DNA of 63,785 nucleotides, filler included, from Lenisia limosa (lineage: Eukaryota > Protista > Breviatea), in the NCBI GenBank assembly GCA_001655205.1. It is 15 parts of 15 records of this genome, joined end to end, with 100 filler letters (N's around TTAATTAATTAA, not from the genome) between each part and the next. Parts side by side here need not be neighbours in the genome. Positions count along the whole stretch, not along the records: positions 23,387 to 30,269 come from LPNZ01011632.1; 14 more parts are not named here. One strand, 5' to 3'. The position numbers and the translations under genes are program-made. Under the pieces are notes generated by a model. That model was not told where the DNA came from. It was given only the letters and a program-made list of their open reading frames with translations, and made no database searches. Positions within the stretch are counted from its first letter, which is position 1. Every line of letters begins with the position of its first letter. Below are positions 1 to 63,785 of this stretch, piece after piece.

Positions 1-400
1 TGCCAAGGCCATGCTTGATGAGGGTGAGAACTGTTATAGGACTTGTTTCCACTAGCACTTGGTTGACCCTCTAGGCTACCACCCAATGACCATGTACTTC
101 CCCCTTGTCGTCCATGGTGCTATGCTTTATGAGCCTACTGAGAGTGGGTTTTGACGTATGATTATTGCAAAAAACAAAGAGTAATTAGAGAGTAATATGG
201 TGGTGTATTGAGAACAGCAGTAATATCCTCCAGGCGAGACCAAGAAGTCCCTCGACCAATTTGCTGACGTCATGACCAAGCTCATTGAGCGTGCGCGCGA
301 GGGTGACGTCGACTATTTCAAGAACGCTCCCTACCACACCCCGGTCCGCAGGGTAAACGAGGCCCAGGCTAACCGCAAGCCCATTCTCCGCTACAAGTAA
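1..400 (+). CDS. gcvPB: Glycine cleavage system P protein, subunit-2 (GcvPB)-type C-terminus; 5'-partial, 2 introns
   Basis: Exons <1-23, 75-143, 234-400 (GT-AG introns 24-74, 144-233) give [40 protein letters not shown]...NAPYHTPVRRVNEAQANRKPILRYK*. This matches the GcvPB C-terminal motifs HPxTxYFPL, EPTExE and APxxxPxRR. Confidence 0.9.
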
Positions 401-543
401 CTCTGATTCCCTCCTTTATTTTATTGATATCATTTTTCTTAATTCCACTCCACCTTTGGTTCCAGCAAATTACAAATACATCCATCTTCAGAGGCCTATC
501 ATAGAATACAGAGTCCGCATTTTAGACATTTGTACGGGGTAAG

Positions 544-2135
544 TTAGTCATCTGAGGGCACGTGATCAAAAACCTTGTCTGTTTCTTCAACAAAAAGATC
601 TGAATGGTGAATTCCAAAAGCGAGAATTATTATGCGAGTTAATAAATGTATGCTGGAGAATATGAAGATTTTCAAAACCCCAACCTGCTGATTCACCAAT
701 CTTCTTGTCTTCCAAAAAGAGCTGCTTCCCTGTTTTTCCTGGAAGGTGAAGTGCATAATCCCAATGTAATAAATGCAAACCTTCACTGAATGTTGGAAGG
801 GTGCTCGCCATTTCAATCTCAAACTTCTTACGCCACTCCATGAAATTCTCCCGAGTTACCGGGGTACCTAATGACCTATCGTATTCTTCCTGGAGATAAT
901 GAGACAACCTTAGTAGAATGCTCAGTAGAATGTGATATGAAACAACCCCCACCATTTCGATTCTTTTCCTCTCCGCTTCTTCAGCCGCCTCCTTCAACTC
1001 AGCAGCATGGACCTCGTCATTCATCCGGGCCAATGTCATTTCAACATGCTAAAGAAGTCACGTGGTGTTCAAACTTCTTCTGTGGTCAATATGGGTGGTT
1101 CTTGGCGCCGCTAATCATCCACTGAGCAAACCGCGTCAAGGGCATCTTTCACGACTTGAACCAGAATAAAGGCCATTTGCATTCCTAAGTTCTCTTCAAT
1201 CTAAACAAAATGAAAACATTTTACGCTGGCAAAAGCAACACTGTGTAATATCAGAGTGGAACCGTCAATGCAACGTTTTATACATCAAAACAGGTAAAGT
1301 CTGAACTTCCTAGTGCTCAGGGGCAATAATATCATCATACTATCATAGTTACATTATATCAATATAATGATATACTTTATCATGCTGAAAAGACAATTAA
1401 AAAAAAAAACATTTTCCCAACTGCTTAGCTTCAACAAAACAGAAAGAGGAATCCAGCATTATCCCCGTCACCATTCCAGCCCTACCTGTTCAGTGACTTG
1501 AGACATGGTCTCCAGGATGAATGTGCAGTCTTGAATGTCGTCCTCATATTCCTCCTCCTCAACCTCGAAGCCCTGGATCGGACGGAGAACCACTTCCGGT
1601 GCCTACACGTCAGGACGTATGGTTGTGATAATGAGAACAAGAAAAGCAGATTCCCTTCCTACCACTTCAGGGTATGTCTCAGGGTACGTGATCTCCATAA
1701 ACACTTGAGGGTCTGCGATGGATGATGATAGGTATGAACATATTAACAACATATTGAAAGGATGCCTCTTAGCCTTAATAAAAAAAGTATGTTTCATACA
1801 ACCCCACCAACCTATCAACTCATAGCCCTCGGGAGGGTCGTCGTGGTCACAAGGAAGGCATTTGACTTGGTATTTACGAGGAACCGAATCAGATATCACT
1901 GCAACATGAGCAGAAAAATCGAATAGGCTTTCACTGATATTAATTATAATACAAGAAAGCTTAACACTTTGGAAAACATAATTGAAACAAATAAAAGAGC
2001 AACAGAGTTTGCATAAAGTAATGTCCACCTTCGTATTCATCAAGGAAGATGGCTTCAAGTGACTCCATCTCCATAGCTTGCTCATCTTCATAATCTAAAC
2101 GTAAGGAGGGCAAAAAGAAGCCTGTACAAACCCAT
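544..2135 (-). CDS. RWDD1: RWD domain-containing protein 1 (Gir2/RWDD1), multi-exon
   Basis: Spliced peptide MDYEDEQAMEMESLEAIFLDEYE...MEITYPETYPEVAPEVVLR...EENLGMQMAFILVQVVK...GTPVTRENFMEWRKKFEIEM...KTGKQLFLED. It has the RWD YPxxYP motif and the RWDD1 GTPVT..F..W and TGKQLF motifs. Confidence 0.85.
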
Positions 2136-2355
2136 GGTTGCGAAAAAGAGTTTCTTCTAGACCAATAAAAGATTTATTTCGTAAATTACTGTAAGCAAAT
2201 ATACTAATATAGTGATATATATCCAGAGAGTTGCAAAAGGCACGAGAAAACCTTGAGAAAAAGCTGAAAGCTGAAAATACGTGAATTTAAACTCTTTTGT
2301 TTTTGTCCTTTGTCCTGTTTTCTCTCCAGCAATGTTTCAGTCTTCTAGCAACAAT

Positions 2356-5300
2356 ATGAATATATTTTATCTCCTTCTTTTGAGTTCACTCGTTTGCGTG
2401 TCGATTGCCTCAATCCCCCTGTGAGCGACCTTTCATTAGTCCGAAAATGCTGTTTTTCTCACCCCATCCAGACAATACTCTTCAGACAGCAAACTTGACG
2501 GCTCATTTAATGGTTAGTGTTATCTGTCACCTCAGGAACCGCACCGTTCATCATTGCAGTTGTTGAGGCCGCCAACCTCACAGTGTCTTCAGTCAATGGT
2601 AAAAACTATGATGAACTCGTGGCCCTAGTCGACACACTGCAGGTTTGTGGGCCGAGGGTGGTGGGTGGATAATAGGTAAATGCGCATGCAGGTGGCTAAT
2701 TTTGTTGAAATAACGAGTGAGCTATCTTGTTGGATTATTTTGATATTTACAGGCCACTGTTGCCAAGAACAAGATCGTCTCAACCACAACGTCATTCCTG
2801 GGAATCTTGCCTGGTTTGCTAAAAGGGATGGTGTTTGATGGTTGACAGATATTAGTTTATTTAGTAGAGCTCCAGACAATTAATATTAGTATTACTAATT
2901 TATTCATAGTATATAGTATGTATTATTATTTTTCATCATTTATATTATTCTACTAAGCCACGTTCCCAATTGGGTAATAACGGGCTTGAGCTGACAGTAT
3001 AGCAACATGGACCACCGTGATGTCCCTCTCAATCCCGGTCATCACATCGGCCAAAGCCATGATACGAGCAGAGCTTTGCCCACAAGTATGTAGTTTTGTC
3101 CCTGAGTCTATTGTATACCTTCTCACACGATAGATTGTGGGCACTGAGTTGCTGCAATGCCGTTTCAAACCAGGTTTGTCCTCTTTTGTATACGGTGATA
3201 ACAACTCATCCTATTCTTTCTGGTGACTTCATATTAATCTATAATTCAATGCCTCTTATAAACGTGAGTGGACGGCTTCGGCCAGATGCAACCTTTTTGA
3301 TTTCTCGTCTCTCGTTCTCCATATAATTGTATATATCATGCATATACTATCATTTGGGTAATATTGTACCAACGCAGAAGTTAACTCTNNNNNNNNNNNN
3401 NNNNNNNNNNNGTCTGATTCCTTTAGATGTCAACCATAGAGAGCTTGGGAGGCCTGCTAGCGATGGTGAGAGTCTTGCTCAGTGTTTTTCAACTGTTACT
3501 CGGTTTTTATAAGTGTCTGGAAAATTGTAATGTTGATTGAGGATTTGTGGACAGTGATTCAGCAAGGCAGGCTATCCAGTAACAATTACAGGTCTTATTT
3601 GTCTCACAATGACAACTGTGCGAGACATACCGGTTTCCACTGTCATTGAAGTAAGTTAAGAAAGGCCTGCCTTAACAAAAGTGCTGGGCTTGCCGTGACT
3701 GTTTCAGGTAGAATGTCAGGCTGCTTCCGGAGTCACGTTTGCAAGCACTGACAACGGCCTTGCTGTCATTCATTCCTTATCTGCACGTGAGTAGGGGATT
3801 TTATAGGACCCTTCACTGCAACGATGCGCTGCAGAAACTGGCCTTGGCTTTTTGTTTTGTTTTTAACCAGTTGATTTTAGTTTTTTGTCATCAAAAATGT
3901 TTTTGACACTTTTTTGGGGCGCAAATCGTCTCGATAGGGGATACTAATTTCATCACTAAATTTCTCATCCCCATTCTTAATTGATTATGACCATTGACGC
4001 TTTAGTTATTATTCCTGGCGGCTTTGTGTCAAGCAAGGTTGTCCCTCCTGCTGAGTCTGTGACGGGAACGAATTCCTATATTGGTGGGTAGGGAACCATA
4101 TCATTGACACATCAGACCGAATTGATAAATGCACTGATTTACGGAAATTGTCAATCTTCTTTGTGAAACATTAAAAGATTATTCTTGTTGCCCAGGAGGT
4201 AAAGATGAACTTTCTGTGGCCTTCAACCCGCTGATCTTCCCCCAGCTGATGTGGTGTACTCTGACCTGACCTCGTGGTCCGCATCCGTGACCCCTCCTGA
4301 ACCTTCTGTGGCCTTCACCACAATGGACATCAGCATTTCAGTTCCTGGCTCCACCTGGGTCTCCGCTGAGTTTTCACAGACTGGTATGATTTTAATGATG
4401 GGATCTTTTTTAAAACACTCTGTCAGAGAATAGGTACAACATATTGTCCAATACATGAATTACGTTTCAAATAAAACACATGTTTCTGTGAAATAATACC
4501 TATTTGGTTTAACTATTTAAGATTTAATTTTCAGGTTATGCGGACGGTATTAGAGGAGTCCATTGGCAACTTGTTCCAAATTACTCTGTCAGCCCCGTTA
4601 GAATCTCAACCGTTGAGTCAGGTTGGTGTTAGTCATTATGGCGATACCAATTCCCTGTCAACAAATAACTGATATCTAGGCGTACCAGTTGACGCCGTTT
4701 TCCAAAGAGGGCATGGATCAGGGTAAGTCCAACCACGCTACACGTTTAGCTAATCCCCCCCACCCCCCAGTACTGCCAACTTTAAAATGGGTGAAATCAA
4801 CCTTGTTGCATTCCCTCAGTCAGTTGTCAATGATTATGAATTGTGAGTTGTCATTTTTGCTTTGCATGGGTTCTGTATCCTCTCTCTGACCTTTCAGTGT
4901 TGGTAATGTGAAGAGCATTGACTTTTCTACTGCACCAAGGTTGGAGGGCTTTGAATAGATCCACAATGCAAATGGCTGCTGTCTCTCGGGGATGAATGAT
5001 AACATTTCTTCGTTACCCTTCAGCACAATAGCAACCACGAAGACCTTTATGCTTACTGAAGCTTCACCCGTCATGCTTTACGGGACTTTCGGTATCAGCC
5101 CGAAGGGAACTGGTGACCATCTTTTCACTATCAAGTTCTATGTAGGCACTTGTTACCATTAAACACGGTTGATTCCGAGCCTGATTAACTCATCAGGCTA
5201 ATAGCCATCTTCTGACAACTAAAATCGTTGGGTCCGCTTACACAGCTGGCTATGACGCTGCCTTCCATGTGACTTGGTGAGCCCCCCCCCCCCTTTACAA

Positions 5301-5576
5301 ATCTTGTCTTTGCTGCTCAATAAAAATATCGTGGGTTTTTGTGCATGCTATTCATTTCCATGACGTTCAATCAGTCAGATATTTTGATAACGTTGACTGA
5401 TTAGGTTCGGCAACTTGCCTTCAGGGTTCTTTACATTCTCAGTTTCCGTTGAGGGACCGGTGGGTGTTAATAAGGCCATTAATATTCATTAACTACCCCA
5501 GGGGACAGCATCTGATGGTGGGTCATATGGCAACATCTGGGACCAGCACTTGATTGCCCTTGTGATAAACCCTTAG
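2356..5576 (+). CDS. Secreted/surface protein of unknown function, beta-strand rich, >15 exons
   Basis: Signal-peptide-like start MNIFYLLLLSSLVCVSIA. Phase-consistent GT-AG exons, e.g. GTAPFIIAVVEAANLTVSSVN, IATWTTVMSLSIPVITSAK, DVVYSDLTSWSASVTPPEPSVAF; last exon GTASDGGSYGNIWDQHLIALVINP*. No family recognised. Confidence 0.6.
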
Positions 5577-5795
5577 AGTATCTGTTTTTGTTTAATTTTG
5601 ATAGAGTCGTGTCATCAGCTAAAATACTGAGAGTCTGGGGAAGTACTCGCATCAAGTCTGGTGATGCTTTTTAAATAATAATCAACTGGAATAAATCAAA
5701 TACAACAAGTAGCTAGTATTTCAGCTTCACCTTGGTGCTTCAAAGCAATAACAAATGAATCAAGAACTATACCATAACAAGCCAAAAAGCACAAT

Positions 5796-8491
5796 CTAAG
5801 AGTACTTCTTCATATCCTCCACAGTGATAGCTTGGGCTAAAAGTAATAAGACATTTCCTTATAACTGGAAACTATTGGACATGACTTAACAAAACAATTC
5901 ATAATCCGTTACCTACCAAGATCCTCGTTAGAGAAACTCTCACGGAAACGGTAGAAGTTGTGCGGTGCTTCGTCCAAAAACTCCTTTACCCACTCAGCCA
6001 TCCTAAACCATAAGAAAAGGCCTGGGATCCAAGCCCCAAAAGTGTTATTTCTTAATAAAACGAATCTATCCGTCTTTTCTTCGAAGTGGGCAGAGTTCTT
6101 ACCTCTTCTCCTTATGCTCTATCTGGAAGATATGGTCGTAAATGACGTTGGTGCGGTATTCATCTCGGACATCCTTTTGCGTAAAAAAGGGTAGTAGGAC
6201 TAATGACCAAGAGTAAAAATTATGTAGTATGGCACAGTGTATCATATGATATCCTATCAAATCATGTTATAATACATAATATAATATAATACAATAGTAG
6301 TATAGTATCATATAATAAATCTAAAAAAAAACCATTCCAATATCGCTACCCACAGCATAGTCAACAAAAGACACGTCAGCATGGTTAGGGTAGCGCTTGT
6401 TGTAGGATTCGTAATGAGTCTCCTCAAGAACAAGGCCAAGTCCCTATTGGGTGAGAAAGATGATTTGTTTCACAAATAGATATCAGTAACCGCTTACAGG
6501 AGAGAAGGGGACTGGGAAGTACTGCTTGGTGAAGGTCTAAAAGAAGTAAGAAACAAACATGAACACGAAGTACTGTTCATTTAATTTTTTTAAAAAAGAC
6601 ATACCTGAGGAATAATGGAGAGAGGGGCATAGCCCTTTTTGACAGCAATCATCATACCTAGCAGCGTGAGGTTTATGAGTNNNNNNNNNNNNNNNNNNNN
6701 NNNNNNNNNNNNNNNNNNNNNNNNNNNNNNNNNNNNNNNNNNNNNNNNNNNNNNNNNNNNNNNNNNNNNNNNNNNNNNNNNNNNNNNNNNNNNNNNGACT
6801 GCCCAATAACAGTGCAAACAACAAACTCATCTTTGTACTTGTTCACAAAGGGCTTGGAACACTAAATGCGTTACATTGAAACATCTGCGAAAAGAAAGAC
6901 AATATATTACCTGATGCCGAGTGAAGGGAACCAATGGGAAAACATACTTTGAAAGACATGATGTAGCGATTCGCCTGTGCCTCGTTATGTGCAATACGTG
7001 AGGTGTAGTTCCAATAGTTCCTTGTGCCTTCGTACATCTGGAAAGTAAGCCAATTTGATTGTTCATTAACACCATCAATAAAACCAACCAGAACCAGCAT
7101 ACCGCAAGAATCTTATTGACGTGTTCTCTTTCATTCTCTGTGAAGACGTAATCGTCAGCGTTGTCTAAGAAGGGACAGAGAACCTAATGGATAATGAATG
7201 TTGCTTAAGGATGTCTACCTTAGTGGGGATGAGGTACGTGTAAGTACGCTTCATGCAGGCGTTTTTGGGGTTGAAGCCTCCTTGAGAATGGTGAAAAAAG
7301 AGCAAATAGAAGGATTCAAAAAGTTGACTGAGAATAAAGCAGTTTCTCACCAGTTACGACACGAACACCAAACACTCGAATGTCTTCTGGCAGATGCTCA
7401 TTCAACCGAGCCACTGTAACCTCTTCCTCTTCATCCGGGACTGGTGGGTCAACAGCAAACGGCAACAGAAATAGAAATGAGGAATAAAAAGGTACCAGTA
7501 TATATATATATATATATATATCATATGATATACACTGTCCGTAATAATTCTTGTCCGACTTTTCTCAATAGAAGATAAAATCGATCAAGACTTACTATGG
7601 TCTCTGTGTATCAGGCTATAACCTCCAATACTATGATCACCATCATCATAAAAGCAATTGTGAATTGAGTATCCCTTCAACATACGTTGTGCGCGAAGAG
7701 AGACACATTGCCCCACAGCTGAGACGCCCTTGTCTGTTCTAGCTGCCCGCTGGAAGCCATACTACGTTGTTAGGATGGGTCTGATCCCTTTATAAAACAG
7801 TAGAAGAAGCCAATGAAGGTGAGAAGTAACTCACGAGCTTTTAAATCACACCCTTCAAAGAAATTGACTTATTCCAGGATAACCATCCATTCATTTCGAT
7901 ACCCAATCTTTTACTTGATTGTTATGACCCTTTTATATATATTTAATTGGGCTTGAATAAGACTGATTTTATCTATACCATCTACAAATGTCAATATTTT
8001 CCAGTATTTTCAATTGTAGATCGTTTTTATTGTAGAATATTACCCAGAGTTAGATCCACCTTTGCTATTACGTACGCAGACCTTTGTCATATCTTCAGAG
8101 TTGGTTTCACTGACAAGCTTGGTAGCCTTGAGGGCTTTTCTCAGCTCCTCTTCAATTGTAACTGCATCAGGATTCCTTAGTAGTGATTGTGGATATTTTA
8201 AGAGAATAATTCGATAAATATATATAAAAGCTCATCTTTGCGAGTGCCTTTTCAACAGGCAATGACGCTTACCTCTGCATTCCTTGGTAGTTCGCTCCAA
8301 GATACATCATGAGAATGACAATTCTCTTTTTGCCAATCTTCTTGGCCGTCTGAACGTCCCCAGCTTCCTCTTGCTGAGCCAGTAAGGACCTATCGAAGGC
8401 AGAAGAGACTCACCTTCTCCAGCTTGGGAACAGGTGCGGGAGCCTCCGCAAGTGGCCGCTTCAAAGTCGGATCTTCAATGCTCTCTGACAT
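5796..8491 (-). CDS. PUS1: tRNA pseudouridine synthase, TruA/PUS1 family, multi-exon
   Basis: Spliced motifs YLGANYQGMQRNP, YGFQRAARTDKGVSAVGQCVS (catalytic RTD), LPEDIRVFG, NACMKRTYTYLIP, YEGTRNYWNYT, VIGQS, GLGLVLE. Confidence 0.9.
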
Positions 8492-8874
8492 TATGGTTTT
8501 ACTAGGTGTTATAAGAGGGGCAAGAATCGCCAGAAGGAAGCGAAAAGGGACCATATATAAACCCTGCAGATCTTCATATTTAACCTGAATTTTTTTTGAA
8601 GATTTCAAGCATTATTAAGGCACTTATCTAAGATTGATTAGCTTAATTTATACAAAAAGTTCATTTGACTAGAGAGTTAACCCAGTTTAGTCCCGAATGT
8701 TTGGTAAAACCGTTCACTCTTGACTCTTGCAACCCCCCTCTGTGCTCTCTATCCCATAAACACCTTCACAGGATAGTGAACTCTCATTTTACACCGAACT
8801 TTTGAGGCTTCCTCTTTCCCATCTTCTCCTTCAACTGTTTCTTTTGAGTCCGGGATTGACCCCGGACTCCCATC

Positions 8875-11800
8875 ATGGTGAGTGCCCAATGGTTTTATGT
8901 GTTATTCTTGGAAATAAAAGGATATTTAAATGGTGTGAGACAGTTGGTTGAAGATTTAGGTACACGACTTTTCGTCCATTCGAAAGCAGCTGATCTTCTC
9001 GCCAGCCCCCAGCAAGAAGAAGAACCTCCCCCAATCCGCCAAGGCCATCTCGCCGCCATCCCGTCCCGTCCAGTTCCCTGAAGTCAACTTCGACAATACC
9101 CCGTCACCGGGGGTCCTGGTCGAAGTTCGAAATCTCTCGCCAAGGTAAGCCTGTTTCCTGTGGTGGTTGAATGGCCGTTTCCATAACCGACTGCAGTTTG
9201 CGTGTCACGCCGCCGCTTACGTCAGAGTCCGAAACCCCAACTTCTGTATTACGTTCCCCGGTAGGATGGTGGAAAACTGGGTCTTGAACTGTTTCCTAAG
9301 ATAATGTCAAACGTTTATGCTTTTTGAAAGAGAAATACTAGGGGAATGGGGATTCAATCATAAGAAATGGTAACAACAGCCTGGAATTCATTGTTTTTAG
9401 GTACAAAGAGAGAGGGGTCATGTGGAGAATACAATAAACTCACCAGCAAATGCACTCTAAGTGTGGCATACTCTATCACAGATTTCGTTAACTCTTTGAG
9501 CAATTCCCTCATATTGAACTTTTTCCCATGAAATACACAGTCACATGACATTGACAGAAGGGGGATGAGAACCGAGGCCTCGCTCTCAGGTGGGGTGACG
9601 GCAAAAAAGGCAGAACCGCCGCTCTTCAAGACGCTTTCAGATCCGCTTCCGCAGCCACCACACCAACCTCTACCACTTCTAACACTGCCAATCATGACGA
9701 TAAGGATGAGCTTGAAGAATCAATACAGCCGCCTAAGAAGAAGCACAAGAACAAAGACCTATCCCCCATTCATCCCCGGGTTGTATCTGGCCCAGACCGC
9801 ACAGATGGAGCCACGCCAACCGCAGAAAGCGTCGATTTCTTCAGTGCTCCCCTCGAAGAGGCCACACCAAAATCAAGAAAAAAGAAGAAGAAGAAGAAGA
9901 AGAGCCCCGCATCATTAGAGCCTACACCCGAGATTAAGGAAATTGACAAGGTCCATGAGCCCGAAGTCTTTGCCACCATTTCTACTGAAGATTTCCCGCT
10001 TCCCCCCATTAGTCCCCCTCGTGATACAGAAAACTTTGAGAACGACATTGAACGCGAAGCTGAAGTGGTGGTACCCGAGAGTCCCCTGTTGGCCAGCCCG
10101 GCCCGCGTGACAAAATCTCTACTTGAGAAGGAAGACGAGCTGCTCAACACCCCCGAGATAGGTAACAACCACTTTGCTACTGAGATTGTAAACCCGTTTT
10201 CCACTGGCCGGGGTGTGGACCGCATTGAGGAACCCACCCCTTATGATGCGGAAAAGGAGTTTGTTGAAGAGGAGCCTTCTGTCATGGAGCCAGCGGAAGA
10301 GGTTGAAGATGAGCCGTCCAATGAAGACAACAGCCTCAGTGACATTGATTTGGATGCTCCAACAGAGACCACTAGCACTGACTTGTCCGTTGAAGAGGTT
10401 TGAAAATGATGTCTCTATTACCCGTCTAGAGTATAGGGTTAGTTGTTTTAATGGATGTTTGTTTATGGTGTATCAAAAAATGTTTTCTCACAACAACAGG
10501 TTAGCGAAGTTGGTCGGAAGAAAAAAGGGCGAAAAAAGCGGAAGCCGAAAATGGAAGATGCGTCCACAACACCCACCAAGCCAGGATCTATCGATCCACC
10601 ACCGTCAGCTCCTCCCGCCCCAAGCCATGAACTCCCTCCAAGCCATCACGTATGTTGTGCTGTTTAATAATGCACGGGATTGTCCAGGCTGTGTCGTAAC
10701 TATTTAGCCATCAGTCCCACAAATGCCGTCCTATTATGGGCAAATGCCCCCTTACAGTCACCATCCTCAAATGTGAGCTCTTTGTTTTATTAGCTTGCAA
10801 TCGCAGAAACACAAGAAAATAGCCAGGGGCAATCACATTATTAGTCAGCGTTTTTCTCTCAATCTCTTCATAGAGTAGAATATCACGTAGCCGTAAGCAA
10901 TCTGTTTGACGCAAATTGAGCCAAAACGCTATCGCTCTTTTGTTTGATTTCCCAGGTACTACGGACGTGAAATGCAGCCCATGTACCCTCCAAGATACCC
11001 CCAGAGATATGGTATGGTGCTTAATCCAGGCAGGATGAGAGATAATAAATGTTGAAAACTAACTCAACAGGGCACCCAAGTAACCCGATGTACCCCCCTA
11101 CATCGCCAGCACCAACAAGTTGGAAAAGGGAGTTGAAATAGCATCAGTTATTATATTGTTTTTTTTTTTAGGGCTTATGATATAATGCTATTTCTTCCTC
11201 CAGGGAGAGGGTACCCCGGCATGGACCAGTCCAACAGCCCGTTGACGCCGACATCTAGACTTGTTGAGGTACCAGATGTCAAGGAAGTCGAAGTCATTCA
11301 TCCGCACACTGGCCAAGTCTCGAGCGAAAGTCAGTTGCTGAGATTATTGGCCGTTGTTTCTATCCCTCTTATGGTATCTAGTTTTGTTGTCACGCCGTAC
11401 TAAGGACGAGGGTGAAGAAACGCAGAAGGGGCTTAGGCTTTTCCTCTCCCATGAAAGGCCAGAAGTAAGGGGCTGGGGGAAGAGTCATGTACCTTTTTTG
11501 CTTGGTTTTGTTTGTTTGTTTAATTGTTATTTAGCTGGGGCTTCGATGTGGGCGAATGACACTCCAACCAGGTTCATTAAAGACGTTGTCTACACTGGAT
11601 ATTGAAACTAGCTTGGTTAGCGGAGGTTTTATTTCTCCACTTTTTTGCATCCCTTTGATTTCTTATTTTTGTAGGCATTTACGGTTATCCGAGGCATGAT
11701 ACTCACACATGTATGATTGGGAATGTCAAAATTATCTTTTTGGTACCGAAGTGAAGCCCTACTTCGATAAACCCAGGGATACTATCAATAAAAATTACCA

Positions 11801-12152
11801 CACACCGCCGTATTATGGTCCAGGTGAACAATGTGTTCAATATCGCGAGAGCTGGAGACATCCTGGTGGTACCTCGAGGGGCTCAGTATTCCTTTGGTAA
11901 GCCTTCACCCGTCTTCTGAATATTGATCAACCCTCTGTCAAAGTTTGCCGGTGTAACAGTTCAGAAAATCGAACAAAGAACACAGTCCTCATTACCTGGG
12001 TGGCTGTTGATGTGCCAGTTCCACAGGTGAGTTGCCTTCATCTTGACCCTTGTCATCACGATTGTTTGAACTACGTCGCTTATGATCTCTAATGTCGTTT
12101 TCAGGCTTATCCGTACGGAGAAATGGAGATCCCCCCCTACATGATGCAATAG
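8875..12152 (+). CDS. Low-complexity protein with C-terminal cupin resembling CENP-C/Mif2
   Basis: Long Ser/Pro/Glu/Lys-rich region with basic NLS-like runs. C-terminal exons give LRCGRMTLQPGSLKTL...AFTVIRGMILTHVNNVFNIARAGDILVVPRGAQYSF, similar to the Mif2/CENP-C cupin pattern (G.L.L.PG..K...F.V..G.V.V.I.......G....VPRGN.YS). No central CENP-C motif found. Confidence 0.55.
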
Positions 12153-12736
12153 TTGTACAGTATTTCGTTTTGTATTTGTTATTTTGTTGTTTCTATGATT
12201 TGTTCTTTTATTCATGATAGATTCATGACCCCCGCACCCCCGCATCTGTTGTATTTGGTATTTCAATTGCATTTTGTAATTACAAATGCACCATACTGAC
12301 ATATCGATATACGCATATGCACACAATATGCACGCATATATTGATGGTGTATTCTGCTATTCTGCAAGTATTCTGTGCAGATTCTGAGTGTATCAGCAAT
12401 GTATCAGGAGTGTATTGATAAGTTGGTAGGGTTTTTTGTCAAAGGGGTTGCAAGACAATAGATGAGGAACGAGCTGTGAAAGTAAAATCGTAATTTGTAA
12501 TAGACTGGTAATAAAAGTTGAAATCGATTCAACATTCAAACAAAATGCAGCAAAATATCCCGTCGTGAATCTGGTATATATATCTGGTCTGTAAATATTG
12601 TATTAATTAGATTCATAATAACAGATTCTTATAGGCTGATAGTTGGTCGGTCTGATTTGGTCACTCAGAGAAGGAGTTTACAGACTTAATCAAAGCAAGT
12701 TTCAGCACTAAAATCTATAGAAAACAGTGTATTAGT

Positions 12737-15565
12737 ATGGAACTCTTGAAGGCTTCTCCTCCCATGATGATCTTGACTCTCTTCTGCCTGCTTTTGGTCT
12801 CATCTTCCCTTTCAATTCAACAAACGGATGATCTTCAGCCATATGAAGATGGAAAAGTGAGCCACCAGCCCTCACTGGAGGAGAACATATATCAATTCAT
12901 TTGTAACGTTAAGTCCCCTCGCCCACACCATCATTAACTCCCAAAGGAAGCACCACAATGGCATGAAGCAGTGAGCCGTCGCCATGCTGAGGAGGTGGCT
13001 CCGTATTCAGTGACACAAGGTTCTACAGGACCTGCGAAACTCGAAGGTTGGTTTGTTGGTGGTACTCTTCAAAATATAGTAAAGAATTTTTGATACCTTT
13101 TATATTGTGGGTGCTCAAAGAGCTATATTCATATAATTAAAAGCAAGCGGTGGCCTTTGAGAGTACATCCGTTGTCTTGTTTGACGTTCTAGTCCGACGG
13201 TTTATTGAGAACAGTATCTATGGGGCTGTTGAGGGCTACATGTCGTTCGTGTCGTCTCCTGCAGAAATGCTTGCGGTGAGGGTCTATTTATCTTGTTGGG
13301 AGGAAAGTATGTTTCTTTATAATTAATATTTCAATATCAATTCTGCTTACCCCGGATGTTGTGCTCATGTCTTAGTTCTACCCCCCTAAACAAGGATGTG
13401 TTGGTGTCCGTACTCAAACATCTGAAACTGCCACTTACCATAAGGTATGAATATCAAGATCCTCTCGGTGGTCCTGAATATACATTTCAACTATTCTTAA
13501 ATCGATATTTTAACTCATTTGATGTTCAGCACTGACCTGGAGAGGCCTTCATCATGTGTGTAGTGTTTTGTGGCGTCCAATGCAGGCTACTTCAATGCGT
13601 CACACACCGGCGACTGTATCGGCAACCTTGTTTCGGATGGCGATGAGGTCCTTTGGCAGAACAAGGTCAACGCAGGTTTGTAATGAGGGATGGGCAACAA
13701 CCATATCTCTTATAAGCGTGATGGTGTAGACCGCTTCGGCCAGATACAACCGTGTTTTTTTTTATTTCTCATTGCTATATGATATATACCACCCATTTGG
13801 ATTACATGCTGTCATTGAGTCTTTGGCGTTGACTTAACAGGATTCGGAGTCACGACCAATAACACCTTAATCACGGGCTACTTCAACAAAATGAAAGGCC
13901 ACGAAGCCCCGGTTTGTTGACGCCTACGAGAGTTGTTTGGGCTGATATACCAGGTCGGAACGGCAGTGGAGTCGTGGGACGGCAAATACCTTGGTGATGT
14001 TGTTCAGTCTATTACCGGAGTTATTTGGCTGGTCAAGGACGGGAAGGTGTTTGTTGATGAAAGCCAGGAGTGGGAGGACCTTTCCATCCAAGTATGCGGG
14101 GCACTGGAGCTCGGCAGCATTGCCTTTCAGGGACCACTGTTTTGGATGCGTTCTATATTTCATTATTTTACATCGCAGCAAACGGGGTCCAAGTTTTGTA
14201 CCATTCAATCTGCAAGAGCTGCACTTGGTATGAGGCTTTTCACTTTTCGTTGTATAACTTTCTTATCCTTGGATGTATCGATCCAATTTGTATTTACTAG
14301 TACAACTAATTCTTCACTCACGAATAGGACATGACAAGGATGGAAACGTAGTGCTCGCTCAGATTGATGGTGAAAGCTACAAGAGGGGTGTTAACCTCTA
14401 TGAGTTTGCCAAGGTGAGCTTGCGGCTTAACCAAACGGGCTATTTACAGCATTGACCCTTCAGATCCTTGTATCACGTGGAGTTGTGAGTGCGATTAACC
14501 TTGACGGTGGTGGTTCAGCCACAACGGTGAACTGGGCAATGATTTGTCTGATTAGCCCGCTTCAAGAAATTGGTTCTAACTGCTTAGGTCAAGAATGGCG
14601 AGGTTGTCAATTTCGTGTCAGACAAATGCGACGATGATCATTTCTTTAGGTACAACGGGAGAATGTTCAACAAAATAGTATCATCTCAAAAGCAGTCACT
14701 TATCAAGTGTTTTCACGACATCTAATATTTTGACAGATGTGAGAGACCTGTTACTTCGATTGTTTGTATCAGGGACCCTCCCTGCACCCCGGAGTGTGTG
14801 AACGGAGCTTGTATCAAGTAAGCATTGGGGAATATTGGATTCCTAATTTCACAGTGGTATTTGTAAATGCAATGACGGCTTCCATGGAAATGAATGTGCC
14901 AAGAGATCAGACCCCTGCATTGCTGCCAGGTTTGTTGTGTGGCTGTTGAACTGGAAATGACGTTAATAGCTGCCCCAGAAACGCCACATGTCACGTGTCC
15001 AATGGCATGGCTGTTTGCTCTTGTCCCGTGTCTGGCGATCCCTTTTCGGTCTGTTCTCCAATAAGACGATAGCACATTAATATGACAGTAGTTTCATTTT
15101 GAAAATGGACTGATTTTGGGCAACCCCCCCCCCCTTATTTTTGCTTCTTTTGTACTTATACCCAAAATCAGCGAAGCATGGCAGTTTTATTTACCCTTGT
15201 AGAAGGAAGGTTGTACCGATAAGACTGAAATTAAGTTGGAACAGACCAAACAATCGTGGGTGTTCCCATTGTCGTTCTCCTCTCACGCTTTCAGACTGGT
15301 GACCAGTATTGTGGTTTATGTCATCCCCGCCTCTGTTTTCACTGCCCTGTCCATGATGGGGTGGAAGTGGTTCTCGCAAAAGCGACAGGCAAACCAGTTT
15401 TACAGATATCAGCAAGTAAGCATGCACTTTATGGCTATGTTTTTATCCTGTTTGTTGGATGCAGTAGTAATATCATTTTTCACCCCTTTCCCCTAGGTTG
15501 CTGGCAATTCAATACAGTATCTCCAGGAAGATTCCACAGATGAAGAAGAACAAGTATCGGTCTGA
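12737..15565 (+). CDS. NAGPA: N-acetylglucosamine-1-phosphodiester alpha-N-acetylglucosaminidase (uncovering enzyme), type I membrane protein with EGF repeats
   Basis: Signal peptide; CFVASNAGYFN..GDCIGNLVSD, QSITGVIWLVKDGKVFV, SARAALGHDKDG, GVNLYEFAK, AINLDGGGSATTV, CERPVTSIVCI; then Cys-rich EGF-like exons, a TM segment and tail FYRYQQV...DEEEQVSV*. Confidence 0.9.
13705..13782 (+). repeat. Family D intronic repeat with GGC-TTCG-GCC hairpin
   Basis: CTTATAAGCGTGATGGTGTAGACCGCTTCGGCCAGATACAACC.TGTTTT..ATTTCTCATTGCTATA. Copies at 3252(+), 20520(+, degenerate), 21065(-), 36045(-), 38150(-), 45318(+), 61775(+) and 63632(-). Confidence 0.8.
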
Positions 15566-15725
15566 TGAAAAACACAGCACTTTCTGCGGCCGCATTCACT
15601 CCATGGATCCCTTATCTCGTTGATATTGTTTTGTTGAGAGTTTTGGAAATAATCAATAAAAGAACGATTGGACCTGTATTGTACAAAAAACAGTTAGAAC
15701 TAAACAGAAAATAGAATTAGACGAC

Positions 15726-17826
15726 CTAATCAGACAGCTCATCATCATTGTCATTGTCATCATGTTGTTCTGGAAAGGGAAAAATGAGGATGANNNNNNN
15801 NNNNNNNNNNNNNNNNNNNNNNNNNNNNNNNNNNNNNNNNNNNNNNNNNNNNNNNNNNNNNNNNNNNNNNNNNNNNNNNNNNNNNNNNAACAGAATATCG
15901 TGAAGAGCCATATCCACAGTGACACGGCCCTTTTCCACCAAAGTGGCCAGACCCTCGCTGATGTCGGGGTATCTACAGGATGACAAGTTTGATCGGGTAA
16001 AAAAAAAACCCAAAAGGTGCCCTGATATAAACGTCATTGCGTACCTGGTAACAATATCGATGGCCTGAGGGGGAGGAAGCATTTGAACGGTCGAGAAGGA
16101 GTCGGGAGTAGTTGCCTTGATTGTTCGCGCGAAACCCTCCCAAAGATGTGTAGTGTTGTAGAGAGCGGGAGTCATGATGTTGGGGAGGATGGAATGCACA
16201 ATGAAACGACCGAGACCCGGGCACAGAGAGATGGACTGCAGAACCTGAATGTGTCAAATAAAGCTAAAGGGAATGGAAAACTGAATTGTCACTGTCTGCA
16301 ATAGTAGCCAAGTACACAACTTTATGCACTGAAAGACAAAAGTAACTTCCACAGGCGAAACTCACCGTTCTGAAGAAGAGGTGAGGGATGGACTCCTCCC
16401 GAGCCAGCTTCTGGATGACCTTGGCCAGCACCTCTCGCGTGGCAACTGCTCGGTTCTCGAGGAATGCGGATGTTCCTGGGAGATTTACGAAATAATAACA
16501 CTCTTAGAAGTGGAGCCAAATGACAAACCTTCCGTGAGCTTCTTGAGAGAGAGGTTGGGAAGTGTGTGGTCGATTTTGTGAATAGTGACCTGAAGGGGGG
16601 GGGGTGAGTACAGAAGGATAACTTGTAGGCCATATGATATAGTACACTAAGACAAAGATAAAGAAATGAGATTGTACGAAGAGGATCCCTCGGCTCACGA
16701 GAAGTTCGACAGGTGACATAAAGTCGAGGGTTGGAGGGGCGTCACCGGGCCGGGTCCGACGTTCGCTCAGAAGGGCCCTAATACCCGCTCTGATGACCGG
16801 GCCGGGCAGGGTGAACATGTCGGGAAGGAATGTTGCAAGGTCGGCCTGGTTGGTGAAGAGGCGACGAGAAGGCGGGAGCAAACCTTTGACAGAGCAGCAA
16901 TGACGGGGACCAGGAAACGGGGGTCGTTTCGAGTCTGTCTCAACTCGCGAGCCACATCGGTGACCTCTGTAGGGGGGNNNNNNNNNNNNNNNNNNNNNNN
17001 NNNNNNNNNNNNNNNNNNNNNNNNNNNNNNNNNNNNNNNNNNNNNNNNNNNNNNNNNNNNNNNNNNNNNNNNNNNNNNNNNNNNNNNNNNNNNNNNNNNN
17101 NNNNGCTTTGCTACGATCCCAAAAAAAGACGGAATGTCTCGATAAATCCTCGATAAATGTCGATATTCTACTGGTCTTTTTCGGACCGTAGGGAAGCCCT
17201 AATTACAAGTGTTTAAAAGAGAGAGAAAAAAAAAAAAGGNNNNNNNNNNNNNNNNNNNNNNNNNNNNNNNNNNNNNNNNNNNNNNNNNNNNNNNNNNNNN
17301 NNNNNNNNNNNNNNNNNNNNNNNNNNNNNNNNNNNNNNNNNNNNNNNNNNNNNNNNNNNNNNNNNNNNNNNNNNNNNNNNNNNNNNNNNNNNNNNNNNNN
17401 NNNNNNNNNNNNNNNNNNNNNNNNNNNNNNNNNNNNNNNNNNNNNNNNNNNNNNNNNNNNNNNNNNNNNNNNNNNNNNNNNNNNNNNNNNNNNNNNNNNN
17501 NNNNNNNNNNNNNNNNNNNNNNNNNNNNNNNNNNNNTGAGAACAACAAAACAAAGTTAATAGGAAATTTTTTTTAAAAAAAGTCACCCTCAAGCCCCCCA
17601 GGCAAGTCGTCACCACTCCAACGTACAATACTACATACAACATATCATATACAAAACTGTATAAAAAAAAACCAACATCCACGCCAGTCCTAGTCATCCA
17701 AACCGAACCCACCTTCTGGGCAATGTACGATCTGGCAAGTGACAGGACAGCGCGTTTGGCCTCGAGCTGGGCCAGAGGGAAGGCCTCAAACAGCCTCGGC
17801 AGCAGGGGCGGCACTCTACGGCAGAG
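15726..17826 (-). CDS. SYMPK: Symplekin C-terminal region, 5'-partial
   Basis: DPRFLVPVIAALSK|ADLATFLPDMF, MSPVELL, LAKVIQKL...PHLFFRTVLQSISLCPGL, HLWEGFARTIKATTPDSF..QMLPPPQ; collinear with Symplekin_C motifs. Confidence 0.85.
17105..17201. mobile_element. hAT-type MITE family A (subfamily A2)
   Basis: About 95 bp, right TIR CGGACCGTAGGGAAGCCCTA, core CTCGATAAATCCTCGATAAAT.TCGATATT; left end lies in a gap. Confidence 0.8.
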
Positions 17827-17926
17827 NNNNNNNNNNNNNNNNNNNNNNNNNNNNNNNNNNNNNNNNNNNNTTAATTAATTAANNNNNNNNNNNNNNNNNN
17901 NNNNNNNNNNNNNNNNNNNNNNNNNN
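17827..17926. other. Artificial scaffold-concatenation spacer (N44-TTAATTAATTAA-N44), first of 14
   Basis: Identical 12-mer with stops in all six frames, always inside N runs, at 17871, 19513, 20930, 23331, 30314, 31719, 37198, 40475, 42356, 45939, 48589, 55107, 61014 and 62561. Confidence 0.97.
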
Positions 17927-17934
17927 CCCCCCAA

Positions 17935-18860
17935 CCTTTTTAGCAACTGGCTTGTTCAAGGGCACAGAAGGGCTCTGTTTTACCACCTACAAGGTTATTT
18001 TCAATCTTTGATCGTTATTTCCAATCCTTGGTTGGAGGGCTTCACTTTAGTTCGAAAAAAGACTGAATTTCTCGATAAATATTCCAAAAATATCGATATT
18101 TTACCGGTATTTTTCAAACCGAAGTGAAGAACTACTTGGTCGTTATTTTTAATCCTTGGTCGTTATTTTTAATCCTTGGTCGTTATTATCATTTGGTTAA
18201 TGGGGCTGAATTCTCGATAAATATTTCCCTCTCCCATATGTCTTTCACATTTTCCTGTTTAAAGCAGGGTTTCAAATGAAGTTGCCTCGGATAGCAGTTT
18301 ATCGAAGAATAGGCCTTCCTTGGAGTGATTTATGTTTATTATTCTATTATTATTTTGTATTGAAAATGAATCTAACGTCGATTTTGAGAAAGGAGTGAAA
18401 AGGTAAAAGAGGCGTGATTCACGTCCAATATGACGCGCAGTAAAGAATTGCGTGCCTCGGATATCCCAGACAACTTGCCCATTTGAAACCTTGCTTTAAG
18501 ATCCCATTAATCTTCTGACACGCCCCCTTACAGGAGGAACCACCACCACAGGGCTGGCCTTGGGCAAGGCTTTCTTGGGAGCTTCTGGCTTTGGCTAAAC
18601 AATGAGGAAAGCAAGCATATAAGAAAAAGAAAAAAAAAAAAAAAAAANNNNNNNNNNNNNNNNNNNNNNNNNNNNNNNNNNNNNNNNNNNNNNNNNNNNN
18701 NNNNNNNNNNNNNNNNNNNNNNNNNNNNNNNNNNNNNNNGTGAAGCCCTTTGGCAAACTAAATGGCGAATCTCTTCCAGTCCCCTATTTTGTCTTCTTCT
18801 TCATTCTAACATAAAAACAAAAACCTGATCTCCTCTATTCCCATTTTCACACCTGAGAAG
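17935..18860 (-). CDS. Multi-exon gene fragment, unknown product
   Basis: Exons with good splice signals: PKPEAPKKALPKASPVVVVPP | VSNGQVVWDIRGTQFFTARHILD (weakly BTB-like) and VVKQSPSVPLNKPVAKK. Connectivity is uncertain. Confidence 0.35.
17995..18190 (+). repeat. 21-bp minisatellite (TCGTTATTTTTAATCCTTGG-type), about 5 units, split by a MITE
   Basis: Two degenerate units before 18035 and about three after 18135. Confidence 0.7.
18035..18131. mobile_element. hAT-type MITE family A (A1), inserted into a 21-bp minisatellite
   Basis: AGGGCTTCACTTTAGTTCGAAAAAAGAC...CCGAAGTGAAG. Confidence 0.8.
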
Positions 18861-19570
18861 GCGGCGAAATCGGTCGGATCGGTCCGGCGGCTACATGCGT
18901 AATCAATGCAAAAAAACGTCAATAATTAATGCTAATAACTGTCAATAATAAAGTATGTCAATATTTTTGAAATGTCCGTTATCAATCTTTCCAATAGAAA
19001 AGAAGTCATGAATTTAGTGCTGTTTAAAACTGTCACCAAAGTCAAATTTAATTATACAGGCTAGCATTAATTATTGAAATATAAATAAAAAACTGTAATT
19101 ATTGAAGAAACACAATTAATTATTGAAGAAATCGCAATAATTATTGAGATAAAACAGCATTAATAATGGAGCTATGTTAATAATTGACAACTAATTTGAA
19201 AACTAGGATTGACATCTTCTTTTTTATTGGCAGTTTAAAACATCGATACCTTTAAATATTCATACATAGGCACACAAATACTATTAATAAATATCTTGTA
19301 ATACGCACAACCACATGGGGACTATTGAAGAGCAGGAAAACAAACTAATAAAACCTAGGGAAGAAATAAAGATCATGCAATATTAACTTGAAAGCAAAAG
19401 CCAAACTCACTTTTTGGGGTCTTTGTGGGGATGGTGGTTGAGGGCTGTTCATCCTAAAAAGTCAGAATNNNNNNNNNNNNNNNNNNNNNNNNNNNNNNNN
19501 NNNNNNNNNNNNTTAATTAATTAANNNNNNNNNNNNNNNNNNNNNNNNNNNNNNNNNNNNNNNNNNNNTT

Positions 19571-20800
19571 CCAAACTGCTGACGAGTATCAAAAAGTAGA
19601 GACCGGACTTTTGGAGGTGGAGGCCAATCTTTCGGGTGGGGGGGGGGGTAAATTTCTCGATAAATCCTCGATAAACATCGATGTTTTACAAGTCTTTTTC
19701 GGAACGTATGGAAGCCCTAAATATAACTACCCAGGGCTGCGAACACACATGCAAAGCCTAGTATCGTATACCTCGCACCAAGTTGCCAAATGGGGACCGC
19801 AGATTTCAGATACGTCCGCTCCGACACCCGAAGTAGGCGGCGGGGGGGGGGGGGGCNNNNNNNNNNNNNNNNNNNNNNNNNNNNNNNNNNNNNNNNNNNN
19901 NNNNNNNNNNNNNNNNNNNNNNNNNNNNNNNNNNNNNNNNNNNNNNNNNNNNNNNNNNNNNNNNNNNNNNNNNNNNNNNNNNNNNNNNNNNNNNNNNNNN
20001 NNNNNNNNNNNNNNNNNNNNNNNNNNNNNNNNNNNNNNNNNNNNNNNNNNNNNNNNNNNNNNNNNNNNNNNNNNNNNNNNNNNNNNNNNNNNNNNNNNNN
20101 NNNNNNNNNNNNNNTTTAATTTTCCAACTTTACTCCCCTTCACCGCCACGCGCAGTTATTTGCGTCGGTTGCGCGGACGCTCCAGGTTCGCGCTAACCAG
20201 CTGACTCTGGAAACTCAGTCCACCTCGGATACTCTGGCCAAACTATCTGAAGCTTTGGATCGTATAGGGGGTGTTATGTATTGTGTGTAGGGCTTCACTT
20301 CGATTCGGGGAAAATCCGATATATCGATAGTTTTCGAGGATTATGGAGAAATTCAGTCTTTATTTTCAAACCGAAGTGAAGCCCTAATAGTGGGGTAACG
20401 AAACTCATATAACAAAACATCCTACAAATTATTATTAATTCAGGGACAAAAGTTGCTGGTGCTCCTGAGGTCCTGACTGAAACGCTTCAAAGAAAAGAGA
20501 ACGAGCTCGAAGCCAGGTATAATGGCTGTCTATAACCTTTTTTTTTTCTCATTGCTATACGTTATGTATAGTTTACTGTTCGTTTTCTTACCTGAGTGAA
20601 GCCCTAATTGTATGTGTTGTGATGGGCTGGTTTTTAAAATGTTTTTTTCAATGGAGACCTTAGAACTTTTTTGGATCAATATCTTTACAACTGATGTTGC
20701 TAATGTAGTCTGGAGAGAGCACATGATCGGTTGATCTGTTGTGAAGCCGAAATCGCCGCGGTTACCGCTCTGATTGACTCTGAATCTATATCATCCATGG
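19571..20800 (+). CDS. Coiled-coil protein fragment, unknown product
   Basis: Exons LFASVARTLQVRANQLTLETQSTSDTLAKLSEALD, TKVAGAPEVLTETLQRKENELEAR, LERAHDRLICCEAEIAA with GT-AG boundaries. Confidence 0.45.
20288..20386. mobile_element. hAT-type MITE family A (A1)
   Basis: TIRs TAGGGCTTCACTTCG / CGAAGTGAAGCCCTA; degenerate TSD ATTGTGTG / ATAGTGGG. Confidence 0.85.
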
Positions 20801-21001
20801 TGGGGGGTCTATATTGTGTCTTTGGAGGAAGGGTTTTTTTCTTCGCGTGCCAAATAAAGGATAGCATCACCCCCCCCCCCTTCGCNNNNNNNNNNNNNNN
20901 NNNNNNNNNNNNNNNNNNNNNNNNNNNNNTTAATTAATTAANNNNNNNNNNNNNNNNNNNNNNNNNNNNNNNNNNNNNNNNNNNNACCCCATTATCCCCC
21001 A

Positions 21002-22703
21002 GCTCTTTTTGGTGGAGGCTGAGACCTTCTCACACGAGAGCGCAACGTTAATTAATTCGTAAGTGGGAGATAAACAAAACAAGGTTGTATCTGGCCGAAG
21101 TCGCCCACGCCATCACGCTTATAAACGAGATATTGGATTATAATCTGGCCAAAGCCTTTGTTTTTTTTTTTTGGAGGGGAGGGGGGGGGGGGGGGNNNNN
21201 NNNNNNNNNNNNNNNNNNNNNNNNNNNNNNNNNNNNNNNNNNNNNNNNNNNNNNNNNNNNNNNNNNNNNNNNNNNNNNNNNNNNNNNNNNNNNNNNNNNN
21301 NNNNNNNNNNNNNNNNNNNNNNNNNNNNNNNNNNNNNNNNNNNNNNNNNNNNNNNNNNNNNNNNNNNNNNNNNNNNNNNNNNNNNNNNNNNNNNNNNNNN
21401 NNNNNAAGCCCAATTGTCACCAAATTTACCCCGGAAATCCAAGTACGCTGCAATGGGTTATAACAGGCTGTGCTGGATGGGTAAACCCTTTGTTTCCTCG
21501 ACTGGGCTTTAATCCCTTGATTATAATCACTCCACTTCTTTCCTCCCCAGGTCCATCGTATTTCTCCCAGTTTATCCTATCTTCCTCTTCACCTAGTATA
21601 TTCCACGCGTCTGCCTGTTGATCTAATTTCCCCTAGTATATTCCACGCATCTGCCTCTTGGACTCATCGGTGACAATGGCGCTTACTGACAACTCCGCGT
21701 GTATCTCATACGACGAGTTTAGGNNNNNNNNNNNNNNNNNNNNNNNNNNNNNNNNNNNNNNNNNNNNNNNNNCCCCTTGACTGAACCGAAAATCGAGGGC
21801 AAGTTTGACTTGTTGGAAGGGGTAGTTGATCTATCATAGTTGCTTCTGTTCATTCCTTACCATGAATAATCCCCTTTTTCAATTTGAACAGTTGATGCAC
21901 AATTAATCCTCAAACCCCCCTCACCCACCCCCTTCATTTTTTGAGTAATTGATCCCATAGACAGTTTTCAAATTAGTTTTCAAATATTTCGTAATTTTTT
22001 GAAAATTGATTTCAGCTGAAAATGGAAGAAGAAATGTCAGAACATTTTATTATTTGAAACTTCAAACTGTCTTATAATTATGTGAATATATTACACGCTG
22101 GAGTGATGGGATGCGGTGATGTAGAAGCGACTGGCCTGGNNNNNNNNNNNNNNNNNNNNNNNNNNNNNNNNNNNNNNNNNNNNNNNNNNNNNNNNNNNNN
22201 NNNNNNNNNNNNNCATATCAGAGGTTTTTATTTGTCATACGTTTTCCAGTTTTACACCCCCAGAACGGCGGCGCTGGGAGTGCCGTTCTCCACGCAGCCG
22301 AGCTTCACGTTCTCCCCGGACCACCCGCTCACTAATGTCGAAATTGAGGCGGTCGTTGTTGGCAAAGAAGACTCGGGTGGGAGGAGTAGGTATTGAGATA
22401 CAATTAGGGCTTCTCTGAGATCCCAAAATAGACTGAATCTCCCGATAAATCCTCGATAAATATCGATATTTGTCCAGTCTTTTTCGGACCGTAGGGAAGT
22501 CCTTGAGGAGGGCGTTCATTGAGGTTCACTATTACTCCATTTGCCCTCCTCTTGAGAACCAGATATAGAAACGCTCTAACTTGATTTTGGGCTTTTTTTT
22601 GTTGTTTCATAAATTTTGTTTTACTCCTAACTAGGTCTTCTCTACGGAAACGTCCTCTCCAGTACCAAGTCTACTACCCATGGCTCCGTCTTGACTTTTG
22701 AGG
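21002..22703 (+). CDS. Multi-exon gene fragment, probably a large extracellular beta-rich protein
   Basis: Exons 22264-22376 (AALGVPFSTQPSFTFSPDHPLTNVEIEAVVVGKEDS) and 22635-22703 (GLLYGNVLSSTKSTTHGSVLTFE) are phase-consistent; a further exon starts at 21637. Confidence 0.45.
22124..22263 (+). repeat. Family B repeat ending at a 3' splice site (middle lies in a gap)
   Basis: Starts GAAGCGACTGGCCTGG and ends TTTTCCAGTTTTACACCCCCAG|exon. More + copies at 20115-20156, 22585-22634, 22826-22917, 30196-30269, 43454-43553 and 62470-62516. Confidence 0.75.
22405..22504. mobile_element. hAT-type MITE family A (A2)
   Basis: TAGGGCTTCTCTGAGATCCC...CGGACCGTAGGGAAGTCCT. Confidence 0.8.
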
Positions 22704-23074
22704 TAATTTTTTTGATACCATGACGGGGATATGTCTTGACCGATTTGCTCTCTGATTTTTCAAAAAACGGGTTTTTGTTATTTCAGTAATATTCATCCTC
22801 TCCTTTTGTTTCATTTTTCATTTTTACCCAACCCTCGTGTTGTGTCAGCCAACAGAGTTGATTAGGGCTGGTTTTTTTTGTGTTTCATAAATTTTCCAAT
22901 TTCACCCCCCCCCCCCCNNNNNNNNNNNNNNNNNNNNNNNNNNNNNNNNNNNNNNNNNNNNNNNNNNNNNNNNNNNNNNNNNNNNNNNNNNNNNNNNNNN
23001 NNNNNNNNNNNNNGCTTTTAAGTGGCGCGGCTCCTCCGGGGGGGCTAAGGTGGGGAGGTGGTAAGTGCAATAAT

Positions 23075-23167
23075 TAGGGCTTCCCCACGGTCGAAAAGAC
23101 CGGTAAAATATCGGTATTGAGGATTTATCGAGAAATTCGTCTTTTTTGGGAACTTTGGTAAGCCCTA
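23075..23167. mobile_element. hAT-type MITE family A (A2)
   Basis: TAGGGCTTCCCCACGGTCG...GGTAAGCCCTA; TSD GCAATAAT / GTAATAAT. Confidence 0.85.
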
Positions 23168-23617
23168 GTAATAATGGATAATGGGGGTGGGTTGTGCTTA
23201 ATCAAAAGTAAGTTGTGCAGCACTCGCCCCTCACTTACCCCCTAGTTTTACATGGGACAAACGATGACCGTTACACTGAGCATTGANNNNNNNNNNNNNN
23301 NNNNNNNNNNNNNNNNNNNNNNNNNNNNNNTTAATTAATTAANNNNNNNNNNNNNNNNNNNNNNNNNNNNNNNNNNNNNNNNNNNNCAAAAAGAAATAAG
23401 CAAAAAAAATAAATAATAAAAAAATAATAGTAAGAAATAACAACAGAAAAAAAAAAGAAAGAAAAAAAATATTTGCTCCCCAAGGTCTATTATGTCCAAT
23501 TTTGTTGGAAATCCTCAACTTGAATAAACATTTCTAAAACAATTTTAACAAATTTCGGAGATATTTCTTTCCCACCATCTTTCTCACCCCCTTATTCACC
23601 CTCTCCCCCCCAGCCAC

Positions 23618-26600
23618 CTGGATCGGAGAAGTCACGTGACCGAAAATCGATTCCGACAACTCTCCTCCGCCATTTGCAAAAGACGCCAACGATCCGACAA
23701 GATCTCTCTGTACAGTCTGGGGTGTCATTGGGGCTTCACTTCAGTTTAAAGAGCAGTAAACATCGATAATTTTCGAGGATTTATCGAGAAATTCAGTCTT
23801 TTTTTGAGCCGAAGTGAAGCACAAGGTGTTATNNNNNNNNNNNNNNNNNNNNNNNNNNNNNNNNNNNNNNNNNNNNNNNNNNNNNNNNNNNNNNNNNNNN
23901 NNNNNNNNNNNNNNNNNNNNNNNNNNNNNNNNNNNNNNNNNNNNNNNNNNNNNNNNNAATAATCAACTACAACTTGGATATGTATGAGTGTGTACATGTT
24001 GCTGTGAAAGGATCTGAGCATGTTCCAATGAACAGTAAGAAGCAGTTAAACACCCGGAAATGTAGCACAACTGAGGAGTGTAAATCAGGTTCACAGGTAC
24101 GAGTGTAAGTAACATTCATCAACAGAATGATAATTTCATATCATATACATACATGTATATATACATACGTATAAATAATATGATATGATATACTTCTCTG
24201 GACTGTATTTATGTACTTTTAGTGAATTGAACACAAAAACAAACTCATTACACTCCTCATACCCCTGGGAGGGTCGCGAATCCACCGGAGAGAGACGTGT
24301 GCCCTTCGACAAGCTGGGCTAAAAAGGGGAGTAAAATGAAAGAAAAAATAAAAAAAATAAAAAAATCAACTGAAGGGGAGGTATGTGGACATATAGGTAC
24401 CTAAATGTTAAATTAATTTTACATTAATTGCATTAAAAATAACGGAGCCTTAGTAATAATGGAATAAAGCTCTAGTAAGAACTAGGGCTTCACTCAGAAA
24501 AAAATACCGTAAAAACTCAATAGTTTTCGAAGATATATCGAAATTCAATCTTTTACTTTCACCGAAGTGAAGCTCTAGTAAGAACCCTATCACTTGGGCT
24601 TCACTTCGAAAAAGACTGAATTGCTCCATAAATCTTTGAAAATTATCGATATTGTACCGATTGTTTCGAACCGAAGTGATGCCCAATCCCCCTCTCCTCA
24701 CCGAAAATTGGACGGGAAACAAGAACTTTTCTAGCCTCTCTAGTTTGGGACAAGATGGTGACACATTCACAAGCTATTGCTTCCTGTGGGGGGGGGGGGG
24801 NNNNNNNNNNNNNNNNNNNNNNNNNNNNNNNNNNNNNNNNNNNNNNNNNNNNNNNNNNNNNNNNNNNNNNNNNNNNNNNNNNNNNNNNNATATTATATTT
24901 CCATTTACCGGATATACATTTCAAACCAAAACAACAGTATAATGAAATAAATAGCTCTTACTTATCATAAATTTCAAAAAGATGTCAAATATCCCCCCCT
25001 CTAACTATGGCCTTTTCATTTGGCCAGTCCACGAGGGCGTTGACGGCAGCGGTCAGCGCCCATTCAAGGTAGGCTGCACCACTTTCGGTGTTCGGTGCTA
25101 GGGGGTATAATTGGAAAAAATTGACACAAAAATAACTACGGCTCCGTGCAATTAATTGGAAAAATAATTTCAAAATATAAAGTAGATCATTCCAGATACT
25201 TTATTTAAAAAATGGTGTCAATTAATTTTCTCAAAAAAAATAATTGCATGGAGCCCAACAAATAACAACACAAAAAAAAGCACAAAATCAACTATGTCAG
25301 CACCCGACAAACCAAGAGTCTGTAAAATGGACGCACAGATGGGTTCACCAGCGTTGTCTGTCGGTACTTTGTTAGAGGCGGCTTTGGCCTGGGCTGCAGC
25401 AGCCCTTGCCTTTGGCGGTAAACGGGAATTGGATGGTTAAATATAGATATGATATATGTAGTGGTTCCCTACGGTCAGGTCCGGACCGGTCACAAATGAG
25501 TGGTCCGGTCCAGTCCGGTCTTTTTTGCAATTATGGACGGTCCGAACCGGTCAGACCGTTCAAATAAAAGAAACAAAAGTGGCAAAAGAATACCCAGAGG
25601 AAAGAAAAAATGCACTTATTTGGGCTTGAACCCTTGGTCACAGTTACAAAAATTGCACAACAACTGAAACTGATCCGTGAAGATCCTTCCAGTGGCCGTC
25701 ATATCTTCTTCTTCCACTCCATGTCTTTCCTTTCAGACGCGTCCACGCTCATTGAATCGGTTGATAAGGAGTTTCAGAAAAAGGTAAACAAGGCACAACA
25801 ACCGCTTCTTTGGCAAAATGACTATAAGCCAGGCATGGTTGAGCGCATCCTCAACGAACCAGATTCGGTCAAGGTATTATTCGCAACTGAAGCTTACGGG
25901 ATGGTTGGTTAATAGGTTAAAGGTGATTACGTGTGATCATCACTCTAGGGTTTTAACGACAAGGTTTTCGACGTTGTCCATATCTTTGGTCACCACTGGA
26001 AATGATTGACCAGAATGCTGGAAGAGCAGGTTTGTATTACACATTAAGATTTCTTATCAGAAATATAATGTTTTCAGATTCTCACAAAGAGCACTGAGTC
26101 GCTCAATGTCATCGCCAAGTTCATCACTAACAACGGCGTTCTTGAAGCCGAGCAAGTGAGTGTTACTCGCTGGAGAAGTGGCAACGAGATGCGAAAGACT
26201 GTGATGCTGTTACTACCTACACTGCGCCAGCTTACAATTATTGCACCCTTTGAAGATATGCTTTCGTCGACAAAATTACCTTCGGCTGCCACACTCAAGA
26301 TCTGTGAAGAGCTCAACAAGGTGAGCGACTTAATCGATCAAGCCCACAATGCTTTTTGCAAGGAAAAAAACATCATTGCTGCTGCACACCTCATCCCTAC
26401 CCTACACCACCTTTACACCATGACTGAGATGGTTGAAACCATCAAGCTGACTGCAGGTGGAGAAGGACAGATTACCAAGACTAGAGCTGACGGAATCGCC
26501 AAGTTTGTTAACAAGTTTTGGCAAGACCTTGATACCAGACAAGAAGCAGAAGTTGACCTGACTGGTCCCTTTGCTATGGTGAGCATAAGTGAGGAAATAT

Positions 26601-29600
26601 TTTTGAAATACTTGTAATATATGATAATATATCATTATGTATATATTATGATTTGAAAGTGTCCTCTCATGTATATAGGCAATGGCTACATACCCTTCCA
26701 CAATGAGACTTGAGTGTCTCATCCCTGAGGACCGTGTGACTATGAAGGATGTGCTTCGGAAGCAGCTCTGTCAGTTTTGCCAAGAAAAGACTTGAAGAAA
26801 ACAACGTAAGAGGATTTCTAGCTCGGCCAGATGCCTAGGGTATTCCTAATCTTTGCATATAACATATGTGTAAGTCTTGAGCTAATTTTCTTAGCAATTG
26901 GAGACAAGCTCATCTGACGATGATGACTACGAAGATATCTTTGGGGTGCAAGAATCCGTTCCGGTTCGGACCGGTTCTGACCGTTCAAATTTTCGAGCGG
27001 TCCAGTCCGGTCCGGTCTTTTTGGAATAAAAATATGAGCGGTCCGGTCCGGTCCGGTCCGGTCCAGTCTTTGTGAATTTAAAAATGAACGGTCCGGTCCG
27101 GACCGGACCGACTAGGGACCACTAGATATATGTATTATATGTAAATGGAATAATTGATTTTGAATGGGGAAGTATACTATATTACGTTAGTAATGGATTA
27201 ATGATGATTATTCTGGGTTCAATATTAATTTAAGTGGATGATAGATAGCATGATTTTAATGGATTAAATTATAATATTGGGAGAAATGTTGCAACACATC
27301 TCATCCCTCTCCTCTACTCATCCGAGAAACAGTTATCTCTGATTTGTCTCTCTCCACTCCCCAGCCAGACGCCCACTTGAATAGGAGAAATAGCAGCAGT
27401 TGGGGTGACGTTCTCATTTGGAAGGATACAAGAACAGTAGGTTGCAATGAAACGCCGAGTGATGAAGAGAATGCGCTCCACTACCAGGGGGGAGAGACCC
27501 TGGGAAGTGAAAATGAAAATTTGTAAAACACTACGGCGCATCGACTTGGGATTCTTGGAAAAACGTTGGAATTCCCATATTTTTGACATGGAATACTATG
27601 GAATTTTATAGAATTTTGAAGAAATTTATCATATTCCCAAATTATATAAGGGAATCCCAAGTCGATGCGCCGTGGTGAACAAAGCACAAAATACTGCTTG
27701 GGAGGTGGCTATAAATTGCCCACTTAACCTGCAATAATGATGAAAAAACAAAAACCAACAACACTCAAACGCCCCCAACTCAACTCATAATTAATAAACC
27801 AAACAAATACAACCTCTCTAGATTCGGGCCATTGTGTTTCCCCAATTTTACCCCAAACCCCCAAACTTCATTTCCAGTTTTCCTGGTTTGCGAGTCGAAC
27901 TCAAAGAGGGCTTTGGAGGCCGCCAGAATGACCATAAGGGGGTTGGACGGTTTGGACTGAATTTCGTAAGTAGAGAGAAAGAAAGCAATTAATAATGATT
28001 TTTGTTTATGGTATCCCTATGTATTTATTTGTTTCCCTGGATTTCTAATGTATTATTTCTCTTGTTCAAAAAATAAAATAAAATAAAAAGCACTTGCAGG
28101 AATCTGACATGGCAATTAGTTTTCGAGTATTTATCAAGAAATTCCCTCTTTTTTTGGAGCGAAGTGAACCGCGCTGCAAGATGTACTTTACATGTACAGT
28201 GACCGGGATAAGTCTTGAACGATTGGTTATGCAAATTCCCATGGAGAATAGGCGTGTATATTATAACTACATACAGTGGCCGTGATCAGTCTTGACCAGT
28301 TTTCCATGGGAATTTGCATAACCAATCGTTCAAGACTTATCCCGGTAACTGTACATGTATATACATGTATAATATAACCTACAGTACGTACGTATTATTG
28401 ATCCCCCCTCCTCACCTTGACAAACATATTGATGGAGTGGATTGGGGCGACTCGTTCACCTTTTGGCTCATCCGAAATAATATGGGCTGGGTGGAGTAAA
28501 ATTGGACAATTTATGAAACAAAAAAGCCCAAATGAACTCTGTTGGCTGACAACACACAAGGGTTGAAAACAACAAAACAAACAANNNNNNNNNNNNNNNN
28601 NNNNNNNNNNNNNNNNNNNNNNNNNNNNNNNNNNNNNNNNNNNNNNNNNNNNNNNNNNNNNNNNNNNNNNNNNNNNNATTTTGCAACATTTGGTAGTACG
28701 GGAATTTAAAATTTGTTGTTTAACATTAAACAAATATTAATAGACAATATTGTCTTTTTACTCCTCTGTCACTCACGCTTTTACGAGATATAGGATTATA
28801 ACATATGATCTTCTTAATTCACCAACCATTTGCTGTGAAACTCTCTCACTCATAAAAAGTATTATTGTGCCCCCCCCCCNNNNNNNNNNNNNNNNNNNNN
28901 NNNNNNNNNNNNNNNNNNNNNNNNNNNNNNNNNNNNGCGCATTGGAAACTGCGCAGTTAAATACGGGAAAAAATAGAGGACGGTAAAGGGAAACAAAAAA
29001 ACAATAATCATATCACTCCTCACCCTGTCCAGTGGTAATAACGTCGTAATTTCGGCTGAGAATTCCGAGGAGTTCACTGAGGGACGCCTCTGGATCAACT
29101 CGGGCCAGAATACCGACCCTATGCAAATCCTCCGCGGTGGTGGTCTGGGGGGGGGGGGTAAAATTGTAATGACTTTCCCATAGTAATATCTTCAAAAATA
29201 TATAATTTAATGGTCATTTTGCTGTCCTAATGTCATTACGAATTAATTATATACAAAATAAACCGCTCCCAGCTCTCCACCAAAACGAACATCCTGCAAC
29301 TTATCCCAATAAACTACCTGGTCATCGAAGTCGTCATCGTCATCCAGTTCGTCTTTTGCCTCTTGTAGGCGAACTGCTATGATTTGACTCACCACTCGGT
29401 TCCTGAGGTAGGTTACAATATAATAGACATTCATATAACTATAAACCTATTTCAGCTTTAACAAAATGAACAAAGAAAACGCAACAACTGTCAAACACAA
29501 TCTATATAACCCCAAATACCCAAATACCCGTTGACGAACAACAAAAAACAAAAAAAAGACAATAAAAAACTCTAGTGAGGCATGGAAAGTCGCCAACTTT

Positions 29601-30053
29601 GGAATACGTCCNNNNNNNNNNNNNNNNNNNNNNNNNNNNNNNNNNNNNNNNNNNNNNNNNNNNNNNNNNNNNNNNNNNNNNNNNNNNNNNNNNNNNNNNN
29701 NNNNNNNNNNNNNNNNNNNNNNNNNNNNNNNNNNNNNNNNNNNNNNNGACTCTTACAACTATCGCTTCACTTTAGTTCAAAAAAGACCGGTCAAATATCG
29801 ATAGTTTTCGAGGATTTATCAGGAAATTCAGTCTTTTTATGAACCGAAGTGGTACACAATATTTAATGCGGTATATTATTTATCTTGTAAAAAAAGAACA
29901 TAATGTAGCATATCATATCACGTCATACGTCACAGAATCTGATAAAAAAAACCTCAAATAACAAGAATAAAATATGCCGTAATCCACCTCACGTATGATG
30001 AGATAAAAAGGCGCGAACGTCGTCAGGAATGCGGCCACAGACCCCAGTACTGG
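23618..30053 (-). CDS. XPO4: Exportin-4 (importin-beta family), internal portion, >=12 exons
   Basis: Collinear exons: NRVVSQIIAVRLQEAKDELDDDDDFDDQ, DLHRVGILARV, HIISDEPKGE, GLSPLVVERILFITRRFIATY, TESGAAYLEWALTAAVNALVDWPNEKAI, TVQRDLVGSL. These match exportin-4 segments (acidic loop, L..VGxLxR, D..GE, LSP...W...TY, W..E..L). Confidence 0.75.
24483..24577. mobile_element. hAT-type MITE family A (A1); adjacent second copy at 24593-24686
   Basis: Perfect 8-bp TSD GTAAGAAC. Confidence 0.85.
25140..25256. mobile_element. Unclassified AT-rich MITE (family I)
   Basis: Ends GGCTCCGTGCAATTA / TAATTGCATGGAGCC. Second copy at 31032-31154; fragments near 55170 and 63412. No clear TSD. Confidence 0.55.
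25610..26029 (+). pseudogene. RecQ-type SF2 helicase C-terminal (RecA2) fragment inside the hAT element
   Basis: RHIFFFHS (motif IV-like), VKVLFATEAYGM|G spliced over a 45-nt GT-AG intron (25904-25948), FNDKVFDVVH, then after a 1-nt frameshift WSPLEMIDQNAGRAG (motif VI). Confidence 0.75.
26078..26960 (+). pseudogene. hAT transposase remnant (TRW motif and helical insertion domain; catalytic ends missing)
   Basis: VSVTRWRSGNEMRKTVMLL...KICEELNKVSDLIDQAHNAFCKEK..AAAHLIPTLHHL...KFVNKFW...FAM|AMATYP follows the hAT TRWxS / E..E...P / KL.KY / A..LDP layout. It has a stop codon and runs into the right subterminal repeats. Confidence 0.75.
27529..27677. mobile_element. CACTA/CMC-like MITE (family F)
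   Basis: 26-bp TIR CAC(T/C)ACGGCGCATCGACTTGGGATTC with one mismatch, flanked by AA/AA; second copy at 62830-62953. Confidence 0.7.
28197..28351. mobile_element. Tc1/mariner-pogo-type MITE (family E), long form
   Basis: About 49-bp TIRs starting CAGTGACCGGGATAAGTCTTGA (1 mismatch); TA target duplication on both sides. Confidence 0.85.
28487..28584 (-). repeat. Family B repeat ending at an XPO4 3' splice site
   Basis: ...CAACCCTTGTGTGTTGTCAGCCAACAGAGTTCATTTGGGCTTTTTTGTTTCATAAATTGTCCAATTTTACTCCACCCAG|exon. More - copies at 25098, 29145, 48164, 51091, 51553, 52367, 54345, 54547 and 62985. Confidence 0.85.
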
Positions 30054-30369
30054 CTGGGAAGTCAGAAATGTGCATTGTGATGTCGAAATGTGGACGTGTT
30101 ATCATTCTTTTTTTTTTGAACCAAAAATTCGAAATAGAATTAGTACTGCGATTATTGTTCTAAATAAAGATTCAAAACCCTCCCCCATTTCAGCCTTCAC
30201 CCTCGTGTATTGTTAGCCAACAGAGTTAGACATTTTATTTTTCATAAATTTTCTAATTTTACCCCCCCCNNNNNNNNNNNNNNNNNNNNNNNNNNNNNNN
30301 NNNNNNNNNNNNNTTAATTAATTAANNNNNNNNNNNNNNNNNNNNNNNNNNNNNNNNNNNNNNNNNNNN

Positions 30370-31271
30370 GATAAGGTGCTGATGACAGGGCGAGAGTTAC
30401 GAGGGACGTCGTCAACAAGAGTGTTTTCAACGTCCGGCTATTTTTCGAGTTAGATCACAGGGGAATCAATCAATAGGTCAAAAGGTAGGGGAGAACTAAA
30501 TGTAAAAGCTTCATTAAAATGAGACCCGATGAAAAGAGTATTTCTAAATGCGTTGAAAGGAAATAATAGAACGGGTTATATTCCAACCTAATCAAGTTGG
30601 TTATTCTTGTTTTCAAAAAAATCGATAACTTGAAAAAAAAAAAACACTAGTTTATTAAATCCAGCAATCTGTACACCCCACCCCATCCAGTCACCATATC
30701 AGGAGCAAAAAGCATATTTCCGCTGTGAACGGCCTCATGAGCCTCTCTGCGATGGTTGTGAAGGGACTGTACAGTCCTCTCGTGAATCCCCCTACGGGCG
30801 TGGCGAGTAATGGACCGCCGATGAACCTAGGACAAGTCAGGGACTAAGCGGGGCCCTCGACAATAAATAAATTGTCACTAAACTCGAAATAATTTTTGGT
30901 GCTTTTTCAGAATATCATATATAGTACGTACCATTGATAATATAATGCTAGTTTACCCGATCACATCTTTCTGCGCGCCTCTCCAATGTACTCATAAAAT
31001 ACTAGATTTGACTTCCCGCATTATTATTTTTGGCTCCGTGCAATTAATTAAAAAATTAATTGCACGATATGGAGTGTGACATATTGTCATGGGAGTACAC
31101 TTTAATTGAAAATTTAGTCAATTAATTTCTTCAAAAATTAATTGAAATGAGCCCTATTATTATTATTATAACCAATTCACACAGCAATTCACGCTTACAT
31201 TTGCATATGAACGTCCAATCTGGGGGGTAGTGGCCTGGAAGCCCTCCCATCGGAGACGCTTGTCTGAGTTG
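30370..31271 (-). CDS. Multi-exon gene fragment, unknown product
   Basis: Phase-0 exons LNSDKRLRWEGFQATTPQIGRSYAN | VHRRSITRHARRGIHERTVQSLHNHRREAHEAVHSGNMLFAPDM | PDVENTLVDDVPRNSRPVISTL. An alternative frame is also open in part. Confidence 0.4.
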
Positions 31272-32023
31272 AGCTGAGGGGTGAAAAACGAGAGGGTAGA
31301 GGGGGGGGGGGGGNNNNNNNNNNNNNNNNNNNNNNNNNNNNNNNNNNNNNNNNNNNNNNNNNNNNNNNNNNNNNNNNNNNNNNNNNNNNNNNNNNNGCTT
31401 CACTTCATTTCACAAAAAAAAGTTTGAATATTATATTGGAAACTATCGATATTATCCCAAACCGAAGTGAAGCCTTAAAAGTAGACCTACACTTTCGGTT
31501 CTAAATGACTGAAGAAATATCGATATTTATCGACAATTCAGTCTTTTTTTGGAACCGAAAGTGAAGCCCTACTTAAATGAAGATGATGAGGGGGGACGAG
31601 TGAGTAGGGTTGGAAGAGTAGTAGTGTGAGGCAAGATGAAGTGAAAATATAGAGTAGTGCAATAGGAAGATATTNNNNNNNNNNNNNNNNNNNNNNNNNN
31701 NNNNNNNNNNNNNNNNNNTTAATTAATTAANNNNNNNNNNNNNNNNNNNNNNNNNNNNNNNNNNNNNNNNNNNNAGAACCAAATAGCTACGAATTGAAAG
31801 GAAGAACCAAATAGCTACGAATTGAAAGGAAGAAGGGGAAATTTACAAAAAAAAGGCTGTCAATCTGTTTTCTCTAATTATTTATCACCACTCCCAGCAA
31901 ACCCTTTGTTCCACAGGACAGTTCAAAGCTTCCAGAATATCACGCCCTGTAAACAGTCAAAAGATTGGTAGATTAACAAAAGCGAAGTAGCTTTTACAAA
32001 TTGCGATGACCGACCCACACTCC

Positions 32024-34784
32024 CTAAAAACCAATCCATGTCCACGTACCGCTGTTGCCGTTACCCGTGTGCTGAGTGGTTCCGTAGTCATAAAGCGTCC
32101 CCCCATTAATCCGAGCCTAAAACCGTGAATAATGGATGGACAAAAGGCTTCCAAGAAAGCCAGAACACAATAGGAAACAAAAAAAGGCTAAAATAGAAAT
32201 GTTGTAGCAGCAGAGGGTCAAATGCCCACCTTCATGTTCATGTAGCCTCCCAGGCTTCGGCAATAATCAGCATTCCGCATGTTTCCTGGTAGCATTTTGC
32301 CAAGACTGCTTGGTAAGCTTTAATAAATGTTTCCTTCACTTGGATTATTTAAAAAACAGCAATACACGTAGCTAAAAAAAATAAAGTTTATTAGTGCCTC
32401 TACATAGCTGAGTCATTATTAGGGCTTCCCTAGTCATTATTCCCCTCAGTCTCCAGCTTTTCCCCGTCAAATTGGCGCACATATACCCCCACCACCTAGC
32501 ACCATCAGTGAAAGTCAAGAATATTTCTTGGAGGCGACCAAGCTAAACATTCAATGAAACCGAATGTGTTACTTCACAGCCTGATGAACAATTTTGTGCA
32601 GTTGATGTTTGACGTATAGATATACTGTTTAATGTGACCATTATAAAGAATCAAGAGGAAAATCTGGTGATCCATAATATTTTCATAGAATAGTGCATTA
32701 AAACCATGGGTATGGTGCAAAACATTCAAAAAAATTAGCACTATTAGTAAGAAACAAGTAATTTCCACTTCGCCCTTTCCTCCATTATTTCTCACCTCAA
32801 AGTTGACTGAATGATGGACTTTGAAATGCCACTCAATGTCTAAAAACGTAAAAGGGGGAAGGGGCTTAGAAAATTAATGTTAAGACAAACGCAAAAAAAA
32901 GATGTCATAACTATCCATTAAATATACCTGTCTGATGGAGCATGTCAAGGTAGGCGTTCTCCTGTACACCTAAGGAATAAATTGGATTAGAGCACAGTTA
33001 TAGAGGAAACTTTCAAAGGTAATTTTGTTACTTACTATGAAACACACTCTCCACTCCACCCCCCACCGGTCACACGGTCAGTACTGATGTCCCCGATAAA
33101 GTTTCCGACTGTCAGTGCGTCGAACACATCACGATACGTCACGGTCATTTCTGCTCCTCCAAGATGCTTCAGAACCATTGTTGCTGAGAGAGAGGTCAGA
33201 TTGGGGAGGAGGGATGAAGACAAAGTTAATTTTCTGCAACACTCACGGTTTTGATAACAAAAGCCAGCATACCAGAGTCTTGGCAGTAAACGTGGGTAGG
33301 TCCATTACTGGTGCGCACTGGAGAGTGATGCATAGTTTTGTATCAAAAATAGCGACCAGGATAAGTCTTGACCGATTTGCTATGTGATTTCCCAAGAAAA
33401 ATCGATCAAGACTTATCCCAGTCACTATATAAAATATAGTATAATAATCGAGCCGAGCAATATCTAAATAGTGAATCTCAAAAAAACTTTCATATTATAT
33501 TCAAAGATAATATCCCATTCAAAATTATTCTCATAAACTTTGAAAATCTTTGATTGTCACTCTCATTACCATGTAGTAAACTGATTTTTGCTTTTGCGTC
33601 TTTGTGAACATAACAAGGCACCCCTTCAAATCAAAAATACTTGTTTACGATTAAGTGTCCATAACGTAACCCTTTCTTTCCCATTTCAACTCATCGCCAT
33701 TCCTAGTCATACTGACATGACCGTTGTTCTTTCACTCATGATTACGCCCGCCTTGGATTGCAGTTTCAAGTAAATTAACCTCCCCCCCCCCCCNNNNNNN
33801 NNNNNNNNNNNNNNNNNNNNNNNNNNNNNNNNNNNNNNNNNNNNNNNNNNNNNNNNNNNNNNNNNNNNNNNNNNNNNNNNNNNNNNNNNNNNNNNNNNNN
33901 NNNNNNNNNNNNNNNNNNNNNNNNNNNNNNNNNNNNNNNNTATACAGCTACGACCATCAAATTCTTTGTCTAAAATTGCTGAACATGACCCTTGTCCACC
34001 CTCTGATATTACGGTCCTTTCGTTCATCATTGTCCATGCTCATATCACCGGACCCACACTCGCGGAAGTGGCAAGGGCTCTCCACTCGTTGTTGACACAA
34101 GCCTCCACCTGTCCATTGTTGGTGCGAACTTGACCTGGGGGGTGTAATATAGATGTTCGGGAAGGGGGTGGGGAAGGAAGGCTGAAACAAAGGGAGATAA
34201 TGAATCTCATCCTCTGCCTGAAGAGTGACAAGGCCGCAAAGGGATATGAAAAGTCGAAAAATCCTTAAAAAGTATTCAAGGGTGTTGTCAGTGGGTGGGT
34301 GGGTGTTCCATGACTATGGGTAGAAACACAACTGGAGGTGAAGGATGTATGCGATGCAAACACAGTCTGCAAATATTACAATTAAAAAATAAAATAACAA
34401 CTCAGCTACCCTAGCCCCCTTTTTTCATCTTGGCATTCCTAGCCTCCTTTTTTTTAGCCACCCTTTTGTTCACAAGGAGAAATAAACCATGTCACAACAA
34501 TCACCAGCTAGCAAAGGTATATTATACCCCCAAGCTCAAGTGGCGTGAGACCACTACCACCAATAACCAATAAACCGGATCCAGCGAAACAGCGTGATGG
34601 GTGAAGAGAAGCCCCACAGACCCGCACGAGCCTCATCACAAGCAAGACTGTTGGCTGGGAAGGCGAAGTGCTCAATTTCGGTACCGGCAGGGAAGACTAT
34701 GCCACCATCGGCCTTGAATAATGGTTTTTCAACCAAGCCGAGCGTGTGCAGCGGCAGAAGGAAGATGAGGAGCGTTAGCAACAT
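32024..34784 (-). CDS. Secreted protein of unknown function, multi-exon
   Basis: Signal peptide MLLTLLIFLLPLHTLG; exons QVRTNNGQVEACVNNEWRAL, MVLKHLGGAEMTVTYRDVF, NADYCRSLGGYMNMK; C-terminus ARINGGTLYDYGTTQHTGNGNSGTWTWIGF*. Some internal junctions are unresolved. Confidence 0.5.
33350..33427. mobile_element. Family E MITE, short form
   Basis: GACCAGGATAAGTCTTGACCGATT...AATCGATCAAGACTTATCCCAGTCACT. Other copies or fragments at 7575-7603, 22722-22765, 42063-42141, 49325-49387 and 61192-61265. Confidence 0.75.
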
Positions 34785-35186
34785 CGAATTCAATTATTCG
34801 CGACCAAACTGCTTATGTTTGCTTTCACTTATTGTTATAGTATTATCAGTGATAAATTCTCATGCGAATGCGACCAAAAACCAGGAAACATTGAAAAACC
34901 ATGAATTTGTTTTCTCCCTCCAAATTGACTGCCAAACCAAACCCTGCCTCTCTTTTCCTCTTTTCTTAACCATGCTCCAATACTTCAATACCTCAATCCA
35001 TCTCCATTTATTCTGCATGCTTCCTACTCTCCAATAGATTTCTAAAAAATGTACCAATGTACCATCCTGTTCTCCAATTTGCACCAGTTGGTTTCCTCCT
35101 CGGTTGGTATGTCACAAAACTCCTTGATGACACCTTAACTTTGACATGTACAATGTACAATAACTTTTGCCTTTCTCCAAGTTGAT

Positions 35187-36912
35187 TAGACTGTAGAGAG
35201 CCTCATCGCTAGTCTCTTCGTGGAGTATTCCATAGAATATACATCAACCAATTACCAATAACCAATACACTAACTACTATCTATAACACATAAACTGGAG
35301 CTAAAACACATACTACTATAAAAACAAAAACTGGGATTATACTTCCATTACCTCAGCCTCTTCACTCTCATCACATTCCTCAACCAGTGAAGGGACGTAT
35401 TTACCTGACTTGCCAATTTGGGGCATAGAACCTACATTGTCAGAATTGAACATCACTGCAATTAATAAACAGAAGGACCATCTCATCCAAATAAGCCAGA
35501 GCCCATGGCTTCACTGTTTTTGGCAAAGCTTCACTCAATTCCCTCCATTCCCACTCTTATCAAATGTCCTCCCCCTCCTCCAGATCATACTTGCATCCCC
35601 CCACTCCTGTTAAACAAGGACACAGACTTCCTTCGGAGCATCTGCTGCCGCCGCTTCAGGTCAATGATGCTGCCGTTTTGGGCCGCGGTTGGAGGCCTCG
35701 ATCCCAACGACGACGAATCTGGGTGGGATGAAGGAAAATAGATGGCAATTATGAGGGCAGGGGGTAGAAGAAGAATCAGAGGATTCGATGAAATACATAT
35801 ATTATACCATACATGATATCTGATACCAAATTGCATACAAGAGCAAATACCAAATTGCAGACAAGAGCAAATACCCTTTTCCCATCCCCGATCCCCCCAT
35901 CTTATGTATGCATATAGTACACTACATGTAAATATATTAGCTCAATATTCCCCCCCACTTGAAGTCAGTGACAGTCGACGGTTGTGAGTCTGAGCGGTTA
36001 AATAGGTAAATGTGAACTGTATGTTAAAATATGAACTTGGCAAAATCAGAACCATTGATTTGGCCGAAGCCGTCACCGCCATCATGCATGCGTATTGGAG
36101 TTTGCCAACCTTCGGTGTAGATGAGAGACTCTTGCCCTCCTCTTTAGGAACTCCCAAATGAGCTGGTTTATCAGAGAAGGAATGGAGAAGATTATTCAAA
36201 CAATTAACATATTAAAGAGGAACACACTTGTGAAATAACAGCATATGTTAAAAATAAACACCATCGCGAAAGAGGAGACAAGAGCAAGGATTTGAAGTAT
36301 CCAAGCAAAACCACATTGATCCCCAGCCAACATGACTCTGAAACTAAGGGGGTTTTGATTCCCTGCGGCGAGGACTCAGTCTAAAAAGGTTACGATTAAG
36401 TTGCAATCCGTTGTGTTGAGATCATATCACAAGTGGACATGACTCATCATTTCGGAGGGAAGCAATCCAAACCAATTAATCCCACCATTATATCTTCGGT
36501 ATATTGCGGGATTTCGACGGAAGGAGGTCTCGGCAGACAGGGCCGCGTGGGGGGTGCCTGCGTGTCAGAATGAGGAATTCTGTGAAATGTAGTCTACAAT
36601 ATAATATGATATACTATATATGTCTGTAATGGGAATTTTCTAAAACAAAACACATTTACATATCATATGTGAAGTATATAATTATATTCTGAACAATAGT
36701 ACAAAGATGTAATATGCTGTTTTGTTAAATACGGGAACTAGGGAGAGAGGACCTATCAAATAATTGGAAGTATAATCAGACATGTAAGTTATAGCTTGCC
36801 CAAAAGACGAACCAAATAACAAGCGCCATCAAGCTCCTCTGGCATTTCGACTTCAAAGGGGGGAATGAAAGTGTCAAGGGAAAAGATGTCTCGCACCCCC
36901 GTGTTTTCTAAA
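35187..36912 (-). CDS. Hypothetical low-complexity protein fragment
   Basis: Exons IPHSDTQAPPTRPCLPRPPSVEIPQY, SSLGSRPPTAAQNGSIIDLKRRQQMLRRKSVSLFN, KYVPSLVEECDESEEAE with GT-AG ends. Confidence 0.35.
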
Positions 36913-37586
36913 ATCGATTAATCAGAAGGAAATAAGTCAGCAATAGTAACGAGGAGAAGTTAGAATTATGTAGAAAAGACTCAATTAGAGAATAATCAGC
37001 CAAATGGTCACACAGTTAGTAATATCATATTATATAACAGTATAGCATATATATATACAGTACATCTATACATATTATATCGATATACTATACTATAATA
37101 TTATATAAAATATATATCATATAATTATATTATATTATATATACTATATGATCNNNNNNNNNNNNNNNNNNNNNNNNNNNNNNNNNNNNNNNNNNNNTTA
37201 ATTAATTAANNNNNNNNNNNNNNNNNNNNNNNNNNNNNNNNNNNNNNNNNNNNTGCTTTTAGAAACATTACTGGTCTCAAAAAAAGTGGCCCAGAACCTC
37301 AACCCTTACTCAAAAAAATTCACTAAAAAATGAATATATTACTGGGGGTTGACATGATCACTCAAGTAGACTGACGTCACACAATTTGACATGTTTTCAG
37401 CACAGTTTCCATTCCCTATGTTCCTATGTTACTAGGTTGCTACCTGTAAACGCGCAAACGCTGCGTTAACGTCAAAACGTCAACGGTTTCAAGTGCTTAA
37501 AAGTCCAAAATAAAATAAGAAAACAATTCAAAAAGTGAGTAACTAAATCTCAACAGAACCATGACAGGCATGAAAAGAGAGGAGAG

Positions 37587-40430
37587 CTACTGCTTCTTGG
37601 CGAAAGACACTCTCAGGTGGTTCTCTTCGGTCAAAGGAAGGTTGTGTGTGGCCACCTATTTGTCAGACAGGATACAGAACGAAACAGCGATGCCCCTTCT
37701 AGACTCCATATTTTGGTAAATCTCAAATATTAAGCAGCGCGTCTGAGTATTCCACCCAAGAAAAATTATCTGTTATTAAGTATATAGTTGTGTACATATG
37801 AACAACCCTTTTAAATTTCCCAATACATAATAATACAAGAACATTCAAGAATAACAGACTGCCTTTCCCCCCCCCCCCCNNNNNNNNNNNNNNNNNNNNN
37901 NNNNNNNNNNNNNNNNNNNNNNNNNNNNNNNNNNNNNNNNNNNNNNNNNNNNNNNNNNNNNNNNNNNNNNNNNNNNNNNNNNNNNNNNNNNNNNNNNNNN
38001 NCCATCTTGTTGCTGTTGTTGAAGAATCGGAAGTTGACGACATTGCCGAACTCTCCGAACTAAACTGTCATTATTCTGAAACGAAATCGGGTGTATTTGA
38101 ACAAGGTATAGAAAAGCTGACAATTTCGTTGTTCTTTCAATCAGAATATATAGCAATGAGAAATAAAAAAACTAAGGTTGTATCTGGCTGAAGCCGTCCA
38201 CACAATCACGTTTATAATGGTTTTTGTGTAATATTAATTCACCCAATCAATTGCCTTACAACTCTATACACACAGCTTACTGCGTGCCGCCTCCCCAGCA
38301 TACAATCAGAAGAAGCAGTCGTCCCTCTCACCTTTTGTCTGAGTGTCTCCTCAGTTGTTCCCTCAGGGATGTTGGAAATGTGGAGGCTGGAGGGTGAGGG
38401 TGAAATAGGAGTTCATGTAGCTATGTGACAAATAGGGCTTCACTTCGGTTTGAAAAAGACCGGTACATTATCGATAATTTTCAAGGATTTATCGAGAAAT
38501 TCTTGAACCGAAGTGAAGCCCTCGTGAAAAATTCTGCGAAGCATTGATGATTCTTTTGGGGATTTAAAAGGAGTTCAGTTCACATTTGACGAGCCTACTT
38601 GGTGTTGGGAGGGAAGATGTTCTGGTAGTTCTTGGAGTCTGGCTTCTTGAAGCGGTGAAGGGGAGAGTCGGTGTAGTCACGGTTGAGGTTCGGACCCTGT
38701 CGCTATTACAATGGACAATGATTGGGGGTTCTCTAAAGGACCAAAAAAGGATGATACTGATATTCTCGGTTTTAAAAAAATAGAGATATTATTTCAAAAT
38801 AAGTTTCGTGGTTTGATATCTAGTCAGCAAGCTTACGTCATCCTGATCAGTAGTGGGAGCGGGCGTGATCGAGGAGAAATGAGACGCCCGCACGGTCATA
38901 GGCTTGGAGAAGAGGGTGCATTGGTTCAAATTGTTGATGCACGTACGGCTGTGAATGTCAGGGAAACAGTCATGACACCTACAAAATATCGATAAATGAT
39001 ACCATATACTAGTAGTACTTCACTCAAAATTTTGTGCACTCTATAAAAACCACTTCAGTTCTGAAAAAGACAATTTTCCATAAATCCTCAAAATTCTCCA
39101 ACTTTGTTGTCTTTTGGAACCGAAATTCAGCACAGTCATGATTAGGGCTTCTACGGTCCGAAAAAGACCATCGATATTTATCGAGAATTTATCGGGGAAA
39201 TTCAGTCTTTTTTTGGGACCGTAGGGAAGCCCTTGTCATGATACAAAACCCGGTACGAACCATTGTTGCTCGGTAGCGACTTGGACCAAGGCATTGTCAC
39301 GCTTGTTGAACATGATTTTAACGCGCTGCACGTCTCCGAACACGCCAAAGAGAACGAACAGAATATCGGGGGTGACTCGCTGCGGGGGGGAGTAAAACGA
39401 AGAAAATTTCGATGAAGAATATTGGCGTAAAGGTACGGGGGGGAGAAAAATTGAAAATTTATGAAACAAAAAAGCCCAAAATCAACTCTGCTGACAACAC
39501 ATTAGGGTTGATAACAAAACAAACAAAGCCACATCCTATTACCCCAGCGTAGTAAAACTCAGGAAATTCCAAAGAATAATGGCGAAAAGGCGCTAAAAAG
39601 GTTGATATCTCGTTTTCCCCTGACCTACCTCAGGGTCAAGGTTGCCAACCATCATCACGACCTGTTGTTGCCGGGACTGTTGGGGCAGGAACTGGTTTCC
39701 TCCCTTCACGATGAGATCAAATGATACAACAAAAAAAGGGGGTGGTGTTGATATCCCTCAGCTACGTCATGGGGGGGGGGGGNNNNNNNNNNNNNNNNNN
39801 NNNNNNNNNNNNNNNNNNNNNNNNNNNNNNNNNNNNNNNNNNNNNNNNNNNNNNNNNNNNNNNNNNNNNNNNNNNNNNNNNNNNNNNNNNNNNNNGTGAG
39901 CTGCCACTTTGCTGAAACTGTCAGCGAAAAGTGCAGACTTGAGCTAAACTACATATGCGGCGAGAAAGACCATGAAGTATTGATATTGCTTTTGAAAGAT
40001 TGTTCGAGAGTAACGAAGGTCAAAGCCACACGGAAGAACAACCTCATGTTTTTTATATGTTGTGATTTGACACTTTTATTTCGAAAATCATGATAAGACA
40101 GAGGGCAATTCCAACAAATGTACGGCTCACAAAACCTACGTTGCCAGTGGGCAGATTGTTGTTGAAGAAGTCCCGTGACCTGAAGGGTAAAGAAAGGAAG
40201 CGTTAGTGACAGAACGGCTTCGACAAAGAAAGTCCAAAAATACCAATACTATATTACACGCTCAACTGAGAGGTCTGATCTGTACACTTGAGGGAACAGC
40301 CCAAAAAAAGATCAATACAGATGAGAACAGAAAGCCACCCCAGCTACTTGTCGGAGTTTTGCCTGACAGTAAGGTCGTCGAGGTTGGAGTACTGCAGCTG
40401 AAGCGTGCAGCACGCGTTGTAAATGTTTTT
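37587..40430 (-). CDS. PTBP1: Polypyrimidine tract-binding protein (end of RRM2, RRM3, RRM4), 5'-partial
   Basis: [102 protein letters not shown]. Confidence 0.93.
38433..38523. mobile_element. hAT-type MITE family A (A1)
   Basis: TIRs plus TSD GTGACAAA / GTGAAAAA. Confidence 0.85.
39143..39234. mobile_element. hAT-type MITE family A (A2)
   Basis: Perfect 8-bp TSD GTCATGAT. Confidence 0.88.
39380..39530 (-). repeat. Family B followed by module C, ending at a PTBP 3' splice site
   Basis: B (…TTTCATAAATTTTCAATTTTTCTCCCCCCC) then C (GTACCTTTACGCCAATATTCTTCATCGAAATTTTCTTCGTTTTACTCCCCCCCGCAG|exon). Same B-C order at 47542-47654. Confidence 0.8.
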
Positions 40431-40999
40431 NNNNNNNNNNNNNNNNNNNNNNNNNNNNNNNNNNNNNNNNNNNNTTAATTAATTAANNNNNNNNNNNNNN
40501 NNNNNNNNNNNNNNNNNNNNNNNNNNNNNNCCTTGCTAAAGTGGAGTTTAATGCTTCTTCCTATGTTGCGAACCAGGCGTTCATAGGGCCTTATATGGAG
40601 GTTTGTGTGGGGATTGTGTGAGGTTTGTGTGAGGCAATATCTAGAGTTGTCAGAAATTCTGTTTTTTTGATCAATGTTTGTGTGGGTCTTTTTTTTGTTT
40701 TTTGTTAGTCTGGATTCAGTGGCTGAGCAACCACTCCCCAAAGAGGTGGGAAGACCTCAATAAAAAAAAAGAAAAAGCTTGTTTTCGGAAAAATGAAATG
40801 GCAAACCTCCACAATAAGATAAATCAACACTTCATAAAAGAACAAATCAAAGAAAATATCCATAAGGATCAATAATATCAAACATAGATACAATAATGTG
40901 CTAGTGCAAACTCCCACATAAGAACCAGTAAAACAAAAAAGCTCAAAGGCCCTGAAAATGTGGTTTTTTTCTTTGCAGTTCAACCGCCGGATCTTTATG

Positions 41000-41960
41000 A
41001 TCTTAGACTTTGCTGCAAAAATGCCTGGTTACACACACCCAATAACAAAATGTTAATAAATAATAAATAAGAAACAAAATGAGACCATGAATGAAGATGG
41101 GTGCTTAAAACGGATAGTCTGCAATCTGAAAGTAAACACACCAGACTCATTGGCTTGAGTTGTCTGAAGTCAAACATCAAACTGAGGAAACTTTGTAATG
41201 TATAACTGATCTTGTAGCTGAAAAATAGCTCTATTTCAAGAAAAGCGGAAGAGGTAGATCTAAGGTCTTTGTTTCTTTGTGGTATCAAGGCTGAAACAGT
41301 CAACCTGACTGGCTTTTCAAAGTCTGTGGGTGAAACACCACAGCTTTTGCAAACAATTTGATAAGTTCATCTTCAGTGAAAAAAACAAACAGAACACAGG
41401 AAAACTTCACGTCCAAGCTTGTACATCCCTACTGTAATGCGCTTGGCAACATCGTCAATGGAGAGTGGTGAAGTGCACATCTAAAACCATCAGTTTGAAA
41501 TGGCGTGAATTTCATCCGCACTCCACCCTTGGCGCAAAGCAGTTCGCTCTTGGCACAAAGCAGTCCACTCTCATCGCGGAATGTCTCCCTCCGGATCATC
41601 TTCTCCACAGAGCTATAACCAATCTCCACAGGGAAATATCCGCGGCCTAAGACTTCGACACCCTCCTGGACCCACTTGAAGGAGCGGAACTGCTTCTTAT
41701 GGGAAGAGGTCCACTTCTCATAGGAACCCAAATGAGCAACGAGAAGACATCAAATAAATTGAGGCTGAGCAATTATTCCCCCCTTTCAACCCCCCAATAT
41801 ATTTTCCTTTTTATTTCCCTTACCATCCCTCCATTTGTTTTCTCTCTCAAATTCCGATTTTGACTTGCCCAGGATCCTGAGTTGAATTCGTCCGTGATGA
41901 TGGAAGATTTGAACATAACCCTTAACGCGACAACGTTTATGCCTGACCTCGAGCGAGACA
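41000..41960 (-). pseudogene. Orphan or degenerate coding fragments
   Basis: Open stretches VRHKRCRVKGYVQIFHHHGRIQLRILG and GSYEKWTSSHKKQFRSFKWVQEGVEVLGRGYFP; frames do not join cleanly; no homology recognised. Confidence 0.25.
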
Positions 41961-43010
41961 AGTGAGCTTTTTATGAGTGTTTTTGGCGAGAAATAATACA
42001 GACACCACCGCATCCACCACAAGATGTCATCTTATCATATACTAATTATTTCCTATGCACTGATTGCGATAAGTCTTGACACGATTGACCAAAGATAAAG
42101 CCCGATAGCAGTGTCAGGACTTATTGCGGTCACGGTAAAACACATGTAGTATTCTATGTTTTTATTAAATGATTTAAGTTATAAAAGTATATTCTGAACA
42201 AAATCAAGCCAGCATGTTTGGATAATTGATGTTCTGCGAATAGGATATTAATGACATATCAGAGCGAACCCCTACGGAGACTCATCAGAACGCCCCTCTC
42301 GCTACTTCCCTNNNNNNNNNNNNNNNNNNNNNNNNNNNNNNNNNNNNNNNNNNNNTTAATTAATTAANNNNNNNNNNNNNNNNNNNNNNNNNNNNNNNNN
42401 NNNNNNNNNNNCTCACCCCTCCAACAGGGGTTCATTCTACTTTGCTGTTTGGTCAGTCTTTCGTTACTCACTGTTGGGGTGCCATATCACCTTTTGGGTC
42501 TGTGATACGATACCTTATATTGACTACTGCAATGATACTCTGATGAAACCTCGTTGTTTTATAATCGTATTGATTCCCTTTGTCTCACTACTTTTCTGGC
42601 CGACAATAGTTCCCTCAATGAAGACGAATTTTTTCTTCTTTTTTTTTGTGATGTTTATTGAGAAAAGCAGTCAACATTAGGAGATGACAATCGGGGCTTT
42701 ACAAAGGTCCGAAAAANNNNNNNNNNNNNNNNNNNNNNNNNNNNNNNNNNNNNNNNNNNNNNNNNNNNNNNNNNNNNNNNNNNNNNNNNNNNNNNNNNNN
42801 NNNNNNNNNNNNNNNNNNNNNNNNNNNNNNNNNNNNNNNNNNNNNNNNNNNNNNNNNNNNNNNNNNNNNNNNNNNNNNNNNNNNNNNNNNNNNNNNNNAC
42901 CGGCCCTCCATAATCTTCATCGAAATTCCTTCGTCCCCCTCCCCCCCCCCCACGTCATAAGACCCTCAATATTGTTCACTCTGAGTTATTCTGATTCTCT
43001 TACCCCGCAC

Positions 43011-45710
43011 AGGGCAGTACGGAAGGAGGGCTCAATAGAATGACTTATGCCTTTGACAGAAGTGAGGAGGGTGCGACAAAAGTAATGTATTTTGCTGATG
43101 CTTTGACGCTGTGTTGCTGTTCAACACCCTATATTCAATTATTCAACCACCCAGAGACTTTCTTGATTCAACTTATCCAGACTTTCTTTATTCAACTTAT
43201 CCAGGCACGTTGACTTGGTCAGCATTATCACGTGCCCTTTACCCTGCCGATTACTTCTCCAACGACGTACTCGAGGATGGTGGGTTCTGGATAGTGTGTT
43301 TTGTTTAGGGCTTCCCTGCGATCCGAAAAAGACCAGTAAAATATCGATATTTATCGAGGATTTATCTAGAAATTCAGTCTTTTTTGGGAAACCCTGGTTT
43401 TGTTTGTACGCGGATGGTGGGTTTTGTTCAGTTCTTTACGATGCAGTGCTGCAGAAGCGACTGGCTTGGGCTTTGTTTGTTTTGTTTTTATCAACCCTTG
43501 TGTGTTGTCAGCCAACAACAGAGTTGATTTGGGGGTTTTTTTCTTGTTTCATAATTGCCTAGATTTCTGATTGTGTTAGCTCAGGAACTTTTTTTTTTTT
43601 CTTTTCTTTTATTTCATATTTTCCATTATCATCCCCCCTAGACACGAAAGGGCAAATTGCAGTGCAGTTTGGCGGGAGAGGGCCAAACGCATCTCCCCTC
43701 ATTTCGAACCTCTACACCTACCAGGAATGTTAGTGGGAATATTGGTGCTTCAAGCCTCCATAATTATATTTCATATGTATGAAGTGCGCGTATATTTCAT
43801 AATATTCTATGTCTACGATACCAATATCGCTTTTATGGATAGATTCTTTATCATTTCTCATCATTATGTTCAATTTTTATGTAGCTAAGAGAGGAGTTAT
43901 GTCCATAGTATGTCTTTTTTGTAATCCTCCAGTACTCATTGTTCAAAGGTCTTTTTCATACATCCCCTCCAGCAATTGATTTTTGGAATGAGATCTACCA
44001 GCCAGCTTGCGCGGATCCTGATTCTGCTACAGAACTCTGCCCTTGGCCCCAACCAAGGTACAGCATGGTCTTCACAGATCTACTCTGTACTTATTGTCTT
44101 GGTATTCTTTGTTCATTGTAAAGAGTGCTGTTCGTGTCTGCTGTTTGTAAAGAGTGTTGGTGTTTGCACAAGCTTACTGTCCGCGTGCTAAATCCTTGAC
44201 CAATTATCTGAATGGCAAACCTGAAGGATTTGGTCCAGTCTTACCGACCACACCTTGCTTTGCCATATAGTAGCAACAACCTACATCTGCCATTCAAACG
44301 ATGTTATCAAACCCTGGTTAATCTTCAACAATTTCTACCGAGTGGTTGTTTTGTTCCATGCAATCTCCATTTAACCTCCCAGGTTTGACCAAGCCTCGGT
44401 GGTTGCCGGAAGGGTCCTGTACATCTTCGGCGGAATCAAGCTGAAAAGCAGCGACACTGTGGATGTCGGCATCATTACGGATGAAATGTGGAAATTCGAT
44501 TTCGACCAGGCCACACGTTTGGGGGGGGGGGACTCTTAAGCTAAGGCATCATTGAATCCCTGACAAATCCGCAATATTTTACTGGGTTTACTCGATTCAC
44601 TTTGTAGCGCAAACATTCACCCAAATTGAGCGCGCAAGCACGTGGCCTCAAAACAGAACCGGCGCGGTAGACGGGGGGTCTATTGTTTTTTTGGAGGGGG
44701 ATGCACATGGTTTTGTGAATAAGTATATTATCATGCAACAACTCCATAAGTGCGGTAGTGGACGGCTTCTTCCAGATACTCAATTTTCTCACACATGTCT
44801 ACATTTTAGTTTTTATCATCTACTATATGCATACACACTGAACTCCAAGTCTAAACCCCGCTTACCTTATTTGCCACTTATTTCGTAATTCTATACGGTA
44901 ACAAACAAGTCCGAATCTCATCACAAATTCCTATATCTCAGAGGGTGGTGAAGCTAATATGAAAACAAACCTAAATCACCTCTGTTGGAAGTATTTGAGA
45001 GCAACAAAAACAAAGGTCTCTCCATTCCCCAACCACAAGTTGATCTTCCCCTGACCCCCAGGTTGCAATTGACACCGGGCCTTTTATGCTCATGTTTGGC
45101 GGGTACGACAACAGCCAGACCCCCCATGTTTACTTCAATGACCTCTGGCGGTTCTCTTATTGTAAGGAGGGGCGTTTCATTGTTCCTCTTAGCATTATTC
45201 TGTATCCAATACAATTCTTCTTCTTCTTCTTCTTCTTTTCTTCACCATTGCCACTACGCCAACCATCCTTGTCCCAACAGCATAACCCTTACTCCAAAAT
45301 TCTCTTTATGAATGAAGGTGTAGATGGTTTCGGCCAGATACTCTCTTGTTTTATTTATCATCTCTATTGCATTAACCAAAACAGCCACATCAACATGGGA
45401 AGAAGTCATCCCAGACACGTCCCCCCCTCCCGCTCGCCAGAACCCTGCTTACGCCATGGACGAGATTTTCCTCTATGTCTTTGGAGGAGAGACACAAACT
45501 TCAAGAAGAAGAGCCACCGGTGGGGTCCCTTATGTATTTCTGATGCAAATGATGGGGTCAATACTATTGCACTGTGAGAGTCAAAATCTTCAGTAAATGA
45601 GTTGGAAGATAGGTTTTTCTAATTTCTATTTCTGAAATAATATATTCCAAGATTTTATTTCCTGCATTTCCTGCATTGACCTTGGCAGCCGATCTCAATG
45701 ATCTCTGGAG
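43011..45710 (+). CDS. Kelch-repeat protein fragment
   Basis: YAFDRSTLTWS, PRFDQASVVAGRVLYIFGG..DEMWKFD, MLMFGGYD..YFNDLWRFS, PPARQNPAYAMDEIFLYVFGG, DLNDLW (repeated GG / DLW Kelch signatures). Confidence 0.82.
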
Positions 45711-46209
45711 GTACCAGTATTCAAGATACGGACCGGTTTGAGGGGCTTACCGTCGGCCTGAAAATCACAGGAATTCTCGGTGATTAATCGAGGGTTTTCG
45801 GGTGTTATTGAGAGTGTATCGAAGTTTAATTGGGAGATTCCTGATTTCCTTTTTTTTTGGTACCGAGACGGGTTTGTCCTTGGGGGGGGGGGGGNNNNNN
45901 NNNNNNNNNNNNNNNNNNNNNNNNNNNNNNNNNNNNNNTTAATTAATTAANNNNNNNNNNNNNNNNNNNNNNNNNNNNNNNNNNNNNNNNNNNNCTTGTA
46001 GTAGCCCATGACACAAGAGGTGCAGCGGTCTCCCACGTAGCCTGGCGCACAGACTGTCTCCGCCCGGCCTGGGGTGTTAACATGGGTAAATGATAAAAGA
46101 GGAATTACTTGATACTGTTATTTTTGTTTCTTTTTTTTTCACAGAATGTTAAAATGACTCACGGGTTAATATTCCTCTTGAGTTAATCACCACAACACCC
46201 CTCACCTCC

Positions 46210-48545
46210 AAGACATGCTGCTGCCACAATACACTGTAAGAACTCAGGTGTACCACTTGCATCTTTCTCTCCTGGGGGGGGGGGGNNNNNNNNNNNNNNN
46301 NNNNNNNNNNNNNNNNNNNNNNNNNNNNNNNNNNNNNNNNNNNNNNNNNNNNNNNNNNNNNNNNNNNNNNNNNNNNNNNNNNNNNNNNNNNNNNNNNNNN
46401 NNNNNNNNNNNNNNNNNNNNNNNNNNNNNNNNNNNNNNNNNNNNNNNNNNNNNNNNNAGGCAGATGGATTGGCGTAAAGCGTTTGTGTGGATTATGTAGA
46501 GAATATTACGAAAAAGTATGTTACAGCCAAATTTTCAATAGTGTGCCAACGCGCATTGGCGTGAACCCCCCTACCACTAGCCCAGCATCCTGGTAGAGCA
46601 ACAGGGAACTCGTCTCCACCCGGACAATCGCCACACGCCGGACAGGCCTCGCATTTGTGCGTGTCGGGCGAGACAAAGAAGAGCGGTCTGCACCAGCACC
46701 GGGGGGACTGCGAGTAAAAGGGAGAGAGAGAAGCAACACACAGACACACACACACAGAGAGAGGGATATGGGATCTATACAGAATGAAGATTAAAATTGT
46801 GAAATTGAAAACCATGAACACCACGAAACCCTCTTACCCCCTCGGGCGAATATGATGAATTAGGGTTGTCTTCGGAGCCATATTCCTCCGAGCACTTGAG
46901 GCACTTGGACATGCCAGTATTGGGAGCATAATAGTTCGCAGAACAGGCGTCGCACTTTCTCATCCCTTCATCGGGGGCTATGTAGCCCGCTGCGCATTTG
47001 TCGTTGCAGTGCGTCTGGCCGCGACGGGAGGCATAGTGACCCTATTGGGGGGGGGGGGGNNNNNNNNNNNNNNNNNNNNNNNNNNNNNNNNNNNNNNNNN
47101 NNNNNNNNNNNNNNNNNNNNNNNNNNNNNNNNNNNNNNNNNNNNNNNNNNNNNNNNNNNNNNNNNNNNNNNNNNNNNNNNNNNNNNNNNNNNNNNNNNNN
47201 NNNNNNNNNNNNNNNNNNNNNNNNNNNNNNNNNNNNNNNNNNNNNNNNNNAGGGATTATGAAGGGATCATGGTGCCATGTAAGGTGTTAAATGTGAGCAC
47301 CTCCCAAGGGATTGAATTACACAAAATAGCATAGTCCCTACCAATTCACAATACTTGCATTCGAACTGGGCCTCCTCATCAGTGAAACGGCCATAGGCGC
47401 ATTTAAGGCAGCTCTCCGCTCCCTCATCACTGTAGTAGCCCTTTTGGCACGGAATTGGCTCAACTTGGCCCTTTTTACACTCGTAGCCTCGGGGGCATGT
47501 TGTGCAGTAGCTTGCTGTCGCATTGTCTCGTGTGAAGGTTCCTGGGGGAGTAAAACGAAGGAAATTTTGATGAATATGGGGACAAATTAGTGGGGAAAAT
47601 GGATAATATGAAACAAATAAGCCCAAAATCAACTCTGTTGGCTGATCACACACGNNNNNNNNNNNNNNNNNNNNNNNNNNNNNNNNNNNNNNNNNNNNNN
47701 NNNNNNNNNNNNNNNNNNNNNNNNNNNNNNNNNNNNNNNNNNNNNNNNNNNNNNNNNNNNNNNNNNNNNNNNNNNNNNNNNNNNNNNNNNNNNNNNNNNN
47801 NNNNNNNNNNNNNNNNNNNNNNNNNNNNNNNNNNNNNNNNNCAGCTTTCTGCGTGCCTCCCCAGCATAGTTATCCATTGATTAGAGAATGAAAAGCAGGA
47901 GATAAAAACAGGCCGCCCTCTATAGATTCATCATAAACAGGCCGCCCTCTACAGATTCATCATAAACTCTGACAAACCTCAAGCTCTTCACCTGGTTGAC
48001 AGACATGTACCCTCACCTGGTTGGCAGACGTCAGGGATGACTTGTCCCTCTAGACAAGCGTAACCCGCGGGACATGCTAAACAGTCTTTGGTCATTGATG
48101 ATGACGAGTAGCTGCCTGCAAGACACAGGGTGCAGTTCGACGCGCTGGCCGCAGAGAAAGATCCTGGGGGGGGGGGGTAAAATTGGAAAATATATGAAAC
48201 AAAAAGAGCCCAAAATTGGGGGGATGGAATAACTAAATCCAAAATTTTAAGAAAAAGATGCCTCATAGAAAAAGATGATAAACAGTACTCCCCCCCTCAC
48301 CAGGTTCACAAGGCAGATACTCACTAGCTGGCTGCGGGCATTTGGCGCCTACCGGACATTCCAAACACTCTGCTTTGTTAGAGTGTCACTTTTAGTGTGT
48401 AATTGCGGGGATGATGGTGACGATTTGCAGTGATAGTACTACATTCACTCGAAGTTTCCCTCACCAACCTTGAGACCCTTCAAACGGCTGATATGTACCA
48501 TCCGGGCACATTTCACAGGACGTTGATGCCAATGCTTGGGAGTAN
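46210..48545 (-). CDS. Cys-rich surface protein with GCC2/GCC3 (ephrin-receptor-like) repeats, fragment
   Basis: Repeated CxxCPxG.Y units: CLECPVGAKC, CTLCLAGSYS, CTTCPRGYEC..CQKGYYS, CLKCAYGRFT, CDACSANYYAP, CEACPACGDCPGG. Confidence 0.75.
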
Positions 48546-48664
48546 NNNNNNNNNNNNNNNNNNNNNNNNNNNNNNNNNNNNNNNNNNNTTAATTAATTAA
48601 NNNNNNNNNNNNNNNNNNNNNNNNNNNNNNNNNNNNNNNNNNNNAGAGCCACCCCCCCCACCCA

Positions 48665-51600
48665 CTTGTCTACTGAAGAAAACGTCTAAGAAATCGCACA
48701 CTCTCAGGCGAAGAGCCAAGTCCTCTTGACGAAGCACCGAGCGTGCCTGAACGGTAAAATAACTCAATAGGAAGGGTTAAGGTAGGGCTTCACTTCAGTT
48801 CGAAAAATGATTGAACGTCTCGATAAATTAACGAAAACTATCGATATTTTAATGGTCTTTTATGCACCAAAGTGAAGCCCTTGTAAAAGAACTCAAATGA
48901 AAAGGTAAACCCAGTAGTTTCTTTAAGGACAAGAACGTTGAATGTATCAATGAACAACAAGGGAAGACTTGGTTAAAGGACTCAAGGAAAAGGTTAGTAA
49001 CAAAATCCCACTCAAAATAAAAGTCTCACTCGTAAAAACATGTAAAAGAAGGGTGAGATTTCGAGGGGTTGCCCCAAGCATACCCTAGCCTCCTTGCGTC
49101 TCTCCCTGAAAACGGCTGCAATGGCGTCGTCAAATCTGAGGAAATTACCCAGAGAATGGTGGTGGCAGAAAGAAAACAAGCTGCAACACCTCCATGCCAG
49201 ATTCTCCTATTTGATGTTTCATTTTAGTTTCAAAAATAATACACAATACTCACCCCGATGCCCCCGCATACGAAAAATACATGTAGTATATAGTATGTGT
49301 ATACACATATACATATAACTATATTAATACCGATTTGCTACGTGTGATTTCCCAAGGAAAATCGGTCAAGACTTATCCCGGGCAGTGTAAAAATTACCCC
49401 CCCACTTGGCCATAGCAACGTCGTCGAGATCAGCAGCACCATTCTCATCCTTAACAATCTTAATTCCTCCATCATCCTCATCATCATCATCTTCTTCTTC
49501 CTCCTCCTCCTCCTCCTCTTCTTCTTCCTTCTTGCCCAGAGCAGAATCATCTTCAGCCATCTGCGCCAATTTGCGTTGTTTGCGCTCGCGCCCCTTCACT
49601 TCAGATTTTTCCTTGGCGTCGTCTTCCTCATCACTTCCTTCCTCTTCTTCGTTTTCGTCCTCCATTTCATCTTCATCCTTATTTGGTAAGTTGGTACCCC
49701 ATGTGAAAATGACATGCAAATTTATTATTTTGATTGTTTATTGGTCTCAAGCATCCCCATCTTAATTGCCCCCCCACCTAGCTTCACTTCGGTTCGACAA
49801 AATCCAGTAAAATATCGATAGTTTTCGAAGATTTATCGAGAATTTCAGTCTTTTTCGAACCGAAGTGAAGCCCTACATCCTATCATCTTTTTACTACCCC
49901 CCCCCCATACACACAAACAACTAGGGTTTCACTTCGGTTCGAAAAAAGACTGTATTATAGATAAAACCTCGAAAACTATTGATATTTTACCGATCTTTTT
50001 CGAACCAAAGTGAAGCCCCACTTCATACCCCCCCACTTCAACAGCCTCGTCACCCTCGCCGGATCGTGATAGCACATCGATAATGATTGCGATGGCGTCT
50101 TCGGAGAGCTTCGATGAGATAGTTCTGAACACCGCTACGGCCACGTCTCTGAGCAGAGTCGAGCGCTGGGAGGTAAATTGTACAATTTATGAAATAAAAA
50201 TATTAAAAAAAGCCCAAATCAACTCTGATAGCTCAACCCTCGTGTGTTGGTTGACACCACACGAGGTTAACAACAAAACAAACAAAACCCAGGCCAGTCG
50301 CTTCAAGGGGGAGATGAAAGAAATTTTGATGATGCTTGGGGTGAAAGAAAGAATGAAAGGGAAGGGTACTTGGTGCTACAAGGTATCTCGTGTTGGTTTG
50401 TTTCCCGATTCTATTTACATGTATTTACCCCCCCCCCCCCAACTTGANNNNNNNNNNNNNNNNNNNNNNNNNNNNNNNNNNNNNNNNNNNNNNNNNNNNN
50501 NNNNNNNNNNNNNNNNNNNNNNNNNNNNNNNNNNNNNNNNNNNNNNNNNNNNNNNNNNNNNNNNNNNNNNNNNNNNNNNNNNNNNNNNNNNNNNNNNNNN
50601 NNNNNNNNNNNNNNNNNNNNNNNNNNNNNNNNNNNNNNNNNNNNNNNNNNNNNNNNNNNNNNNNNNNNNNNNNNNNNNNNNNNNNNNNNNNNNNNNNNNN
50701 NNNNNNNNNNNNNNNNNNGCATACACACCCCTTTTCTTTGTAAGGATGCCCCTCACCTCTTCTTATACCTCCACCACGTAACATCTTCCCTTTTCCCAGT
50801 TTTTTTTCTTTCTTAACTCTCACCTCTTCGAAGCAACATCGTTGTCTTGACGTTGTGTTTCTCTCTCTATTTGTTTTTTGTCCCCCCCCCCCCAAGATCT
50901 TTTCTTTTCTCTCTCTCTTTTTTCTTNNNNNNNNNNNNNNNNNNNNNNNNNNNNNNNNNNNNNNNNNNNNNNNNNNNNNNNNNNNNNNNNNNNNNNNNNN
51001 NNNNNNNNNNNNNNNNNNNNNNNNNNNNNNNNNNNNNNNNNNNNNNNNNNNNNNNNNNNNNNNNNNNNNNNNNNNNNNNNNNNNNNNNNNNCAACTCTGT
51101 TGGCCGACAACACACGAGGGTTGATAACAACAACAAAAAAAAAAGCCCAGGCCAGTCGAGGGAAATTTCGATGAAAAGGCGTAAAGGAACTATCACGAAC
51201 CGAATCATCTGAAACTCCAAACAAAAAAGCCTATCAGAATAACAATCACGAGCAACCAACGCTAATTGTTTTGTTAAGATTGTTTTATAGAGTAGAAAAT
51301 ACATTATATATAAAAAAAAACCCTCGACTCTCACCTGGAGAGCCGCGTTATTAAGTTGCAAGTTATATTTAATGAAGTAGCTATATGTGTATCAAGTAGT
51401 ATATACATATCGATATCCATATATTATGTGAGTATTATATTTTATTTATTCACAAAAAAAAACCCCTTCGACACTCACCTGGAGAGCAAGGTGAAGGTAG
51501 AGGTTCTCGAATCCCGCTGCCATGATCTTCGTAGCCTATGCGGTCATAAGGAGAGTAAAATTGATGACACAAAAAAGGCCCAAAATCAAATATGTTGGCT

Positions 51601-54600
51601 GACAAAAGGGAGGAGTGGATGGGAAATTTATTACAAAACAAAAACCCAGAATCAACACTGCTTGTGTATGCGGGGTAAAACTGTTTTTGAATCAATATAC
51701 AAAGAGAGAAGTAAAACCCTGAGGTAACACATAGTATCAAACTGTTAAGAGCCAGTGAGAGGGGGGGGGGGGGTTTCNNNNNNNNNNNNNNNNNNNNNNN
51801 NNNNNNNNNNNNNNNNNNNNNNNNNNNNNNNNNNNNNNNNNNNNNNNNNNNNNNNNNNNNNNNNNNNNAATGTCAATTACCACCATAATCAACAAGCCTC
51901 CATACGTGAGTCACATTCTTCCTCTTGCGGGTAGTTTCGACCTTAGCAGCCTGATCCACAGCAAGGGCGAATAGCTTCTTCATGGCTGTAACGTCCTCGT
52001 CTTCTTCCGTCTCTTCTTCCTCGTCGTATTCCTGCGCGATTAAAATAAAGGGTTATTCTCCTCAAAAATTAACTATTTTAAAAAAACAAAGAAGAAAAAC
52101 AGAAGAAGAACTGTGAACAAGAACAAAAACTAGTCCCCCTCACGGCCTTGGCATCCTCATCCAGCACAACTGTTCCTGACGCAAGTAGGCTCTCAACCTC
52201 CATCACTGCCAGACGAGCCCATAATACGCCCTCAGCGTTGCGGCCCTCTGAACGCCTTAAGTCGCTATGGTCGACTGGGGAGGGGGGGGGGGGNNNNNNN
52301 NNNNNNNNNNNNNNNNNNNNNNNNNNNNNNNNNNNNNNNNNNNNNNNNNNNNNNNNNNNNNNNNNNTAGCTGACAACTCAGAGGGTTGATAGCAACGAGA
52401 AATGGTATAGCAAAAAGGGGACGAAATCTTTGTTGGTCAACTGGACAGAAGGGGGTAAAACGAAGGAAATTTCGATAAAGAACATTGGTGTAAAGGTACT
52501 CATCACTCACGAAATAATCTGGAACTCCAAACAAACAAACAAAAAACAAGCAATAACAACCACGAGCAAGGTAGAGGGTGAAACGAAGGAAANNNNNNNN
52601 NNAGAGGGTGAAACGAAGGAAATTTCGAAGGGGATAAGAGACACTATGAATGCTCATGTATTAATGTTTTTACTTGTATCCTTACAATTAATTCTTTAAC
52701 CCATGTTAATATCCTTCCAATTAATACCCATGTCCCCACCATGGGCGTCGTCCTCCTTCTTTGCCGGTGGAATAGAGTGCGCTAACACGCGCAACGTCGT
52801 GTAGAAGCACTCGCGAGCTGTCCTAGAAGAGGGGAGAAGTGAGCGGAAATATATGAAATAAACAAATAATCAGGCGTGGAAAACGATGTCAATAAAAGCA
52901 AGAATAAAGCTGATGTGGGTATGAGAACACTAGTGGGGCGCTATAAGTAGGTTTTCACTTCGAAAATACTGGTAAAATATCGATGATTTTCGAGGAGTTA
53001 TGGAGAAATTCAGTCTTTTTTAGAACCAAAGTGAAGCCCTAGCTATTCAATACAACGGCAAAAACAACAAAACACCCGCACTTTCTCGTAAGAGAATATT
53101 CGGGGTGAAGGAGTAGAAATGACTAGGAAACAACAACCACCGGCCGCGTACTTTCTGGTGAGGGGCATAAGAGTGCCGACTTCCTTTGAGGGTTCCAACC
53201 ACCCGGTAGCAAACTGCCAGGAGAGCTGGGGAGGGGGGGGGGGTAANNNNNNNNNNNNNNNNNNNNNNNNNNNNNNNNNNNNNNNNNNNNNNNNNNNNNN
53301 NNNNNNNNNNNNNNNNNNNNNNNNNNNNNNNNNNNNNNNNNNNNNNNNNNNNNNNNNNNNNNNNNNNNNNNNNNNNNNNNNNNNNNNNNNNNNNNNNNNN
53401 NNNNNNNNNNNNNNNNNNNNNNNNNNNTAGCAATAAAGGGTTAACAAAACAATCCTCATGCCAGTCGCTGACGCAACTCGTGAAAATAGATAAAAACTTC
53501 AGAACAAAAAAACTGTAGAACAAAAAATACTCCCGTATCATATCTTATATCTTAGCAATCCACCTCCACCACACATACTACATAAGATATTAAGTGACCG
53601 GGATAAGTCTTGACCGATATTCCACATAGCAAATAGGTCAAGACTTATCCCGGTCACTGTATAATACATAGCAAATAGGCCAAGACTTATCCCGGTCACT
53701 GTATACCCCACCTGCACGCGTCTGGCCGACTGCCTACGAAGGCACTCCTTCTTCGCTTCCAAGGTATCGAACTCGTCAGCTATAAGGTTATTAATGTTTG
53801 ACTAATGATATTATCCGTAATTTTTAAAGATTTCATTTAACTTGAGACAATTTTATAAGATTATATTTGACAAAAGACATTGTCCCTTATTTTACTAGAT
53901 AATTGTAGATAATTCTGTAAACTATTCTTGCTCCCACCAAAATATCCCTTTATTTGATTGTTTCACAGATTCTACTTAAAGTAGAATGTAAGGCTTCACT
54001 CCTCCTCCAAAAAATGTATTGATACAATTTGAAATTAAAATGTCTAAAATGAGTTTTTGTAACTATGATCCCCTTTAAACTTCAAATATTTATTTCACTT
54101 ATTGCACGTTGCCCAATTCAGTTTAATATATGAACACTTGACAAATCACCCCGAAATTCTTCTTTTCTATTCCGAAACTATATTTCCTGTATTTGCTGGA
54201 ACTTAGCCAAACCAACCATCGCTATCGACCTTGAAGGTGTCCTGAGTGTTGAAGTTTGCTCTCAGGAAGGCAATAAACTTCTCAAAGTCGTCGTCGCCGA
54301 ACTCGGCCGACATGAGATCCTGAAGGATCTTCATGCTGATCACTGAGGAGACGGGGGTAAATTTAGGAAACAAAAAAAAGGCTAGTTATATTTGATGGGG
54401 GGGAGGCAATCTCGATGAAAAATTGAGGTATAAAGCATCCACATGAACCCACAGGAATCCCATTGGCTGGACTTGGCAATTAAGCAGGACGCTACCGCGA
54501 GGCGTGAAGCGGCTGTTTCGGAGGCCTTTTGACGAAGATGGTAGAACTGGGGAAGCGGGAGAGTAAATTGGAAAACTTATGGGGAAAAAAAAAAGAAGCC

Positions 54601-54620
54601 CAAAGCAACTTTGTCCAAAT
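48665..54620 (-). CDS. MYBBP1A: Myb-binding protein 1A / Pol5 (DNA_pol_phi family), internal portion
   Basis: STLLRDVAVAVFRTISSKLSEDAIAIIIDVL, long acidic tract, DDVAM..FDDAIAAVFRER, LALRLRVCDFLDVFF; collinear with Pol5/MYBBP1A motifs. Confidence 0.75.
49779..50020. mobile_element. Two neighbouring family A1 MITEs (49779-49875, 49922-50020)
   Basis: Both have CTTCACTTCGGTTCG / CGAACC(G/A)AAGTGAAGCCC ends. Further A copies at 19649-19719, 23729-23823, 29762-29852, 31398-31477, 31488-31571, 43306-43395, 48783-48882, 52948-53041, 54638-54734 and 61110-61168. Confidence 0.85.
50166..50304 (-). repeat. Family B acceptor-forming repeat (most complete copy); ends exactly at a MYBBP1A 3' splice site
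   Basis: GAAGCGACTGGCCTGG-TTTGTTTGTTTTGTTG..AACCCTCGTGTG..CAGAGTTGATTTGGGCTTTTTT..TTTCATAAATT...TTTACCTCCCAG|exon. Confidence 0.85.
53593..53701. mobile_element. Family E MITE with tandemly duplicated right end
   Basis: One left TIR, then two right TIRs (ending 53659 and 53701), each followed by TA. Confidence 0.75.
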
Positions 54621-54844
54621 ATTTCGGTTGCAAGTTCTAGAGCTTCCTTCGGTCCCAAAAAAAGACTGATTTTGTCGATAAATCGTCGAAAAATATAGAT
54701 ATTTTAGATCTTTTTCGGACCGCAGGGAAACCCAGTTGTAACATTCGAAACCCCCCGTGGCCAAGTGCCCCTCCCACGAAGTGACGAACGGAGGGGGTCA
54801 GGTCCTTGGATTTCCTAAATTCGTAAATAGGGGTCTGACTGAAA

Positions 54845-55360
54845 ATGATGTTGTTCAAGGTTCAACTTAAAGTTGTTGCTGTATTCGATTATGTCTCAAA
54901 AAATTGTAATACTGTTTTCGAGAAACATCGTGATAGAAGCGAAGGTCTGAACAACAGGAGGTCGGACCCCCATAAAAGAATATTTTACCTCCATGATTAT
55001 GTTCCATATCCCCCCCCCCCACAGGCAATGGAGCAGGAAGTTCAGGAGCATGGGAGTGAGGANNNNNNNNNNNNNNNNNNNNNNNNNNNNNNNNNNNNNN
55101 NNNNNNTTAATTAATTAANNNNNNNNNNNNNNNNNNNNNNNNNNNNNNNNNNNNNNNNNNNNCTCAAAAATTAATGACACCATTTTGGAATTAATGACAC
55201 CATTTAGGACCGTGAGCATATACTTCGTATGGGGGGCCGACCCCCTGTGATTCAGACCTTCACTTCTATTACGATGTTTCTCAAAAAAAGTATATCAATT
55301 TGTAGATAATTAGTTTTATAAGACATACTCGAAAACAGCCACTTAAAGTTGAACCTTGAC
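54845..55360. repeat. Family H dispersed repeat, two copies in opposite orientation on different scaffolds (54845-54990, 55220-55360)
   Basis: CAAGGTTCAACTTAAAGT...GAGAAACATCGTGATAGAAG.GAAGGTCTGAA...GGTCGG.CCCCCATA and its reverse complement. Confidence 0.6.
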
Positions 55361-56340
55361 CAGCTTAGAAACTAGTTTCTCTGTATTGCATACATCAAGC
55401 CTTAGAATACAGACAAAATCTTTATTTATTTTAAGACGTTGAGAAGTTAGGTCATTTAACGACTAAGATTGCCACAACTTAAAAACAATGCATTAAGAAT
55501 TTTCTTATTTATTTAATGCCTAATATACAAGATTAGAGGTTACTAGTCAATTTTGTAAATCATTGGAATGTGTCAATTCACGGACAGTGGAAAATTAGCC
55601 AGTCGGTGACGTCACTTTCGGTCAGACAGGTTGGGGAGGTTGGGGGTCCTATCTCAGTCAGGTTGGGGAGATAGTTTACCTCCATGCTGTAGCCAACATG
55701 GACCGCCAGCCACCGCTACCGTCCTATGTTAAGTCTTTTATACTCTTATACATAAAAAATATATATTTATTTCCACAACTTACAAACAATTCACAAAAAA
55801 CAAAAAGAATACCTTCCAAACTTCGACCCAGTTTAAAATAAAAAAACAGGACTCCATACCGGGGGTACAAAGTGCATATTGTAATTAAGTGGGGCCATCA
55901 CTTTAAATCACAGTTATGTGCCTTTTAGCGCCTTTTCGCTCTTCCTCCCCTCTTATATTATCATTTAATCATCTTAAGCATTTATTAAGCGTAGAAATAA
56001 ACTGCCCATATCGTTGGCGGAGGTCGTTGGCCAACTCCACCTTGGGCCAACCAACCAAAGAGCTTGAAATCTATGGTTTGTTTGATCAGATAATGGTTGG
56101 ACGATCTCAGTTATGCACCAGTTATGTTAAATATATATTAACACTTATTATATATTTACTGATATATGTTTACTTATTGAATGATGAAGTCTGTCTTTCC
56201 TGTTTTATAAATTTAATCTAATAGACGATGGGCAATTGCAAGCCTGTATTGAGGCAACTGAAAGCCCGGAAACCGCGGCAAACACAACCTCAGCGTGTAT
56301 GGGATATTTAAGCTTAAATATTTAGAAAAAAATCCCTCAG

Positions 56341-57470
56341 CAGGTTTTATTGTCAGGAAACAACAGTACCAATTTGAACCAGTTTCGAAACCCTTCATCG
56401 GACCTTTCATCAACGGCGTCACTTGGACTAGGTAAGGCAGGTGTAACGTTAGATGCAAGGACCCCGTTAAAGGGAGTCTGTATTCCAGACCTCGGCATCG
56501 CTGTTCTCCGCCAGGTCACCGAAAAACGACAAAAAGTACTTGAAGTACGATATCTGACATTGTTAGTGTTATTAATGGTGTAGGAAAAGGCAGTAGTAGT
56601 TTATAGAGTGTGGTCGGATCATTCTTTGTAAGTAGAAACTTGTTCCAAATGTTCTCTAAATTTTCAAAAAACCATTTTCAGTCGTCCTCAAGATTATTTC
56701 ATGGGTGGTCTTCCTCCCCGGTTACCCTGGTAGCTTTGTATATAAAGGACAGTTTGCTTTGTTTTCTTTTTATGTAATATTATATCTAGAAAGTCTCGTT
56801 TATATAAATCGTGTGTACATAAAAGTTTCTGTGAAAGTACTGAAGAAAGTGAAGTCAAAGACACCGAAGAAGTCAGAAGCAACTACAACCTTGGCTCGCC
56901 TTCCTCTCCTCAAAATTATTATCTTGATGGCAACGACAACGACGATGGCTATAGTAGTGATGACAAAATTCCCAACCCTGCATTTCATTGCACAAAAGGT
57001 TCTGTGTCAAGTGATATAATTTGGTTTAGGGATGCCCTGTGGCGAGTTACCTTTCAGTGCTGACGCATGTCTAAAAAGGAGGCTGAGGATATTTTCGAGC
57101 TCAATAAATTGACTGGTAATGAGTTACATTTGTTTCACTGTTAGGTGTTGTTATTAATGCGCCACAAGCTGAAAAATGCTGGTCTTGTGGGAGTGATGTG
57201 GGTTTCTTATTCAAGCCTCACATTTTAGTATACGGAGCTCTCGATAATAAACACAGACATAACCGTGTGGGGTTTTGGAACTGTCTACCAAGCAACTGGT
57301 ATGTGGTAATTGCATAATTGTTATTTACGACTTCTTTTTGTTGGATATAACACAGCTGTTCTTTATTGTTTCCTTAATCTTTGATTTGTTCTTTCTTTGA
57401 TTGATAAGCTTCCGACTACCAATGCCGAAACTGCCAAAAGCTACACTATCTCATTAGCCCATATGTTTGT
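56341..57470 (+). pseudogene. Degenerate intron-containing gene with paired CxxC motifs (possibly CxC5-like)
   Basis: Exons ...AEKCWSCGSD..PHILVYG... and ...YQCRNCQKLHY; in-frame TAA in the exon near 57075. Confidence 0.3.
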
Positions 57471-57863
57471 TGCTAACTATTTAACAGAACGTATAGGAGG
57501 TTGGAATTTTTCGGTTCACCCAAACTAAAACACTGTCTTTGGTTTTTGTCAGAGGATTACAAGTTTCAAACTTCTTTACATTTATCTCTAGTCGTTACTA
57601 CCATTTGACAATGCAATCGGGATAGTTCAGGTCCGTCAGTCCAAGACTTATCTATATGTTTGGAAATAATATATCATAATTTTAAAAGAGCACGTCATAG
57701 ATAAATATAAATTATATATAATACTGTTTATATACTATATACTAAATGTATATACGTTGTATGAGATTAATATATTGCCCTTTTTGAGATGATCAATGAA
57801 GTAATATATGCTGCCTTGAACACCATTCATATGACATGAAATTAATAATGCTGAAAAAGTGGA

Positions 57864-58885
57864 CTATAATAGGAAATATTTGATATAGCCATTATGCTCA
57901 CCATCATATCTTCTAATTAGATCCGTAGCGGTTAAAACTGACGATTGGTGCAAAGTGGATCCGGTGAGTACTCCAAATCTTGATGGGTTTTCCTCAACAA
58001 TTTTTTGTAAAGACGTTGAAAACAACAAGGAGAGTTGGTTTAACAGTGGACTGCATAGCCAATGGGACCTCTCGGATTCATAAATCACAAAGCTCCATTG
58101 CGCCAGAGGTAAATTGGAAACAAGCCTATCAACATTCCCTGAATCCAGCTGTGAAGTCAAAAGGGGAAAAGAGTCGAACTTGGATGGCAATGCTCTGAAT
58201 CAGGTTCCATAACATTCGATTTGCGTTTCCGAGAGTCACTTGATTATTTCTATGATACGATGCTCTGGCTAAAGAGTAATGATTTAATTGGAAATCAGTT
58301 CAAACCTGCATTGGGGAAAAACCCCGGGGTTGCACCTGGTTGTATAGCGAGAGTATTAACATCTGAAGTGAGTTGAGTGGAGTAAGTTAAGTGGAAGACA
58401 AACCAAAGGTTCCTGAATATTTAGTTCGCATGTTGTTAGTCACCGATACATAGCTCCATTTGCGTAGAGTGACTGTAGAGTGTTAGTCGAAATGAAGTAG
58501 CGAACCTTGCTCAGTTGAATATCTTGGTAAATGATCATGAGTACTTGTTAACATTCTGCAATACTCATCTCTTCTCATCTCAGATATATTTCAAAGGCTT
58601 CTCCTTGAATCACTAGAGATGGTATTCTGCAGCAATGGATATTCACATGCGCCAGAAACTGTATTTCAAAAAACAATAACAGTATATACGCTCTTGGTAT
58701 TGATAAAAGGGTACTGAAAAGGGCAGTAAAGTCTCTATTGAAACTACTTTTTTTAAGGTCGATAACATACTTTTGAAGGCTGGGATGGGATAACACTTGA
58801 CGATGACTGGAAAGCATGAAATTGTAATACAGGGGGGGATATCGATATATGACATCCATGGGGTATGGGGTCGTAGCCAAAACAT
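57864..58885 (-). pseudogene. Degenerate coding region, unknown product
   Basis: Several 80-108 aa open stretches separated by stops and frameshifts; no family recognised. Confidence 0.25.
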
Positions 58886-59736
58886 AATATGATATATTAT
58901 ATCATATGATATATTATTATGATATATAATTAAGTATATATCACAGTTATCGTCACCTGAAAGTGAACACTAACCTGATCAGACCTTTTTTTCTTTTTTC
59001 TTCTTTTTTCACTGTTTTGATATTGCTTTTGATTTTGTCAGATACAGCAAAAATTGTATTCTCATATCTTGAATAAATAAAAAGTTAACAGTACCAAGGA
59101 AGGTCATTTCCAAACCAAGCACTGGCTAACAACAACAGCCGCTTTATCATAAATCAGGTAAAGACATCCCTCTATTCTGGGAAAATGGGCATTTTTACCT
59201 TTGTCTACCCGACGCTATTTCATACAAAAAATTACCCTGTGGAATTATCCCGAAGGGTCTTTTTAATTACTTACCACACTTTTATAATTTTTTTCCAAAA
59301 TCAAAAAAGGACTGAACCACCTTAAAAATATATACAGTTTCCCAATGTATTTTCCTGATTGAAAACATGGGGGGAAATTATTTTAAAAAATTGCTCAATT
59401 TCAGACCTCTAGAAATTAGGCAAGAAATGGGATTTGGTATTTTGGCACGTCCCAATCTGTCTGAGGACTTGTCAAAAAATCTCAAATCCCAAATCATGTC
59501 ATCACCTACCAGCTTGTGGCTCTTTCACCACCATGCTTGGAGGCCAAGGAATTTTAATCAAAATCAAATCCACTGGGAAAAGTATTTTTTTCTCGTTTGT
59601 CCGCCTTGATATGTTCAAAATCGATGTGGACGGGTTGGGGGTGATATTTATCTCTGTAGAGAGTTTAATCGAATTAAAGCACGTCCCTAGTTATCATGCT
59701 AATTTCCGAGCATGGTACTGACAGTTACAATTCCCC

Positions 59737-60358
59737 AATTAGGAACAGATCGTCTCAATCTTCGACAGTTCTTCATTCTTGGAGTGAGAAATCATTTCAA
59801 TGAGCTCTGGCGTTAAGCTGACATTAATAGATTGCAGTTCTTGGTGGTGGCCTCAGTGGGGTTGTGAATGCTGCTTCTGGATTAGGGAGGTGTTCAGCAA
59901 GTCTTGAGGGATCAATCAGAAGACTGGGTGTCTTTGACATGGGAACCACGAGAGATGACCTGTCGAATGCCTTCTTGATCTTTCGTTGTGTTGTGGCGAC
60001 ACTTAGTCCCTCCAAACACCCAAGAATTACACAGCAACGATTGACAGCGGCCTGTGAAGAATCTTCAGGTTGATGTTCTTTAAGTAATTCGGCATATTGT
60101 TGGTGTAATACAGTCTTAAGAACACCAAAAGTCACAAGATCAAGCGGTTGAGTACACTGTGAGGTGTGACGGGAGGAGGTAGAGGAGGATATGATTGTCA
60201 AGGAGGTGCTGGAGAGCGATAGGAGCGTATCTTGAGGTGTGTCCGTCAATTGGTTTTTTGAAGAACGTTATCGAGGTTGGTTTTTCGACGTTTGATATTG
60301 GCAATATCACGAGGAGACGCATTGTATGGGTGGTAAATTCCATTTGGCATTGACCTGG
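59737..60358 (-). pseudogene. pogo/Fot1-type DDE_1 transposase remnant
   Basis: IDGHTSR...LDNHILLYLLPSH / (2-nt deletion) SQCTQPLDLVTFGVLK...IKKAFDRS matches the DDE_1 motifs DGHxSH and LPPHxSHxLQPLD. Confidence 0.82.
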
Positions 60359-61369
60359 CNNNNNNNNNNNNNNNNNNNNNNNNNNNNNNNNNNNNNNNNN
60401 NNNNNNNNNNNNNNNNNNNNNNNNNNNNNNNNNNNNNNNNNNNNNNNNNNNNNNNNNNNNNNNNNNNNNNNNNNNNNNNNNNNNNNNNNNNNNNNNNNNN
60501 NNNNNNNNNNNNNNNNNNNNNNNNNNNNNNNNNNNNNNNNNNNNNNNNNNNNNNNNNNNNNNNNNNNNNNNNNNNNNNNNNNNNNNNNNNNNNNNNNNNN
60601 NNNNNNNNNNNNNNNNNNNNNNNNNNNNNNNNNNNNNNNNNNNNNNNNNNNNNNAGCCAAAACCAGGGTGGAGGTCATCTTCATCTTCATCATCATCTTC
60701 ATTGGAATCTGACTGGTCATCGCTACTTGGTTCTTCTTGACAAATGGTAGGTACGCTTGACGGGGGTGGTGACGATAGCAGCCGAAAAGGACAGTCAGGT
60801 AACACCAAATTGTGAAGACACTATAAAGAGATAAATATATGATATATTATGTATACGACAAGACGTTGTGCCAAAATTCAAAAGAGACGTCGCTAACCAT
60901 CAGCACCAGAAGCCTCGTTAAGGATTGGAAGCAGAGCGTCAATAGACTTGACCAAGAAGTCAAATTCCANNNNNNNNNNNNNNNNNNNNNNNNNNNNNNN
61001 NNNNNNNNNNNNNTTAATTAATTAANNNNNNNNNNNNNNNNNNNNNNNNNNNNNNNNNNNNNNNNNNNNTCACTCGGGTATGTGTATCATAGTAATTATA
61101 TACCTTTGGTCCCAAAAGGATAAATATCGATATTTAAACGGTCTTTTTCGGACTGTAGGGAAGCCCTAATTTCAGTAATGTATAGTATATACATACGGGA
61201 TAAATCTTGACCGATTTGCTACGTGATTTCCCAAGGAAAATCGGTTAAGACTTATCCCGGTATATATACATAGCTACATATACATATCATATGCATAGTA
61301 TATGAAAGACTAATTGTTTTACATTATTTTATATTAGGTAGATAGTTTATCGTGACTTATCACCCCCAG

Positions 61370-62451
61370 GAGGAGAGCTGTTTTTGGCGCTGGGCAGCCA
61401 GGTTCGGTCACTCTGCTCATCAGTCGACTTCCTACCTTCAAAATCGGCCGAATTAGTCAAGGTTGGGTGTCGTCCTTCTGTGAGATTGTTATATCTAGAA
61501 AGCCCATAAAAAAAAAAAATAAAAAAAATAAAAAGCATTAATAGCATTTCATCGTTCCCCCACAGGTCTCCGTTTTCCATCAGTTGAGATGGACATCTCT
61601 CCCCGCCCTGAGACGACCTCTTTCTAAAGGTACTAGGGATAACGGGGGGGTATGATGGCAGTTATAACAGGGAGTGTAGATCATGGTATTATGGAATCTG
61701 TAGTGAGTGCATTATTAATTCAATATCTCTTATCAGCATGATGGTGGGGACGGCTCCAGATTCTATGATCCAATATCTCTTCTAAGCGTGATGGTGGGGA
61801 CAGCTTCGGCCAGATACAACCTTGTTTTATTTCTCTATGTACTCGGGGGGTGGTGGGGTATCTACAAAGGGGGTTGGCAGCGTCTGTAGTTAAAAAAAGG
61901 TGATAAAAGTGATAAAAATTATAAAAGTGATAAATGTGGTATTTAGGGGTATAGATGGGTATGGGAATTCACCCCCCACCCCATGTTCATAATCCTCCAT
62001 TGTACCCTGGGGTNNNNNNNNNNNNNNNNNNNNNNNNNNNNNNNNNNNNNNNNNNNNNNNNNNNNNNNNNNNNNNNNNNNNNNNNNNNNNNNNNNNNNNN
62101 NNNNNNNNNNNNNNNNNNNNNNNNNNNNNNNNNNNNNNNNNNNNNNNNNNNNNNACCATTGGCCCAACCCGGGCCTGCCGCCCTGGCCTTGGAGGTGGGG
62201 GGTAAGGTCCGGCTATGAGCTAACAATAGAGTAAAAACAAGAAATACCCATAGAGTAGGTAATATTATTCCATGACCCTTTTTAGAAGCTTGCCATTTCT
62301 GGATTGTCTAGCTTCCTTGACTCCCTACCTGAAGCAACACCAGCCGAAATTACGCCACACGGACAGTTGCCATGCTCATCGATCTTTTCTGTTTCCGAGT
62401 CCCTCTTTGTCCTCGAGGATTCTGTTCTGGATGTCTACTACCTGCCGACGG
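61370..62451 (+). CDS. Multi-exon gene fragment, unknown product
   Basis: Phase-consistent exons GELFLALGSQVRSLCSSVDFLPSKSAELVK | VSVFHQLRWTSLPALRRPLSK with strong splice signals. Confidence 0.4.
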
Positions 62452-62689
62452 GTATGGGGGGTCAATATCACGGCTTTTTTTGTTTCATAAATGTTCCAAT
62501 TTTACTCCCCCCCCCCNNNNNNNNNNNNNNNNNNNNNNNNNNNNNNNNNNNNNNNNNNNNTTAATTAATTAANNNNNNNNNNNNNNNNNNNNNNNNNNNN
62601 NNNNNNNNNNNNNNNNTACACCAACAGAACAACACCACTATCATCATCATCATCATCGCCACCACCATCTATCAACAATCCCCCCTCCA

Positions 62690-63360
62690 ACAATGTCAGG
62701 CTCAGGAAAGACTGAGTCAGCGAGGGGTAGTATGATGACAGTATGTGGGTCCTGGCCGGGTAACAGTCCTTGATATAGCGAAACTGTTGCAGGATGCGTG
62801 GATGATCGATCTGGGGGGTGAGGTAATGACACGGCCCATCAACTTGGGAGTCTTGTGAAAACGTTGGAATTCCCGTATTTCACATAGGAATACCATGGAA
62901 TTTTATGGAAATTTAAAGAAATTTATGGGATTCCCAAATAATACAAGGGAATCGGAGGGTGAGTTGGATCAAAACTAGAATTTTTTCAGCAAAAAAGCGC
63001 AAAATTTACTCTGTTGGACTTGCAACACACGAAGGTTAAAACACCAAAACAAACACCGCCAAGGCCAGTCGCTTCATGAAGGCAACGTCTACTTATGAAG
63101 GGGGTGGGTCTACTAATTAAGATGGTTCAGTCCTTTTTTTTTGTTTTTGCCAAAAATGGATATCGCGGAGTAGTTTTCCGGATGAAACCTTGATAGGATG
63201 AAACAGTAAGAGGGGAGTGCGAGGGGAGGACTGGCAATGATAAATTATAACGTTGTATCTGTTTTTATTCTCAAAAATTACCAGAGGGAAAAGACACAAC
63301 ACTTACCAGCAGAAAACGACATGACATTGAACGAAGGGTCAACGTAAGGTCCGTGAATGG
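62690..63360 (-). CDS. Multi-exon gene fragment, unknown product
   Basis: Acceptor TCACCCCCCAG| then IDHPRILQQFRYIKDCYPARTHILSSYYPSL; upstream donor GTAAGT near 63303. Confidence 0.35.
62830..62953. mobile_element. CACTA/CMC-like MITE (family F), diverged, right end truncated
   Basis: Collinear with 27529-27677 (AAAACGTTGGAATTCCC...GGAATTTTAT...GGGAATC). Confidence 0.6.
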
Positions 63361-63686
63361 TCGTTCTGGCGTATTAGTACAACCCCATGTAATTATTTGT
63401 TTTAAGAAGGATTTCGTGCAATTAATTACTAATTAATAAAATTTTGAATTGTCTGAAATGGGGTCCTCATTACAATTATGGATTGTCATGAGGGTTATTT
63501 ATTTTTGAATTATTTATTGTGGGGTTTTAGGGTTTTTGTTGAGTTATTTGGGGCGGCAGCCTTACAGCTCTGTGTACACAGCTTTCTGAGAGCCACACCA
63601 GCTTATAGCTAGCAGTATTTTAATATCGAAAAAAGAGATGAGAAATAAAAATAGGTTCTATCTGGCCATATCAACACATTATACCT

Positions 63687-63784
63687 TGGGCTTACTTCGG
63701 TTCGAAAATAATCGGTAAAATATCGGTAGTTTTCGAGGATTTATCGAGAAATTCAGTCTTTTTTCGAACCGAAGTGAAGCCCTA
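63687..63784. mobile_element. hAT-type MITE family A (A1)
   Basis: TGGGCTT-ACTTCGGTTCGAAAA...TTTTCGAACCGAAGTGAAGCCCTA. Confidence 0.85.
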
Positions 63785-63785
63785 A

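Follow-up and report, generated by a model that had tools for sequence, protein, structure and literature searches.

How did what looks like part of a RecQ-type helicase come to lie between the ends of a hAT-like transposon? The locus that raises this question belongs to the breviate protist Lenisia limosa and lies in a window (the whole stretch of DNA that was analysed, 63,785 nucleotides with filler) joined from 15 parts of genome assembly GCA_001655205.1; the relevant part, positions 23,387 to 30,269, comes from LPNZ01011632.1. The hAT superfamily, kin of the RAG1 recombinase, is among the largest and best-studied transposon superfamilies, and to our knowledge no helicase fragment has been known from its elements.

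Boundaries and superfamily of the element

The insertion is complete at positions 25459-27124 of the window and has a size of about 1.7 kb. It is flanked by a perfect 8-bp target site duplication (TSD), GATATATG, found at 25451-25458 and again directly outside the right terminus at 27125-27132. The left terminal inverted repeat (TIR; 25459-25491, + strand; inverted-repeat pairs I8 and I16) has the core TAGTGGTTCCCTA and reaches about 33 nt with gaps, while the right one (27092-27124, - strand) ends with ...CTAGGGACCACTA and reads TAGTGGTCCCTAG as its reverse complement. In a gapped alignment of the left with the reverse-complemented right terminus, 29 of about 33 positions match, and both termini are short imperfect inverted repeats of the form TAGTGGT(T)CCCTA..., beginning with TAGTG. 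A 9-bp reading of the duplication would leave the termini asymmetric. The DNA surrounding the insertion is AT-rich and dense in repeats.

Both ends contain arrays of short CGGTC/GGTCC repeats, putative binding sites for a BED-type transposase. The left array (25472-25560) comprises the direct-repeat families D1-D2, and the right array (26955-27111) consists of three units of about 42-50 nt each (families D1-D3). Of the pentamer CGGTC/GACCG, the left 122 bp contain eight copies and the right 184 bp contain 14, compared with two in the 1360-bp interior and five in 5.2 kb of flanks. Hence, 22 of the 29 copies in the analysed piece fall within the terminal 122 + 184 bp, in an asymmetric arrangement. 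An 8-bp duplication with a 7-nt inverted terminus occurs by chance in 6.8% of shuffled contigs; it is the longer terminal repeat and the end-confined arrays that establish the element as real. Weighed with this shuffle control, the 29-match terminal repeat and the arrays led to the rejection of a chance pairing of TIRs and TSD. The complete element with TIRs, 8-bp TSD and subterminal arrays that a previous, sequence-only reading had described is thereby confirmed.

The combination of an 8-bp duplication, imperfect TIRs and repeats confined to the ends fits the hAT type. This assignment is a structural one, as the copy has no detectable hAT protein domain. The ends of hAT elements typically begin with YARNG, with which the TAGTG terminus agrees. 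Together with the 8-bp duplication, short imperfect TIRs and asymmetric subterminal repeats to which BED domains bind are part of hAT mechanics, and the dense, asymmetric arrays found here represent classic hAT ends and agree with the description of those of Hermes (PMC10368747). Both the terminus and the arrays thus argue against placing the element in another superfamily that makes 8-bp duplications (e.g., P, Zisupton or Novosib), which is very improbable. What speaks for such a placement is that no protein domain detectable with Pfam or PDB ties the element to hAT, and that the duplicated 8-mer deviates from the target preference nTnnnnAn reported for Hermes, since its second base is A and its seventh is T whichever strand is read (PMC10368747). 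The latter mismatch weighs little, because it sets a single site against a statistical preference, which is moreover weak and holds in part of the hAT superfamily only.

The helicase remnant

The first exon-like block, E1 (25610-25903, + strand), is a 98-codon open frame that reaches a GT donor and resembles a helicase RecA2-type domain that opens with a motif IV-like strand (HIFFFHS) and breaks off inside motif V (ATEAYGM). Motif V is interrupted by intron 1 (25904-25948, + strand; 45 nt, GT..AG, 38% GC, with in-frame stops), and splicing unites ATEAYGM and GFNDK in frame to a complete RecQ-type motif V. Block E2 (25949-26029, + strand) contains the end of motif V (GFNDKVFDVVH), followed by motif VI (QNAGRA and G) in a different frame, the reading having shifted by 1 nt near 25990-25996. 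Across intron 1 and this frameshift, the motifs ATEAYGM/GFNDKVFDVVH ... QNAGRA(G) can be read in the order and with the spacing expected. The RecQ consensus comprises ATxAFGMG as motif V, a VRFV(I/V)H-type strand and QExGRAGR as motif VI, and VFDVVH of E2 occupies the place of VRFV(I/V)H. In the shuffle control, a motif VI-like pattern arose in only 0.2% of cases, and no shuffle produced one resembling motif V.

In the ESM Atlas, the neighbours of E1 by features are Helicase_C clusters (0.92), as are nine of its ten structural neighbours; the best-ranking feature clusters consist of fragmentary helicase-like proteins from eukaryotes (Basidiomycota). Pfam profiles, Helicase_C included, had no match at E ≤ 10 to E1, to an extended E1 or to the motif VI frame, and a PDB sequence search with E1 returned only chance matches and no helicase at E ≤ 10. 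No helicase was retrieved by tblastn of E1 against plasmids, even at E ≤ 10; a word-index search among proteins of 55-175 aa matched solely the window's own product, and E1 protein-guided scans of JGI metagenome contigs and IMG/VR recovered no relatives. The AlphaFold2 single-sequence model of E1 (mean pLDDT 46) was too poor for fold searches.

Judged by motifs and by language-model and structure neighbours, E1-E2 are predicted to be what is left of a very divergent SF2 helicase of the RecQ-like type, namely its C-terminal RecA-like half with motifs IV-VI. Thus, the helicase motifs IV-VI claimed in the sequence-only reading are present, but motif VI is frameshifted relative to motif V, and Pfam, PDB and BLAST do not recognise a helicase. 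The remnant is a fragment at most, because both the N-terminal RecA1 domain with motifs I-III and the C-terminal zinc-binding/RQC modules of RecQ proteins are absent; upstream of E1, there are only subterminal repeats. The encoded protein looks like the type of helicase that is carried by selfish elements, rather than a housekeeping RecQ.

The downstream remnant and the state of the copy

E2 is separated from the next exon-like block by an intron-like spacer 2 (26030-26077, + strand; 48 nt, GT..AG, 23% GC). In the motif VI reading, E2 ends in phase 1, whereas E3 requires phase 0, and the two parts fail to join in frame, as had been noticed before; on account of this phase mismatch between donor and acceptor, spacer 2 is probably a non-native junction. 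E3 (26078-26578, + strand) has 167 open codons, is predicted to be all-helical and contains VTRWRS. It joins E4 (26679-26805, + strand; 127 nt) in frame across intron 3 (26579-26678, + strand; 100 nt, GT..AG, 24% GC). E4 has phase 0 at both of its ends but not the same frame, and carries one frameshift near 26770-26790. After intron 4 (26806-26894, + strand; 89 nt, GTAAGA...TTAG) follows E5 (26895 to about 26955, + strand) with the acidic run SSSDDDDYEDIFG. The frame of E5 enters the right subterminal repeats directly; the sequence that once followed, in the region of the dimerisation domain, has therefore been deleted.

The interior hence consists of five exon-like blocks on the + strand and four short, AT-rich, canonical GT..AG introns, in agreement with the single orientation and the GT-AG introns reported earlier. 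GC content is 44-48% in exons and 23-38% in introns, and GC/GC3 values are similar for E1 (0.45/0.50) and E3 (0.47/0.51). In the present sequence, the lengths of E1, E2 and E3 are each a multiple of 3 nt.

Transposases of the hAT superfamily have a BED finger, an RNase H-like DDE core with a helical insertion domain and a C-terminal hAT dimerisation domain; a TRW block and an acidic pre-dimerisation stretch also belong to this layout. E3-E5 constitute an orphan, helical remnant of coding sequence. Its layout, without detectable homology, fits the middle of such a transposase, as judged by the distance between TRW and the following block, by an acidic run ahead of the expected dimerisation domain and by the position inside a hAT-type shell. 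E3 may therefore correspond to the insertion-domain region. Shuffled sequences contained an open frame of at least 179 codons in 1.7% and a TRW-type motif in 8.4% of cases. The PDB should include the Hermes transposase; a PDB sequence search with E3 returned only chance matches and no transposase at E ≤ 10. When E1-E5 were compared singly with Pfam, none had a match at E ≤ 10. An exhaustive HMMER search over 1.84 billion protein representatives detected no relative of E3 besides E3 itself; a match to a bacterial SprB-repeat protein was dismissed as spurious, because a 29-residue repeat had been summed eight times. The word-index search with E3 again matched only the window's own product, and the E3 protein-guided scan of IMG/VR found no relatives. 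The AlphaFold2 single-sequence model of E3 (mean pLDDT 44) was likewise too poor for fold searches. In the ESM Atlas, E3 neighbours are not helicases but unnamed clusters or clusters with RAG1 ZnH2/ZnC2, the latter being a lead only. RecQ C-terminal modules in E3 were rejected, as it contains only two cysteines, no cysteine cluster and no Pfam match to RecQ_Zn_bind or RQC, and coding on the antisense strand was rejected, as antisense ORFs had no Pfam match at E ≤ 10. The hAT transposase segment of the sequence-only reading is consequently not upheld by homology in Pfam, PDB or the 1.84 billion representatives, and the profile scan which that reading had proposed sees neither helicase nor transposase at E ≤ 10.

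The element is a dead, non-autonomous, internally deleted derivative, in line with the deletion derivative proposed earlier, to which the frameshifts in E2 and E4 are additions. Its two frameshifts, together with at least one probably non-native junction, make a functional protein impossible. Mobilisation would occur only in trans, by a transposase from a related autonomous element that would recognise the TAGTG termini and the CGGTC subterminal repeats via a BED-type finger, as in Hermes. The DNA pattern of the terminus had 0 matches in JGI metagenome contigs, and no second copy, parental gene or donor element was recovered from protein indexes, JGI metagenome contigs or IMG/VR. Since both coding remnants are orphans without detectable relatives, poor sampling of the host lineage or of the element family is suggested.

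Origin of the helicase piece

Capture of the helicase fragment is tentatively favoured over inheritance from a helicase-encoding hAT parent, with a probability that stays somewhat below even. The piece would have been acquired as DNA, introns included, from another helicase-bearing gene or element, either through a switch of template in the course of gap repair or through a nested insertion that was later reduced by deletion. Capture would account for the failure of the helicase and E3-E5 parts to join in frame, while descent from a single parent requires at least three separate deletions. The literature search likewise returned no paper in which a RecQ helicase is connected to a transposase of the hAT type. 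On the other hand, the searched collections yielded neither donor nor second copy, and the common strand, the similar GC/GC3, the similarly tiny introns and the orphan-level divergence of both parts are what a single parent gene would be expected to leave. These shared properties make it possible, though less probable than capture, that the copy derives by deletion from an undescribed hAT lineage, the autonomous members of which would, by analogy with AcademH and KolobokH, encode a RecQ-like helicase upstream of, or fused to, their transposase. E1-E2 and E3-E5 would then be the remains of the parental coding region after several internal deletions. Such a parent is also consistent with the agreement of the E3-E5 layout with the hAT plan, with a helicase whose divergence, seen in the lack of matches in PDB, Pfam and plasmid tblastn, is too great for a housekeeping RecQ, and with the fragmentary eukaryotic helicase-like clusters next to E1. 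Related DDE superfamilies have recruited such helicases at least twice, namely Kolobok (PMC9587614) and, for a helicase, Academ (PMC10045372). Against it stand, besides the out-of-frame E2-E3 join, the lack of a detectable hAT transposase domain, the frequency of TRW-like motifs in shuffles, the lack of any relative in the searched collections and the silence of the searched literature on helicase-bearing hAT elements.

The entire interior could also be a fragment of one non-transposase gene, from the host or another element, encoding a helicase with a helical C-terminal extension and only a coincidental TRW. The weakness of the TRW motif by itself, the absence of similarity between E3 and any transposase (Pfam, HMMER, PDB) and the adjacency of E1, E2 and E3 on one strand, each with a length divisible by three, would agree with this. 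In RecQ proteins, however, a four-cysteine zinc module follows motif VI; inspection of E3 reveals no such module, its Atlas neighbours are not helicases, and the phase of motif VI, with which E2 closes, does not fit that of E3; this explanation is improbable.

Among known systems, non-autonomous hAT elements (Ds-type internal deletion derivatives of Ac, and the ends of Hermes, hobo and Tol2) share with this element the 8-bp duplication, short imperfect TIRs starting with TAG, dense subterminal repeats that differ in arrangement between the ends, and internal sequence that survives only as non-functional remnants; unlike them, it has no recognisable hAT transposase domain and no known sister copy or autonomous partner. 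Intron-retaining, non-functional fragments with out-of-frame joins between intact transposon ends are also typical of gene-fragment capture (Pack-MULE-type transduplication, Helitrons), which is much less documented for hAT elements; in contrast to those systems, no donor gene has been identified here. KolobokH, reported only from fungi, and Kolobok-1_CCri are likewise C/DxxH-group DDE transposons associated with a RecQ-type helicase, but Kolobok duplicates the 4-bp TTAA instead of 8 bp, and the KolobokH helicase is located downstream of the transposase domain, whereas the helicase piece described here is upstream of the putative transposase remnant (PMC9587614). AcademH, as described in papers citing it, is a cut-and-paste DNA transposon that carries an SF2 helicase with DEAD/Helicase_C domains (PMC10045372, PMC10799480); its duplications of 9-10 bp (PMC10045372) differ from the 8-bp duplication and the hAT-like ends of the present element, in which no Academ transposase is detectable.

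That this copy is the deleted relic of a hAT lineage with a divergent RecQ-like helicase, and that RecQ-type helicases and DDE cut-and-paste transposons hence came together a third independent time, after Academ and Kolobok, is doubtful; the present evidence is one decayed copy, a good lead and not yet a discovery. If the helicase was native to the parent, hAT would join Academ and Kolobok as recruiters of RecQ-type helicases, which would suggest a recurrent advantage for cut-and-paste transposition, e.g., in end processing or gap repair.

Ends of the element

The insertion at 25459-27124 is a new, decayed, non-autonomous element of the hAT type with an unusual cargo. Its left end reads TAGTGGTTCCCTA from 25459, and its right end, as the reverse complement, TAGTGGTCCCTAG, with 27124 as the last position. 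Aligned with two small gaps, these terminal repeats share 29 of about 33 positions, and the target duplication GATATATG lies directly outside both of them (25451-25458 and 27125-27132). The TAGTG start is consistent with the usual hAT terminus. The duplicated 8-mer falls outside the nTnnnnAn preference, which is a weak criterion for one site. There are eight CGGTC/GACCG sites in the leftmost 122 bp of the element and 14 in the rightmost 184 bp, where they are grouped into three units of about 42-50 nt each; the 1360-bp interior has only two, and 5.2 kb of flanking DNA has five. An 8-bp duplication with a 7-nt inverted terminus alone is found in 6.8% of dinucleotide-shuffled contigs, and the AT-rich low-complexity DNA of the contig holds three more trivial cases of duplication and terminus. 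The case is therefore built not on this minimal signature but on the extended terminal repeat and on the arrays confined to the ends, and on these features the completeness claimed for the element in the sequence-only reading holds. In hAT elements, insertion duplicates 8 bp of target, and the ends carry terminal repeats that are short and imperfect together with asymmetric subterminal repeats, the latter being bound by the BED finger in Hermes (PMC10368747).

Helicase remnant and putative transposase remnant

All coding-like blocks of the element, the exon-like E1-E5, are on the + strand, as are the introns between them, and GC differs between exons (44-48%) and introns (23-38%). The short GT..AG introns show the contig to be eukaryotic, and it does not resemble human DNA. 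E1 (25610-25903) extends from a motif IV-like strand (HIFFFHS) through ATEAYGM, and splicing of the 45-nt intron 1 carries the frame on into GFNDKVFDVVH. E2 (25949-26029) contains a 1-nt frameshift near 25990-25996, followed by QNAGRA and one base. Motif V and the next strand of spliced E1-E2 resemble the RecQ signature, ATxAFGMG...VRFV(I/V)H. Motifs V and VI are in the correct order and spacing, and are far beyond chance: the motif V-like pattern was seen in 0/1000 shuffles and the motif VI-like pattern in 0.2%. In the ESM Atlas, E1 is placed by features among Helicase_C clusters (0.92), the ten best named matches all belonging to one family, while by structure nine of its ten nearest neighbours carry Helicase_C. 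E1-E2 is accordingly accepted as a divergent RecQ-like RecA2 remnant. The helicase motifs noticed earlier are thus upheld by their chance values, layout and Atlas neighbours, but not by Pfam, PDB or plasmid tblastn, none of which returned a helicase match.

Intron 2 (48 nt, 23% GC) leads to E3 (26078-26578), which has 167 open codons and includes VTRWRS. E3 and E4 (26679-26805; 127 nt, one frameshift) are in frame across the 100-nt intron 3. After the 89-nt intron 4, E5, from 26895, contains an acidic run, and its frame enters the right subterminal repeats. The open frame at 26078-26614 spans 179 codons, a significant length that is reached or exceeded in 1.7% of shuffles, and E3 is predicted, at low model confidence, to be helical. 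The distances between the TRW block, the block after it and the acidic run also agree with those in hAT transposases. Together with the hAT shell, these features favour E3-E5 as a putative hAT transposase remnant, an assignment that we hold to be moderately probable. The transposase segment proposed from sequence alone is a candidate only: a TRW-type motif is present in 8.4% of shuffles, and neither Pfam nor PDB gave a match to E3. With E3 as query, exhaustive HMMER over 1.84 billion representatives retrieved only E3 itself and a bacterial repeat protein, which was rejected as spurious. Its ESM Atlas neighbours include clusters bearing RAG1 ZnH2/ZnC2, which serve as a lead only. With no relative detected among these proteins, the 179-codon frame is a true orphan, which suggests that the lineage of the host or of the element is poorly sampled.

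Origin of the helicase fragment

The helicase fragment may have been taken up by the element or may be native to an autonomous hAT ancestor. The E2/E3 junction is not a native splice, since E2, in the motif VI reading, ends in phase 1 and E3 begins in phase 0, in agreement with the earlier claim that the two parts do not splice in frame. E1 and E3 are nearly equal in GC and GC3. Within the element, nothing upstream of E1 corresponds to a first helicase half and nothing downstream of E5 to a dimerisation domain, and this copy cannot encode a working protein. Neither Pfam nor PDB detects the helicase remnant, which speaks against recent derivation from a conserved cellular RecQ and is in keeping with the rapidly evolving helicases of selfish elements. 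Among known transposons, helicases are encoded by KolobokH, in which RecQ lies downstream of the transposase and which is reported only from fungi, by Kolobok-1_CCri, also with a RecQ helicase (PMC9587614), and by AcademH (PMC10045372; PMC10799480), whose target duplications are 9-10 bp (PMC10045372). Neither the Kolobok elements nor AcademH fit the 8-bp, non-TTAA duplication and hAT-type ends seen here, and no report of a hAT transposase coupled with RecQ was found in the literature searched. We regard uptake of the fragment as a serious possibility just short of even chances, and descent from a helicase-encoding hAT as somewhat less likely, at about one chance in three.

The sequence-only reading had proposed a search for further copies by termini and fragments and an HMM scan. 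The former gave none in JGI metagenome contigs, by terminus pattern or protein, no relative of the element proteins in IMG/VR, and no second copy or homologue of E1 or E3 among proteins of comparable length in a 5.8-billion-protein index; the latter gave no Pfam domain in the exon-like blocks. Exons were searched singly rather than as a joined spliced model, with E3 as the exhaustive HMMER query. Overall, the observation is confirmed, while its interpretation as a derivative of a helicase-encoding hAT or a captured piece is borne out in part only.

Surrounding DNA

The part holding the element (23387-30269) is identical, N runs excepted, to ENA metagenome contig ERZ3820729 NODE_2531 (7172 bp, coverage 24). 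The five N runs (23833-23957, 24801-24889, 28585-28677, 28880-28936 and 29612-29747) are sequence of other lengths in the contig, ordinary stretches of 47-83 nt (912-964, 1808-1854, 5550-5619, 5822-5872 and 6548-6630, respectively), and are not assembly gaps. Most of these sites follow or contain a homopolymer run of 11-14 G or C. The contig is AT-rich (30-37% GC) and dense in dispersed repeats, with no Rfam match and no convincing gene found outside the element. The composition of the element is distinct from that of its insertion site (41-46% GC, compared over 25137-27136, versus 25-37% for most flanking DNA).

A dispersed poly-G repeat, ending in 12-13 G and then TAAAATTGGAAAATTTATGAAAC, has at least 6-7 copies in both orientations in 7.2 kb (contig 364, 911, 1794, 5448 and 6081 on the + strand, 5792 and 7117 on the - strand; window about 23832, 24787, 28483, 29145 and 30234) and resembles the end of a small, abundant element. 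It is often adjoined by a second repeat of about 60-80 nt with the core TTTTCGAGGATTTATC..GAAATTCAGTCTTTTT..CGAAGTGA, present in at least five copies in both orientations (23758-23832, 24498-24539, 24609-24666, inverted, 28108-28186 and 29793-29871); the two may form one MITE- or SINE-like family. A near-perfect hairpin at 28189-28359 (contig 5154-5324), with two 60-nt arms that are 97% complementary and a 51-nt spacer, resembles an element of the foldback or MITE-like kind.
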